The position numbers were made by a program, and so were the translations under genes. This document shows positions 1-32,000 of a DNA stretch of 32,000 bases, in pieces. The notes beneath the pieces are model-generated. The model was not told the DNA's origin, made no database searches, and saw only the letters and a list, made by a program, of their open reading frames with translations. Numbering within the stretch: the first letter of the stretch is position 1; each line of letters begins with the position of its first letter. Origin of the DNA: Mycolicibacterium smegmatis. Its GTDB lineage: Bacteria; Actinomycetota; Actinomycetes; Mycobacteriales; Mycobacteriaceae. The DNA is taken from positions 5,490,001 to 5,522,000 of the forward strand of contig NZ_LN831039.1 of assembly GCF_001457595.1 (NCBI RefSeq). The letters run 5' to 3'.

Positions 1-1353
1 GAGTACAAGCCGATGCTGGACTCGGCGCTCCAGATCGCCGAGCACACCCCGCAGGCGTGCGTCATCCTGCAGCGCGATCAGAAACCCTGCGACCTGATCG
101 AGGGGCGCGACGTCGACTGGCACGAACTGGTGGCCACGGCCGAACCGGCCGATCCGGTCCCGGTGGCCGCCACCGACCCGCTGTACGTGCTGTACACGTC
201 CGGCACCACCGGCAAGCCCAAGGGCATCGTCCGCGACAACGGCGGACACGCGGTGGCGCTGCTGTGGTCGATGCGCAACATCTACGGCATCGAACCCGGC
301 GACGTGTTCTGGACGGCGTCCGACGTGGGCTGGGTGGTCGGGCACTCCTACATCGTGTATGCGCCGCTGATGCTGGGCGCGACAACCGTTCTGTACGAAG
401 GCAAACCGGTCGGCACACCCGACGCGGGCGCCTTCTGGCGCGTCATCTCCGAACACAAGGTGAAGGCGTTGTTCACCGCGCCGACCGCAGTGCGCGCGAT
501 CAAGAAGGAAGACCCCGAAGGCGCGCGCATGCGCGACTACGACCTGTCGAGCCTGAAGTATCTGTTCCAGGCCGGCGAGCGCCTCGATCCGGACACCTAC
601 CACTGGGCCGCCTGGAGACTCGGCAAGCCCGTCATCGACCACTGGTGGCAGACCGAGACAGGCTGGGCGATCGCGGCCAACCCGGCCGGCCTCGAACTCA
701 TGCCGGTCAAGCCCGGTTCGGCGACCGTGCCGATGCCCGGTTACGACGTGCAGATTCTGCGGGCCGACGGCTCCGTCGCCGATCCGAACGAAGAAGGCGC
801 GATCTGCATCAAGCTGCCGCTGCCGCCGGGCACGCTGCCCACCGTGTGGGGCGACGACCAGCGCTACATCTCCTCGTACCTGTCGGCGTTCGAGGGCTAT
901 TACCTCACCGGTGACGGCGGCTACATCGACGAAGACGGCTACCTGTTCGTCATGGGCCGCACCGACGACGTCATCAACGTGGCCGGCCACCGCCTGTCGA
1001 CAGGGTCGATCGAGGCCGTGCTCGCCGAGCATCCCGCGGTCGCCGAGTGTGCCGTGATCGGTGTGGCCGACGAACTCAAGGGGCAGGTGCCGCGAGGGTT
1101 CGTGGTGCTCAAATCCGGTGCGTCCGCCGACAAGCTGGGTGACGAGCTGATCCAGAAGGTACGCGAGAGCATCGGCGCCGTTGCCGTTTTCAAGTCCGTC
1201 GACGTGGTGTCGGCGCTGCCGAAGACCCGCTCGGGCAAGATCCTGCGCAAGACCATGCGCGGTATCGCCGACGGCAAGGACGAGCCCGTGCCCTCGACGA
1301 TCGAGGACCCCTCGGTGCTCGACGACCTCAAGTCGGTGTTGCGCCGGGGCTGA
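1..1353 (+). CDS. prpE: AMP-forming acyl-CoA synthetase (propionate/acetate--CoA ligase family), 5' end cut by the window edge
   Basis: Frame 1 is open from base 1 (EYKP precedes the listed Met at 13). It carries the AMP-binding signature YTSGTTGKPKG. The C-terminal LPKTRSGKILRKTMR...TIEDPSVLDDL tail is closer to PrpE than to Acs as I recall them. Stop TGA at 1351-1353. Confidence 0.8.
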   Translation, partial: EYKPMLDSALQIAEHTPQACVILQRDQKPCDLIEGRDVDWHELVATAEPADPVPVAATDPLYVLYTSGTTGKPKGIVRDNGGHAVALLWSMRNIYGIEPGDVFWTASDVGWVVGHSYIVYAPLMLGATTVLYEGKPVGTPDAGAFWRVISEHKVKALFTAPTAVRAIKKEDPEGARMRDYDLSSLKYLFQAGERLDPDTYHWAAWRLGKPVIDHWWQTETGWAIAANPAGLELMPVKPGSATVPMPGYDVQILRADGSVADPNEEGAICIKLPLPPGTLPTVWGDDQRYISSYLSAFEGYYLTGDGGYIDEDGYLFVMGRTDDVINVAGHRLSTGSIEAVLAEHPAVAECAVIGVADELKGQVPRGFVVLKSGASADKLGDELIQKVRESIGAVAVFKSVDVVSALPKTRSGKILRKTMRGIADGKDEPVPSTIEDPSVLDDLKSVLRRG

Positions 1354-3271
1354 TCCAGGCGCGGTTGCTCAGCAGGCGAAGGCCGTTGAGCGCCACCAAG
1401 ATCGTCGACCCTTCATGTCCGGCCACACCGAGCGGTAACGGCAAGTGGCCGAACAGGTCCCACAGGACCAGCGTGGTGATCGCGGCGCCGGCCATCACGA
1501 GGTTCGCGATGACGACGCGTCGGGCCCGCCGCGCCAGTGCGATCACCGCGGGGACGGTGGCGAGTTCGTCGCGGATGGTGACGACGTCGGCGGTCTGGAC
1601 CGTCAGGTCCGCACCCGCCCTGCCCATCGCGATCGAGGTGTGCGCGGCGGCCATCGCGGGTGCGTCGTTGACGCCGTCGCCCACCACGAGCACGTGCGTG
1701 TTGTCGCGCTGAAGTTTCTGCACCGCAGCAGCTTTGCCGTCGGGGAGGAGTTCGGCGTGCACGTCGGCGATGCCGGCCTCCTCCGCCAGTCGTCCGGCGG
1801 CGCGACGGTTGTCACCGGTCAGCAGCATGGGTGGGTGTTTGGTCAACTGCGCCAACTGCATCACGGCGGCAGGAGCGTCGGGCCGCAGCCGGTCGGCCAG
1901 GCCGATGACACCGACGGGTAGCCCGTCCTCGAGGACGACGACGGCGGTGCCACCGTCGTTCTCGATCGCGGCGCAGTGCTCGCGCACGGCCCCGTCCTTC
2001 CCCGCGAAAGCTGCGGGGCTGACGACCTCGACGACGTGCCCGGCCACACGCGCGCGCACGCCCCGGCCCGGAAGTGCCGTGAAGTCACCGGCCTCAGGTA
2101 CCACGCGCCCGCGCGCCGCCGCGACGATCGCGCGCCCCAATGGATGCTCACTGAACTGTTCTGCGGCAGCGGCCATCCCGAGCACATCGGCACCGTCAAT
2201 GAGCACGGTCACCCGCGAGATCACAGGCTCCCCCGACGTCAACGTCCCGGTCTTGTCGAGCACCACCACGTCGGTATCGGCCAACCGCTCCATCGCGACC
2301 GCAGATTTCACCAGCACGCCGTGCCTGCTCGCGTTCGCGATCGCCGACAACAGCGGCGGCATGGTCGCGAGCACCACCGCGCACGGCGACGCCACGATCA
2401 TGAACGTCATGGCGCGCAACAGCGTCGAGCGCAAATCGGCGCCGAACATCAGCGGCACGGTGAACAACGCGAGGGTCGCGACAACCACGCCCGCCGAGTA
2501 GCGCTGCTCGATCTTCTCGATGAACAGTTGCGTGGTGGCCTTGGTCGCCGATGCCTCGGCCACCATCGCCACTATGCGCGCCACCACGGTCTGCGAGGGT
2601 TCGCGCGTCACCTCGACGCGCAGCGCACCCGAACCGTTGACGGTCCCGGCGAACACGTCGTCGCCGACGTCCTTCGCGGCGGGCAGTGGCTCCCCGGTGA
2701 TCGAGGACTGGTCGACCTCCGAGGCACCGCCGATCACTGTGCCGTCAGCCGAGATTCGCTCGCCCGGACGCACCACGATGACGTCGCCGGGCCGCAGATC
2801 GGCGGCGGCGACCACACGTTGGGACCCGTCGCCGAGGAGGGTGGCGTGCTCGGGAGCGAGGTCGAGCAACCCGCGCACCGACCGCTCGGTCCTTGTGGTC
2901 GCCACATCTTCGAGCGCGCCCGACGTCGCAAAGATGACGATCAACAGCGCACCGTCGAACACCTGCCCGATGGTGGCCGCACCGATCGCTGCGACGATCA
3001 TCAGCAGGTCGACGTCGAGTGTGCGGTTGCGTAAGGCCCGCACGCCGACCCACGCGGGTTCCCAGCCACCGACGACGTAGCAGGCCAGGTACAACGTCCA
3101 GACCACGGCCTGCGGTGCTCCGAGGAGTTGCGCGGCCAGTCCGGTGAGAAACAGTGCGAGTGCCGCGGCGGCCCACCGAACGGAGGGCACCGTCCACAGC
3201 CAACCGCCGGATCGCGGTCGCGCCGGGCGGGCCGAAGGTGCGGGTTCGACGGCGGGATACAGCGCGGTCAT
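1328..3271 (-). CDS. ctpD: P1B-4-type heavy-metal (Co2+/Ni2+) exporting P-type ATPase
   Basis: 647-aa ORF with DKTGTLT phosphorylation site, TGDN and GDGVNDAP motifs. It has the transmembrane SPC motif (IVASPCAVV) and HEGST in the last TM segment, and no N-terminal CxxC metal-binding domain. It is divergent from an NmtR-type sensor, like ctpJ-nmtR in M. tuberculosis. Its position relative to eno fits M. smegmatis CtpD from memory. Its 3' end overlaps prpE by 26 nt in convergent orientation. Confidence 0.85.
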   Translation of the reverse strand: MTALYPAVEPAPSARPARPRSGGWLWTVPSVRWAAAALALFLTGLAAQLLGAPQAVVWTLYLACYVVGGWEPAWVGVRALRNRTLDVDLLMIVAAIGAATIGQVFDGALLIVIFATSGALEDVATTRTERSVRGLLDLAPEHATLLGDGSQRVVAAADLRPGDVIVVRPGERISADGTVIGGASEVDQSSITGEPLPAAKDVGDDVFAGTVNGSGALRVEVTREPSQTVVARIVAMVAEASATKATTQLFIEKIEQRYSAGVVVATLALFTVPLMFGADLRSTLLRAMTFMIVASPCAVVLATMPPLLSAIANASRHGVLVKSAVAMERLADTDVVVLDKTGTLTSGEPVISRVTVLIDGADVLGMAAAAEQFSEHPLGRAIVAAARGRVVPEAGDFTALPGRGVRARVAGHVVEVVSPAAFAGKDGAVREHCAAIENDGGTAVVVLEDGLPVGVIGLADRLRPDAPAAVMQLAQLTKHPPMLLTGDNRRAAGRLAEEAGIADVHAELLPDGKAAAVQKLQRDNTHVLVVGDGVNDAPAMAAAHTSIAMGRAGADLTVQTADVVTIRDELATVPAVIALARRARRVVIANLVMAGAAITTLVLWDLFGHLPLPLGVAGHEGSTILVALNGLRLLSNRAWISPGATPT

Positions 3272-3305
3272 CGAGCACCCTTCGTTGGATTGACGAACGC
3301 ATACG

Positions 3306-3335
3306 TTTATACATGTAAAGATTTAAATGTATCAA
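3306..3335. promoter_or_regulatory. Imperfect 30-bp palindrome in the AT-rich ctpD/nmtR divergent promoter; candidate ArsR/NmtR operator
   Basis: TTTATACATGTAAAGATTTAAATGTATCAA has half-sites TTTATACAT and ATGTATCAA separated by 12 nt. It sits in the only AT-rich stretch of the 96-bp intergenic region between two divergent metal genes. Confidence 0.45.
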
Positions 3336-3367
3336 TGCTCACTTGCGTGCCATGCGAGAATGGGCGC

Positions 3368-3721
3368 ATGGGTCATGGTGTCGAGGGGCGTTCCACGCCC
3401 GCCGCATCGCTCGATGCCGCGTCAGCGGTCAAGGTCGCCGAGACACTGCAGGCCCTGGCGTCTCCCAACCGATTGCTGATCTTGACTCGGCTGCGCGAAT
3501 CCCCCTGCTCGGTCACCGAACTGTCGGCGGCGGTCGGGATGGAGCAACCTGCGGTGTCCAACCAGTTGCGCCTGTTGCGGACGCTGGGACTGGTGACCGG
3601 AGACCGGTCGGGGCGCAACATCGTCTACCGGCTCTACGACAGCCACGTCGCGCAACTGCTCGATGAGGCGATCTACCACATCGAACATCTGCGACTCGGC
3701 GTTCGCGACGGCACCGCCTGA
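3368..3721 (+). CDS. nmtR: ArsR/SmtB-family Ni(II)/Co(II)-sensing repressor, NmtR type
   Basis: Starting at ATG 3368 gives a 117-aa protein, MGHGVEGR..., whose N-terminus is identical to M. tuberculosis NmtR as I recall it. It has a winged-helix core (LASPNRLLIL...ELSAAVGMEQPAVSNQLRLLR). Asp91, His93, His104 and His107 fall at exactly the alpha5-site positions described for NmtR. The longer ORF-track start at 3128 would overlap ctpD and the promoter. Confidence 0.85.
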   Translation: MGHGVEGRSTPAASLDAASAVKVAETLQALASPNRLLILTRLRESPCSVTELSAAVGMEQPAVSNQLRLLRTLGLVTGDRSGRNIVYRLYDSHVAQLLDEAIYHIEHLRLGVRDGTA

Positions 3722-3941
3722 GCCAGATCCGGCTGCGGGCAAGAGAATTTCATTTGCCGTCACACACTCGTCACACATCTGAGGCTGCGGCGGCAAAACG
3801 CCGGGCGATCACTGGAATCCTTTATTTTCGCCCTGAGCCGAACTATCGTTGAGTTGTTATAAGTTGATATCCGCCTGAGCTCGGGCGATTTGCTACCGCG
3901 CAGTACCAGCGACGCTTGGGCACGTTAGGAGTTGAGCAACG

Positions 3942-4040
3942 ATGCGCATCGCAACCAAGGGAAACTGCACCTGTCGCTGCAACGCATGCGACGGAGGCCA
4001 CCACTGCGGAAACCCGCCGAACTGCAACGTGCGGCGCTGA
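3942..4040 (+). CDS. Unannotated 32-aa Cys/His-rich mini-protein MRIATKGNCTCRCNACDGGHHCGNPPNCNVRR (metallothionein-like, or a Cys-rich leader peptide)
   Basis: ATG at 3942 follows AGGAG (3927-3931) with a 10-nt spacer. An in-frame TGA two codons upstream fixes the start. It has 6 Cys and 2 His spaced CxCxCxxC-x3-HHC-x5-C. Third positions are G/C in 25 of 31 codons. Stop TGA at 4038-4040 is followed by two stem-loops. It is shorter than the 60-aa ORF-track cut-off. Confidence 0.55.
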   Translation: MRIATKGNCTCRCNACDGGHHCGNPPNCNVRR

Positions 4041-4047
4041 CGCCGTA

Positions 4048-4084
4048 GGTGACCTGCCGCCGACCATCGCGCGGCAGGTCATCC
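4048..4084 (+). terminator. Stem-loop directly after the Cys-rich ORF (11-13 bp stem, no U tract)
   Basis: TGACCTGCCGC (4050-4060) pairs perfectly with GCGGCAGGTCA (4071-4081) around a 10-nt loop. Confidence 0.5.
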
Positions 4085-4093
4085 CATACCTCT

Positions 4094-4134
4094 GAGCCCA
4101 TCGATCACGCCGATCGATCGGGCTCTTTCGGTTT
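4094..4134 (+). terminator. Second stem-loop with a T-rich tail (intrinsic-terminator-like)
   Basis: GAGCCCATCGATC (4094-4106) pairs with GATCGATCGGGCTC (4112-4125), giving 13 bp with one bulged C and a 5-nt loop. TTTCGGTTT follows. Confidence 0.5.
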
Positions 4135-4158
4135 CACGCCAGACACTCCGCGTGTCCG

Positions 4159-4164
4159 TATGCT
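4159..4164 (+). promoter_or_regulatory. Possible -10 hexamer TATGCT for a leaderless transcript starting at GTG 4171
   Basis: It fits the mycobacterial TANNNT -10 pattern and ends 6 nt before the GTG start of the ZIP-like gene. No Shine-Dalgarno sequence lies in between. Confidence 0.3.
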
Positions 4165-4170
4165 CACGCT

Positions 4171-4872
4171 GTGCTCACCGCGCTCCTCTGGGGCCTCGTC
4201 GCTGCGTCCTCTCTGCTCGTCGGAGCCGTGGCCGGCACCGTCCGCGACTGGAACGAGCGTCTGGTCGGTCTGGTCCTCGGCTTCGGTGCCGGCGCGCTGA
4301 TCTCCAGCATCTCGTTCGAACTCGCCGAGGAAGGCGTTCGGGTCAGCGGTGCTCTGGCCGTCGCACTCGGCCTGGCAATCGGCGCCGTCGTGTTCTACGT
4401 GGCCGACAAGACGGTGGATCGCATGGGCCGCACCGGTGGCGGGGCGGGCATGCCCCTGCTGTTGGGGGCGCTTCTCGATGGCATACCGGAACAGGCCGTG
4501 CTCGGTATCGGCATCGCGGGCGGCGCCGGGGTGAGCATGGCACTCCTGGTGGCGATCTTCGTGTCGAACCTGCCCGAGTCGATCGGATCGGCCAGTGACA
4601 TGAGGAGCGCCGGCCACCCGGTACGCACGATTCTCGGTGGCTGGGCGGCGATCTCGGCACTGTGCGCGGTAGCCACCGTGGGCGGCTACCAGTTGCAGAA
4701 GGTCGCCGGTGCGGCGCTGCAGGGCGGGATCAACGGATTCGCCGCGGGGGCACTGCTTGTCATGCTCGTCGGGTCGATGATTCCCGAGGCCACGCAGAAG
4801 GCCCGTGAGAATGCCGGACTCGCGGCAGTTCTCGGATTCGCCGTCGCCGCCGGTCTGTCGCTCGCCACCTGA
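4171..4872 (+). CDS. ZIP-family (ZupT/GufA-like) divalent-metal permease, non-canonical motif variant
   Basis: 233-aa polytopic membrane protein that aligns by eye with E. coli ZupT. DGIPEQ and SNLPES stand where ZupT has HNFPEG and HNIPEG, and GSMIPEA stands where ZupT has DELMPLA. GTG start at 4171. Confidence 0.75.
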   Translation: MLTALLWGLVAASSLLVGAVAGTVRDWNERLVGLVLGFGAGALISSISFELAEEGVRVSGALAVALGLAIGAVVFYVADKTVDRMGRTGGGAGMPLLLGALLDGIPEQAVLGIGIAGGAGVSMALLVAIFVSNLPESIGSASDMRSAGHPVRTILGGWAAISALCAVATVGGYQLQKVAGAALQGGINGFAAGALLVMLVGSMIPEATQKARENAGLAAVLGFAVAAGLSLAT

Positions 4873-4896
4873 CGCGAAGGGCGTTACGTTCAGCAG

Positions 4897-5682
4897 GTGG
4901 CTCCCCAATGGCACCTGGGCCCCGTGACCGTCGGGGTCCACGGATTGTTCGTCGCGCTCGCAGTGTTCGCCGCGGTCCTGGTGTTCAGCCACGAGGCCCG
5001 TCGACGCGGCGCGGTCAACGAGCAGTCGATCGTGGCGGTGGCCGGTGCGCTGATCGGCGGCGCGATCGGCATGCGACTGTCGGGCTGGGCCCAGCACCTC
5101 GATCTCAGCGCGAATCCGAGTCTGGCACAGGCCTGGGAGTTCGGCTCCCGCAGCATCCTCGGTGGACTGCTGGGCGCCTACATCGGCGTACACGTCGCCA
5201 AACGTCTCGGCGGCTACCGCGGCAAGACCGGCGATCTGTTCGCACCGGCGGTCGCGCTGGGCATGGCCATCGGCCGCATCGGTTGCCTGCTCACCGAGGC
5301 CCCCGGGCGGCCCACGAACCTGCCATGGGGCATCCACGCGCCGGCCAGCACTCCGGAATGTCCCGCGTGCCTGACGGGTCAGGCCATGCATCCGTCATTC
5401 GTGTACGAGATCGTGTTCCAGCTGGTTGCTTTCGCGGTGCTGCTGTGGCTGCGCAACCGCATCACCCACCCCGGCGAGTTGTTCGTCATCTACATCGCCG
5501 CCTACGCGGTGTTCCGATTCTTCGTCGAGTTCTTCCGCGCCAACGAAACAGTGTGGCTGGATCTCACCCGGCCACAATGGTTCCTGCTGCCCACGTTGCT
5601 GATCATCGGGTTTCGGCTGTGCTACGGCTACCGGCACGGTTACTATCGGCGCGCAGCCCGCAGTGAGGAAGTGCCGGTATGA
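4897..5682 (+). CDS. Lgt-family protein (prolipoprotein diacylglyceryl transferase paralogue) with an altered active-site motif
   Basis: It aligns along its length with E. coli Lgt: N-terminal GPVTVGVHGLF, GRIGC (canonical GRLGN), MHPSFVYE (HPSQLYE), and YAVFRFFVEFFR (YGAFRIIVEFFR). GTG start lies 24 nt after the ZIP stop, and the stop overlaps the next start (ATGA). Confidence 0.85.
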   Translation: MAPQWHLGPVTVGVHGLFVALAVFAAVLVFSHEARRRGAVNEQSIVAVAGALIGGAIGMRLSGWAQHLDLSANPSLAQAWEFGSRSILGGLLGAYIGVHVAKRLGGYRGKTGDLFAPAVALGMAIGRIGCLLTEAPGRPTNLPWGIHAPASTPECPACLTGQAMHPSFVYEIVFQLVAFAVLLWLRNRITHPGELFVIYIAAYAVFRFFVEFFRANETVWLDLTRPQWFLLPTLLIIGFRLCYGYRHGYYRRAARSEEVPV

Positions 5683-6320
5683 CCCCTCCCCCATCACAGC
5701 CACCCGAGCCACCGCCTGCTGCCGGTGAACCGCCAGAAGACGACGGGCCGCAAGACATTCCACCCGCCTACGAGTACGACGTGCGCCCTCCCGGCGCACC
5801 GCACGTACCGCCGTATGCCCCTCCGGCCGGGCCTCCACAAGGGCCTCCACAAGGGCCTCCACAAGGGCCTCCGCAGGGGCCTCCGCCGACACCGCCACCA
5901 CCGCCGCCGGCCGGACCACCCATCGGGTATCCACCACCGCCGCCGGGATACTCGCAGCCCTACCCGGGGGACTATCCGTCGTCACCCCCGCCGCCCGGAT
6001 ACGGTAGGCCACCGTCACGGATCTCGGTGGCCATGGTCATCATCGGCCCGTTCATCTACGCCGCGATCAACCTGGTGGTGGGGTTCATGGCGCTCATCGC
6101 CGGGGGCATGCTCGAAACTCAGACCAGCAACTCCAGCATCATCTTCGGCGTCGCCGCGCTCGGCCTGCTGCTCATCGCGTTCGGCGGAGGCACACTCCTG
6201 CTCCGCCGCAACAACCCTCAAGCACGCGGCCTCGGCATCGGGCTGATGATCGGCTGGGCGCTCATGTCCGTACTCACCGCCGGGTTCTGCACCGGCATCA
6301 ACCCGGAGATGTATACCTGA
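5679..6320 (+). CDS. Proline-rich N-terminal domain fused to a 4-TM membrane domain; unknown function
   Basis: 213 aa. Residues 1-112 are about half Pro and include (GPPQ)4. The C-terminal 100 aa contain four hydrophobic segments. ATG 5679 overlaps the lgt-like stop, and the stop lies 1 nt before the radical-SAM ATG. Confidence 0.7.
   Translation: MTPPPSQPPEPPPAAGEPPEDDGPQDIPPAYEYDVRPPGAPHVPPYAPPAGPPQGPPQGPPQGPPQGPPPTPPPPPPAGPPIGYPPPPPGYSQPYPGDYPSSPPPPGYGRPPSRISVAMVIIGPFIYAAINLVVGFMALIAGGMLETQTSNSSIIFGVAALGLLLIAFGGGTLLLRRNNPQARGLGIGLMIGWALMSVLTAGFCTGINPEMYT
5829..5888 (+). repeat. Five tandem 12-nt units (GGGCCTCCACAA x3, then GGGCCTCCGCAG and GGGCCTCCGCCG) encoding GPPQ repeats
   Basis: Read directly from the sequence. 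The repeats are in frame within the Pro-rich CDS. Confidence 0.9.
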
Positions 6321-6321
6321 T

Positions 6322-7890
6322 ATGACCACCGGCATGGGGCTGCGCGGTGACCGCCTGCACCGTTACGTCACCGCGTTCTGCCCGCACTGCCACGCCGAAG
6401 CGCCCGAGCGCCCACTGGCGGACGTGCAGCGGCTCGCCGCGATGCTGATCGAGCGCGACGGACGGATCTGGCTCGAACGTGGCTGCCCGACACACGGTTT
6501 GGTGCGCACCCTGTACGACGAGGATCCCGAGATCCTCTCCTACCTCGAGGAGTGGACGGCACCCACCAAGGCCCACACCCCCGATGTCGCAGGCAACTTC
6601 GACCCGGTCCCGTCGGCATATCTGCGCGGCCTGCCGGAGATGCAGACCCAGCACACCTGCATCCTGCTGGAGGACATCTCCGAGGCGTGCAACCTGCGCT
6701 GCCCCACGTGTTTCACCGACAGTTCCCCCGACCTGCGCAACGTGGTCCCGGTGGCCGAGGTGCTCGCCAACATCGACCAACGCCTCGCGCGCGAGAACGG
6801 CCGCATCGACGTGCTGATGCTCAGCGGTGGCGAGCCCACGCTGCACCCGCAACTACCCACACTGCTGGCCGAGCTGGTGAAGCGGCCCATCACCCGGATC
6901 CTGGTGAACAGCAACGGCGTTCGCATCGCCAACGATGACGCTCTGCTCGACCTGCTGACGCTGCACCGAGAACGCGTCGAGGTGTATCTGCAGTACGACG
7001 GGTTGTCCGCCGAGACACACCGCCACCACCGCGGCGGCGATCTCGGAAGGCTGAAACAGCAGGCCCTGCAACGGCTGTCCGAGCGCGAGATCTTCACGAC
7101 CCTGGTGATGACCGCGACCCTGGGCGTCAACGACCACGAGATCGGGGCCATGGTCCAACTGGCGCTCGACACCCCTTACGTCGGCGGGCTGACCATCCAG
7201 CCCCAGTTCGGTTCGGGCCGTTCGGGTGCGATCGACCCGATGGAGAGGCTCACGCACACAGGCGTCCTGAAACGTATGGGTCCCCAGACCGACGGCGCGG
7301 TCACGTGGCGCGATCTCACCGCGCTGCCGTGCTCGCACCCGCACTGCTGCTCGGTGGGGTACCTGGTGCGCGACGACAGCGACCGGTGGCGCTCGCTGGT
7401 ATCGCTCATCGGAGCCGAGAGCCTCAAGGACAAGCTGGGACTGGTGGCCAACCGCATCGCCGACACCGAGATTCCACGCGAACTCCGCCTGGCCGTGCAG
7501 GAATCGCTGCTCGGACTGCTCTCCGAGCAGTCCTCGTTGTCCCATCCGGAGATCGGTGACGTGTGGCGCAACATCTGTGAGAACTGCGATCTGGGCATGT
7601 CGACGCTGTTGACGCTGGCGTCGTCGGCGCTTCCCGGCCGCAGGCGCAAGATCCGCAGACTCCTCGGCGAGCGCGTCGTGCGCCTGACCGTCAAACCGTT
7701 CATGGACATGTCGACGATGATCGAGGAGCGCCTCATCCAGTGCTGCGTGCACGTCGGGACCCGCTCGACCGAACAGCATCAATGCGCGCCGTTCTGCGCC
7801 GTACAGGCCTGGCCCGCACTGAGCCGCCAACGCCTGTCGCTCGCCTCCCAAGCCACGATGCCCGCGTTACCCCTCATCGAGATCCGATGA
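6322..7890 (+). CDS. Radical SAM enzyme with an N-terminal rubredoxin/zinc-ribbon-like module and C-terminal auxiliary Cys clusters (COG1964 / class-D / Tes-GDGT-MAS-like architecture)
   Basis: CNLRCPTC (C123-x3-C127-x2-C130) and SGGEP (168-172) are present. The N-terminus has C20-x2-C23...C55-x2-H58. Extra Cys lie at 337/342/343, 419/422 and 474/475/488/492, the last group in the pattern CCVH...CAPFC. VKPFMD is also present. Confidence 0.85.
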   Translation: MTTGMGLRGDRLHRYVTAFCPHCHAEAPERPLADVQRLAAMLIERDGRIWLERGCPTHGLVRTLYDEDPEILSYLEEWTAPTKAHTPDVAGNFDPVPSAYLRGLPEMQTQHTCILLEDISEACNLRCPTCFTDSSPDLRNVVPVAEVLANIDQRLARENGRIDVLMLSGGEPTLHPQLPTLLAELVKRPITRILVNSNGVRIANDDALLDLLTLHRERVEVYLQYDGLSAETHRHHRGGDLGRLKQQALQRLSEREIFTTLVMTATLGVNDHEIGAMVQLALDTPYVGGLTIQPQFGSGRSGAIDPMERLTHTGVLKRMGPQTDGAVTWRDLTALPCSHPHCCSVGYLVRDDSDRWRSLVSLIGAESLKDKLGLVANRIADTEIPRELRLAVQESLLGLLSEQSSLSHPEIGDVWRNICENCDLGMSTLLTLASSALPGRRRKIRRLLGERVVRLTVKPFMDMSTMIEERLIQCCVHVGTRSTEQHQCAPFCAVQAWPALSRQRLSLASQATMPALPLIEIR

Positions 7891-8147
7891 GCGAACCCGT
7901 CGGGCAACCGTACGATCCGCTACGACTGTGTGTATATGCCACGGTCGCGTTGCTCGCGTGGCTTCTCGGCCCTTGGGCCGTCGCGGGGTTCGCCGCACTG
8001 GGCCTCGTCGGCTACGTCCGGGCGCGACGAGCAGGGCTGATGCACAGCAAATGCGCCTTGCGCGATACGCGGCTGGTGATCGGGTACCTTGGCGTGATCG
8101 CGGCGGTCGCGGTAGCTGCGATCGTGGCCAGCTATTGGCCTCGCTGA
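7887..8147 (+). CDS. Small (86-aa) hydrophobic membrane protein, unknown function
   Basis: ATG 7887 overlaps the radical-SAM stop (ATGA). The product MSEPVGQPYDPLRLCVYATVALLAWLLGPWAVAGFAALGLVGYV...VIGYLGVIAAVAVAAIVASYW has 2-3 TM segments. The upstream part of the listed ORF (from 7740) lies inside the radical-SAM gene. Confidence 0.6.
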   Translation: MSEPVGQPYDPLRLCVYATVALLAWLLGPWAVAGFAALGLVGYVRARRAGLMHSKCALRDTRLVIGYLGVIAAVAVAAIVASYWPR

Positions 8148-8298
8148 GCGGATCCGAGGCTGACGGCTGCGTAAGAGAACTCTCAGGGGCCCCCGGCAGG
8201 TTTCACAGAATCCTCTAATACTGCTAACTTCGCTAATGAAGTGGGCATCCCCACTGTCGGGGGCCTGCAGTAAATCGGAGAACTCAGGAGTGAATGCC

Positions 8299-9336
8299 TT
8301 GAAGATCACGAATCTCAGTACGGCCGTGGCCGCTGCGGCCGTCGCCGCCGCCGCCATCCTCGGCACTGCGCCTGCCGCGTTCGGTGATGCCAGCGCCGTC
8401 ACCACCTCGACGCTCGGTAGCGCGGCAAAGCTGAACAACGGTGACGTCGTCCAGGCCTGGACCGTGACCGACCTCAAGCCCAGCAGCGACACGATCCCCT
8501 ACGAGGTCCGCGGCAAGCTGTGGGAGGTCACCGCCACCGATGAGGCCGTCCAGGGCAACGTGACCCCCATCGTCTCCAACTTCAACGTGCGGGCTGCCGA
8601 CGGCACCAACTACCGCGCACTGTTCCAGGTCGCCACCCCGCAGGGCGTGAACCCGTCGACCATCCCGCAGGGCGAGAAGGCCAGCGGCAAGATCTACTTC
8701 GACGTGACCGGCCCCGAGCCCACCACCGTCGTCTACAACGCCGGCGGCAAGGACCTGCTGGTGTGGGACAAGCCCGCCGCGTCCACGACCGCCCCGAGCG
8801 GTACCGGCCAGAGCCGCCCGGCCACGGCGTCGTCCCCGGCGACCGCCGCTCCCGCGGCCGCGGCCGCGGCCGAGGCCGAGTCCGAGGCTGTGACCGACGC
8901 AGAGACGGAGGCCACCCCGGCTCCGGCCGCGGCGTCGACCGCCGAGGGCGGCACCGAGGCCACCCCGGCCGGCGCGGGCAGCCGCGCCACCGACCTGCCT
9001 GCCGCCACCGCGGCGGAGGCCGAAACCGAGGCGACCGCGACCGACGCCGAGACCACCCCGGTGACCGAAGAGACCCCGGCCGCCCCCGCTCCCGAAGGTA
9101 CGACGCCGGTTTCGCTCGGCACGCCGGCCGCCGAAGGCACCCCGGCCGTCGAGGGAGCACCCGCCGGCGCCTCGGCGGGCAACGTCGCGACCGCGGTTCC
9201 GCCCGCCGCCCCGGCCGAGGGCGCTCCGGCCGAGGTTGCCGATCCCGCGCTGGTCCCGGCCGGTGTCCAGCCGACCACCACCGTGCCCGCCCCGGCGCCC
9301 ACCACGGCTCCGGTCAGCCACGGCCCCGCTGCCTGA
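8299..9336 (+). CDS. Secreted MPT63/MPB63-like (DUF1942) protein with an approximately 180-aa acidic Ala/Pro/Thr/Glu-rich C-terminal extension
   Basis: WTVTDLKPSSDTIPYEVRGKLWEVTATDEAVQGNVTPIVSNFNVRAADGTNYRALF...IPQGEKASGKIYFDVTGPEPT matches M. tuberculosis MPT63 almost motif for motif. The signal peptide is KITNLSTAVAAAAVAAAAILGTAPAAFG. I place the start at TTG 8299 (GGAG 8 nt upstream); GTG 8290 or ATG 8236 remain possible. Confidence 0.8.
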   Translation: MKITNLSTAVAAAAVAAAAILGTAPAAFGDASAVTTSTLGSAAKLNNGDVVQAWTVTDLKPSSDTIPYEVRGKLWEVTATDEAVQGNVTPIVSNFNVRAADGTNYRALFQVATPQGVNPSTIPQGEKASGKIYFDVTGPEPTTVVYNAGGKDLLVWDKPAASTTAPSGTGQSRPATASSPATAAPAAAAAAEAESEAVTDAETEATPAPAAASTAEGGTEATPAGAGSRATDLPAATAAEAETEATATDAETTPVTEETPAAPAPEGTTPVSLGTPAAEGTPAVEGAPAGASAGNVATAVPPAAPAEGAPAEVADPALVPAGVQPTTTVPAPAPTTAPVSHGPAA

Positions 9337-9346
9337 TCTGATTTAC

Positions 9347-9392
9347 AAAGCGAACGGCCGGAAGTGGGAAACCACTTCCGGCCGTTCGCTTT
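9347..9392. terminator. Bidirectional terminator hairpin between convergent genes
   Basis: Perfect 21-bp stem: AAAGCGAACGGCCGGAAGTGG, GAAA loop, CCACTTCCGGCCGTTCGCTTT. A/T runs flank both sides. Confidence 0.85.
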
Positions 9393-9398
9393 CGAGTC

Positions 9399-10349
9399 TC
9401 AGCTGATCGACAGCGCGATACCGTCCAGAATGTCGTGCTCGCTGACGACGAGTTGGTCGATGCCGGCACGGTCGGCGAGCACCGCGGCGAGTTCCTCGAC
9501 GATCACGGCGCCACCGCCGATGACGTCGGCCCGGCCCTGGTGCATCGGCCCCAGGGCGAGGCGCTGCTCCTTGGTCATCCCGATGAGCTCGTCGCAGACC
9601 CGCAGCAGACCGTCGAATCCTATGCGGGACAGGTGGATCTGCTCGGGATCGTATTCGGTCATGTTCTGCGCGAGCGCCGACAACGTCGTCATGGTGCCTG
9701 CCACGCCCACCCAGGTGCGAGCCTCGTTCACCGGCACCACTTCCAGTGCCTGCGCCAAGCCTGCGCGGACCACGGCCCGCGCGTCGGCGATCTCGTCGGC
9801 CGTGGGCGGGTCGCTGTGCAGGCACCGCTCCGTGAGCCGCACACAACCGATGTCGGCCGAGAAACTCGCCTGCACGGCGTCGGTGCCCAGCACGAGTTCG
9901 GTCGAACCGCCCCCGAGGTCGACGACCACGAAAGGTGCAGCGGCAGGGTCTAATTCGCCGACAGCACCGCGGAACGACAGCTCGGCCTCCTCGGTGCCGG
10001 TGATGACCTCGGCCACGGCGCCCGGCACCACCTTGCCCAGCAGTCGTGCGGTCATCGAGAAGAACTCGTCGCGGTTGCCCGCGTCGCGCGCGGCCGACGT
10101 GGCGACCATGCGCACGGCCGACACCGAGTGTTCGATCATCAACGCGACGTAGTCGGCGAGCGCAGCTTCGGTGCGCGCCAACGCTTCCGGCGCGAACTGC
10201 CCGGTGGCGTCGACATCCTGGCCCAACCGCACGATCCGCATCTCGCGGTGCACGTCACGCAGTCGTGCGCCGTCGGGTTCGGCGATCAGCAACCTGATCG
10301 AGTTGGTGCCGCAGTCGATGGCACCGACGCGGCGGTCGTTCACACCCAT
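9399..10349 (-). CDS. ppx2: Exopolyphosphatase, Ppx/GppA family
   Basis: 316 aa with an N-terminal AIDCGTNSIRLL actin-fold phosphate motif and DLGGGSTE. Its position downstream of eno-ftsB-DUF501 matches Rv1026. Confidence 0.9.
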   Translation of the reverse strand: MGVNDRRVGAIDCGTNSIRLLIAEPDGARLRDVHREMRIVRLGQDVDATGQFAPEALARTEAALADYVALMIEHSVSAVRMVATSAARDAGNRDEFFSMTARLLGKVVPGAVAEVITGTEEAELSFRGAVGELDPAAAPFVVVDLGGGSTELVLGTDAVQASFSADIGCVRLTERCLHSDPPTADEIADARAVVRAGLAQALEVVPVNEARTWVGVAGTMTTLSALAQNMTEYDPEQIHLSRIGFDGLLRVCDELIGMTKEQRLALGPMHQGRADVIGGGAVIVEELAAVLADRAGIDQLVVSEHDILDGIALSIS

Positions 10350-10831
10350 GTGTCGCGCTCCAGAATCCCGGCCATCGCGGGCTCGGCGGCCAGCACAGCC
10401 AATGCCTCGTCACCGAACGGGTTGACGCCGGGGCCTTTTGCCAGCGAGTGTGCGATCACGACGTGCAGGCACTTGACCCGGTCGGGCATGCCGCCGCCGG
10501 TGAACGTGGTGCCCAGCGGTTCGATCGCGTCGCGCTCGGCGAGGTAGGACTCGTGGGCCCGCCGGTAGGCCGCGGCCAGTTCGGGGTCCTGCGCCAGGCG
10601 TTCGGTCATCTCGCGCATCATGCCCGAGGACTCCAGCCGGCTCGCGGCCGCCGTCAACGCCGGGTGCGTCAGGTAGTACAGCGTCGGAAACGGGGTTCCG
10701 TCGGGCAGCCGCGGCGCGGTCTTCACCACGCCCGGTTCACCGTTGGGGCACCGATAGGCGATCTCGAGAACCCCTCGCGGCTCGCGGCCCAACTGCCGCG
10801 CCACCACGTCGAGGTCGGCGGGGTCAACCAC
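10340..10831 (-). CDS. DUF501-family protein (Rv1025 homologue)
   Basis: The conserved core is ARQLGREPRGVLEIAYRCPNGEPGVVKTAPRLPDGTPFPTLYYLTHP...GGGMPDRVKCLH. I chose the GTG at 10831, which overlaps the ftsB-like stop (GTGGTTGA). The upstream Arg/Pro-rich part of the listed ORF lies inside the ftsB-like gene. Confidence 0.75.
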   Translation of the reverse strand: MVDPADLDVVARQLGREPRGVLEIAYRCPNGEPGVVKTAPRLPDGTPFPTLYYLTHPALTAAASRLESSGMMREMTERLAQDPELAAAYRRAHESYLAERDAIEPLGTTFTGGGMPDRVKCLHVVIAHSLAKGPGVNPFGDEALAVLAAEPAMAGILERDTWV

Positions 10832-11510
10832 CGGGCGCGGGTGGGATCGGCGCCGGCTCACCCGGGGCGGGCGGGACCGGCGGAGCGGGCGGGATGGTGG
10901 GCGTGACCCCGTGCGGCTGATCGGCGATCGTGTGCCACAGCGAGGTGTACCAGGGCTGCCCCGCGGGCACCGTGGCACCGGGCTTCTCGGGTTCGGGCTC
11001 CTGGGTCACGACGGCGTTCGGCGGAAGCTGCACCTGGAACGGGGTGTCACCGGGCATCACGAAACCCAGCCGCTCCCTGGCCTGGGCCGCGATGTAGACC
11101 GGGTCGGCGAGCTTGACCTTCTGCTGTTCGAGCTCGGCGATCTGGGCGCGCAATTGCTCCTCGCTCGCTTTCAGTTGCTTCATCTCGGTCCGCTGCGCGA
11201 AATACGTGCGCACCGGCCCGGCGATCGTCAGCGTCAGCACGCACACGACGGCAGCCAGGATGGCCGCGCGTCGTGCCGCCGAACCGAACCGCTGTTCGGA
11301 CTGCAGCTCGGCCTGCTGTTGCGCCTGTACCGCAATGGCTTTGGTGACCGACTCGTCCGGTGCCTGCTCGATCTGCGCGGGCCGGGCCTCGCCGGCCCGG
11401 CGCCGTGCCTGCGATGCCCGCGGCCGATTCGCGTCGCCGTTCTTCCCCGGCTTCCCAGGTCGGGGAGCCGGGGCGCGTCGCCTCGGATCGGGCCGCTTCG
11501 GGTCGGGCAT
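10824..11510 (-). CDS. ftsB: Septum-formation initiator family protein (FtsB/DivIC-like, Rv1024 homologue)
   Basis: It has a basic N-terminus, a single TM (AAILAAVVCVLTLTIAG), a coiled coil (QRTEMKQLKASEEQLRAQIAELEQQKVKL), then DPVYIAAQARERLGFVMPGD and a Pro-rich tail. It lies immediately downstream of eno. Confidence 0.85.
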   Translation of the reverse strand: MPDPKRPDPRRRAPAPRPGKPGKNGDANRPRASQARRRAGEARPAQIEQAPDESVTKAIAVQAQQQAELQSEQRFGSAARRAAILAAVVCVLTLTIAGPVRTYFAQRTEMKQLKASEEQLRAQIAELEQQKVKLADPVYIAAQARERLGFVMPGDTPFQVQLPPNAVVTQEPEPEKPGATVPAGQPWYTSLWHTIADQPHGVTPTIPPAPPVPPAPGEPAPIPPAPGG

Positions 11511-11543
11511 CGTCGTGATCAGGCGCCGGGGACGGCCGGCGGC

Positions 11544-13623
<2,080 letters not shown>

Positions 13624-13735
13624 CGAACTCCCTCAAACCCGCGTCATCTCGCTCCCCATGGTCGCATGCGAGCGAGAGCGCGTTCCGATGGCTGGCGGCG
13701 CGGCGAAGACCTGCCGCATTCGAACCGCCCCCTGC

Positions 13736-13774
13736 TAAGGTGAGCCACGCCTTGCCAAGGCTAGCCAAGGCTTA
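13736..13774. promoter_or_regulatory. Two adjacent iron-box-like imperfect palindromes upstream of efeU (candidate IdeR sites)
   Basis: TAAGGTGAGCCACGCCTTG (13736-13754) and CAAGGCTAGCCAAGGCTTA (13756-13774) each match about 12 of 19 positions of TTAGGTTAGCCTAACCTAA by my count. They lie 32-70 nt upstream of the efeU ATG. Confidence 0.35.
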
Positions 13775-13805
13775 CGGCTTTACCCCGCTCGACAGAGGAC
13801 GCTTG

Positions 13806-14747
13806 ATGACCCCCATCACGGACGTTCCGACCAGCTTACTGGCCGCATCCAACATCACATCACAGCTGCTCGGAAGCGGCTTGATCGGTCTGCGCGAGGG
13901 GCTGGAAGCCGCGATCGTCGTCTCGATCCTCGTCGCGTTCCTGGTCAAATCCGACCGCAGGGACGCTCTCAGATGGGTGTGGCTGGGAGTTAGCTGTGCG
14001 ATCGCTGTGACCGTCACGGTGTTCCTCGTCATCCAGTTCGGGGAGAACACCATCAGCGGGCTCGGGGCGGAGGCCGTCGCCGGGATCGCGTCGCTTCTGG
14101 CCGTCGTCATCGTCACCACGATGGTGCTGTGGATGAAGAAGGCCGCGGCATCCATCGCCGGCGAGCTGCGCGGTGAGCTCGCGCGGGCGCTGGAGACCGG
14201 CGGGCCCGCGGTCGCGCTGCTGGCGTTCCTCGCCGTGGGGCGCGAAGGCGTCGAGACGGCGTTGTTCATGGTCGGCTACGCAGAGGCCGAGACCCTGTGG
14301 CCGCTGACCGGGCTGATCATCGGCGTGCTGGTCGCCGTAGCCATCGCCTACGGCATGTACGCCGGCGCGGTGCGCCTGGACCTCGGCAAGTTCTTCAAGT
14401 GGACCGGCATCTTCCTCATCGTGGTGGCGGCCGGGATCCTCGCCTACGCCACCAAGGCACTGCAGACCGTCGGATGGCTGCCCGGCCTGGGTAGCAAGGC
14501 GTTCGACGTCAGCGGGGGCGGAGGCTGGTTCAACTGGTCTGCCTGGTACGGCGAGGCCATCCAGGGCATCTTCAACATCGATCCAACGCCGACCGTGCTG
14601 CAGTTCGCGGCGTGGCTGACCTACATCGTCGTCGTGCTCGCGCTGTTCCTGAAGCCGGGCCGCGCTGCTTCGCCCGCATCCCCAGCGCCCTCCGAGCCGA
14701 TCGTCGACCCGGAGGCACCCACCACATCCGAAAGGTCGACCACGTGA
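13806..14747 (+). CDS. efeU: FTR1/EfeU-family ferrous-iron permease
   Basis: Two REXXE motifs are present (LREGLEA and GREGVET) in a 7-TM profile. ATG 13806 is preceded by AGAGGA. The upstream part of the listed ORF is non-coding-like. Confidence 0.85.
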   Translation: MTPITDVPTSLLAASNITSQLLGSGLIGLREGLEAAIVVSILVAFLVKSDRRDALRWVWLGVSCAIAVTVTVFLVIQFGENTISGLGAEAVAGIASLLAVVIVTTMVLWMKKAAASIAGELRGELARALETGGPAVALLAFLAVGREGVETALFMVGYAEAETLWPLTGLIIGVLVAVAIAYGMYAGAVRLDLGKFFKWTGIFLIVVAAGILAYATKALQTVGWLPGLGSKAFDVSGGGGWFNWSAWYGEAIQGIFNIDPTPTVLQFAAWLTYIVVVLALFLKPGRAASPASPAPSEPIVDPEAPTTSERSTT

Positions 14748-15916
14748 AGATGATGCCTGCTGCCAAGACAGGAGTCGCCGCCGCCGCGGCGCTGCTTGCC
14801 GGGTTCTCGCTCGCCGGCTGCCAAGCCAAGGAGAGCGCCAACAGCGGCGACACCGCGAGCGGCGAGAAGTCCAACCAGATCACCGTCGAGGCCTCCGACA
14901 CCGAGTGCAAGCTCTCGGGCACCGAGGCCGCGACCGGCCCCAGCACCTTCGTCGTCACCAACAACGGCTCCAAGGTCACCGAGTTCTACGTCTACGGCGA
15001 GGGCGAGCGTGTCATGGGCGAGGTCGAGAACATCTCCCCAGGCCTCAAGCGTCAGCTCATCGTGCAGCTCACCCAGCCCGGCACCTACCAGACCTCGTGC
15101 CGCCCCGGCATGGTCGGCGACGGCATCCGCGGCGACTTCGTCGTCACCGGCGAGGCCGTGCAGATCGACACCGAGGGCAAGTTCAAGGAAGCCGCCGACA
15201 GCTACAAGCGTTACGTCAACAGCCAGACCGACGCACTGATCCCGGCCGTCGAGGAGTTCGTCGCCGCGATCAAGGCCAAGGACGTCGAGAAGGCCAAGTC
15301 GCTCTACCCGACCTCGCGCATCTACTACGAGCGCATCGAACCGGTCGCCGAGTCGTTCCCCAACGATCTGGATCCGCGCATCGACCTGCGCGAGGCCGAC
15401 CTGGAGCCGGGCCAGAAGTGGACCGGCTTCCACCGCCTCGAGAAAGACCTCTGGGTGACGGGCCTGCAGCCCGACACCGACGCCATCGCCGACCAGTTGG
15501 TGGCCGACGTCAAGGAACTCGACGCCGGTGTGAAGGCCCCCGACTTCACCATCGACTCCACCCAGATCGCCGGTGGCGCACAGGGTCTGCTCGACGAGAT
15601 CTCGATCAGCAAGATCACCGGTGAAGAGGACATCTTCAGCCACACCGACCTGTGGGACTTCCGCGCCAACGTCGAGGGCTCGCAGACCGCGGTGGCCTCG
15701 GTGCGCCCGATCCTCGACGAGCGCAACCCCGATCTGGGCAAGCGCGTCGACCAGCGCTTCGCCGATGTGGAAGCGCTGCTGGAGAAGTATCGTGAAGGCG
15801 ATGGTTTCGTCACCTACGACAAGGTGACCGAACCGGAACGCCAGGAGCTCTCGCGCGCCATCGACGCGCTGAGCAAAGAAGTGAGCCAGGTGCAAGGTGT
15901 CATCGCCCAGCAGTGA
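14744..15916 (+). CDS. efeO: EfeO-family iron-uptake lipoprotein (cupredoxin-like N-terminal domain plus imelysin/M75-like domain)
   Basis: Lipobox LAGC follows KMMPAAKTGVAAAAALLAGFS. The family core is TVEASDTECKLS...VTNNGSKVTEFYV. GTG 14744 overlaps the efeU stop (GTGA), with GAAAGG 8 nt upstream; ATG 14750 or 14753 are alternatives. Confidence 0.85.
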   Translation: MKMMPAAKTGVAAAAALLAGFSLAGCQAKESANSGDTASGEKSNQITVEASDTECKLSGTEAATGPSTFVVTNNGSKVTEFYVYGEGERVMGEVENISPGLKRQLIVQLTQPGTYQTSCRPGMVGDGIRGDFVVTGEAVQIDTEGKFKEAADSYKRYVNSQTDALIPAVEEFVAAIKAKDVEKAKSLYPTSRIYYERIEPVAESFPNDLDPRIDLREADLEPGQKWTGFHRLEKDLWVTGLQPDTDAIADQLVADVKELDAGVKAPDFTIDSTQIAGGAQGLLDEISISKITGEEDIFSHTDLWDFRANVEGSQTAVASVRPILDERNPDLGKRVDQRFADVEALLEKYREGDGFVTYDKVTEPERQELSRAIDALSKEVSQVQGVIAQQ

Positions 15917-17234
15917 CCCTTCCGGCGGGCAGTCGCCCGCCTCTGAGGCGACCCCCGCGCAGCCGTCGGGCATATCGCGACGCAAGCTGTTCGGCGCTGC
16001 CGGGGTCACCGCTGCGGTGGTCGGCGCGGCCAGTGCGGGTGCACTGGCCGGCCGTGCCTCCGCGGCCGCCAACGCCCCGCACGGGGCGCTGAGCGGTCCG
16101 GTGCCGTTCCGCGGTGAACGGCAGGCCGGCATCATCACCGAGGCACAGGACCGCATGCACTTCTGCGCCTTCGACGTCACCACCGACAGCCGCGATGACG
16201 TCATCGCGCTGCTCAAGCAGTGGACCCAGATGGCCGAGCGCATGACCAAAGGCGAGGAGACCGAACCCGACGGAGCCGTCGGCGGCAACCCCTACTCCCC
16301 GCCCACCGATACCGGTGAGGCCCTTGGCCTTCCGGCCTCGCAGCTGACACTGACCATCGGGTTCGGCCCCGGCTTCTTCCGCAAGGACGGCAAGGACCGC
16401 TTCGGTATCGCCGACCAGCAACCCGCCGAGCTCAAGCCGCTGCCGAAGTTCCCCAACGAGACCATGGACCCCGCCCGCTCAGGCGGCGACATCTGCATCC
16501 AGGCCTGCGCCAACGACCCGCAGGTGGCCGTCCACGCCATCCGTAACCTGGCCCGCGTCGGGTTCGGCACGGTCGCGGTGCGCTACTCCCAGCTGGGGTT
16601 CGGACGCACCTCCTCCACCACGCGCGATCAGGCGACCCCGCGAAACCTGTTCGGGTTCAAGGACGGAACCAACAACATCAAGGCCGACGAGACCGACCTG
16701 CTGAACCAGCACGTGTGGGTCGCCGACGGCGACGGCCCGGCCTGGCTGACCGGCGGCACCTATCTGCTGACCCGCCGCATCCGCATGCGCATCGAGAACT
16801 GGGACCGCACCACGCTGCTCGAGCAGGAACGCGTGATCGGCCGGCAGAAGGGCAGCGGCGCACCGAACGGCCTGCAGGACGAGTTCGAGGAACTCGACTT
16901 CGACATGACCGACGCCAAGGGCAAGCCGATGATCGACGTCGACGCCCACGTGCGCCTGGTGTCCCCGCAGAACCTCGGCGGCATCGAGATCCTGCGCCGC
17001 GGATACAACTTCACCGACGGCACCGACGGCTTCGGCCACCTCGACGCCGGGCTGTTCTTCATCGCCTTCGTGCGAAGCCCCGAGAAACAGTTCATCCCGA
17101 TGCTCAGCGAGATGTCCCGTAAGGATGCGCTCAACGAGTACATCACCCACACCGGCACGGCCATCTTCGCCTGCCCGCCGGGTATCCCCGAGGGTGACTC
17201 GTCTGCGTACTGGGGTTCGACGCTGTTCTCGTGA
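15897..17234 (+). CDS. efeB: Dyp-type peroxidase / deferrochelatase EfeB, Tat-exported
   Basis: Twin-arginine signal (SRRKLFGAAGVTAAVVGAASAG). Dyp core motifs include GFKDGTNN and RRGYNF. The start overlaps efeO by 20 nt. Confidence 0.9.
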   Translation: MSSPSSDPSGGQSPASEATPAQPSGISRRKLFGAAGVTAAVVGAASAGALAGRASAAANAPHGALSGPVPFRGERQAGIITEAQDRMHFCAFDVTTDSRDDVIALLKQWTQMAERMTKGEETEPDGAVGGNPYSPPTDTGEALGLPASQLTLTIGFGPGFFRKDGKDRFGIADQQPAELKPLPKFPNETMDPARSGGDICIQACANDPQVAVHAIRNLARVGFGTVAVRYSQLGFGRTSSTTRDQATPRNLFGFKDGTNNIKADETDLLNQHVWVADGDGPAWLTGGTYLLTRRIRMRIENWDRTTLLEQERVIGRQKGSGAPNGLQDEFEELDFDMTDAKGKPMIDVDAHVRLVSPQNLGGIEILRRGYNFTDGTDGFGHLDAGLFFIAFVRSPEKQFIPMLSEMSRKDALNEYITHTGTAIFACPPGIPEGDSSAYWGSTLFS

Positions 17235-17370
17235 GTCCTTGGTTTCGTGTCGTGGCGCCCGGAGCGACGTAAATGTCGTTGCCCAGCGGGTTTGACGACG
17301 TTTTCGTCGCTCTCGGTGGGTTCTTGCGGGTCGGCTTTGTCTCTTTGGCCGGTTCAACGCCCCCACCCCC

Positions 17371-17460
17371 CGCGAGTGTGAAACCTCAGCGATTCCACTC
17401 CGCCATTGTGAAACCTCTGCTACTTTCCGGCCGATTTTTCGCAGAGGCTTCACACTCGCG
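17371..17460. repeat. Compound palindromic repeat, copy 1 (CGCGAGTGTGAAACCTCAGCG ... GTGAAACCTCTGC-loop-GCAGAGGCTTCACACTCGCG)
   Basis: The outer arms CGCGAGTGTGAA and TTCACACTCGCG are perfect complements. The inner 13-bp stem has one mismatch. The first 21 nt are 18/21 identical to copy 2 at 20992. Confidence 0.8.
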
Positions 17461-17518
17461 AAGCTTTGCTCAGATCTGCCTCGCTAACCCTCATCTCTCG
17501 TGGCCGTCTGTTACCTGA

Positions 17519-17728
17519 GGACAAGCCAAGGACACCGGCGACCTTGCCCGGGCCTTCACAGACATGATCCTGTACGCCTGCGTCAATAAAGTTGTCGAGG
17601 GTCGGTTACTTTTCGATCTCAGCTTGCTCACAACCATGCCCCCCGCGTGGTCGACGCTTGCCCAGGGCACGACATATCCCGATCTGGCACGGATGTACCA
17701 CGACCTTTTTGCGGATTACGGTCGTTAG
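17519..17728 (+). pseudogene. Possible gene remnant or orphan short ORF (...DTGDLARAFTDMILYACVNKVVEGRLLFDLSLLTTMPPAWSTLAQGTTYPDLARMYHDLFADYGR*)
   Basis: A 69-codon open frame with protein-like composition and moderately high GC3, whose only ATG is at 17564 (54 aa). A neighbouring frame reads EALLRSASLTLISRGRLLPEDK just upstream, which suggests a frameshifted helical-regulator C-terminus. This rests on by-eye impression only. Confidence 0.25.
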
Positions 17729-17953
17729 CGAGCCGAATGCCACGCGTTCAGACCCTTGCATGAAAGCCGGGTGTTGACGCCGTTCGAGCATCCAGCTCCC
17801 GAAACAACACGCGATACAACATTTTCGGCAAACTTCGATCTTTTCAAACGCAAAGATGCTGCTCGTTACGTCATTCGACGGACAGCGGAGCGCGGCTTTG
17901 CCGACTTAAAGTCCCTCCTACAAAACTGAACTTTTCCTGAGAGGGGCAGGCAA

Positions 17954-20932
17954 ATGGCAAGGCATCGCCGTAAGAAGATGACCAAGGCAGCCGTTGTCGG
18001 CACGGCAATCGCCGCGACCCTGGGCGTGGGAATCACGCCCACCATGGCCAACGCGGTCTCGAGCGACACCTACTTCATCGGCTTCCCCGATTGGCTCCCG
18101 ATTGGCGCTTCGAACTCGGTGGATGCCGACGCCGACGCGATCTACCAAGCGATCGTCGGATCGAAAGACTCCAGCCCCATTGTTGGTTGGGGCACAGGCG
18201 GAGTGAAGCTCGATCCGAAGTGGGTCCAGTGGTACAACCCGAACCTCGGCGGGTTGAGCCTGGGGGACATCAACCTCGGTGACCTGTCCTCAGGTGACCT
18301 CACAGCTCTGCTGGGTCAAATGGATCTCGGTCAGCTCACCAACTCGGACAAAGACCAGTACTACACGCTGCCCACGTGGGGCCAAACCGGCACCAAAGAG
18401 GTTATGGTCGATAACCCGGTGTACCAGAAGGCGTTTGAGGAAGCGCTCGCTGAGGTCATGGAGCAGGATCGCGACGCGATCCTGGCGGCAGAGAAGATCG
18501 AGCTGACTATCTCCTACTCCGTGCCTGAACCGGACTGGTGGGGTAAACAGACGACTGTCTCCATCCCGTTCCTCGGAAGCCTCACGGTCGGGCTTGCGCA
18601 GCAGTTCGGTCCATGGTCTCAGCAGAAGATCAACGGCCAGTCTGTGACTTCGATATCGACAACCGTGTCGATCGACAACCCGTTCAAGAATGATCCTGCG
18701 GCGCTCGACAAGTTCCTCGAAACCGGGAAGTATGACGGCACCTACACCGTGCCCACCATCGACCCCGTCACGGCCCTGGGGCTGAAAAGGCCGTCAGGGA
18801 CACTCGCCGGCGCCGCGTATGACTACATCGTCAAGACCTGGTTGAAGCCGATCAACATCGACCCGGTCAACTACACCTTCGACCGCACGAAATTCAATCT
18901 GCCCGGCGGAAGTTGGGAAGAACGCGCAGAAGACCTGATCGATCCGGAGATTCCGAAGCAGATCCCCGAGACCCAGCCCGTGTACGGCTGGCTTCCCGGC
19001 GGGTGGACCACGAACACCTTCGGTCAGTGGGTGTCTCCCACGGATCAGCTGGCGAACCTGGACCTGAGTGCCCTGGCCGGCCTTGCCAACGGCGACTTCG
19101 ATCTCTCGACCCTGGCCGGCCTGGCGAACCTGTCGCCGCAGACGATCGCGTACTTCCTGTCGGGTGACCTGGGATTCCTTGCCCCGCTGCTGAACTGGAC
19201 GCTGTACGCCCAGAACATCAACCTCATCGCATACGGTGACGGCGCCATCGCCACGGGTGAGGCGTACCGCCGCTTCATCGAAGCGGTGACGAGCGGTGAG
19301 ATCAAGGCGGGAGAACCGCGGACCGATGGCCGCTACATCGTCTTCGACGTCGATGAGGACGGCAATCCGATCCTGAAGGTGGTGAACCACTCCACGGGCA
19401 ACGGGGGCCTCGATGACATCATCGTGTCGTACCCGCTGCCGAACGACCTCGAGTTCCCGGACATGCCGGTCGATGCGAACGGGAACCCGCTGTACCCGTC
19501 GTACACCGAAACCCCCGGCGGCGTCATTGATGTCACGCTGATGACGCTGGCGTTGCTGCGCAACCCGGGCCGGCCCAACGGTGGTCTCTACGCCCGGTTT
19601 GCGCCGATCTACCAGGAGCTCACAGGCGTCAATCCGATCAGCCCCGAGCGCAAGGACGTGCTGTACGGGCTGCCGGATGACACCGTCGCCAAGCTGCTCA
19701 AGGGCGACGTCTCAGGCATCGGGCTCAGCGATCTGAACGACCTGCTGGTCTTCCTGAATGACGCCAACGGCAAACCAATGGTGATCACCATCAAGGCCGA
19801 CGCCACATGGGAATACGACCTGCTCTCGGACGCTCCGGTGACGGCCAACCCGATCGCGTGGGCCAACTCGGTGGCGTCGTCGATGCTGGTGTTCACGTAC
19901 GGTGCCGAGCTGATCAACCTCGCCACCAACCGTGAGGGCGGCGTGGGCGTGGTTGCCTACCAGGTGCCCGACGGGGAGTACGACGCCGGCAGCTTCTACG
20001 CCACGCTGACGTCCCAGGGCCTGCCGCTGCTCGCGCCGGCACGCCTGGTCGCCGGATTGCTCAGTGCGGCAACGGGTGAGGACGTCAACACTCCGCTGGC
20101 CGACGCGCTGGAGCCGGTGCTCAAGCTGCTGGTGAACACCAGCTACACCGATGCCGTGCGCAACGAGGACGGCACGTGGACACGCACGCTCGACCAGATG
20201 CACGTCCCGACGCTGTTCGGCACCCAGACCATCTCGCGTCAGCAGGCCGCCTTGCTGGCCGGAGACATCTTGGCCGAGTTCGGCAGGGGCGTGGGTGCGG
20301 AATACACCGACGTGGTCCAGCGGGTCACCGCCCGTGTCGTGAAGTTCCTGGAGGACAACGACATCAAGGTGCCCACCGAGATCAAGGAGGCCGCGGCCAA
20401 GCTCGCGACCGAGCCGGGCAAGGTCATCCAGACAGTCAGCCGTGAGGTCGGCACCGGGGTCAGCAAGGTTCTCGGCGCGGTCGACGCCAAACTGCCCGAA
20501 ACCCCGGCACCCACACAGGAGCAGCTGGCCGAGGGCCAGAAAGAGGTCGGCCAGGCGCTCGCGGAGGTCAACGAGGCCACCGAGGGAGCGGTGACCAAGG
20601 GCCTCAAGGACACCACGGCCTTCATCAACGACCCGATCACCCCGGTCCTCAAGGCAGGCAAGGACATCGAGTCGAAGGTGACCAAGCGGATCACCAAAAC
20701 CCAGAACAGCCTCGCCAAGGCGCAGGTCCGGGCCGGCAAGGTCACCGAGAAGCTCCAGAAGGGCGACATCAAGGGTGCCGTCAAACAGGTCGGCGAGAAC
20801 GTGCAGAACCGCGTCGACCGCCTGAAGAAGGACATCAACAACGGGGTCAAGAAGATCACCGGCAAGGACAAGACGAAGAGCACGAGCAGCAGCACCGACT
20901 CCGACAAGGACAAGGGCGGCAGCGAAGACTAG
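17954..20932 (+). CDS. 992-aa secreted protein: N-terminal region with Leu/Gly/Asp repeats, central PE-PPE-type (PF08237-like) alpha/beta-hydrolase-like core lacking the nucleophile Ser, Lys-rich amphipathic C-terminal tail
   Basis: Signal peptide is MARHRRKKMTKAAVVGTAIAATLGVGITPTMANA. IAYGDGAIATGEAYRRF occupies the position of the PE-PPE GYSQ(S/G)A motif. NPGRPNGGLYARF and EYDLLSDAP resemble further PE-PPE-domain motifs as I recall them. The last approximately 200 aa are K/E/T/V-rich helical repeats ending in STSSSTDSDKDKGGSED. The gene has its own terminator. Confidence 0.8.
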   Translation: MARHRRKKMTKAAVVGTAIAATLGVGITPTMANAVSSDTYFIGFPDWLPIGASNSVDADADAIYQAIVGSKDSSPIVGWGTGGVKLDPKWVQWYNPNLGGLSLGDINLGDLSSGDLTALLGQMDLGQLTNSDKDQYYTLPTWGQTGTKEVMVDNPVYQKAFEEALAEVMEQDRDAILAAEKIELTISYSVPEPDWWGKQTTVSIPFLGSLTVGLAQQFGPWSQQKINGQSVTSISTTVSIDNPFKNDPAALDKFLETGKYDGTYTVPTIDPVTALGLKRPSGTLAGAAYDYIVKTWLKPINIDPVNYTFDRTKFNLPGGSWEERAEDLIDPEIPKQIPETQPVYGWLPGGWTTNTFGQWVSPTDQLANLDLSALAGLANGDFDLSTLAGLANLSPQTIAYFLSGDLGFLAPLLNWTLYAQNINLIAYGDGAIATGEAYRRFIEAVTSGEIKAGEPRTDGRYIVFDVDEDGNPILKVVNHSTGNGGLDDIIVSYPLPNDLEFPDMPVDANGNPLYPSYTETPGGVIDVTLMTLALLRNPGRPNGGLYARFAPIYQELTGVNPISPERKDVLYGLPDDTVAKLLKGDVSGIGLSDLNDLLVFLNDANGKPMVITIKADATWEYDLLSDAPVTANPIAWANSVASSMLVFTYGAELINLATNREGGVGVVAYQVPDGEYDAGSFYATLTSQGLPLLAPARLVAGLLSAATGEDVNTPLADALEPVLKLLVNTSYTDAVRNEDGTWTRTLDQMHVPTLFGTQTISRQQAALLAGDILAEFGRGVGAEYTDVVQRVTARVVKFLEDNDIKVPTEIKEAAAKLATEPGKVIQTVSREVGTGVSKVLGAVDAKLPETPAPTQEQLAEGQKEVGQALAEVNEATEGAVTKGLKDTTAFINDPITPVLKAGKDIESKVTKRITKTQNSLAKAQVRAGKVTEKLQKGDIKGAVKQVGENVQNRVDRLKKDINNGVKKITGKDKTKSTSSSTDSDKDKGGSED

Positions 20933-20943
20933 GGGGAGGAAAG

Positions 20944-20977
20944 GGTGTGCCCCCTCTCGCAAGGGAGGGGGCACACC
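20944..20977 (+). terminator. Terminator hairpin of the 992-aa gene
   Basis: Perfect 13-bp stem GGTGTGCCCCCTC / GAGGGGGCACACC with an 8-nt loop, beginning 12 nt after the stop codon. Confidence 0.75.
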
Positions 20978-20988
20978 TATGCCTGAGG

Positions 20989-21054
20989 GTCCGCGAGTGT
21001 GAATCGTCAGCGAAAGAGTCGAGGGGTTTTCGCTGACGCTTCACACTCGCGGAC
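20989..21054. repeat. Palindromic repeat, copy 2 (27-nt arms, 12-nt loop)
   Basis: GTCCGCGAGTGTGAATCGTCAGCGAAA, loop GAGTCGAGGGGT, then TTTCGCTGACGCTTCACACTCGCGGAC, with one mismatch in 27. It abuts the mazG stop codon and shares the CGCGAGTGTGAA core with copy 1. Confidence 0.85.
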
Positions 21055-22028
21055 TACTCTTCGGGTTCGGCTTCCGAAGCAGACGACTCCGCACCAGGCC
21101 AGTACGCGCGCCACTCGTCCTCGGAGATCACCCCGAGCGGAGCGACGTCGAGTTCCTCGGGAACGTCCTCACCGCGGCGACCGGCAGCGACAGCGGCCTC
21201 GACCTCGCGCACGGTGTCCATGAATTCCAGGACAGCAGTGCGCAGTTCGTTCTCGGAGTCAGTGTCGGCAGACACCGAGACAGAAGTCAGAGAGGCCGGA
21301 ATCAGCTCGGCAGGCAGACCGGCCTGGCTCACGCGGGCCAGCACCTTCTGTGCCAGCGCCAAAGCGGGCTGCCCGGTGGGCACATCGTCCATCGACGATG
21401 CGCGTGCCTTGACCTTCTTCTCCTGCGCCTTGCGCTCTTCCCATTGCGCGAGCTGCTCGTCCAATGAAATGGACTCCCCCGCAAGCACGGCGGGCACGCG
21501 ATTGCCGAGTTTGCGCACCAGCGCATCGGCCACGTCGTCGATGCTGAACGGATGGTGTGGGGCGTCCTCGGCGATACGGGCGTGGAACAGCACCTGCAGC
21601 AGCACGTCGCCGAGCTCCTCGCGGAGTTCGTCGGCGTTGCCGCTGCGCACGGCGTCGAACAGTTCGTAGGTCTCCTCGAGCAGGTAGCGGCGCAGGGAAT
21701 CGTGGGTCTGCTCGCTCTCCCACGGCCCTGAGGTGCGCAGCTTGTCCATCAGCGCGACGGCGTCGACCAGACGCTCGCCGGGCTGGGGCTCGGGTGCGGC
21801 GATCAGCCGGTCACCGGCGGCCAAGCGCGCCTTGACAACCGGATGTTCGGGATCGGAGGACAACAGGACCGGGGCGTCTTCGCCGTCGTAGGCCGGCCGC
21901 GCCGAGGGCAGCGACCACGGCACCTTGACCGGCATCTCCTCGGTGTACTGGACCTCCCCGGTGAGGAACTCGACGGCGTCGACGGGAACCAGGGCGGGAC
22001 GGCGCGGATCCACCAGGACGACGATCAT
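21054..22028 (-). CDS. mazG: Nucleoside triphosphate pyrophosphohydrolase MazG
   Basis: 324 aa from ATG 22028, which overlaps the mfd stop (ATGA). The MazG core is [20 protein letters not shown]...[22 protein letters not shown]. Synteny matches Rv1021. The listed ORF start at 22121 lies inside mfd. Confidence 0.9.
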
Positions 22029-25000
22029 CGCTTCGCCTCCCCCGCCGTGTTCGAGAACTTCGACATGTCCACGTCGCCCTGTCCTTTTCCGTTGAGCACC
22101 AGCACGAGCCCGGCGACCCACTGGACCAGTTCGAGATCGCGGATGCGCGGCGCTCCGACGCCCTCACCGGCGCGCGGCAACGGCACCTGCACGGTGGAGG
22201 TGGTGGCGCGGTAGTGCCCGCCCGGGTACATCCGCTTGAGCCGCAACTGCGCCGAGTCCGGCAGCACCATGGGGCTCAACCGCACCGTGGACGCCGACAC
22301 CGCGCCGATCTCGGTGATCCCGAACTCACGGCACAGCAACCGAAGTCGGGCGACCGCGACCAGACGCTGCGCCGGTTCGGGCAGCGGGCCGTAGCGGTCG
22401 ATGAGTTCGTCGACGACGGACGCCACGGCGTCGTCGTCGGCCGCGGCGGCGAGCCTGCGGTAGGCCTCAAGACGCAACCGGTCGCTGCCGATGTACTCGG
22501 GTGGCAGGTGCGCGTCGACCGGAAGGTCGATGCGCACATCCTTCTGTTCCTGCGGTGTGGCAACGGTTTTCCCGTCGGCCGCGGCGCGGTAGGCCTCGAC
22601 GGCCTCCCCCACCAGTCGCACGTACAGATCGAAGCCGACGCCCGCGACGTGACCGGACTGCTCGGCGCCCAGCACGTTACCGGCGCCGCGGATCTCCAGA
22701 TCCTTCATGGCCACGGCCATACCGGCGCCCAGTTCGTTGTTCTGGGCGATGGTCGCGAGGCGGTCGTAGGCGGTCTCGGTCAGCGGTTTGTTCGGCGGAT
22801 ACAGGAAGTAGGCGTAGCCACGCTCGCGGCTACGGCCCACGCGGCCGCGCAACTGGTGCAACTGGGACAGGCCGAACGTGTCGGCCCGTTCCACGATCAG
22901 GGTGTTGGCGTTGGAGATGTCCAGGCCGGTCTCGACGATCGTGGTGCAGACCAGGATGTCGTACTCACGGTTCCAGAATCCCTCGACGGTCTTCTCGAGC
23001 GTCTCCTCGTTCATCTGGCCGTGCGCCACCACAACCCGCGCCTCGGGCACCAACTGGCGCACGCGCGCGGCGGCCTCGTCGATGGTGCGCACACGGTTGT
23101 GGATATAGAACGCCTGCCCGTCGCGCAACAGTTCACGGCGCAGCGCGGCGGCCACCTGCTTGTCGTCGTGCGGGCCGACGTAGGTGAGCACCGGGTAGCG
23201 CTCCTCGGGCGGGGTGAGGATCGTCGACATCTCGCGGATGCCCGCGAGGCTCATCTCCAGGGTGCGCGGGATCGGGGTGGCGCTCATGGTGAGCACGTCC
23301 ACGTGGGTGCGCATCGACTTGATGTGCTCTTTGTGCTCGACGCCGAAACGCTGTTCCTCGTCGACGATGATGAGGCCCAGGTCTTTCCACGTCACACCGG
23401 TCTGCAGCAGCCGGTGGGTGCCGATCACGACGTCCACCGAACCGTCTTTGAGACCTTCGACCACGGCGCGGGATTCGGCCGGATCGGTGAACCGGGACAG
23501 CCCTTTGACAGTCACCGGAAACCCGGCCATGCGGTTGGTGAAGGTCTGCAGATGCTGGTCGGCCAGCAGCGTTGTCGGCACGAGAACGGCGACCTGCTTG
23601 CCGTCCTGCACGGCCTTGAACGCCGCACGCACCGCGATCTCGGTCTTGCCGTAACCCACGTCGCCACAGATCACCCGGTCCATCGGCACGGGTTTCTCCA
23701 TGTCGGCCTTGACCTCTTGGATGGCCGTCAACTGGTCCATGGTCTCGGTGAACCCGAAGGCATCTTCCATCTCGGCCTGCCATGGCGTGTCCGGTCCGAA
23801 CGCATGACCCGGCGCGGACTGCCGCTTGGCGTAGAGCGCGACGAGTTCACTGGCGATTTCGCGGACCGCGCGGCGCGCCTTGGTCTTGGTGTTGGCCCAG
23901 TCGCTGCCACCGAGACGCGACAGCGACGGCGCCTCACCGCCCACGTACCGGGACAGCTGATCGAGCGAATCCATTGGCACGTAGAGCTTGTCGGTGCCCC
24001 CGCCGCGCTTGCTGGACGCGTACTCCAGCACCAGGTATTCCCGGCGGGCGCCGCCGACCACGCGCTCGGTCATCTCGACGAACTTGCCGATGCCGTGCTG
24101 ATCGTGCACCACCAGGTCGCCGGCGGTCAGCGCGAGCGGGTCCACGACGTTCCGTCGTTTGGCGGCAAGCTTTCTGCCTTCGTTCGCGGTCACCCGGTTA
24201 CCGGTCAGATCGGTCTCGGTGATGATCACCAGGTTGGCGCCGGGCAGCACCACGCCGCTGCACAGCGGCCCCTTGAGCACGCCGACCACACCGGCCTTGG
24301 GGGCCGTTCCGGGTTCCAGAATCGTTGCGGCGGTGTCGGCTTCACCGAGTTGCTCGACGACGCGGTGCGCGGTGCCGATGCCGGGGGTGACGACAGCGGC
24401 GTACCCGCCGGTGGCGACATGGGCCCGCAGCATCGCGAAGATCTCTTCGAGGTTGTGCTGCGATCCGCGCGCCGACGGGGCCGAACGGATGTCGAGCTCG
24501 ATTGCTGATTCGTCGGACAGCTGCGACAGCGTCCACCACGGGTGCCCGCCCGCACGGGCGGCCTCGCGTGCCTCCTCGAACGTGACGAACCCCGACGCGC
24601 CGAGCGCCTCGAGATCGATCGGGGCGTCACCGCCCACGGCGGCCGTCGACCACGACGCCTCGAGGAACTCGCGGCCGGTCTTGATCAGATCCGCCGCCCG
24701 GGTCCGCACCTTCTCCGGATCGCACACCAGCACCGGGGCACCTTCGGGCAGGTGGCTGGTGAGCGTGGTCGGCTCGATCGGGTGCAGCAGCGGCAGCAGC
24801 GCCTCCATGCCGTCCACCGGGATGCCCTCGGCGAGCTTGGCCAGCATGTCCGGCACCGTGCCGGGAACGGTGTTCTCCGTCGTGGGGTGCTCGGCGGCCA
24901 GTGCCGCGGCGCGTTCCCGCACGTCGTCGGTCATCAGAAGCTCACGGCACGGGACCGCGACAACGGTCTGCACGGGAACCTCGGGGATGGACCGCTGGTC

Positions 25001-25672
25001 GGCGATCGCGAACGCGCGCATCTCCGAGATCTCGTCGCCCCAGAACTCGACACGGACCGGATGCTCGGCGGTGGGCGGGAAGACATCCAGGATGCCGCCG
25101 CGGACCGCGAACTCCCCGCGCTTGCCGACCATGTCGACGCGCGTATAGGAGAGGTCGACCAGGCGCGCGACGACGTCCTCGAACTCCATCTCGGCGCCCA
25201 CGGTCAGCGTGACCGGGTCGATGTCCACCAGATCGGGAGCCATCGGCTGCAGCAGCGATCGCGTGGTGGTCACCACGACACGAAGCGGCGCGCCGAGGGT
25301 CTCGTCGTCGGGACGCGCGAGCCGGCGCAGCAGCATCAGCCGCGCACCCACGGTCTCGACTCCGGGCGACAGCCGCTCGTGCGGCAGCGTCTCCCACGAC
25401 GGGAACAGCGCAACCGAGTCGCCGAACACGCCGCGCAACTCGGCTGTCAGCTCGTCGGCCTCACGTCCGGTGGCGGCGACCACCAGCAGCGGGCCGTTCT
25501 GGGCAAGCGCGGCCGCGACCAGCACGCGTGCGCTGGCCGGTCCGACAAGTGCCAGATCGGCGGGCCGGTCGGCGGCGCGACGAATGACGTCCTGCAGAGA
25601 CGGATCGGACAGTGCCAGCTCGACGAGACCCGCAATCGGGGTCTGGACAGAAGTGTGCCCCGGTGCGGTCAT
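22025..25672 (-). CDS. mfd: Transcription-repair coupling factor
   Basis: 1215 aa with a UvrB-homology N-terminus, an RNAP-interaction domain, the helicase motifs GDVGYGKTE and DEEQRFG, and a TRG motif region. Confidence 0.95.
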
Positions 25673-25720
25673 GATGTGACCATCTTAGGCGGGCAGCACG
25701 TGTGACCCACCCCGCGCTGG

Positions 25721-26356
25721 TCACTCCTCGTGCAGCACCGGATTCGACTCGAGATGCGTCAGGCCGTTCCAGGCCAGGTTCACCACGTGCGCGGCTACCA
25801 CCTCTTTAGATGGTTCGCGCACGTCAAGCCACCACTGCGCGGTCATGGACACCGAACCGACCAGCGCCTGGGCGTACAGCGGCGCGAGATCGGGGTCCAG
25901 CCCGCGGCGGGAGAAGTCCCCAGCCAGGATCGACGAAACCTGGTTGACGGCGTCATTGAGCAGCGTCGCGTACGTGCCCGACGTGATGGCGGCCGGGGAA
26001 TCGCGGATGAGGATGCGGAACCCGTCGGTGTGCTCCTCGACGTAGGTGAGCAGCGCGAGCGCGACACGCTCGACACGGACCCGCGAGCGGTTGTTGGTCA
26101 GCGACGACGTGATGCCCTGCAGCAGCGCCGACATCTCACGGTCCACGACGACGGCGTACAGACCTTCCTTACCGCCGAAGTGCTCGTAGACGACGGGTTT
26201 CGACACGTTGGCGCGTTGGGCGACCTCTTCTATCGAGGTACCGTCGTAGCCACGCTCGGCGAACAGCGACTTGGCGATCTCGATCAGTTGTTGCCGCCGC
26301 TCGCTGCCGGTCATGCGGGCACGAGGGGCACGCACTTCCTTGTCGGGTGCTGCCAC
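25721..26356 (-). CDS. TetR-family transcriptional regulator (Rv1019 homologue)
   Basis: The HTH is RRQQLIEIAKSLFAERGYDGTSIEEVAQRANVSKPVVYEHFGGKEGLY. GTG start at 26356; ATG at 26314 (MTGSERR) is an alternative. Confidence 0.85.
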   Translation of the reverse strand: MAAPDKEVRAPRARMTGSERRQQLIEIAKSLFAERGYDGTSIEEVAQRANVSKPVVYEHFGGKEGLYAVVVDREMSALLQGITSSLTNNRSRVRVERVALALLTYVEEHTDGFRILIRDSPAAITSGTYATLLNDAVNQVSSILAGDFSRRGLDPDLAPLYAQALVGSVSMTAQWWLDVREPSKEVVAAHVVNLAWNGLTHLESNPVLHEE

Positions 26357-26398
26357 GCGTACAGGCTAGCCCCTTCGACTAAAGTCTCTGGCGGACAT

Positions 26399-26470
26399 TC
26401 CGTCGTGGTGTAATCGGCAGCACCTCTGATTTTGGTTCAGATAGTTCAGGTTCGAGTCCTGGCGACGGAG
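26399..26470 (+). tRNA. glnU: tRNA-Gln (anticodon UUG)
   Basis: Hand-folded cloverleaf. Acceptor TCCGTCG / CGACGGA. D arm GTGT-AATCGGCA-GCAC. Anticodon arm TCTGA-TTTTGGT-TCAGA. T arm TCAGG-TTCGAGT-CCTGG. Discriminator G. CCA is not encoded. Confidence 0.85.
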
Positions 26471-26559
26471 CATCATTGCCGCAACAGCCCGCGTGGCTTT
26501 GCGTATCGATTCCGCAAGTCGCGACGCCCACCGCACACTCGGAAGAGCAGGGAGGCCTG

Positions 26560-28008
26560 ATGACCGCATCAACCGAGGCCGCGGTTGTGGTTCTCGCCGC
26601 CGGAGCCGGCACGCGCATGCGCTCCGACACCCCGAAAGTTCTGCACACGCTGGCCGGGCGCGGCATGCTCGCCCACGTCCTGCACACCGTCAGCGAGATC
26701 GACGCGCGCCACCTCGTCGTGGTCCTCGGCCACGACCGTGAACGCATCGCTCCCGAGGTCGCGCGGCTCAGCGAGGAACTGGGCCGTGCGATCGACGTCG
26801 CCGTGCAGGACCAGCAACTGGGCACCGGCCACGCCGTGAACTGCGGCCTGACCGCGCTGCCCCACGATTTCGCGGGCATGGTCGTGGTGACCTCGGGCGA
26901 CGTGCCGCTGCTGGACACCGCGACTCTCACCGGTCTTATCACCAGCCACGGCAGCGGCGACGCGGCGGCGACCGTGCTGACCACGACGCTGCCGGACCCG
27001 ACGGGCTACGGCCGCATCCTGCGCACACAGGACCACGAGATCATCGGCATCGTCGAACAGGCCGACGCGACCGAGTCGCAGCGCACCATCTGCGAGGTCA
27101 ACACCGGCGTCTACGCGTTCGATATTGCCGACCTGCGCTCGGCGCTGACCCGGCTGCGCTCCGACAACGCCCAGCACGAGCTGTACCTGACCGACGTCGT
27201 GGAGATCCTGCGCCAGGACCACCGCACGGTACGGGCCCTGCACGTCGACGACAGCGCCCTGGTCACCGGGGTCAACGACCGTGTCCAGCTGTCCGACCTG
27301 GGCAAGGTGCTCAACCGCCGCATCGTCGCGGCCCACCAGCGCGCCGGGGTGACCATCATCGATCCGGGCAGCACGTGGATCGACATCGACGTCCAGATCG
27401 GCCAGGACACCGTTGTGCACCCGGGAACCCAACTGCTCGGTGCAACGCGCGTCGGCTCGCACTGCGTCATCGGACCCGATACGACGCTGACGCACGTCAC
27501 GGTCGGTGACGGCGCGTCGGTGGTGCGCACCCACGGCAGCGAATCGGTGATCGGCGCGGGCGCCACCGTGGGACCGTTCACCTATCTGCGGCCGGGCACC
27601 AACCTGGGTGCCGACGGCAAGCTCGGCGCGTTCGTCGAGACCAAGAACTGCACGATCGGCACGGGCACCAAGGTGCCGCACCTGACCTACGTCGGCGACG
27701 CCGACATCGGCGAGTACAGCAACATCGGCGCGTCGAGTGTCTTCGTCAACTACGACGGCGAGAACAAGAGCCGAACGACGATTGGGTCACATGTCCGAAC
27801 CGGATCGGACACCATGTTCGTGGCACCGGTCACGGTCGGCGACGGCGCCTACACCGGCGCGGGAACGGTTTTGCGCGACGACGTTCCGCCCGGCGCGTTG
27901 GCCGTCTCCGCAGGTCCGCAGCGCAATATCGAGGGCTGGGTGGCGAAGAAGCGGCCGGGCTCGGCGGCCGACAAGGCTGCCCGCAAGGCGTTGGGCGACG
28001 AGAGCTGA
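26560..28008 (+). CDS. glmU: Bifunctional GlcNAc-1-phosphate uridyltransferase / GlcN-1-phosphate acetyltransferase
   Basis: The N-terminus is [20 protein letters not shown], followed by left-handed beta-helix hexapeptide repeats in the C-terminal half. ATG 26560 is preceded by GGGAGG. Confidence 0.95.
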
Positions 28009-28109
28009 TCCGACGTCTCCCGTTGGCAATCTGGTAACCCGGTCACGAGCATCCCGAAACGCTACGTACCATTGCCCCGTATCGATTCCCGACCGCGAAG
28101 GCAGCCAAA

Positions 28110-29090
28110 GTGGCCACGGACTGGACCGACAATCGCAAAAACTTGATGCTGTTCGCGGGTCGCGCGCACCCCGAGCTGGCTGACCAAGTTGCCAAAGAAC
28201 TCGACGTGGCCGTCACCGCGCAAACGGCACGGGATTTCGCCAACGGTGAGATCTTCGTCCGCTTCGACGAATCCGTCCGTGGCTGTGACGCATTCGTGCT
28301 GCAGAGCCATCCGGCGCCGCTGAACCAGTGGCTCATGGAACAGCTGATCATGATCGACGCGCTCAAGCGTGGCAGCGCCAAGCGCATCACCGCGATCCTG
28401 CCGTTCTATCCCTACGCCCGGCAGGACAAGAAGCACCGCGGCCGCGAACCCATCTCGGCCCGCCTCGTCGCGGACCTGCTCAAGACCGCGGGCGCCGACC
28501 GCATCGTGTCGGTCGACCTGCACACCGACCAGATCCAGGGCTTCTTCGACGGCCCGGTGGACCACATGCGCGCGCAGAAGCTGCTCACCGGCTACATCGG
28601 CGAGCACTACGCCGACGAGGACATGGTGGTGGTGTCCCCCGATTCGGGCCGCGTGCGTGTCGCCGAGAAGTGGGCCGACTCGCTGGGCGGTGTTCCGCTG
28701 GCCTTCATCCACAAGACGCGTGACCCGCTGGTCCCCAACCAGGTCAAGTCGAACCGCGTCGTGGGTGACGTCAAGGGCAAGACCTGCATCCTCACCGACG
28801 ACATGATCGACACGGGCGGCACGATCGCCGGCGCGGTCAACCTGCTGCGTGAGGACGGCGCCAAGGACGTCATCATCGCCGCGACGCACGGCGTGCTGTC
28901 GGATCCCGCCCCGCAGCGGCTCGCCGAATGCGGCGCACGCGAGGTGATCGTCACCAACACGCTGCCCATCACCGAGGACAAGCGCTTCCCGCAGCTCACG
29001 GTGCTCTCCATCGCACCGCTTCTGGCCAACACCATCCGGGCCGTGTTCGAGAACGGTTCGGTGACAGGACTGTTCGACGGGTCTGCATAA
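28110..29090 (+). CDS. prsA: Ribose-phosphate pyrophosphokinase
   Basis: ATDWTDNRKNLMLFAGRAHPELADQVAKEL... is close to the mycobacterial PrsA N-terminus as recalled. The PRPP-binding loop is CILTDDMIDTGGT. GTG start. Confidence 0.95.
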   Translation: MATDWTDNRKNLMLFAGRAHPELADQVAKELDVAVTAQTARDFANGEIFVRFDESVRGCDAFVLQSHPAPLNQWLMEQLIMIDALKRGSAKRITAILPFYPYARQDKKHRGREPISARLVADLLKTAGADRIVSVDLHTDQIQGFFDGPVDHMRAQKLLTGYIGEHYADEDMVVVSPDSGRVRVAEKWADSLGGVPLAFIHKTRDPLVPNQVKSNRVVGDVKGKTCILTDDMIDTGGTIAGAVNLLREDGAKDVIIAATHGVLSDPAPQRLAECGAREVIVTNTLPITEDKRFPQLTVLSIAPLLANTIRAVFENGSVTGLFDGSA

Positions 29091-29438
29091 ATGGCGTCAG
29101 ACGCACGGATCTACCACAACCCCAAATGCTCGACGTCGCGCAAGACGCTGGAGCTGTTGCGCGACAACGGCATCGAGCCGGAGATCATCCAGTATCTGAA
29201 GACCCCGCCCACCCGGGCGGAGCTGAAGAAGATGATCGCCGACGCGGGCATCGACGTGCGCACCGCGGTGCGCAAGCGCGAATCCCTCTACGCCGAACTC
29301 GGTTTGGCCGATGCAACGGACGAGCAGTTGCTCGACGCTCTTGCCCAGCACCCGATCCTGATCGAGCGCCCGTTCGTCGTCACGGCAAAAGGCACCCGGC
29401 TCGCCCGGCCGATCGATTCGGTGAACGAGATTCTGTGA
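29091..29438 (+). CDS. arsC: ArsC-family (glutaredoxin-type arsenate reductase / Spx-YffB superfamily) protein
   Basis: 115 aa. IYHNPKCSTSRKTLELL matches the R773 ArsC active-site segment IYHNPACGTSRNTLEMI. The ATG directly abuts the prsA TAA. Confidence 0.8.
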   Translation: MASDARIYHNPKCSTSRKTLELLRDNGIEPEIIQYLKTPPTRAELKKMIADAGIDVRTAVRKRESLYAELGLADATDEQLLDALAQHPILIERPFVVTAKGTRLARPIDSVNEIL

Positions 29439-30091
29439 GGCGGTCGCGGGCCGTGACGATCGTCGCTGCCGTCATGTCCGTACTGACGGTGGCTGCGTGT
29501 GGTGCGGAAACGCCCGACTACCAGTCGATCTGGACGACGACCACGACCACAACCACAACCCCGTCGGGTGAGCCGCCCGTCCCGCTGTGGCAGCACCTGG
29601 AGAGCAACGGCATCGTCGGGGAACCCGTCGCGCCGGAGAAGATCCCCGATCTGACCGTCAGCATGCCCACGCCACCGGGCTGGCACCCGTACAACAATCC
29701 GAACCTGGCGCCGTTCACCCGGATGATCGCCAAGGGCGACACCTACCCGACGGCGATGCTGCTCGCGTTCAAGCTCTACGGCGACTTCGACGTCAAGGCG
29801 GCGCTGCGCGACCACGGCTACGCCGATGCGCAGCTGTCGGAGAACTTCAAGCAGCTCAACGCCTCTCTGGACGACTGGCGCGGCTTCCCGTCGGCGATGA
29901 TCGAGGGCAGCTACGACCTCAACGGCCGGCGGATGCAGTCCTACAACCGCGTCGTCATCCCCACCACCGAGCAGGCTCCCCCACAGCGCTACCTGATCCA
30001 GCTGACCGTCACCACCTACGCCGAACAGGCCGAGGCGCAGGCAGAGGACATCGAGGCGATCATCGCGGGTTTCACCGTCGCGAAGAAGTAA
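29435..30091 (+). CDS. lpqT: LpqN/LpqT-family lipoprotein
   Basis: GTG 29435 overlaps the arsC stop (GTGA). Signal peptide plus lipobox (VLTVAAC), then a run of nine Thr, then a globular domain. Synteny with Rv1016c. Confidence 0.8.
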   Translation: MRRSRAVTIVAAVMSVLTVAACGAETPDYQSIWTTTTTTTTTPSGEPPVPLWQHLESNGIVGEPVAPEKIPDLTVSMPTPPGWHPYNNPNLAPFTRMIAKGDTYPTAMLLAFKLYGDFDVKAALRDHGYADAQLSENFKQLNASLDDWRGFPSAMIEGSYDLNGRRMQSYNRVVIPTTEQAPPQRYLIQLTVTTYAEQAEAQAEDIEAIIAGFTVAKK

Positions 30092-30120
30092 GACGCCAGC
30101 GAAGTCGTTAGGGTGACGAC

Positions 30121-30993
30121 ATGACGCAGTGGACCAGTGCTGATCTCCCCTCGTTCCGCGGCCGCACCGTCGTGATCACCGGAGCCAACAGCGGGCTCGG
30201 ACTCGTCACCGCACGAGAACTCGCGCGTGTGGGCGCCAAGGTCATCGTCGCCGTCCGCAATCTCGACAAAGGCACCGCGGCTGCCGAGACCATGCCGGGC
30301 GGCATCGTCGAGGTGCGCAAACTCGATCTGCAGGACCTCGCGTCGGTGCACGAGTTCGCCGACACCGTCGAGACCGTCGATGTCCTGGTGAACAACGCCG
30401 GCATCATGGCGGTGCCGCTCGCGCGCACAGTCGACGGCTTCGAGAGCCAGATCGGCACCAACCACCTGGGCCACTTCGCGCTCACCAACCTGCTGCTGCC
30501 CAAGATCTCCGACCGTGTGGTCACGGTGTCGTCGATGATGCACTGGATCGGCCGCATCAACCTGCGCGACCTCAACTGGAAGGCACGGCCCTACTCGGCG
30601 TGGCTGGCCTACGGACAGTCCAAGCTCGCGAACCTGATGTTCACCTCGGAACTGCAACGCCGCCTCGTCGCCTCCGGGTCGTCGGTGCGCGCGCTGGCCG
30701 CCCACCCTGGCTATTCGGCCACCAACCTGCAGGGACACTCGGGCAACCGGTTCGGAACCGCGGCGGCCGCGCTGGGAAACCGGCACCTGGCCACCGACGT
30801 CACGTTCGGTGCCCGCCAGACGCTGTACGCGGTGTCTCAGGACCTGCCCGGCGACACCTTCGTCGGTCCCCGGTTCGGGCAGTGGGGACCCACCGGATCT
30901 GTCGGCCGCAGCCCCCTGGCGCGTCGCACCGACACCCAGCGGGCGCTGTGGGAGCTGTCCGAGCAGCTCACCGGCACCTCATACCCGCTCTGA
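30121..30993 (+). CDS. Short-chain dehydrogenase/reductase (classical SDR, retinol-dehydrogenase-like)
   Basis: TGANSGLG cofactor motif, NNAG, and catalytic S...YxxSK (YGQSK). Confidence 0.85.
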   Translation: MTQWTSADLPSFRGRTVVITGANSGLGLVTARELARVGAKVIVAVRNLDKGTAAAETMPGGIVEVRKLDLQDLASVHEFADTVETVDVLVNNAGIMAVPLARTVDGFESQIGTNHLGHFALTNLLLPKISDRVVTVSSMMHWIGRINLRDLNWKARPYSAWLAYGQSKLANLMFTSELQRRLVASGSSVRALAAHPGYSATNLQGHSGNRFGTAAAALGNRHLATDVTFGARQTLYAVSQDLPGDTFVGPRFGQWGPTGSVGRSPLARRTDTQRALWELSEQLTGTSYPL

Positions 30994-31151
30994 CGTTTTG
31001 GGCCGGGCGGAGTTTCTTTGCTACCCTGACCAGGCGTCACGGCGAGGGTGGACCTTGATGGACCACCGTTATCGACGGGAACTTCTTCTAAGTGTTGCGA
31101 CCCTGGCCGTGCTGACGAACCGAGTACAGGGACTATCAGGAGCAACACCCC

Positions 31152-31799
31152 ATGGCCAAGACCGCCAACATCCCCAACAAGCTGACCGCCAACGTGCGCA
31201 CCCGCACCGGCAAGGGCGCCTCGCGCCAGGCCCGTCGCGACGGCAAGGTGCCCGCCGTGCTGTACGGCCACGGCACCGATCCGCAGCACCTGGAGCTCAA
31301 CGCCCGCGACTTCGCGGCCGTCCTGCGCAGCCACGGCACCAACGCGATCCTGACCCTGGACATCGAGGGCACCGAGCAGCTCGCGCTGACCAAGGCGCTC
31401 GACGTTCACCCCATCCGCCGCAACATCCAGCACGCAGACCTGCTCGTCGTGCAGCGCGGCGAAAAGGTCACCGTCGAGGTGACCGTCCTCGTCGAGGGTG
31501 ACGCGACCCCGGGCACCCTGGTCACCCAGGACGCCAACACCATCGAGATCGAGGCCGAGGCCCTGTCGATCCCCGAGCAGCTCACCGTGTCGGTCGAGGG
31601 TGTCGAGGCCGGCACCCAGATCACCGCGGGCCAGATCTCGCTGCCCGAGGGCGTCAACCTGATCTCGGATCCCGAGCTGCTGGTGGTCAACGTCGTCGAG
31701 GCCCCGAGCGCCGAGGCTCTCGAGGAAGAAGGCGCCGGCGAGACCGGTGCTGCCGAGGCCCCGGCCGAAGAGGCTCCCGCCGAAGAGCCGGCCGAGTAA
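31152..31799 (+). CDS. rplY: 50S ribosomal protein L25 / general stress protein Ctc
   Basis: [24 protein letters not shown] is the L25 N-terminal signature, followed by an acidic Ala/Glu-rich C-terminal tail. It sits upstream of pth, as in Rv1015c-Rv1014c. Confidence 0.95.
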
Positions 31800-31811
31800 G
31801 GCCTTTCCTGG

Positions 31812-32000
31812 ATGGCCGAGCCACTGCTGGTGGTGGGCCTGGGAAATCCCGGGCCCACCTATGCCAAGACCCGGCACAACCTCGGCTTCATGGTGGCCGA
31901 CGTGCTCGCCGGGCGGATCGGCTCAGCGTTCAAGGTGCACAAGAAGTCCGGCGCCGAGGTGGTGACGGGCCGGTTGGCAGGCACCTCCGTGGTGCTCGCC
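31812..32000 (+). CDS. pth: Peptidyl-tRNA hydrolase, 3' end cut by the window edge
   Basis: ATG 31812. The product [32 protein letters not shown] carries the Pth signature GLGNPG..Y..TRHN.GF. The frame stays open to base 32000. It is not in the ORF track because it has no stop in the window. Confidence 0.9.

Follow-up and report, generated by a model that had tools for sequence, protein, structure and literature searches.

MymT (Rv0186A) is a mycobacterial copper metallothionein of 53 residues. Its Cys residues are arranged in CxC, CxxC and H-C motifs, and the Cys region is free of aromatic residues. The SmtA/BmtA metallothioneins (PF02069, Metallothio_Pro) have 11 mixed ligands (Cys9His2), and SmtA possesses a zinc-finger-like core with aromatic residues. 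SCIFF/ranthipeptide precursors carry six Cys in forty-five residues. The polycysteine upstream ORFs of mycobacteria, such as the cysA2, nirA and Rv0485 leaders, are leaderless, contain runs of adjacent Cys codons and are located directly before operons of sulfur/cysteine metabolism (PMC4633059; bioRxiv 10.1101/834739). Small proteins systematically go unnoticed in bacterial genomes, and the handling of metals by mycobacteria is relevant to their ability to cope with metal stress. Here we report on a 32-codon ORF with six Cys codons in M. smegmatis. An earlier note had considered it as a minimal metallothionein or metallochaperone, as a Cys-codon leader peptide or as a precursor peptide for a nearby radical SAM enzyme.

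Results

The six-Cys ORF and its product

In the window, i.e. the whole 32,000-nucleotide stretch of DNA that was analysed, the small ORF (sORF) is located between MSMEG_5405 and MSMEG_5407 (genome position about 5487012-5487110; Table 1). The reading frame starts with ATG at 3942 and is closed by TGA at 4038-4040. An in-frame TGA (3933-3935) precedes the ATG with two codons in between, and by hand count GC3 is 25 of the 31 codons past the ATG. The product has Cys at positions 9, 11, 13, 16, 22 and 28 and His at 20 and 21. Thus, 6 of 32 residues are Cys (19%), arranged as CxCxCxxC followed by HHC and a final C. Phe, Tyr and Trp are absent, as are a signal peptide and a transmembrane helix. The ORF, its Cys/His spacing, the AGGAG, the upstream stop and the GC3 value had been described in the same way in the earlier note; reading of the sequence and the ORF list agreed. 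At the DNA level the Cys/His pattern occurred once in the 32-kb window and in none of 100 shuffles.

Table 1. Sequence features around the six-Cys ORF (positions in the window).
Feature	Position	Strand	Remarks
Hairpin after ArsR gene (MSMEG_5405)	3753..3797	+	Inverted repeat, 17-nt arms, 76% complementary
A+T-rich block CCTTTATTTTC	3819..3829	+	Alignment of upstream regions of 59 family loci; consensus 'cCTTtATTTcC'
32-nt promoter/operator-like element CGAACTATCGTTGAGTTGTTATAAGTTGATAT	3839..3870	+	Family consensus CGAACTATTGTGAAGTCGTCATATGTTGATAT
Small predicted hairpin CCGCCTGAGCTCGGGCG	3871..3887	+	Start of presumed 5'UTR; RNA fold of 3871-4140, prediction only
Shine-Dalgarno AGGAG	3927-3931	+	10 nt 5' of sORF ATG
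Micro-protein gene	3942..4040	+	32 codons + stop; product MRIATKGNCTCRCNACDGGHHCGNPPNCNVRR; sequence read and ORF list
Small hairpin	4030-4047	+	Spans sORF stop codon
Hairpin 1	4048..4083	+	8 nt past sORF stop; perfect 11-bp core, extended stem, no U tail
Hairpin 2 with U-rich tail TTTCGGTTT	4094..4134	+	Stem 4094-4125, tail 4126-4134

The suspicion that the gene had been missed by annotation was borne out: it is uncalled in six assemblies which carry the same locus. The exact product was missing from a collection of 15 billion proteins, and the same applied to all ten ORFs of at least 30 aa in the gap. Neither Pfam nor NCBIfam assigned a family to the peptide, a PDB sequence profile search with the family gave no match, and no copies were found in viral contigs and plasmids. 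The AlphaFold model was unstructured, without secondary structure. Because of its low confidence (pLDDT 56) a ligand geometry cannot be read from it.

Conservation of the peptide

Relatives were sought by a degenerate DNA motif scan of species-representative genome contigs, which returned at least 120 loci. At least 60 further loci with the sORF were in Mycobacterium/Mycolicibacterium or related MAGs, with ORF lengths from 31 to 44 aa. ATG, Shine-Dalgarno spacing and stop position were common to the sORF and its relatives (61 loci listed). A GGAG or AGAGG about 8-13 nt 5' of the ATG was present in nearly all loci; the automatic check failed for L010 only. The family consensus reads M-R-x-S-E-x-K-A-G-S-G-C-x-C-x-C-N-A-C-D-G-G-H-H-C-G-N-P-P-N-C-N-[VI]-R-[RK]. 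C9, C11, C13, C16, H21, C22 and C28 were invariant, H20 was not. D17, G19 (nearly invariant), N24, P26, N27 and C28 were invariant or nearly so although the search pattern did not force them, and third codon positions varied. The summed entropies at codon positions 1, 2 and 3 were 7.2, 5.6 and 22.6, and pN/pS was 0.23 and 0.33 for two peptide subtypes. The five other frames contained stops in 18-50 of the 61 loci. A reading frame kept in relatives with a bias to synonymous exchanges, a check proposed earlier, was thus found. The N-terminus is variable, the core invariant and both termini are basic (MR.. at the N-end, ..RR/RK/KK at the C-end); position 29 is Tyr in a few relatives.

A HMMER search with the single peptide against 1.84 billion representatives identified two true small relatives only. 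A repeat protein from this search was a chance match to 'CGNPP.C' and was discarded. In a profile search with the family the first row was a 44-aa family member. The module C-x-C-x-C-x2-C-D-x-G-H-H-C-x5/6-C was also found as the C-terminal domain of proteins of about 100 aa and in small ORFs of Patescibacteria. Scanning metagenomes for the CDQGHHC variant yielded eight loci, and the neighbourhoods of three of them (L070, L088, L132) gave no functional clue. Among the mycobacterial matches listed, the family was confined to fast growers. Taken together, the sORF is almost certainly a genuine, translated gene which annotation has overlooked. By this comparison purifying selection acts on the peptide sequence itself, residues other than Cys included. 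The family is without a name or prior description.

Gene neighbourhood

The gene 3' of the sORF starts at 4171 and codes for 233 aa. Pfam gave no match for this protein itself; it belongs to the ZIP family via its close relatives (PF02535, NCBI names). TATGCT at 4159-4164 is from its sequence a plausible leaderless promoter for the ZIP gene, and the ZIP start is not among the starts in the published leaderless list. The earlier view of a metal island, with ArsR upstream and ZIP downstream as in the window, applied to a few lineages of the family only. ArsR preceded the sORF in 6 of 61 loci and ZIP followed it in 7, across three peptide subtypes; prpE and DUF4383 were the common neighbours. Judged by this gene order, the ancestral neighbours are prpE, DUF4383, a ppx2-like gene and eno, not metal genes. 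Only a few lineages have metal genes (ArsR, P-type ATPase, ZIP) next to the sORF, and the ArsR/ATPase pair is a lineage-specific insertion. Control of the sORF by the adjacent ArsR was considered and rejected: nothing like the operator palindrome of ArsR (3306-3337) was found close to the sORF, and the motif upstream of the sORF is unrelated to it.

Transcription signals

About 10 nt 5' of a conserved 32-nt element the A+T-rich block is kept in many family loci; possibly it is an upstream promoter element. The 32-nt element itself starts 48-103 nt before the ATG in the family loci, and at least 21 of its 32 positions matched the consensus in 46 of 61 loci. A PWM scan of the 32-kb window hit this element alone (score 44), and none of the 60 other loci had a second site. 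As a sequence it resembles an ECF promoter of the SigH/SigE type, cGAAC-N19-GTT. One possibility is an ECF sigma-type promoter that shares part of its sequence with a regulator site. The transcript would start just 3' of the element.

The ArsR gene stops at 3721 and the hairpin that follows probably ends the ArsR unit and sets the sORF unit apart. On the other side, the two stem-loops reported earlier past the sORF (4048-4083 and 4094-4125) were confirmed. The structure of hairpin 1 is kept in close relatives with compensatory changes: the window locus, L092 and L111 have CTGCCGC...GCGGCAG, and L015 and L104 have CTGTCGT...GCGACAG. Hairpin 2 was not listed by a simple terminator scan, having fewer than 5 T in 8 bases of its tail. 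It is likely the intrinsic terminator of the sORF mRNA, ahead of the ZIP start. The 111-nt stretch 4030-4140 folds at -63.6 kcal/mol (z = -7.2). Hairpins past the stop were predicted in many family loci. The mean z was -2.4, with values below -2 in 26 of 60 loci, and some of the hairpins are canonical terminators. Together, the two hairpins would end the transcript ahead of the ZIP gene. The upstream motif, the hairpins after the stop and the 17 of 61 loci with a convergent next gene suggest that the sORF has its own transcription unit.

Published expression data offer a lead. MSMEG_5406 is a tag which by its numbering is placed in the gap between the ArsR and ZIP genes, and we infer that it may be the sORF transcript. 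In strand-specific RNA-seq TPEN lowered MSMEG_5406 by 8.97-fold, the largest decrease after that of the zinc exporter zitA; MSMEG_5407 was unlisted among the changes, and many apparent stress-regulon genes were lowered as well (PMC7174638). MSMEG_5406 is outside the zinc-excess-induced genes and is not reported as Zur- or SmtB-dependent. If the two transcripts are the same, the sORF would account for this unexplained signal of a chelator (9-fold down).

Discussion

A probable metal-binding micro-protein and alternative readings

The best reading of the sORF product, with about an even chance of being right, is that of a stand-alone metallothionein-like or zinc-cluster micro-protein. Its parts differ in strength. 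Binding of metal via the Cys/His set is probable from the pattern of residues, whereas metal buffering or hand-over as the physiological role is put forward tentatively. MRIATKGNCTCRCNACDGGHHCGNPPNCNVRR has the sequence properties by which metallothioneins are operationally recognised: it is small, it exceeds about 15% Cys in CxC/CxxC motifs and has few or, in this case, no aromatic residues. The metal reading is further supported by the H-C motif and by the ZIP gene downstream in seven loci. A self-contained metal-binding mini-domain fits because the module recurs in the proteins of about 100 aa and in the small ORFs of Patescibacteria. One or two metal ions, preferably Zn(II) and possibly Cu(I), would be held by the seven invariant side chains (six Cys and His21), with the peptide folded around them. 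A thiolate cluster is suggested by the spacing CxCxCxxC. The 32-residue cytoplasmic product would then be a very small metallothionein-like holder or buffer, produced under conditions of sufficient metal. Counting against a role as a buffer, six Cys hold about two Zn at most. Counting against a metallothionein, the non-ligand residues and the spacing are strict, more like in a structural zinc knuckle.

Taken further, the sORF may represent an undescribed metal-cluster mini-domain, C-x-C-x-C-x2-C-[DE]-x-G-x-H-C-x5/6-C. It would be free-standing in peptides of about 35 aa in fast-growing mycobacteria and in Patescibacteria and a C-terminal module in proteins of about 100 aa. Its mycobacterial expression would originate from a dedicated, extremely conserved promoter/operator which responds to the metal supply (a decrease of about 9-fold with TPEN). 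This extended proposal is speculative and as a whole rather unlikely; if true, the bacterial metallothioneins or zinc buffers would gain a new class, one with an undescribed regulator.

The alternative with the best standing, doubtful as it is, is a micro-protein with a structural zinc knuckle, whose function is to regulate or to bind a partner and whose metal serves solely to maintain the fold. Its basic tails and a surface of the invariant G19, N24, P26 and N27 would bind a partner, such as the neighbouring DUF4383 membrane protein, a transporter, the ribosome or RNA polymerase, akin to other bacterial small proteins that modulate larger machines. The fixed spacing, the conserved non-ligand residues, the basic termini and the occurrence of the module as a C-terminal domain of larger proteins all agree with this, but the data name no partner. 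DUF4383 is the candidate suggested by position: in 33 of 61 loci its gene is directly 3' of the sORF on the same strand, even where the upstream gene differs. However, neither the window nor about 28 other loci contain it, and inherited synteny beside ppx2-eno can explain the adjacency. It also seems to have its own SigF-type promoter, as GGTTT-N15-GGGTAT strings precede it (SigF consensus, PMC6448022). A functional operon of sORF and DUF4383 was rejected for this reason.

An improbable alternative is a thiol-redox stress micro-protein expressed from a SigH/SigE-type ECF promoter under oxidative or disulfide stress. Its six Cys would serve as a redox buffer, a zinc-redox switch or an electrophile sink, not in metal homeostasis. 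The upstream element, cGAAC-N19-GTT(GAT), is one mismatch away from the SigH consensus GGAAY-N18/19-GTT, and its position 6 is a pyrimidine, in keeping with the preference of SigE (consensus sequences, PMC4803200, PMC5430705). A SigH/SigE regulon promoter would be expected to read GGAAY(R/Y)-N17-19-(C)GTT at a suitable distance from a mapped start site. Allowing one mismatch (cGAACT-N18-GTT), the SigH consensus occurred in 28 of 61 loci (46%) compared to 2.7% of random 150-nt windows, i.e. about 17-fold enriched. The strict consensus, however, was present in 2 of 61 loci only, the first G of GGAA being C in most. In addition, the whole 32 nt are conserved, spacer included, which is atypical of a plain ECF promoter. 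The sequence is absent from the 124 published SigH promoters of M. smegmatis, a set in which unannotated genes perhaps were not scored. MSMEG_5407 was up only about 2-fold with NaOCl.

Very little speaks for the Cys-codon leader peptide of the earlier note, in which ribosome stalling at low Cys-tRNA would determine whether transcription runs past the hairpins and on into the ZIP operon. It is true that six Cys codons are placed within 20, that two hairpins separate the sORF from the ZIP gene and that cysteine-rich upstream ORFs are known in mycobacteria (PMC4633059). Against a leader peptide, the next gene is convergent in 17 loci; elsewhere the downstream gene varies by species (DUF4383, ZIP). 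Furthermore, the peptide is conserved beyond its Cys codons, and these are nowhere consecutive. Unlike the known polycysteine ORFs, which are leaderless, the sORF is preceded by a 5'UTR with a Shine-Dalgarno sequence. An antiterminator fold competing with the hairpins was absent from the predicted folds; both hairpins formed in each. Finally, TPEN changed MSMEG_5406 and left MSMEG_5407 unlisted.

Equally little credence can be given to a SCIFF/ranthipeptide-like precursor for the radical SAM enzyme encoded at 6322-7890. A short peptide with six Cys and, starting 2.28 kb 3', a radical SAM gene on the same strand had prompted this proposal. Against a RiPP precursor, the enzyme gene co-occurs in 5 of 61 loci only. 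Three unrelated genes and the two hairpins intervene in the window. The enzyme has a HMPTM-type zinc ribbon and no SPASM-domain match; its best NCBIfam matches, TrsS and Tes (tetraether-lipid synthase), were below cut-off. NCBIfam gave the peptide no family, so it matches no SCIFF/ranthipeptide model. Its variable N-terminus and invariant core are the reverse of the usual conserved leader and variable core.

That the sORF is not a gene, i.e. a chance ORF in GC-rich DNA, a conserved RNA element or part of an antisense gene, might be suspected from its shortness and from several overlapping ORFs of 38-79 aa on both strands; it can practically be discarded because at least 60 other genomes keep the sORF with its ATG, Shine-Dalgarno sequence and stop, substitutions are biased to synonymous ones, the antisense frame that shares third positions with it (the sole such frame) is stopped in 50 of 61 loci, no annotated protein matched a chimeric query of all other frames of the gap, and Rfam had no match in the region.

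M. smegmatis, a standard model organism, possesses a strongly conserved micro-protein with a clear set of ligands. If it binds metal, it would be a new player in mycobacterial zinc, cobalt or copper buffering and, to our knowledge, among the shortest metallothionein-like proteins. Its dedicated cis-element points to a regulator. The family alignment is a model with which annotation pipelines can call the gene.

Comparison with known systems

The FeoB-associated Cys-rich membrane protein (PF12669) is similarly small with a Cys-rich C-terminal half, and 16 of 35 sORF family members gave weak matches (best E 0.18, far below the gathering score). The sORF product differs in that it has no transmembrane helix and feoB is not nearby. 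With SCIFF/ranthipeptide precursors it shares six Cys in fewer than 50 residues, and it is set apart from them by the missing NCBIfam family, adjacent SPASM maturase and consistent radical SAM co-occurrence. The polycysteine upstream ORFs are, like the sORF, short, Cys-rich, unannotated and in mycobacterial intergenic regions. In contrast, the sORF is not leaderless (GGAG about 8-13 nt and a promoter-like motif 48-103 nt before the ATG). Its Cys codons are spaced, its peptide is conserved, a terminator of its own follows it, and the genes downstream vary or are convergent.

Closer in kind are the metallothioneins. The minimal metallothionein or metallochaperone is the most plausible of the earlier readings left, though not as a member of SmtA/BmtA. 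Mixed Cys/His ligands, CxC/CxxC motifs and, in some genomes, a metal-gene neighbourhood are common to both. The sORF product has about half the length, seven conserved ligands instead of 11 and none of the aromatic residues of the SmtA core. Membership was rejected, as hmmscan with Pfam-A gave no PF02069 match at E up to 10 for the peptide and 35 family members.

From MymT the sORF product is distinguished by its 32 residues, six Cys, a different Cys spacing and, among the matches listed, a family seen in fast growers only. In a weak test, BLASTP with MymT gave E = 2.5 over 12 residues, i.e. no detectable similarity. The upstream element appears unlike RicR/CsoR-type operators. What unites the two proteins is the CxC, CxxC and H-C motifs in a Cys region without aromatics, a very small and, for the sORF product, presumably likewise cytoplasmic format, and a gene that annotation at first passed over.

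Identity and position of the small ORF

The 32-codon ORF for a six-Cys micro-protein (sORF) was recovered as an earlier note had described it, with the same coordinates and product, its AGGAG, the upstream in-frame stop, GC-ending codons (25 of the 31 after the ATG) and two stem-loops; the P-type ATPase, ArsR/SmtB regulator, ZIP relative and radical SAM protein were likewise found again as neighbours. The DNA pattern for CxCxCxxCxxxHHC had a single match in the 32-kb window and none in 100 shuffles. A partial ORF at 13..1353 belongs to a 623-aa protein; its four Cys are residues 193, 203, 442 and 523, exactly those listed for M. smegmatis PrpE, MSMEG_5404 (PMC5430705). Leaderless starts were reported at 5482552 for MSMEG_5404 and at 5486438 for MSMEG_5405 (Shell et al.). 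Because this spacing equals that in the window, genome position is window position + 5483070. The sORF thus lies at about 5487012-5487110 (+), between MSMEG_5405 and MSMEG_5407.

Positions of the sORF, its signals and other features in the window
Feature	Position	Strand	Remarks
prpE/ATPase 3' overlap	1328-1353		convergent genes share 26 nt
Heavy-metal P1B-type ATPase	1328..3271	-
A+T-rich palindrome	3306-3337		ATACATGTAAAGATTTAAATGTAT; divergent ATPase-ArsR promoter region; probably an ArsR/SmtB operator
ArsR/SmtB regulator (MSMEG_5405)	3368..3721	+
Separate hairpin	3753-3797		3' of ArsR gene
32-nt element	3839-3870	+	consensus CGAACTATTGTGAAGTCGTCATATGTTGATAT
Shine-Dalgarno AGGAG	3927-3931	+	10 nt 5' of sORF ATG
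In-frame TGA	3933-3935	+	upstream of sORF
sORF	3942..4040	+	product MRIATKGNCTCRCNACDGGHHCGNPPNCNVRR
Stem-loop 1	4048-4083		3' of sORF
Stem-loop 2	4094-4125		3' of sORF; tail TTTCGGTTT
TATGCT	4159-4164		6 nt before GTG start of ZIP gene; leaderless mycobacterial promoter geometry; start not in published leaderless list
233-aa membrane protein	4171..4872		close relatives go by the name ZIP family metal transporter and have PF02535
Second Lgt-like prolipoprotein diacylglyceryl transferase	4897-5682		downstream of ZIP gene
Radical SAM protein, 522 aa	6322-7890		HMPTM-type N-terminal zinc ribbon; best NCBIfam matches TrsS and tetraether lipid synthase Tes, both sub-threshold
tRNA gene	26399-26470		sole Rfam match in window, 56.6 bits

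Conservation and annotation

A degenerate DNA motif was scanned over one genome per species and returned at least 120 loci (L-numbers below). The same small ORF was present in at least 60, all from Mycobacterium/Mycolicibacterium or actinobacterial MAGs; the other 60 listed were scattered chance matches without ORF features. In nearly all listed family loci GGAG or AGAGG precedes one ATG by about 8-13 nt (the automatic check missed L010 only). The ORF end is identical throughout, and the products of 31-44 aa form two main subtypes, ...HHCGNPPNCN[VI]R[RK] and ...HHCHNIGSGCKVK[PL]. Summed column entropies at codon positions 1/2/3 were 7.2/5.6/22.6 for 44 distinct nucleotide sequences among the listed loci and 5.4/4.7/18.2 for a second set of 13. 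In codons free of the search pattern pN/pS was 0.23 and 0.33, with pS already at 0.63 and 0.39. The synonymous bias that was proposed earlier as a check is present in both sets. C9, C11, C13, C16, H21, C22 and C28 are invariant across the family and its database relatives, G19 nearly so; at position 20 some relatives carry A, S or R in place of His. We consider it almost certain that the sORF is a real gene.

As had been suspected, annotation misses it: no gene was called here in six assemblies of this locus, and the exact product was absent from every source searched. Profile searching across 5.8 billion proteins yielded 39 clusters, nearly all 31-56 aa and called 'hypothetical protein', two of them misleadingly named 'calcium-binding protein' and 'EGF-like domain-containing protein'. 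The peptide matched no family in Pfam, NCBIfam or PDB sequences, and its motif strings gave no match in the literature searched. Weak matches to PF12669 (E no better than 0.18) are due to Cys composition alone. The top match of a single-peptide search of representative proteins, a 943-aa protein with 12 tandem repeats (P0001), shares the string CGNPP.C alone and was dismissed as chance or compositional. The family is essentially unannotated and unnamed.

A putative metal-thiolate module

The peptide lacks a signal sequence and any hydrophobic stretch, and is basic at its two termini. Its seven invariant soft ligands, spaced CxCxCxxC-x4-HC-x5/6-C, have the look of a small metal-thiolate site or cluster. 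The same module forms the last 25 or so residues of proteins of about 100 aa without a Pfam domain (P0037-P0040, from database searches), and in Patescibacteria/Saccharibacteria MAGs it is found in small ORFs that have promoter-like and terminator-like strings of their own. This distribution over other proteins and phyla supports an autonomous, putatively metal-binding mini-domain. Outside mycobacteria the form is CxCxCxxCDQGHHC-x5/6-C (L070, L088, L096, L127-L133, P0036-P0040); the neighbourhoods of these carriers gave no clue to function. The AlphaFold model was not usable (pLDDT 56), an outcome to be expected of a fold that depends on metal. We regard metal binding by the peptide as likely, and a buffering or hand-over role is suggested tentatively. 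The rigid conservation also fits a partner-binding structural zinc knuckle, which we consider less likely than a buffer.

Upstream element and expression

The 32-nt element upstream of the sORF is matched at 21 or more consensus positions in 46 of the 61 listed loci, and it begins 48-103 nt 5' of the ATG. A weight-matrix scan found it once in the 32-kb window, with no second copy in the other listed loci; therefore it is dedicated to the sORF. As its spacer is conserved too, we read it as a candidate promoter overlapped by a putative regulator site. It reads cGAAC-N19-GTT, which departs from the published SigH consensus GGAAY-N18/19-GTT by a single mismatch and has the pyrimidine at position 6 that SigE prefers (PMC4803200, PMC5430705). 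A relaxed SigH form fits 28/61 listed loci versus 2.7% of random windows, the strict consensus 2/61 only. That the product is a thiol-stress protein under SigH/SigE has this imperfect promoter match as its sole basis, and we hold it to be improbable. In a subgroup (L009, L017, L053, L059, L062, L065, L075, L077, L087, L091, L093, L116, L120, L121) a conserved 5'UTR hairpin, GAACTCTGCTCCCACC-loop-GGTGGTCAGAGCGA, sits between the element and the Shine-Dalgarno sequence, right before the latter; the window carries a different insert there (3871-3925). Nothing near the sORF corresponds to the palindrome of the ATPase-ArsR region, which bears no relation to the element.

We take MSMEG_5408 to be the Lgt paralogue. 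As MSMEG_5407 is an 'integral membrane protein' (PMC5430705), tag numbering places MSMEG_5406 in the 449-bp gap holding the sORF, and on this numbering MSMEG_5406 is quite probably its transcript. Strand-specific RNA-seq of M. smegmatis showed MSMEG_5406, a 'hypothetical protein' without M. tuberculosis or M. avium orthologue, 8.97-fold lower 2 h after 10 µM of the chelator TPEN, the second strongest decrease behind the zinc exporter zitA; it did not figure among those that zinc excess changed (PMC7174638). If the assignment is correct, cells in normal medium contain much of the mRNA, and its level drops on metal chelation, a direction expected for a metal holder, not a scavenger. Being well conserved, unannotated and equipped with its own cis-element, this micro-protein of a model organism deserves follow-up and lends itself to testing.

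Putative transcript ends and gene neighbourhood

The folding energy of 4030-4140, which includes a small hairpin spanning the stop codon, was -63.6 kcal/mol versus -38.0 for shuffles (z = -7.2). Strong post-stop hairpins, some with U tails, were present in many listed family loci (mean z -2.4), and hairpin 1 is kept in close relatives of the window via compensatory changes. In the predicted fold of 3871-4140 both hairpins form independently, with no alternative pairing. The proposal of a Cys-codon leader acting as attenuator is contradicted by this lack of an antiterminator, by selection at the peptide level, by the Shine-Dalgarno-led mRNA and by a convergent first downstream gene in 17/61 listed loci.

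An upstream prpE/acs-like ligase (26/61 listed loci) and one or two same-strand DUF4383 membrane proteins after the sORF (33/61) mark the common arrangement, followed by convergent ppx2-like, ftsB-like and eno genes; elsewhere kdpDE or other genes lie upstream. DUF4383 is missing from the window. Since neighbours vary, the sORF is a stand-alone unit. The 'metal island' of ATPase, ArsR and ZIP genes holds for the window and is merely local: the ATPase-ArsR pair was inserted between prpE and the sORF in the window's lineage (6 listed loci), and ZIP follows the sORF or DUF4383 genes in 7, across three peptide subtypes. A precursor peptide (RiPP) for the radical SAM enzyme, also proposed earlier, is contradicted: the enzyme, TrsS/Tes-like, is encoded in 5/61 listed loci, and no maturase consistently co-occurs with the family. 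Within the reach of sequence comparison, we exclude a chance ORF, an RNA element and a gene on the antisense strand: the remaining five frames have stops in 18-50 of the 61 listed loci, and the only antisense frame sharing third positions is interrupted in 50.

Within the 40-200 nt between the sORF stop and DUF4383, SigF-type promoter strings (GGTTT/GGTTAA-N15-GGGTAT/C, e.g. GCCGGTTTGCCCCGCGCCGCCCGGGGTATTTC) lie just 5' of the latter in L062, L059, L087, L093, L065, L075, L077, L121, L019, L101 and L113. They would be consistent with the hypoxia induction, independent of DosR, reported for an M. avium DUF4383 gene (PMC11876180), SigF being active in hypoxia (PMC6448022).

Comparison with known systems

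By analogy, the sORF protein would work most like a metallothionein, with MymT as the nearest mycobacterial example and SmtA/BmtA as the nearest characterised bacterial family. The peptide has no detectable similarity to MymT, no match to the SmtA/BmtA profile, and differs from both in ligand count and spacing; therefore we place it outside either. Every defining feature tested also sets it apart from the mycobacterial upstream ORFs that are leaderless and polycysteine. We rate the sORF as an undescribed family of Cys/His micro-proteins within an already familiar general class, the small metal-thiolate proteins.

Follow-up and report, generated by a model that had tools for sequence, protein, structure and literature searches.

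A conserved four-gene membrane module of Mycolicibacterium smegmatis pairs a cysteine-variant Lgt paralogue with a Tes/GDGT-MAS-like radical SAM enzyme and may tailor lipids

Four genes at positions 4897–8147 of the window (the entire 32,000-nucleotide stretch of M. smegmatis DNA analysed here) are co-inherited across phyla as one closely packed operon and putatively form a self-contained membrane module for radical tailoring of a glycerolipid or a lipid anchor. We assign this functional reading a probability of about 45%. The five ORFs and the stem-loop described below lie on the plus strand. Core component 1 (ORF2, 4897–5682, 261 aa) is an Lgt-family paralogue with Cys-variant residues (lgt2), core component 2 (ORF3, 5679–6320, 213 aa) is a Pro-rich membrane protein, core component 3 (ORF4, 6322–7890, 522 aa) is a Tes/GDGT-MAS-like radical SAM enzyme, and component 4 (ORF5, 7887–8147, 86 aa) is a protein with two transmembrane segments. 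A ZIP-fold permease gene (ORF1, 4171–4872, 233 aa) ends 24 nt 5' of lgt2. From 5' to 3', successive genes are separated by 24 nt, overlap in ATGA, stand 1 nt apart (TGAtATG) and overlap in ATGA again; the coordinates and spacing of the five ORFs given in the preliminary description were reproduced exactly. Genuine homologues exist for each ORF, so chance ORFs are not a concern. The last four genes are probably MSMEG_5408–5411, in which case the Lgt paralogue is probably MSMEG_5408, the radical SAM gene MSMEG_5410 and the gene for the 86-aa protein MSMEG_5411. A literature search found no described function for the combination of an Lgt-like and a radical SAM gene, in agreement with the preliminary description.

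The pairing of the radical SAM gene with the lgt paralogue is real and conserved far beyond one genome. Among loci with at least 1.6 kb of flanking sequence, the Lgt-like gene adjoins and is co-oriented with the radical SAM gene at 69/69 genome and 36/36 metagenome loci (105/105). Loci with the pair occur in Actinomycetota, Chloroflexota, Armatimonadota and metagenomic clades, and the genes that flank the module vary between clades. Independent gene calls and Pfam searches give the order radical SAM enzyme, Lgt, zinc-ribbon transmembrane protein and 81-aa protein in Fimbriimonas ginsengisoli, Lgt, 178-aa protein, radical SAM enzyme and 113-aa protein in a Chloroflexi metagenome-assembled genome, and Lgt, two zinc-ribbon transmembrane proteins, radical SAM enzyme and 86-aa protein in one metagenomic clade. 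Additional Lgt/radical SAM pairs occur at loci L167 and L171. Translational coupling of the module genes is conserved among homologous loci. The five-gene unit that had been proposed is too large: the ZIP-fold gene is linked to the module solely at loci L002–L007, L014 and L018, which belong to the M. smegmatis/fortuitum clade, and the neighbourhood of the Ni/Co sensor NmtR, the CtpD pump and a Cys-rich mini-ORF is equally lineage-specific, so the core consists of four genes.

The radical SAM protein (6322–7890) had been described as rubredoxin-headed and reminiscent of the COG1964 family that includes Tes/GDGT-MAS, and NCBIfam, PDB matching, alignment and Foldseek all uphold a Tes/GDGT-MAS-type (COG1964) protein with a rubredoxin-like head. 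Pfam models PF04055 and PF23545 match at 70 and 45 bits, and residues 23–494 match GDGT-MAS (PDB 7TOL) by sequence with an E value of 1e-33. An AF2 model (pLDDT 82) aligns in Foldseek with PDB 7TOM over 543 columns (E 2e-33, TM 0.72/0.75), compared to a TM of only 0.34 for the second-best structural family. Homology to the M. jannaschii enzyme (MJ0619) is full-length with the same fold, at ~20% identity, and the two proteins have in common an N-terminal rubredoxin-like CxxC...CxxH, a CX3CX2C motif and a C-terminal FMD Met followed by CC...C. In the M. smegmatis protein, the radical SAM motif C123x3C127x2C130 is invariant across 110 sequences, and the rubredoxin-like site C20/C23/C55/H58, which follows the motif as defined for GDGT-MAS (PMC9433317), is invariant among the homologues aligned. 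Further invariant Cys residues, which GDGT-MAS does not share, lie in PCSHPHC (C337 and C342; PCSHPxC in the family) and C419xxC422. The C-terminal [4Fe-4S] cluster of GDGT-MAS makes a carbon-sulfur intermediate. M461 of the FMD motif and C474, C475 and C492 are also invariant, align with the FMD...CC...FC region of 7TOL and are candidate ligands of an equivalent [4Fe-4S]C cluster, given the ligand roles assigned in GDGT-MAS (PMC9433317).

Differences from Tes are equally clear. The Cys triad of the N-terminal [4Fe-4S] cluster of GDGT-MAS (C73, C77 and C80 in CPxDCGxC, with an additional His) is missing from the aligned radical SAM protein and its subfamily, which read PSAYLRGLPE where remoter bacterial homologues read GCPYDCGLC, so that just the QHxC part is left. 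The protein scores 150 bits against the NCBIfam Tes model (NF045702) and subfamily representatives score 147–192 bits, compared to an equivalog cut-off of 450 bits; this shortfall and the missing triad rule out a Tes equivalog. The best NCBIfam model is TrsS (NF045646), at 189.5 bits against a cut-off of 490. The COG1964-type architecture is common to TrsS and the M. smegmatis enzyme, but TrsS is a (seleno)protein and no UGA (selenocysteine) codon occurs in the reading frame of the M. smegmatis gene. Homologues with higher TrsS and Tes scores adjoin methyltransferases rather than Lgt. The lack of an N-terminal auxiliary cluster motif, together with scores far under both cut-offs, suggests that the chemistry may differ from that of Tes. 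In contrast to Tes, the enzyme is bacterial, occurs in aerobic actinomycetes without archaeol and is always found beside an Lgt-like gene. Another radical SAM enzyme, Mss of Thermotoga and Thermoanaerobacter, has been proposed as a bacterial lipid-tail coupler (PMC13159169). A search with a confirmed Tes query found no homologue in two Mss-bearing genomes (PMC13159169), so Mss is not of the Tes type; it is found only in anaerobes (PMC13159169), and no Lgt partner has been reported for it.

The Lgt paralogue (4897–5682) matches Pfam PF01790 over residues 5–236 at 134 bits (cut-off 24.9) and TIGR00544 at 100.3 bits, which is under the 118.9-bit equivalog cut-off. As in the prolipoprotein diacylglyceryl transferase Lgt of E. 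coli (PDB 5AZB), the LGT domain is full-length with a seven-segment hydropathy pattern, but E. coli Lgt stands alone whereas ORF2 is encoded together with a radical SAM enzyme. Ten of the 13 residues of the Lgt motif (Y26, H103, G104, G142, R143, G145, N146, E151, G154, Y235, R239, E243 and R246; bioRxiv 10.1101/2025.03.27.645668) are retained. Alignment with 5AZB reveals the changes Y26H, H103L and N146C, of which those at Y26 and N146 have already been noted for MSMEG_5408 (bioRxiv 10.1101/2025.03.27.645668), while G142, R143, G145, E151, G154, Y235, R239, E243 and R246 are kept. The essential, phosphatidylglycerol-binding Arg pair R143/R239 corresponds to R127/R207 in ORF2 and is invariant across the partner family. 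In a cross-clade alignment of 14 Lgt partners, the invariant residues are G126, R127, C130, R207, E211 and R214; Cys130, at the N146 position, is present in all 14 and in three others read directly. ORF2 has a CPxC in its predicted outward-facing head loop, and Lgt partners carry additional CPxC or CC motifs close to the active site. These comparisons show that the Lgt partners share a derived active-site signature.

The two small membrane proteins, previously regarded as passengers, are conserved components with near-invariant Cys residues. The 213-aa protein (5679–6320) has a variable Pro-rich N-terminus and what look like about three transmembrane segments by manual reading of hydropathy, rather than the four first suggested. 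Related loci carry its orthologues in the interval that separates lgt2 from the radical SAM gene. The C-terminus of the protein is conserved, with the consensus [ST][AV]G-Φ-C-T-G-Φ-N-P-x-Φ-Y, in which the Cys is Cys202; equivalents occur in 103/107 homologues, with Gly at position −2 in 104/107. This tail motif is not kept outside Actinomycetota, and counterparts in other clades carry a zinc ribbon at the N-terminus, and their last transmembrane segment has a Cys close to its end. Cys202 has no canonical lipobox, since position −1 is bulky and position −2 is the invariant Gly, a context that counts against the lipid-tailoring reading. The call of the 86-aa ORF (7887–8147) matches the NCBI annotation of an identical M. 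smegmatis protein, and at most of the genome loci retaining the gene its start codon overlaps the stop of the radical SAM gene (ATGA/GTGA). C15 lies in DPLxLC just before the first transmembrane segment and C55 in RSKCxLRDTR within a positively charged loop; in a jackhmmer family of 109 sequences, the first Cys is present in all 109 and the second in 107. The gene is found at 38/69 genome and 26/36 metagenome loci, and family members also occur at Fimbriimonas and Chloroflexi loci. It is not beside the module in ~40% of loci and is absent from some Mycobacterium lineages, so its product cannot be an obligatory substrate.

A working mechanism for the lipid-tailoring module can be outlined. The Lgt-like enzyme would draw a diacylglyceryl unit from phosphatidylglycerol and pass it to a thiol; the most plausible acceptors are Cys202 of the protein with three transmembrane segments and/or Cys15 of the 86-aa protein, both of which would sit like a lipobox Cys at the outer end of a transmembrane helix. 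The radical SAM enzyme would next abstract hydrogen from an unactivated lipid-tail carbon and form a C–C or C–S bond, as Tes does in joining two lipid tails at their terminal carbons. This would give a lipid or lipid anchor that is cross-linked, macrocyclic or membrane-spanning. Gene adjacency, homology and fold shared with GDGT-MAS, the kept residues R143, R239, E243 and R246, Cys conservation and translational coupling were counted for lipid tailoring. In a topology derived from hydropathy, the active site of the Lgt paralogue lies on the outer face, as do two of the three conserved Cys residues of the small proteins; because the radical SAM enzyme is necessarily cytoplasmic, direct hand-over between the enzymes is not obvious. 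M. smegmatis is not known to make any tail-coupled lipid. It is possible, but rather doubtful, that the Cys-variant Lgt lipidates a dedicated small membrane protein and that the Tes-type enzyme joins inert tail carbons in a hitherto unrecognised bacterial pathway, whose putative product would be either a lipid anchor that is covalently cross-linked or spans the membrane, or a tail-coupled bacterial lipid of a new class. If true, aerobic Actinomycetota, Chloroflexota and Armatimonadota would possess a new kind of post-translational or lipid modification, and the pathway could be a missing route to membrane-spanning lipids in aerobic bacteria.

The module might instead act on free lipids, which we consider unlikely. 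In that case the Lgt-like protein would not be a donor, nor the small Cys proteins acceptors; together they would form a membrane scaffold that binds phosphatidylglycerol-type lipids, presents them to the radical SAM enzyme and possibly relays electrons or thiols too. The enzyme would yield a modified free phospholipid, such as one with a tail-to-tail coupled, macrocyclic or membrane-spanning structure, which would make the pathway the bacterial equivalent of GDGT or macrocyclic archaeol synthesis. GDGT-MAS, the nearest characterised relative, works on free membrane lipids, a role as synthases of membrane-spanning lipids has been proposed for bacterial Tes homologues, and Mss is absent from aerobic producers (PMC8941075, PMC13159169). 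Retention of the phospholipid-binding Arg pair in the Lgt-like partner and the dispensability of the 86-aa protein in many lineages also fit a scaffold. However, it leaves unexplained the change of N146 to Cys and the two nearby Cys residues in every Lgt partner, as well as the near-invariant helix-end Cys of the small proteins. Furthermore, we know of no such lipid from M. smegmatis, Nocardia or Microbispora.

Conservation from Cys202 onward of C-T-G-Φ-N-P-x-Φ-Y, which is unusual at the end of a mature lipoprotein, raises the prospect of a RiPP-like lipopeptide pathway with at least one of the two small membrane proteins as precursor peptide. The radical SAM enzyme would add a thioether or C–C cross-link, the Lgt-like enzyme would lipidate the Cys, and cleavage would yield a short lipopeptide such as C-T-G-I-N-P-E-M-Y-T. 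Translational coupling of the small proteins to the enzymes suits such a pathway, and several top structural neighbours besides GDGT-MAS modify peptides (SkfB, SuiB and ChlB), although they match in the core domain only. Nevertheless, the enzyme architecture is fully that of GDGT-MAS rather than SPASM/twitch or RRE, no conserved protease or exporter occurs in the neighbourhoods examined, and tail motif conservation stops at Actinomycetota, which makes this pathway quite improbable. A more ordinary view is that MSMEG_5408 is a second, weaker Lgt for normal lipoproteins and that its radical SAM neighbour is functionally unrelated, for example a pterin methylase, as an earlier annotation had it. 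M. smegmatis has MSMEG_3222 as its housekeeping Lgt, and residual lipoprotein labelling in an MSMEG_3222 deletion strain has been ascribed to MSMEG_5408 (bioRxiv 10.1101/2025.01.07.631728), which suggests putative residual Lgt activity, albeit indirectly. Some databases also call radical SAM relatives 7,8-dihydro-6-hydroxymethylpterin dimethyltransferase, but those who solved the GDGT-MAS structure were unable to confirm that MJ0619 is a pterin methylase (PMC9433317). Adjacency at 105/105 loci across phyla with varying flanks would be unexpected for unrelated genes, and a derived active-site signature is common to all Lgt partners; simple redundancy is already disfavoured and seems very improbable.

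The ZIP-fold gene (4171–4872) lies outside the conserved module. Its protein has no NCBIfam match and no Pfam match even at E 10, where PF02535 is missed, but its homologues are named ZIP family metal transporters and many of those at 65–80% identity carry PF02535. The ten best PDB matches of its AF2 model (pLDDT 83) are all BbZIP (TM 0.74–0.82), at 20–25% identity. Usual ZIP metal-site motifs contain His; ORF1 has LDGIPEQ and SNLPES at these positions and thus apparently lacks it. A stem-loop with perfect 11-nt arms (4048–4083) follows closely on the stop codon of the mini-ORF, 88 nt ahead of the start of ORF1. Its folding energy is −29 kcal/mol (z −5.1), and none of 200 shuffled sequences folds as well; it is likely a terminator, or a boundary that sets the cluster apart from the metal genes. 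Metal-linked expression of the cluster, which had been suggested from its position, is only a hint: the hairpin stands between the mini-ORF and ORF1, there is no second operator of the ArsR type upstream of the cluster, and the metal-related neighbours are lineage-specific. The ZIP-fold gene and the NmtR/CtpD/mini-ORF island may be neighbours that were gained in one Mycolicibacterium lineage.

The enzyme families encoded at 4897-8147 (+) are already known; as far as we can tell, the conserved four-component system that they form with two small membrane proteins is undescribed, as is its Lgt subfamily with Cys at position 146 (E. coli numbering). The module comprises an Lgt paralogue (lgt2, ORF2), a Pro-rich 3-TM Cys protein, a radical SAM enzyme (ORF4) and an 86-aa two-Cys protein. 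Searches of the literature, run on both locus tags and concepts, turned up no paper that connects an Lgt homologue to a radical SAM enzyme of the Tes type, which concurs with the preliminary description, where the function of the gene combination in mycobacteria was called undescribed. Reading of the window sequence places five ORFs, those of the module and the upstream ZIP-fold gene ORF1 (4171-4872, +), where that description had put them, with the same junctions (24-nt gap, ATGA, TGAtATG, ATGA). NCBI M. smegmatis entries are identical to the radical SAM protein, the Lgt paralogue and the 86-aa protein, and the mc²155 accessions of module genes lie in a consecutive run (AFP41703, 41705, 41706), from which we infer the locus tags MSMEG_5408-5411. 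ORF1 and the Pro-rich and 86-aa proteins have no sequence match in Pfam, NCBIfam or the PDB; an Rfam scan of 3200-8400 gave no credible match, and consensus scans for promoters and terminators were uninformative.

Conservation of the module was assessed at two depths, with neighbouring genes identified by tblastn and HMM searches. Scanning a single genome of each species gave 80 loci whose radical SAM genes are 71-89% identical, distributed among Mycobacteriales (Mycolicibacterium, slow-growing Mycobacterium, Nocardia, Aldersonia, Antrihabitans), Streptosporangiales (Microbispora, Nonomuraea, Planobispora and relatives), Micromonosporales (Dactylosporangium and relatives) and other Actinomycetota (Longivirga; MAGs labelled Acidimicrobiales and Nanopelagicales). 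A further 80 loci, with identity down to ~40%, came from scanning metagenomes with distant representatives as seeds; the distant groups have named relatives in Fimbriimonas (Armatimonadota) and in Chloroflexi / Ca. Limnocylindrales. Where at least 1.6 kb is available on both sides of the radical SAM gene, an Lgt-like gene adjoins it on the same strand in 69/69 genome and 36/36 metagenome loci, which answers the proposal to examine co-occurrence of this pair, while the outer flanks vary by clade. Independent gene calls with precomputed Pfam hits recover the cassette as radical SAM-LGT-Zn-ribbon TM protein-81 aa in F. ginsengisoli, LGT-178 aa-radical SAM-113 aa in a Chloroflexi MAG and LGT-two Zn-ribbon TM proteins-radical SAM-86 aa in a further metagenomic clade; in two more clades (loci L167 and L171) LGT is immediately downstream of the radical SAM gene.

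Universal Lgt pairing within COG1964 is rejected by three representative homologues: P0163 and P0191 each have a methyltransferase as partner, and an ICMT/PEMT gene lies upstream of P0211. Equating Lgt pairing with loss of the N-terminal cluster is likewise rejected, because homologue P0184 keeps GCPYDCGLC and has an LGT gene downstream. COG1964 homologues at loci L165, L166, L169 and L170 retain the N-terminal cluster motif and are coupled to a class-I SAM methyltransferase, except at L170, which has an ICMT/PEMT-type methyltransferase upstream instead; a DsbD-like membrane protein is also encoded near L169. The methyltransferase neighbourhood looks like a second, different conserved context of bacterial Tes-like enzymes.

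ORF4 (6322-7890) has a radical SAM domain (PF04055) and the HMPTM/Tes-type zinc ribbon PF23545. Its likeness to the archaeal tetraether synthase GDGT-MAS (Tes), suggested from its rubredoxin-headed layout, is borne out by a PDB sequence search, in which 7TOL matches residues 23-494 at E 1e-33. The Foldseek comparison that had been recommended gives the same answer: the AlphaFold model (pLDDT 82, pTM 0.85) matches 7TOM at E 2e-33 with TM 0.72/0.75, and the next family reaches TM 0.34. In NCBIfam, ORF4 scores 150 bits against the Tes equivalog model (cut-off 450) and 189 bits against TrsS (cut-off 490), and is a non-equivalog of both. ORF4 and GDGT-MAS have in common a rubredoxin-like site and the radical SAM motif, and ORF4 has FMD...CC...C residues that align with the C-terminal cluster region of GDGT-MAS and are its putative ligands. 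The three-Cys motif CPxDCGxC, which binds the N-terminal auxiliary cluster in GDGT-MAS (PMC9433317), is absent from ORF4.

The Lgt paralogue (ORF2, 4897-5682) was correctly recognized at the outset; it is an Lgt-family protein (PF01790, 134 bits) that scores below the TIGR00544 equivalog cut-off in an NCBIfam search. Alignment to E. coli Lgt indicates that G142, R143, G145, E151, G154, Y235, R239, E243 and R246 are retained and that Y26H, H103L and N146C are substituted; published remarks on MSMEG_5408 agree with this residue pattern (bioRxiv 10.1101/2025.01.07.631728; bioRxiv 10.1101/2025.03.27.645668). Cys replaces N146, as GR(I/L/W)(G/A)C, in all Lgt partners aligned or read across clades, and the same proteins retain the Arg pair, E243 and R246 and always have two more Cys nearby. 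These extra Cys occur as CPxC in the head loop in partners from Actinomycetota and Chloroflexota and as C-x4-CC in those of other clades, in which E151 is substituted as well. "CD or CC" Lgt variants were noted in a preprint without link to any partner gene (bioRxiv 10.1101/2025.03.27.645668); the genomic partner delimits a distinct Lgt subfamily with Cys at 146 and CPxC or CC.

Both small membrane proteins are module components, not filler. The 86-aa family (109 sequences spread over module-bearing clades) has the consensus DPLxLC-(TM1)-...GL.RSKCxLRDTRLV-(TM2), with the first Cys in 109/109 and the second in 107/109. Its gene was found in 38/69 genome and 26/36 metagenome loci, and most genome loci that retain it have its start codon overlapping the stop of the radical SAM gene. 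Loci of the M. fortuitum group and of slow-growing Mycobacterium (L002-L007, L024, L025, L029, L031, L036 and L062) lack it 3' of the radical SAM gene but keep the other three genes. The Pro-rich protein has a variable N-terminus and a C-terminus kept as [ST][AV]G-Φ-C-T-G-Φ-N-P-x-Φ-Y, with Cys in 103 of 107 sequences and Gly at -2 in 104. Its Cys202 is placed, in our reading by the positive-inside rule, after a basic loop and hydrophobic helix, a predicted geometry that resembles a lipoprotein signal peptide, though the motif is not a canonical lipobox. In other clades the protein encoded at this operon position bears a zinc ribbon at its N-terminus, has 2-3 TM segments and places a Cys close to the end of its last helix. 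Gene order is 3-TM Cys protein, lgt2, radical SAM in five Nonomuraea loci (L023, L027, L032, L033, L058), and L023 has the 3-TM Cys protein in two tandem copies.

These parts suggest the modification of a lipid anchor. The Lgt-like enzyme would probably bind phosphatidylglycerol and pass a diacylglyceryl unit to a thiol, for which the co-encoded Cys at helix ends are obvious candidates. The Tes-like enzyme would probably take hydrogen from an inert lipid-tail carbon, and a C-C or C-S bond could form via its C-terminal cluster, by analogy with GDGT-MAS (PMC9433317). We hold this reading tentatively, at a probability of about 0.45; the parts list and co-inheritance are observed and the rest we infer. 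Its difficulties are that an Lgt site predicted on the outer face is at odds with a radical SAM enzyme in the cytoplasm, that the motif before Cys202 departs from a canonical lipobox, and that many lineages dispense with the 86-aa gene. Beside these difficulties stand other readings of the same parts: that the membrane proteins merely present a lipid that stays free is rather unlikely, a lipopeptide (RiPP-like) role for the module is improbable, and mere redundancy is highly improbable.

M. smegmatis has a second Lgt, MSMEG_5408, on whose role there have so far been only guesses (bioRxiv 10.1101/2025.01.07.631728; bioRxiv 10.1101/2025.03.27.645668); the lipid-anchor reading supplies a definite hypothesis for it. 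One class of bacterial Tes homologues appears, from gene neighbourhoods, to be obligately partnered by an Lgt-type enzyme and Cys-bearing membrane proteins. Because of this class, bacterial Tes hits need a different reading when genomes are mined for lipid biomarkers, also in the hunt for sources of brGDGT (PMC8941075; PMC13159169). The host is a non-pathogenic model organism that grows fast and is genetically tractable, so the module product can be searched for directly by deletion or overexpression with lipidomics.

The preliminary description drew a five-gene cluster that included the ZIP gene, which is too wide: this gene, an ArsR-type regulator, CtpD and a Cys-rich mini-ORF lie alongside the module only in the smegmatis/fortuitum clade, and in M. 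brisbanense acs is followed directly by lgt2. The "ZIP-like" label itself was right, with atypical metal-site motifs; homologues 65-93% identical to ORF1 go by the name ZIP family metal transporter, many with PF02535, and the ten best PDB matches of its AlphaFold model (pLDDT 83) are all BbZIP (TM 0.74-0.82). The regulator begins MGHGVEGR, which we take to be the N-terminus of NmtR. The only 14-2-14 inverted repeat of ArsR type, an imperfect one (TTTATACATGTAAA/TTTAAATGTATCAA) at 3306-3335 in the divergent ctpD-nmtR intergenic region, looks like a putative ArsR/SmtB-type operator; a second NmtR-type operator was not found upstream of ORF1. The mini-ORF (3942-4040, +; 32 aa, MRIATKGNCTCRCNACDGGHHCGNPPNCNVRR, 6 Cys and 2 His) is a real small gene, because its protein is conserved in six further Mycolicibacterium genomes (L002-L007), where it is encoded at the same place between genes, and its product is a candidate metallothionein-like peptide. 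Directly 3' of its stop, a hairpin with perfect 11-bp arms (4048-4083, +; -29 kcal/mol, z -5.1) is probably a factor-independent terminator or attenuator that separates the metal genes from the ZIP gene. MSMEG_5406, a gene of this neighbourhood, is down ~9-fold under TPEN; by inferred numbering it may be the mini-ORF. The supplements of the zinc-regulon paper contain no data for MSMEG_5403-5410.

Downstream of the module, 8236-9336 (+) encodes a protein of 366 aa whose N-terminus is signal-like; it has a DUF1942 domain (192 bits; the MPT63/MPB63-like family) followed by the fourth feature, a long tail rich in Ala/Pro/Thr/Glu, and its gene is syntenic in fortuitum-group loci. GC content falls to 0.58-0.60 at 17001-19000, compared to ~0.68 elsewhere, and this dip, which may represent horizontally acquired DNA, adjoins a 992-aa ORF at 17954-20932.

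Follow-up and report, generated by a model that had tools for sequence, protein, structure and literature searches.

The open reading frame (ORF) at positions 6322–7890 (plus strand) of the 32,000-nucleotide stretch of Mycolicibacterium smegmatis DNA analyzed here (the window) encodes a 522 amino acid radical SAM protein, rSAM, of the Tes/GDGT-MAS/TrsS (HMPTM) lineage. Our best explanation, which we favor tentatively, is that rSAM is a soluble or peripheral enzyme belonging to a distinct bacterial clade of this lineage, that this clade no longer has the N-terminal auxiliary cluster seen in GDGT-MAS, and that the enzyme acts on acyl tails within a membrane module of three genes. The genes for rSAM, a divergent Lgt paralogue, and a membrane protein with two cysteines are linked across many phyla of soil bacteria. 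This linkage points to an unstudied membrane-lipid modification system.

The rSAM ORF starts with ATG, and no transmembrane segment is predicted in its product. The cysteines of rSAM are residues 20, 23, 55, 113, 123, 127, 130, 337, 342, 343, 419, 422, 474, 475, 488 and 492, and the motifs QTQHTC, SGGEP, VKPFMD, CCVH and PFC are at 108, 168–172, 457, 474 and 490, respectively. An earlier note on this DNA had described the ORF as a radical SAM gene. The translation agrees with every Cys/His motif position given in that note, and all of the motifs listed there are present; the list lacked C113. Matches to the Pfam families Radical_SAM (PF04055, 70 bits) and Zn_ribbon_HMPTM (PF23545, 45 bits) are both above the gathering cut-offs. 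Hence, the motifs represent more than chance similarity. We assessed conservation using 84 orthologues that share 37–89% identity with rSAM. In this alignment, H111 and C113, which have no counterpart in GDGT-MAS, are invariant, and they precede the radical SAM cluster motif, C123-x3-C127-x2-C130; the segment from H111 to C130 lies at 6652–6711 (plus strand). The SAM-binding SGGEP (GGE) motif is at 6823–6837 (plus strand); G169 and G170 are invariant (84/84), and E171 is Glu in 83/84 orthologues and Asp in the other. We count the near-invariance of CX3CX2C and GGE in favor of catalytic competence, together with the conservation of the GDGT-MAS residues that contact SAM or 5ʹ-dA (F106, R210, Q268 and R275), which are F131, R237, Q293 and R300 in rSAM.

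Membership of the Tes/GDGT-MAS lineage, proposed in the earlier note, is supported by Pfam, by NCBIfam, by sequence and profile matches to 7TOL, and by Foldseek. The best NCBIfam models for rSAM are those for TrsS (NF045646, 189.5 bits, aligned over residues 35–494) and Tes (NF045702, 150.1 bits), and these scores far exceed those of every other NCBIfam radical SAM model. By sequence, the best solved structure is 7TOL (GDGT-MAS), with an E-value of 1e-33 over residues 23–494 and a profile E-value of 4e-56. The predicted structure of rSAM (pLDDT 78, pTM 0.84, poor around residues 377–434) has the four-domain overall fold of GDGT-MAS and matches 7TOM/7TOL over its full length (Foldseek TM 0.70/0.74 over 537 columns, E 4e-31). 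GDGT-MAS is the only full-length match of rSAM, both by sequence and by fold; the next Foldseek matches, with TM ~0.35, cover the radical SAM core only. Placement by HMM and by structure, the check that the earlier note had called for, puts rSAM in the Tes/GDGT-MAS lineage and outside the SPASM/twitch clade. Consistent with the note's reading of the cysteine pattern, family models match no C-terminal SPASM (7-Cys) or twitch domain. SPASM/twitch models align only with residues ~115–285, scoring 25–37 bits against cut-offs of 170–850, and we rejected assignment to the SPASM/twitch peptide maturases since sequence and structure matches are limited to the core. A role in anti-phage defense was also rejected; PADLOC gave a weak viperin-core similarity for rSAM and none for the partner genes.

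rSAM and GDGT-MAS/Tes (MJ0619; 7TOL, 7TOM) have a zinc-ribbon/rubredoxin domain, a radical SAM core and a C-terminal cluster domain in the same order, and they share their fold, rubredoxin ligands, radical SAM motif, SAM contacts and three or four C-terminal cysteines. However, the two are only about 20–25% identical. rSAM lacks the N-terminal auxiliary CX3CX2C motif with its His, and lacks a 20-residue segment ahead of HxHC; it has Lys in place of Met439 and Val in place of Tyr459, and four extra invariant cysteines (C113, C337, C419 and C422). It is also found in a bacterial host with ester lipids, where an Lgt paralogue and the small membrane protein smB accompany it as obligatory genomic partners. 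The NCBIfam scores of rSAM are about one third of the curated cut-offs (450 for Tes and 490 for TrsS), and those of its clade relatives with the Tes model are similarly 147–194 bits. TrsS, a (seleno)protein family, is the best-scoring curated model and lies on the same bacterial side of the lineage; its entry in the table of a selenoprotein review gives a family name with no function. Unlike the rSAM clade, the branches that come nearer to TrsS and Tes in score retain the motif for the N-terminal cluster, and two of them (P0163 and P0191) adjoin methyltransferase genes, with a DsbD-like protein also encoded at one locus (L092), rather than an Lgt gene. Of all branches of the Tes/GDGT-MAS/TrsS lineage, the Lgt-linked clade has diverged furthest. 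Judged by sequence, rSAM is a member of the lineage and not an orthologue of Tes or TrsS, given its low scores, the missing N-terminal auxiliary-cluster motif, and the replacement of both Met439 and Tyr459.

The N-terminal site, C20-x2-C23...C55-x2-H58 (6379–6495, plus strand), had been described as a pair of rubredoxin or zinc-ribbon knuckles. This was confirmed by the match to PF23545, the zinc ribbon of MJ0619/GDGT-MAS, and by alignment: C20, C23, C55 and H58 are invariant (84/84) and correspond residue for residue to C9, C12, C33 and H36 of GDGT-MAS, which are its rubredoxin-iron ligands (PMC9433317). By homology, we predict that rSAM contains a mononuclear metal bound by C20, C23, C55 and H58, and a SAM-cleaving [4Fe-4S] cluster bound by C123, C127 and C130. 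Besides the radical SAM cluster and rubredoxin-like iron, the earlier note attributed a single auxiliary cluster to the lineage, but GDGT-MAS has two.

The C-terminal half of rSAM includes three cysteine motifs. The first, C337-S-H-P-H-C342-C343 (7330–7350, plus strand), was misplaced relative to GDGT-MAS by single-sequence and profile HMMER alignments, and the HxHC match was resolved by L-INS-i with 20 homologues. C342 corresponds to C338 of GDGT-MAS, C337 is an addition of the bacterial lineage, and C343 is variable. The second, C419-x2-C422 (7576–7587, plus strand), lies in a region of low model confidence; within the Lgt-linked clade it is invariant (84/84), but neither GDGT-MAS nor the more distant bacterial branches have it. 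The third, VKPFMD...C474-C475-V-H...C492 (7690–7797, plus strand), corresponds to the region of the C-terminal auxiliary [4Fe-4S] cluster in GDGT-MAS, with C474 and C475 aligned with C455 and C456, and C492 with C470. C342, C474 and C475 are conserved in 84/84 orthologues, and C492 in 83/84, the exception being an alignment gap. C343 (61/84) and C488 (29/84) vary. All of the cysteines listed in the earlier note are therefore invariant except C343, C488 and, by that one gap, C492; C113 belongs with the invariant set. A putative C-terminal auxiliary [4Fe-4S] cluster would be bound by C342, C474 or C475, and C492; the fourth ligand may be C337 or M461.

At the N-terminal auxiliary site, C73, C77, C80 and His of GDGT-MAS are replaced by V96, R102, P105 and Q108. 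Cys is absent from these positions in all 84 orthologues; the motif is present in more distant bacterial homologues. The invariant C113, C337, C419 and C422 could form a replacement metal site. The labile Met439 of GDGT-MAS is replaced by Lys458 in 84/84 orthologues, and Tyr459 by Val478, a position that is V, T or S among the orthologues. Because Met439 and Tyr459 are strictly conserved in 1000 archaeal homologues, these replacements count against the proposed chemistry on acyl tails; however, GDGT-MAS variants at these residues remain active (PMC9433317).

The operon layout that had been proposed is correct: the start of smA, a gene for a small membrane protein, overlaps the stop codon of the Lgt-like gene (ATGA), smA ends 1 nt before the rSAM ATG, and the rSAM stop codon overlaps the smB start (ATGA). 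A scan for promoters and terminators gave nothing useful. The earlier note had considered the arrangement of rSAM with Lgt to be unusual in a mycobacterium. On the contrary, it is the rule for the clade: at least 569 genomes from about six phyla carry the three-gene core (rSAM, Lgt paralogue and smB), which is common in aerobic soil phyla. The Lgt-like gene adjoins the rSAM gene in 80/87 loci, the order of genes is shuffled between phyla, and only three families are common to the loci. An upstream ZIP-like gene was rejected as a module member. Homologues were found only in two contigs encoding identical proteins (L001 and L003) and one other Mycobacterium locus (L076); a further contig (L002) encodes an identical rSAM protein with no ZIP-like gene called. 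Our search of the literature, using MSMEG_5407, MSMEG_5409 and MSMEG_5410, and Lgt with radical SAM, found no published description of the arrangement.

The Lgt-like gene (4897–5682, plus strand; 261 aa) matches the Pfam LGT family (134 bits), has the Lgt fold, and aligns with E. coli Lgt (5AZB). It scores below the NCBIfam lgt cut-offs (100.3 bits for TIGR00544; cut-off 118.9) and has a short head. In E. coli numbering, the residues retained include those for phosphate binding and gating (R143, G154, R239, E243 and R246), and also Y235. In contrast, Y26H, H103L (an aliphatic residue replaces H103 across the paralogues) and N146C depart from the catalytic residues of canonical Lgt. The Cys equivalent to N146 is residue 130 (nt 5284–5286), and this position is Cys in 78/78 rSAM-linked Lgt paralogues; the GRWGC sequence is also seen at two further loci (L088 and L091). 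As judged from these residues, the neighboring “Lgt” is a divergent paralogue and not the housekeeping enzyme. The substitutions match those reported for MSMEG_5408, a second Lgt homologue of M. smegmatis that is presumed to have low Lgt activity (PMC13251419). In published work so far, MSMEG_5408 figures solely as an Lgt that is weak or redundant.

One small membrane protein is encoded on each side of rSAM. Of smA (5679–6320, plus strand), only the last 95 aa (6033–6320), with three hydrophobic segments, are secure; gene callers on identical contigs report this 95-aa form only. In the long form, this is preceded by a Pro-rich N-terminal half with a 12-nt PPQG repeat (5829–5884), the copy number of which differs between strains, in frame. 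GC3 is 0.90 for the C-terminal part versus 0.62 for the Pro-rich part. A related ORF was detected in at least 33/84 loci. Counts for the small proteins rely on positional filters, because iterated HMMs drifted into alternative-frame ORFs in this GC-rich DNA and were discarded, and the smA count is a lower bound. smB (7887–8147, plus strand; 86 aa) has two long hydrophobic stretches and two cysteines, C15 (nt 7929–7931) and C56 (nt 8052–8054), that align across phyla. It is encoded on the same strand as rSAM in 74/84 loci; C15 is present in 73/74 of these and C56 in 72/74, and where either is missing the alignment has a gap.

What is the substrate of rSAM? The fixed partners of the clade suggest a lipid or a lipoprotein. 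From the combined analysis, rSAM would most likely act by radical chemistry on glycerolipid acyl tails, with the Lgt paralogue handling the lipid. We count three observations in favor of a lipid substrate. First, the Lgt partner retains R143, R239, E243 and R246. Second, two glycerolipids are bound by GDGT-MAS, and even phospholipids of E. coli co-purify with it (PMC9433317). Third, elsewhere in the lineage the partners are class-I methyltransferases, and the one at L092 has a weak match to CMAS, a lipid methyltransferase. Counting against a lipid substrate, the lipids of mycobacteria and Microbacterium are well studied, and we know of no report of tail-coupled or membrane-spanning lipids in them. 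In addition, the active site of E. coli Lgt faces the outer leaflet, whereas radical SAM enzymes have to be in the cytoplasm, so it is not obvious how a lipid would be handed over directly between the two.

We propose that the Lgt paralogue would bind a phosphatidylglycerol-type lipid, and that diacylglyceryl would perhaps be held on, or transferred to, a thiol, either its own C130 or a Cys of smB. rSAM would convert SAM to a 5ʹ-deoxyadenosyl radical, which would abstract hydrogen from an unactivated carbon of the acyl tail. The auxiliary cluster would then capture the lipid radical, as in GDGT-MAS, leading to a new C-C or C-S bond at the tail. A more elaborate scheme, which we consider rather improbable, is stapling of a thiol-anchored lipid: diacylglyceryl would be placed on a Cys of smB or on Cys130 of the Lgt paralogue, and rSAM would join acyl tails to one another (C-C) or to the second Cys (C-S). 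This would yield either a membrane protein cross-linked covalently to lipid or, in aerobic soil bacteria, a membrane-spanning lipid formed by an oxygen-tolerant pathway.

Alternatively, rSAM may act on protein. In a sactisynthase- or RiPP-like reaction, it would form thioether or other cross-links at the invariant cysteines of smB or the Lgt paralogue, and the Lgt paralogue would lipidate the same protein. Peptide-maturase operons typically have a small ORF that overlaps the stop codon of the radical SAM gene, as smB does here, both smB and the active site of the Lgt paralogue offer invariant cysteines, and protein Cys is the substrate of canonical Lgt. The next-best structural matches are peptide maturases (SkfB, anSME and SuiB); however, these are matches to the generic core only, with no SPASM/twitch domain, and the sole full-length structural relative of rSAM is a lipid enzyme. 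Furthermore, smB is hydrophobic and conserved along its whole length, without leader/core organization, and we detected no smB next to more distant Lgt-linked homologues. We consider a protein-directed reaction unlikely.

Another possibility, which we regard as quite unlikely, is that rSAM is an orthodox membrane-spanning lipid synthase, equivalent to Tes or Mss, that couples two free phospholipid acyl tails, tail to tail, to make diabolic-acid-type or brGDGT-type lipids, with the Lgt paralogue serving only as a membrane dock. rSAM shares homology and fold with GDGT-MAS, a role in brGDGT synthesis has been proposed for bacterial homologues of Tes (PMC8941075), and the enzyme that makes membrane-spanning lipids in aerobic producers is still sought (PMC13159169). 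The module, which is frequent in aerobic soil phyla, would fit this role. However, rSAM scores well under the Tes cut-off, has no N-terminal cluster, and belongs to the most divergent branch of the lineage. To our knowledge, Mycolicibacterium, Nocardia, Microbacterium and Arthrobacter are not producers of membrane-spanning lipids. Moreover, no Acidobacteria are among the best 80 loci, and such a role leaves the invariant cysteines of the Lgt paralogue and smB unexplained. Mss of Thermotoga and Thermoanaerobacter may be a functional analogue, as a radical SAM enzyme that couples acyl tails in bacteria (PMC13159169, PMC13459092). Nonetheless, its published description sets rSAM apart from Mss, which belongs to a different radical SAM family; its authors found no Tes homologue in the organisms that carry Mss, all of them anaerobes (PMC13159169).

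We rejected, as extremely improbable, a class D radical SAM methylase (“7,8-dihydro-6-hydroxymethylpterin dimethyltransferase”, the JGI label of several homologues) or a MoaA-like cofactor enzyme (one NCBI record). The first label is inherited from the old annotation of MJ0619, since re-assigned as GDGT-MAS, the structure of which makes pterin binding unlikely (PMC9433317); the second reflects core similarity, with MoaA models scoring ~40 bits against a cut-off of 284, and the hosts lack a methanopterin pathway context and have membrane proteins as conserved partners.

Tes/GDGT-MAS is the only characterized member of its lineage, and it catalyzes sp3-sp3 C-C coupling through an iron-sulfur cluster. 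The Lgt-linked clade is large, has so far been ignored, and has a different cofactor set. The presence of the module in fast-growing, genetically tractable relatives of M. smegmatis makes the proposed chemistry on acyl tails directly testable. The module would also offer a concrete role for the MSMEG_5408-type (N146C) protein, the second and so far puzzling Lgt homologue in M. smegmatis. If the product is a tail-coupled lipid, the module would bear on how aerobic bacteria make membrane-spanning lipids. If that product proves to be a membrane-spanning lipid, the module would also bear on the origin of bacterial tetraether-type lipids.

The radical SAM protein (rSAM) encoded by the ORF at 6322–7890 (+; 522 aa, ATG start) was matched above cut-off by the Pfam models for Radical_SAM (70 bits) and for PF23545, the N-terminal zinc ribbon of HMPTM/MJ0619 (45 bits). 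Its best NCBIfam scores were for TrsS, an uncharacterised curated radical SAM family (189.5 bits; cut-off 490), and Tes (150.1 bits; cut-off 450); the remaining radical SAM models matched the core alone at ~25–44 bits, far under these two. The sole full-length match among solved structures was GDGT-MAS (Tes, MJ0619; 7TOL), the archaeal tetraether synthase, with E-values of 1e-33 for the single rSAM sequence as query and 4e-56 for a 65-sequence profile. An AlphaFold2 model of rSAM (pLDDT 78, pTM 0.84; weak around residues 377–434) aligned with 7TOM/7TOL at TM 0.70/0.74 across 537 columns; SkfB, anSME, SuiB and other structures aligned to the core only (TM about 0.3–0.35). Together, these matches bear out the Tes/GDGT-MAS lineage named in the earlier note and exclude a SPASM/twitch identity: neither profile-HMM nor structure comparison placed rSAM in such a clade, since those models and structures fit the core alone and GDGT-MAS fits the full length. 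Among named proteins, the nearest is one of Mycolicibacterium goodii (95% identity), and rSAM has no hydrophobic segment (Kyte-Doolittle maximum 1.15).

Neither rSAM nor any of 10 relatives scored reached the Tes or TrsS cut-off. With these models, the Lgt-linked bacterial clade of rSAM scores 147–233 bits, as compared with 292–361 bits for other bacterial branches, making it by this measure the most divergent branch of the lineage. Hence, rSAM is not an orthologue of Tes or TrsS.

PMC9433317 describes four metal sites in GDGT-MAS: a rubredoxin-type Fe (C9-x2-C12-x20-C33-x2-H36), [4Fe-4S]N (C73, C77, C80 and a His), the radical SAM cluster, and [4Fe-4S]C, with a labile Met439. The earlier note was right to expect radical SAM and rubredoxin-like sites, but had allowed for a single auxiliary cluster. 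A direct scan located Cys at rSAM positions 20, 23, 55, 113, 123, 127, 130, 337, 342, 343, 419, 422, 474, 475, 488 and 492, and confirmed every motif read from the sequence (C20-x2-C23, C55-x2-H58, C123-x3-C127-x2-C130, SGGEP 168–172, QTQHTC 108, VKPFMD 457, CCVH 474 and PFC 490). We mapped residues using a GDGT-MAS sequence rebuilt from the printed alignment and aligned with 20 diverse homologues. C20, C23, C55 and H58 align with the rubredoxin ligands; C123, C127 and C130 with C98, C102 and C105; C474/C475 with C455/C456; C492 with C470; and C342 with C338, through an HxHC motif common to both proteins but directly preceded in GDGT-MAS by a 20-residue insertion. The SAM/5'-dA contacts F106, R210, Q268 and R275 are kept as F131, R237, Q293 and R300. 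In contrast, Met439 and Tyr459 are replaced by K458 and V478, and the N-terminal auxiliary motif positions are non-Cys in the rSAM clade (V96, R102, P105, Q108). This motif, GCPxDCGLCxxH, is kept in more distant bacterial homologues.

Most of the additional Cys residues are conserved among 84 rSAM orthologues (37–89% identity). C20, C23, C55, H58, H111, C113, C123, C127, C130, C337, C342, C419, C422, K458, M461, C474, C475 and H477 are invariant, and C492 is found in 83 and falls in an alignment gap in the other one; C343 (61/84) and C488 (29/84) vary. Hence, eight conserved Cys lie outside the radical SAM and rubredoxin sites. C113 and C337 are common to other bacterial branches and missing from GDGT-MAS, and C419-x2-C422 is restricted to the clade. 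By count, these eight residues are sufficient for a predicted C-terminal cluster and one further site, which might substitute for the lost N-terminal cluster.

As the earlier note proposed, rSAM is packed into an operon-like run with Lgt. Four tightly spaced genes lie on the + strand of the window, where GC content is 62–70%. Three encode membrane proteins: the Lgt-like gene (4897–5682), smA (5679–6320) and smB (7887–8147). The smA ATG overlaps the Lgt-like stop (ATGA), rSAM starts 1 nt past the smA stop, and the smB ATG overlaps the rSAM stop (ATGA). Within smA, a 12-nt unit that encodes PPQG, GGGCCTCCACAA, is present in 4.7 tandem copies (5829–5884, +). Two contigs with an identical rSAM protein (L001, L003) have two copies fewer, a length polymorphism of 24 nt that keeps the frame and falls in the N-terminal, Pro-rich part of smA. 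This part has a GC3 of only 0.62, making its translation uncertain.

A metal-homeostasis cluster (1328–4872) lies just upstream of the module. It comprises genes for a P-type ATPase (1328–3271, −), an ArsR/SmtB-type HTH regulator of the ArsR family (~3368–3721, +) and a ZIP-like membrane protein of 233 aa with no Pfam match (4171–4872, +), which ends 24 nt before the Lgt-like start. Between the regulator and ZIP-like genes is a small ORF, MRIATKGNCTCRCNACDGGHHCGNPPNCNVRR (3942–4040, +; 32 aa, 7 Cys, 2 His), whose peptide could be metallothionein-like or metal-sensing. The ZIP-like gene was not called in L002, a contig with an identical rSAM protein, and outside such contigs a homologue was found only at locus L076. 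Directly downstream of the module is a gene for a DUF1942 (MPT63-like) protein (8236–9336, +) with a long low-complexity tail rich in Ala/Pro/Thr/Glu; its length varies from 335 to 366 aa among related contigs.

The Lgt-like protein has a Pfam LGT domain (134 bits) and misses every NCBIfam lgt cut-off. It keeps R143, G154, Y235, R239, E243 and R246 of E. coli Lgt (5AZB), but differs by Y26H, H103L and N146C. Among 78 rSAM-linked paralogues (E. coli numbering), position 146 is always Cys, R143 and G154 are always kept, and R239, E243 and R246 are kept in 77; Y26 is His in 58, and most have an aliphatic residue in place of H103. The signature of the family reads GRxGC...TE...HPS...RxxxExxR, and GRWGC also occurs in Lgt genes beside more distant rSAM homologues (L088, L091). 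A C-P-x-C motif occupies residues 155–158 (5359–5370), within a shortened loop replacing the E. coli head region; 46 of 77 rSAM-linked paralogues have it, making it common without being universal. Substitutions reported for MSMEG_5408, the second Lgt homologue of M. smegmatis, which is presumed to have low Lgt activity (PMC13251419), recur in the Lgt-like protein, and we infer that the two are orthologous. N146C has already been reported for some Lgt homologues, without a radical SAM context (PMC13251419).

The pairing of rSAM with Lgt, which the earlier note considered unusual, is in fact common. At least 569 genomes encode an rSAM relative (pattern scan, one genome per species). The best 80 loci are from Abditibacteriota/Armatimonadota, Chloroflexota, Eremiobacterota, Gemmatimonadota, Verrucomicrobiota and Actinomycetota (Mycobacterium, Nocardia, Microbacterium, Agromyces, Arthrobacter, Acidimicrobiia and Rubrobacter). 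An Lgt-like ORF adjoins rSAM in 80 of 87 loci, nearly always on the same strand; the other seven lack an Lgt-like match, which is uninformative for at least four (L005, L017, L020, L060) because the contig ends at or just past rSAM. All-against-all clustering of flanking ORFs gave three families common across loci: rSAM (84), Lgt-like (77) and smB (73). One further cluster of similar size consists of alternative-frame ORFs overlapping rSAM, and all others reflect clade-specific synteny (≤19 loci). smB is on the same strand in 74/84 loci, mostly overlapping the rSAM stop, and its C15 and C56 are invariant save for gaps. smA was detected in 33/84 loci, a lower bound for so short a hydrophobic protein. 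Mycobacteria and Chloroflexota have the gene order Lgt-smA-rSAM-smB, Abditibacteria have rSAM-Lgt-smB, and Microbacteriaceae have rSAM-smB-Lgt. That linkage persists despite this shuffling argues for a functional connection.

More distant relatives have related settings. P0150 (40% identity) has an Lgt-small-small-rSAM-small arrangement. The gene for P0184 (32% identity; L091 481–2022), a protein that keeps the N-cluster motif and belongs to a planctomycete branch, overlaps an Lgt gene; counterparts of C342, C474 and C492 have been lost from P0184, which has a Cys-rich insert, SRSCCGSGDCCGPN. Auxiliary sites appear to be evolutionarily plastic within the lineage. P0163 and P0191 have class-I methyltransferase partners in place of Lgt, that of P0191 with a weak CMAS match, and either type of partner would fit a membrane-lipid substrate. 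Both loci encode small membrane proteins with a CC motif (L089 4371–4775; L092 169–558 and 3440–3772; e.g. AIGCCVGP, LLCCVSP), and the P0191 locus also encodes a DsbD-like membrane protein (DsbD_TM, L092), a thiol-rich membrane partner set unlike that of the Lgt-linked clade. At the locus of a 64%-identical relative, a class-I SAM methyltransferase gene lies directly upstream of the Lgt paralogue (L004 898–1602; 3-nt gap), which hints that the two partners can co-occur.

What reaction might rSAM catalyze? Homology and fold match it to a lipid-tail-coupling enzyme, and its SAM-cleavage residues and predicted rubredoxin-like and C-terminal cluster sites are conserved; it is obligatorily linked to a membrane protein of predicted PG-binding type with a putative active-site Cys, and to the two-Cys smB. 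From this homology and gene linkage, we infer a lipid-tail reaction. The Lgt paralogue would bind a glycerolipid or tether it through a thiol, and rSAM would take hydrogen from an acyl chain of the held lipid. The rSAM auxiliary cluster might then mediate formation of a new bond (C-C or C-S); the analogy is with GDGT-MAS, for which PMC9433317 gives a sulfur-carbon intermediate. An alternative is a protein-directed reaction, with rSAM acting on smB: the gene layout is like that of a maturase operon, but rSAM lacks a SPASM domain, and smB is not a leader/core peptide but a complete membrane protein. Two points sit uneasily with the lipid-tail reaction. The hosts listed here are not known to make tail-coupled lipids, which counts against it, and the topology is awkward, with the Lgt active site on the outer leaflet and rSAM in the cytoplasm. 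We consider it improbable that rSAM is an orthodox membrane-spanning lipid synthase. Such a role has the appeal that no enzyme has yet been assigned to aerobic producers (PMC13159169), but it leaves the invariant thiols unexplained and does not suit the hosts. Databases label rSAM relatives “pterin dimethyltransferase”, a name that is obsolete for the founding member, MJ0619, now GDGT-MAS (PMC9433317).

Earlier mention of bacterial Tes homologues is purely generic, as candidates for brGDGT synthesis (PMC8941075), and neither mycobacteria nor Lgt appear in a 2026 review on radical SAM enzymes that modify lipids. Our literature search found no paper linking an Lgt paralogue with a radical SAM enzyme, or containing the likely M. 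smegmatis locus tags of the module. The rSAM clade is uncharacterised, its predicted set of cofactors is altered and its three-gene context is fixed, and the rSAM/Lgt/smB arrangement is widespread yet unstudied.

What the first reader, a model, noticed from the sequence alone, without database searches (positions are those of the whole stretch)
17954..20932. Giant secreted protein with a PE-PPE-type pseudo-hydrolase core and an apolipoprotein-like Lys-rich tail
After a Sec-type signal peptide come about 400 residues with short Leu/Gly/Asp repeats (LGGLSLGDINLGDLSSGDLTALLGQMDLGQL, and LANLDLSALAGLANGDFDLSTLAGLANLSPQ with a direct nucleotide repeat). Then comes a region whose landmarks (IAYGDGAIATGEAYRRF, NPGRPNGGLYARF, EYDLLSDAP) line up with the mycobacterial PE-PPE lipase-like domain. 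The GxSxG nucleophile position reads G-D-G instead of S-Q-S/G, which predicts loss of catalysis. The last approximately 200 residues are K/E/T/V/Q-rich amphipathic helix repeats ending in a Ser/Asp/Lys tail, reminiscent of lipid-droplet or apolipoprotein-type binding modules. I have not seen a non-catalytic lipid-binding exoprotein of this architecture described.
Basis: partly seen in the sequence, partly recalled or inferred. Interest (0 to 1): 0.65.

Follow-up and report, generated by a model that had tools for sequence, protein, structure and literature searches.

The report
Secreted catalytically dead PE-PPE esterase homologue
This Mycolicibacterium smegmatis gene (probably MSMEG_5421) encodes a large exported protein whose cutinase-like "PE-PPE" esterase domain has lost its catalytic serine and histidine; it belongs to a large, uncharacterised clade of such dead-enzyme proteins in environmental mycobacteria, and its function is still unknown.

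Summary
The 992-aa ORF at 17954-20932(+) is real and is 99% identical to an M. smegmatis protein that databases already name "PE-PPE domain-containing protein". Profile-profile alignment to the ten canonical M. tuberculosis PE-PPE domains (95% probability, E 2e-8) puts G428 on the nucleophile Ser and D622 on the catalytic Asp. The catalytic His falls on F647/T648. No His or Cys column is conserved anywhere in the core. Of 163 relatives with a locatable elbow, 161 have Gly there and none has Ser. This is therefore a whole clade (at least 350 clusters at 50% identity, seen only in Mycobacteriaceae), not a one-off. The core is under purifying selection (omega 0.03-0.2). A conserved Sec-type signal peptide (P-x-x-A-x-A) supports export. 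The C-terminal 180 residues are a basic, significantly amphipathic helical tail. They fail Pfam Apolipoprotein membership (13 bits against a cut-off of 90). New here: an AlphaFold-confident orphan domain (aa 135-347) is inserted into the fold on Leu/Gly/Asp linkers and carries a strain-hypervariable cassette. Lipid binding, envelope localisation and any link to EfeUOB remain untested. Verdict: a new non-catalytic variant of a known domain family, of moderate interest.

The parts
17939..17946 (+). Shine-Dalgarno-like GAGAGGGG, 7 nt before the ATG
   Evidence: Read directly from the sequence.
17954..20932 (+). Whole gene: 992 aa plus stop codon. Probably MSMEG_5421 of M. smegmatis.
   Evidence: ORF list. 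99% identical to D806_053030 of strain MKD8; the mc2155 copies are ABK70056.1 and AFP41715.1. MSMEG_5420 is the EfeB homologue and MSMEG_5422 is MazG, so the gene between them should be MSMEG_5421.
17954..18055 (+). Sec-type signal peptide, aa 1-34. Predicted cleavage after A-N-A34.
   Evidence: Basic n-region (RHRRKK). The h-region has the top Kyte-Doolittle score in the protein, 1.53. P29/A32/A34 are conserved in 42-44 of 45 homologues. No Cys.
18059..18244 (+). Conserved N-terminal segment, aa 36-97 (TYFIGFPDWLPI..., helix, GWGTGGV). Proposed to supply the first strands and helix of the hydrolase-like sheet.
   Evidence: Nearly invariant T39, Y40, G43, P45, W47, W79, G80, G82. Strand 37-42 has pLDDT about 90 in the second model. 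Sequence similarity to the canonical N-half is NOT detectable (hhalign E 0.38), so this assignment is an inference.
18245..18337 (+). Leu/Gly/Asp-rich stretch 1, aa 98-128. Low-confidence flexible linker on the N-terminal side of the inserted domain.
   Evidence: Motif position. Low pLDDT in the full-length model (about 30-55; residues 77-98 flagged below 50). Present only in homologues that also have the N-domain (alignment).
18356..18994 (+). Inserted orphan alpha/beta domain, aa 135-347.
   Evidence: pLDDT 85-94 in both models. No Pfam or NCBIfam hit. No significant Foldseek match in PDB or BFVD attributable to it. Absent from the 690-890-aa family members.
18450..18900 (+). Hypervariable cassette inside the N-domain, about aa 166-316.
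   Evidence: 22-72% nucleotide identity to another M. smegmatis strain, while the rest of the locus is 98-100% identical. N-domain dN 0.22 and dS 0.48, against core dN 0.006 and dS 0.12.
19049..19141 (+). Leu/Ala/Asn/Asp repeat 2, aa 366-396, with an internal 13-aa duplication. Linker on the C-terminal side of the inserted domain.
   Evidence: Nucleotide repeat 19071-19090 / 19110-19129, 90% identical. Low pLDDT, about 37-52.
19187..20353 (+). PE-PPE (cutinase-like alpha/beta-hydrolase) homology core with its conserved C-terminal extension, aa 412-800.
   Evidence: Pfam PF08237 at 25.4 bits, above the gathering score of 21. hhalign to canonical PE-PPE: 95.4% probability, E 1.9e-8. Foldseek BFVD hits to mycobacteriophage PE-PPE esterases: E 5.9e-5 and 3.6e-4, probability 1.00. 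Omega 0.03-0.20.
19223..19249 (+). Degenerate nucleophile elbow L-I-A-Y-G428-D-G-A-I. The G428 codon is 19235-19237.
   Evidence: INLIAYGDGAIATG aligns to VVVLGFSQGASVAT of Rv1430. G428 and G430 are invariant in 45 sequences. Gly at this position in 161 of 163 relatives, Ser in none.
19295..19513 (+). Variable insertion of about 75 aa between the elbow helix and the next core strand, aa 448-520.
   Evidence: The elbow-to-NPGR distance is 113 aa here, against a minimum of 36 and a median of 52 in the clade and about 35 in canonical domains. Low pLDDT.
19562..19585 (+). N-P-G-R-P-N-G-G loop, aa 537-544, shared with canonical PE-PPE domains (NPNNPNGG).
   Evidence: Invariant N537, P538, G539, N542, G543, G544. 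Aligned to the canonical motif.
19808..19837 (+). W-E-Y-D622-L-L-S625-D626-A-P loop, aa 619-628. D622 is the catalytic-Asp equivalent.
   Evidence: Aligned to QYDGFADFP (Asp276 of Rv1430) and to EYDIIADAP of the Phabba esterase. D622, S625 and D626 are 100% conserved in the subfamily. In the wider clade D622 is D in only 77 of 112 rows.
19892..19915 (+). Position of the lost catalytic His, aa 647-654 (F-T-Y-G-A-E-L-I).
   Evidence: His302 of Rv1430 aligns to T648 or I654. The His of Phabba aligns to F647 by gapless register (sequence). No conserved His column exists in aa 405-800.
20324..20857 (+). Basic amphipathic helical tail, aa 791-968.
   Evidence: pI 9.5 with 25 Lys. Hydrophobic moment z = 6.3 against shuffles. 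Long helices in both models. Only sub-threshold matches to ZorA coiled coil, Apolipoprotein and DUF948. Omega 0.40 against M. goodii.
20858..20929 (+). Ser/Asp/Lys-rich, probably disordered C-terminal end, aa 969-992.
   Evidence: Composition. pLDDT below 50. Length and sequence vary among orthologues.
20943..21062 (.). Two strong hairpins between the convergent stop codons of this gene and mazG. Likely a bidirectional terminator region.
   Evidence: MFE -98.5 kcal/mol, z = -10.65 against shuffles. Sub-threshold Rfam Ms_IGR-8 matches on both strands.

Best explanation
The gene encodes a Sec-exported, roughly 100-kDa mycobacterial envelope or extracellular protein. It is built on a catalytically dead PE-PPE (cutinase-like alpha/beta-hydrolase) domain.

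Shown:
- It is homologous to canonical PE-PPE esterases from the nucleophile elbow to beyond the end of the Pfam domain.
- The nucleophile Ser is replaced by an invariant Gly (G428), and the catalytic His is absent (F647/T648).
- The Asp equivalent (D622) is kept in this subfamily but relaxed in the wider clade.
- The non-catalytic landmark loops NPGRPNGG and YD..SDAP..NP..ANS are retained, and the core is under purifying selection.
- It is one member of a large clade of such proteins, seen only in Mycobacteriaceae.

Inferred:
- The domain no longer hydrolyses esters. It has been kept as a binding or scaffolding module, most plausibly for an ester-linked envelope lipid or glycolipid of the kind its catalytic relatives act on.
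- The basic amphipathic helical tail holds the otherwise acidic protein on the anionic or hydrophobic cell-envelope surface.
- An orphan domain with a strain-hypervariable cassette is inserted into the fold on two flexible Leu/Gly/Asp linkers and is displayed outward.
For: - Identity and annotation.
- Pfam PF08237 at 25.4 bits, above the gathering score of 21.
- Canonical PE-PPE sequences and triad definition (Ser199/Asp276/His302 of Rv1430; GxSxG/S): PMC3037379.
- hhalign of 89 Gly-type sequences against the canonical domains, 95.4% probability, E 1.9e-8, giving G428=Ser, D622=Asp, T648=His. A weaker independent alignment (E 3.9e-4) is.
- The Phabba phage esterase is a full PE-PPE domain (80.5 bits) with CYSQG / EYD / YDH. 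It is hit by the model in Foldseek (E 3.6e-4, probability 1.00) and by sequence (tblastn E 0.04; hhalign 86.6%).
- 161 of 163 relatives have Gly at the nucleophile position and none has Ser.
- No conserved His or Cys column in the core; the mature protein has only 2 His and no Cys.
- At least 350 clusters at 50% identity with E<=1e-3. The 46 genomic loci are nearly all labelled Mycobacteriaceae.
- Purifying selection on the core (omega 0.03-0.20, against MazG 0.04-0.08).
- Conserved AxA signal peptide and no other TM-like segment.
- Tail amphipathicity z 6.3 and pI 9.5.
- The canonical PE-PPE profile reaches cutinase-fold structures (1QOZ at E 7e-4).
Against: - Foldseek against the PDB found no significant alpha/beta-hydrolase match for either model. 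The BFVD matches have low TM-scores (0.29-0.33) and rmsd of 15-18 A.
- The N-terminal half of the canonical domain (first strand, oxyanion region) is not detectably aligned.
- The Pfam hit is partial and only 4 bits above threshold.
- Nothing tests ligand binding, localisation or lack of activity. No proteomic record was found.
- S625 and D626 are invariant and lie next to the old active site, so a rewired active site is not excluded.
- Tail-mediated envelope attachment is pure inference.
Confidence: 0.5

Rival explanations
1. Display or recognition protein. The functional head is the inserted hypervariable N-domain (aa 135-347), for example an adhesin, a biofilm-matrix component, a kin or phage recognition determinant, or a phage-receptor decoy. 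The dead hydrolase core and helical tail would serve only as a conserved stalk and anchor. This is analogous to neuroligin-type non-catalytic alpha/beta-hydrolase adhesion proteins (comparison from general knowledge).
For: - The N-domain is confidently folded (pLDDT 85-94).
- It is flanked by low-confidence Leu/Gly/Asp linkers.
- It carries a cassette that is 22-72% identical between two M. smegmatis strains that are otherwise 98-100% identical, with dN 0.22 and dS 0.48.
- The gene evolves faster than its syntenic neighbours: 59-69% identity against 77-92%.
Against: - Many family members (690-890 aa) lack the N-domain entirely yet keep the Gly-type core and tail. The conserved function of the clade therefore cannot reside in that domain.
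- No fold or sequence match gives the N-domain a binding function.
Confidence: 0.25
2. It is still an enzyme. A rewired active site, for example invariant S625/D626 with K614, R548 or Y621 near the old pocket, would catalyse ester hydrolysis or acyl transfer without the classical Ser-His-Asp triad.
For: - S625, D626, D622, Y621, K614 and R548 are invariant in the subfamily.
- The strong purifying selection on the core is as expected for an enzyme.
- The catalytic relatives Chp1 (Rv3822) and Rv1184c also have Ser at the S625-equivalent position (alignment).
Against: - In the wider Gly-type clade S625 is Ser in only 88 of 115 rows and D622 is Asp in only 77 of 112.
- No His or Cys is conserved to act as a general base or nucleophile.
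- The S625-equivalent is Ala in most active canonical members and in the Phabba esterase, so it is not a known catalytic position.
Confidence: 0.12
3. It is an accessory of the adjacent EfeUOB ferrous-iron uptake system and is regulated by iron.
For: - The order efeU-efeO-efeB-target-mazG-mfd is conserved in four related species (L001-L004); a fifth locus (L007) shows target-mazG-mfd only.
- MSMEG_5420 was flagged in a low-iron fitness screen (PMC6684656).
Against: - A 720-nt gap with a strong palindromic element (17390-17472) separates efeB from the gene.
- Relatives at 41-46% identity sit at unrelated loci without efeUOB.
- The low-iron screen passage found for MSMEG_5418/5420 does not mention MSMEG_5421.
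- The protein has no metal-binding motif, no Cys and only 2 His.
Confidence: 0.05
4. It is an evolutionary relic: a decaying former esterase gene without function.
For: Loss of the triad residues.
Against: - An intact 992-codon ORF is kept in all orthologues.
- Dozens of invariant columns.
- Omega of 0.03-0.20 in the core.
- The clade has at least 350 sequence clusters, including tandem copies.
- The transcript is detected and regulated in RNA-seq: MSMEG_5421 at log2FC -3 (bioRxiv 10.1101/2024.07.19.603033).
Confidence: 0.02

Closest known systems
Canonical PE-PPE domain serine hydrolases (Pfam PF08237): M. tuberculosis PE16/Rv1430 esterase, Chp1/Rv3822, Rv1184c, and mycobacteriophage esterases such as Phabba gp36
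   Same: - Homologous from the nucleophile elbow to the end of the Pfam domain and into the following LPLL.P.R...ALEP.L..LVN.GYTD extension.
- Shared NP..PNGG loop and YD...D.P...NP...N(A/S) loop.
- Same beta-strand/elbow/helix arrangement in the model.
- Restricted to mycolic-acid actinobacteria and their phages.

   Different: - Nucleophile Ser replaced by invariant Gly, and catalytic His absent.
- No PE or PPE N-terminal domain; a Sec signal peptide instead.
- Three large insertions, including a 210-aa orphan domain.
- A 180-aa basic amphipathic tail.
- The N-terminal half of the canonical domain is not detectably aligned.
Non-catalytic secreted alpha/beta-hydrolase-fold proteins, e.g. mycobacterial MPT51/FbpC1 (the Ag85 paralogue lacking the catalytic apparatus) and neuroligins (Ser replaced by Gly).
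   Same: An exported alpha/beta-hydrolase-fold protein that lost its nucleophile but is evolutionarily conserved. This implies a binding or adhesion role instead of catalysis.
   Different: - A different alpha/beta-hydrolase family: cutinase-like PE-PPE, not the Ag85/esterase-D or cholinesterase type. No sequence relationship was tested or claimed.
- The partner or ligand is unknown here.
Exchangeable apolipoproteins and other amphipathic-helix surface binders (Pfam Apolipoprotein PF01442, ApoLp-III PF07464, phasins, YtxH/DUF883/DUF948)
   Same: - Long helices with significant amphipathic periodicity and K/E/T/Q/V-rich composition.
- Weak profile matches to these families in the target and, more strongly, in paralogues.
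   Different: - Scores are far below the family thresholds: 13 bits against 90 for PF01442 in the target.
- No discrete 11/22-mer sequence repeats were found.
- The resemblance is compositional and biophysical, not demonstrable homology.

Membership tests
PE-PPE domain (Pfam PF08237) | Significant match to the family profile | tested here: met
   25.4 bits against a gathering score of 21, E 1.1e-5, but covering only model positions 130-227. The orthologue P0005 scores 26.7 bits; P0030 scores 20.9, just below threshold. hhalign of the wider clade against ten canonical domains: 95.4% probability, E 1.9e-8, canonical columns 90-234.
PE-PPE domain as a serine hydrolase (Sultana et al. 2011, PMC3037379) | GxSxG/S pentapeptide with the nucleophile Ser (Ser199 of Rv1430), hydrophobic at position 2 and Gln at position 4 | tested here: not met
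   The aligned pentapeptide is A426-Y-G428-D-G430. G428 and G430 are invariant. Gly in 161 of 163 relatives, Ser in none.
PE-PPE domain as a serine hydrolase | Catalytic Asp (Asp276 of Rv1430) | tested here: met
   D622 aligns to it and is 100% conserved in the 104-row subfamily. It is Asp in only 77 of 112 rows of the wider Gly-type clade.
PE-PPE domain as a serine hydrolase | Catalytic His (His302 of Rv1430) | tested here: not met
   It aligns to T648, to I654, or to F647 (gapless register with Phabba). No column in aa 405-800 reaches 60% His. The only His in the mature protein are H479 and H750, and neither appears among the invariant or nearly invariant columns.
PE-PPE domain / cutinase-like alpha/beta-hydrolase fold | Predicted structure matches alpha/beta-hydrolase (cutinase/LysB-like) structures | tested here: inconclusive
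   No PDB match at E<=1e-3 for either model. In BFVD the top three hits are mycobacteriophage proteins, two of them named hydrolase/esterase (E 5.9e-5, 3.6e-4, 2.5e-3; probability 1.00), but with TM-scores of only 0.29-0.33. The link to solved cutinase-fold structures is only transitive, through the canonical profile (1QOZ at E 7e-4).
PE-PPE domain as a serine hydrolase | Esterase/lipase activity | not testable with these tools
   Needs recombinant protein assays.
PE / PPE protein families (type VII secretion substrates) | N-terminal PE (PF00934) or PPE (PF00823) domain | tested here: not met
   No such Pfam hit even at E<=10. The N-terminus is a Sec-type signal peptide with a conserved AxA site.
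Exchangeable apolipoproteins (Pfam PF01442 Apolipoprotein A1/A4/E) | Profile match at or above the gathering score | tested here: not met
   The tail alone scores E 0.086 and 13.0 bits against a cut-off of 90. Paralogues score 27-30 bits. Against the PDB, ApoLp-III scores E 0.1-0.23.
Exchangeable apolipoproteins | Tandem 11/22-residue amphipathic helical repeats | tested here: inconclusive
   Amphipathicity z 6.3, and hydrophobicity autocorrelation peaks at lags 11 (0.34), 18 (0.35) and 44 (0.34). No discrete repeats were detected at the DNA level.
Exchangeable apolipoproteins | Reversible lipid-surface binding | not testable with these tools
   Needs liposome or lipid-overlay experiments.
Sec-exported protein | Cleavable N-terminal signal peptide (basic n-region, hydrophobic h-region, AxA site) and experimental export | tested here: inconclusive
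   The sequence features are present and conserved. No dedicated predictor was available. No proteomic detection was found in two supplements searched.

The most novel reading that the evidence does not exclude
Environmental and fast-growing mycobacteria carry a large, undescribed clade of Sec-exported pseudo-esterases. These would be PE-PPE/cutinase-fold proteins that have swapped catalysis for binding of mycomembrane ester lipids. A basic amphipathic 'apolipoprotein-like' tail would tether them to the envelope. In the MSMEG_5421 lineage they would also present a recombining hypervariable domain at the cell surface, for example as a phage-receptor, decoy or strain-recognition determinant. That would make them a new class of mycomembrane-organising or recognition proteins.
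Probability: 0.2. Interest if true: 0.65.

Novelty: new variant of a known kind. Interest (0 to 1): 0.42.

Why it matters
PE-PPE domain proteins are treated in the literature as serine esterases or acyltransferases that remodel the mycobacterial outer membrane. Genome annotation propagates names such as "alpha/beta hydrolase" and, for paralogues, "AAA family ATPase".

This work indicates that a whole clade lacks the nucleophile and the base yet is under purifying selection, has diversified widely (at least 350 clusters at 50% identity) and carries export signals. That corrects those annotations. It also defines a pseudo-enzyme family whose ligand could point to unknown steps in envelope lipid handling or surface recognition.

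M. smegmatis is genetically tractable, so the function is directly testable. No relative was found in the M. tuberculosis complex, and there is no obvious link to a long-standing open question. This limits the impact.

Tried and rejected
- PDB sequence and profile searches with the protein and with family profiles gave only non-significant helical-bundle noise on the tail.
- Foldseek against the PDB with the full-length model (mean pLDDT 62) and with the 36-800 model (mean pLDDT 78) gave no hit at E<=1e-3.
- hhalign of the conserved N-terminus (aa 30-140) against the canonical N-half gave E 0.38. The idea that aa 36-97 supply strand 1 and helix A rests only on model confidence. A chimeric alignment with the insertions removed extends over canonical columns 17-234, but at only 52% probability.
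- NCBIfam gave only a ZorA coiled-coil sub-threshold match on the tail (27 bits against 190). I rejected it as compositional.
- Rfam and promoter/terminator scans of 17000-21200 found no riboswitch or leader in the 720-nt upstream gap and no sigma-70-like promoter, only palindromic Ms_IGR-8-like elements.
- A conserved-neighbour analysis at 15 paralogue loci found no universal partner gene. There is a GT2-like glycosyltransferase plus an anti-sigma module in one closely related species group only.
- The literature has no functional study of MSMEG_5421. There is one RNA-seq mention. It is absent from the M. smegmatis cell-wall proteome supplement and from one other supplement.
- The SigM/ESX-4, Gupta 2018 and O-mycoloylome papers mention other PE-PPE proteins, not this clade.
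- I rejected the idea that the two Leu/Gly/Asp stretches are copies of one repeat (z about 2).
- I rejected an Asp nucleophile at D429. The register puts Y427 at a 'small' position, and D429 is replaced by L, Q or M in the wider clade.

Full report
**Observation.** The window is from Mycolicibacterium smegmatis. The 992-aa ORF at 17954-20932(+) is 99% identical to D806_053030 of strain MKD8. Its mc2155 copies are ABK70056.1 ('alpha/beta hydrolase family protein') and AFP41715.1 ('PE-PPE, C-terminal domain protein'). It lies between efeU-efeO-efeB and the convergent mazG-mfd. MSMEG_5420 is the EfeB/YwbN homologue (PMC6684656) and MSMEG_5422 is MazG, so the gene is very probably MSMEG_5421. The 'direct nucleotide repeat' is a 20-nt, 90% identical pair 39 nt apart. 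The two Leu/Gly/Asp stretches are not significantly related to each other.

**Export.** The N-terminus has a basic n-region and the only TM-like hydrophobic stretch of the protein. Its P-x-x-A-x-A motif is conserved in 42-44 of 45 homologues. There is no Cys, so it is not a lipoprotein. There is no PE or PPE domain. Export by Sec is therefore well supported by sequence but not shown experimentally. I found no proteomic record.

**Is the core a PE-PPE domain?** Pfam PF08237 matches above its gathering score (25.4 against 21 bits), but only for aa 617-731 against model positions 130-227. I rebuilt the ten canonical M. tuberculosis PE-PPE domains from Figure S1 of Sultana et al. 2011 (PMC3037379). 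That paper defines the family by a GxSxG/S pentapeptide and the triad Ser199/Asp276/His302 of Rv1430. In my alignment those three are invariant, with the right spacings.
- Profile-profile comparison of the 45-member family with the canonical set gave E 3.9e-4 over aa 530-691.
- A broader alignment of 89 clade members gave 95.4% probability and E 1.9e-8. That alignment starts exactly at the elbow: INLIA-Y-G-D-G-A against VVVLG-F-S-Q-G-A.
- It puts G428 on the nucleophile Ser, D622 on the Asp and T648 on the His.

An independent reference agrees. The model's second-best structural match is mycobacteriophage Phabba gp36 'esterase', which is also hit weakly by tblastn. It is a full PE-PPE domain (80.5 bits) with CYSQG, EYD and YDH. 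It aligns gaplessly to our AYGDG, EYD and LVF, and shares the downstream LPL..P.R...L.P.V..GY.DV extension.

**Is catalysis lost?**
- G428 and G430 are invariant.
- Among 163 relatives whose elbow can be located, 161 have Gly and none has Ser.
- No column of aa 405-800 reaches 60% His or Cys in either the near subfamily or the far clade.
- The mature protein has only two His (H479, H750), neither conserved, and no Cys.
- D622, S625 and D626 are 100% conserved in the near subfamily. In the far clade the Asp-equivalent is Asp in only 77 of 112 rows, while D626 is near-invariant.

The classical triad is thus gone at the clade level. A rewired site around S625/D626 cannot be excluded without coordinates or assays, but it lacks a conserved base.

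**Fold.** The first full-length model was mediocre (mean pLDDT 62). It gave no significant PDB match. A second model of aa 36-800 with 72 sequences reached mean pLDDT 78, with 89-96 in the core strands and helices. Foldseek against the PDB was again negative. Against BFVD the three top hits were mycobacteriophage proteins, two of them named hydrolase or esterase (E 5.9e-5, 3.6e-4 and 2.5e-3; probability 1.00; 280-349 columns; TM 0.29-0.33). The canonical PE-PPE profile reaches cutinase-fold structures by sequence (acetyl-xylan esterase 1QOZ at E 7e-4; cutinases and LysB more weakly). Fold membership is therefore supported transitively and by phage models, but not by a direct match to a solved structure. 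The three large insertions plausibly explain this.

Only three long strands lie in aa 412-800. The confident N-terminal strand 37-42 probably completes the sheet, but hhalign does not detect this.

**Architecture.**
- Signal peptide: aa 1-34.
- Conserved N-terminal strand and helix: aa 36-97.
- Leu/Gly/Asp linker: aa 98-128.
- Orphan alpha/beta domain: aa 135-347, pLDDT 85-94, with no Pfam, PDB or BFVD match.
- Leu/Ala/Asn/Asp linker: aa 366-396.
- Dead PE-PPE core with its extension: aa 412-800.
- Basic amphipathic helical tail: aa 791-968.
- Ser/Asp/Lys end: aa 969-992.

The shorter family members (690-890 aa) lack the orphan domain and both linkers. That region is therefore a lineage-specific insertion.

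**Tail.** It is significantly amphipathic (z 6.3) and basic (pI 9.5) on an acidic body. It fails Apolipoprotein membership: 13 bits against 90 in the target and 27-30 bits in paralogues. Equally weak YtxH, DUF883, ApoLp-III and phasin matches accompany it in one or more of the proteins scanned. 'Works like an amphipathic surface-binding helix' is plausible. 'Is an apolipoprotein domain' is not supported.

**Distribution and selection.** An exhaustive profile search found 350 clusters (50% identity) at E<=1e-3 and 66 at E<=1e-30. The named relatives are all Mycolicibacterium or Mycobacterium, often mislabelled 'AAA family ATPase'.

A scan of species-representative genomes gave 46 loci. Nearly all are labelled Mycobacteriaceae, and none is from the M. 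tuberculosis complex. A few metagenome-assembled genomes carry other taxon labels, such as Sericytochromatia, proteobacterium and Bifidobacterium breve. I take these to be mis-binned contigs. The scan patterns were specific to near relatives.

The full efeUOB-target-mazG-mfd order holds in four species, and a fifth locus (L007) shows target-mazG-mfd only. The target is 59-69% identical across these loci, against 77-92% for its neighbours.

Nei-Gojobori estimates give the following:
- Core: omega 0.03-0.05 within M. smegmatis and 0.15-0.20 against M. goodii.
- MazG control: 0.04-0.08.
- Tail: 0.40 against M. goodii.

The gene is under selection and is not decaying. One RNA-seq preprint reports MSMEG_5421 as the most down-regulated gene (log2FC -3) on overexpression of the RpfB switch, so it is transcribed.

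**Mechanism.**
- Shown: a conserved, exported PE-PPE homologue without the nucleophile or the base.
- Inferred: it acts by binding or scaffolding instead of hydrolysis, most plausibly on ester-linked envelope lipids. The tail would mediate envelope attachment, and the variable domain would be displayed outward.

Rivals are a recognition or adhesin role centred on the N-domain, a rewired enzyme, an EfeUOB accessory, and a relic. They are weighed in the structured fields. The EfeUOB link is weak because of the 720-nt gap with a palindromic element and the absence of efeUOB at other family loci.

**Verdict.** The pseudo-hydrolase reading is supported, and the apolipoprotein and lipid-binding reading is an untested analogy. 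This is a new, non-catalytic variant of a known domain family that databases already label as PE-PPE. I found no description of the clade in the literature I could search. Interest is moderate.

Noticed in passing
window 18450-18900 (aa ~166-316 of the target); compared with L048 and L049: A block of about 450 nt inside the gene is only 22-72% identical between two M. smegmatis strains that are 98-100% identical across the rest of the locus. Block dN is 0.22 and dS 0.48, against dS of 0.01-0.16 elsewhere. This suggests allelic replacement by recombination, or diversifying selection on a displayed domain.
   Followed up: partly
window 17390-17472 and 20983-21062: Similar long palindromic elements with a GTGTGAA...TTCACAC core flank the gene on both sides. 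Both give sub-threshold Rfam Ms_IGR-8 (RF02470) matches on both strands. The downstream region folds at -98.5 kcal/mol (z -10.7) and also contains a second GC-rich hairpin at about 20943-20977. They are likely a repeated intergenic terminator or REP-like element.
   Followed up: partly
window 17235-17953: An unusually long (720 nt), lower-GC (about 0.58) intergenic region lies upstream of the gene. It has no Rfam family at threshold and no sigma-70-like promoter match. Much of it is poorly conserved in M. goodii (10-76% identity in most 100-nt windows).
   Followed up: partly
paralogue proteins P0328, P0330, P0342 and others: Many Gly-type PE-PPE paralogues in Mycolicibacterium are named 'AAA family ATPase' or 'ATPase' in RefSeq. 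This is apparently because of their coiled or amphipathic tails, which give 27-30-bit Pfam Apolipoprotein matches. They have no ATPase domain in the Pfam scans, so this is a likely systematic misannotation.
   Followed up: partly
L010 (6038-8308 and 8762-10975) and L016 (5945-8371 and 8868-11387): Tandem duplicated copies of family members occur in M. wolinskyi and Mycobacterium sp. PS03-16. In the L013-L018 species group the gene sits next to a GT2-like glycosyltransferase and a STAS / anti-sigma kinase pair.
   Followed up: no
window 8236-9336 (+): A 366-aa ORF with a strong DUF1942 domain (E 5e-57), a domain of unknown function, lies next to a Ppx/GppA phosphatase gene.
   Followed up: no
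L047:1027-2013 (Mycobacterium phage Phabba gp36) and phage ScoobyDoobyDoo gene 31: Some mycobacteriophages encode a signal-peptide-bearing canonical PE-PPE esterase with an intact Ser/Asp/His triad. It lies among small hypothetical genes and between a tRNA nucleotidyltransferase and a peptidyl-tRNA hydrolase gene. One RefSeq copy of the Phabba record labels the same gene 'DNA binding protein'.
   Followed up: partly
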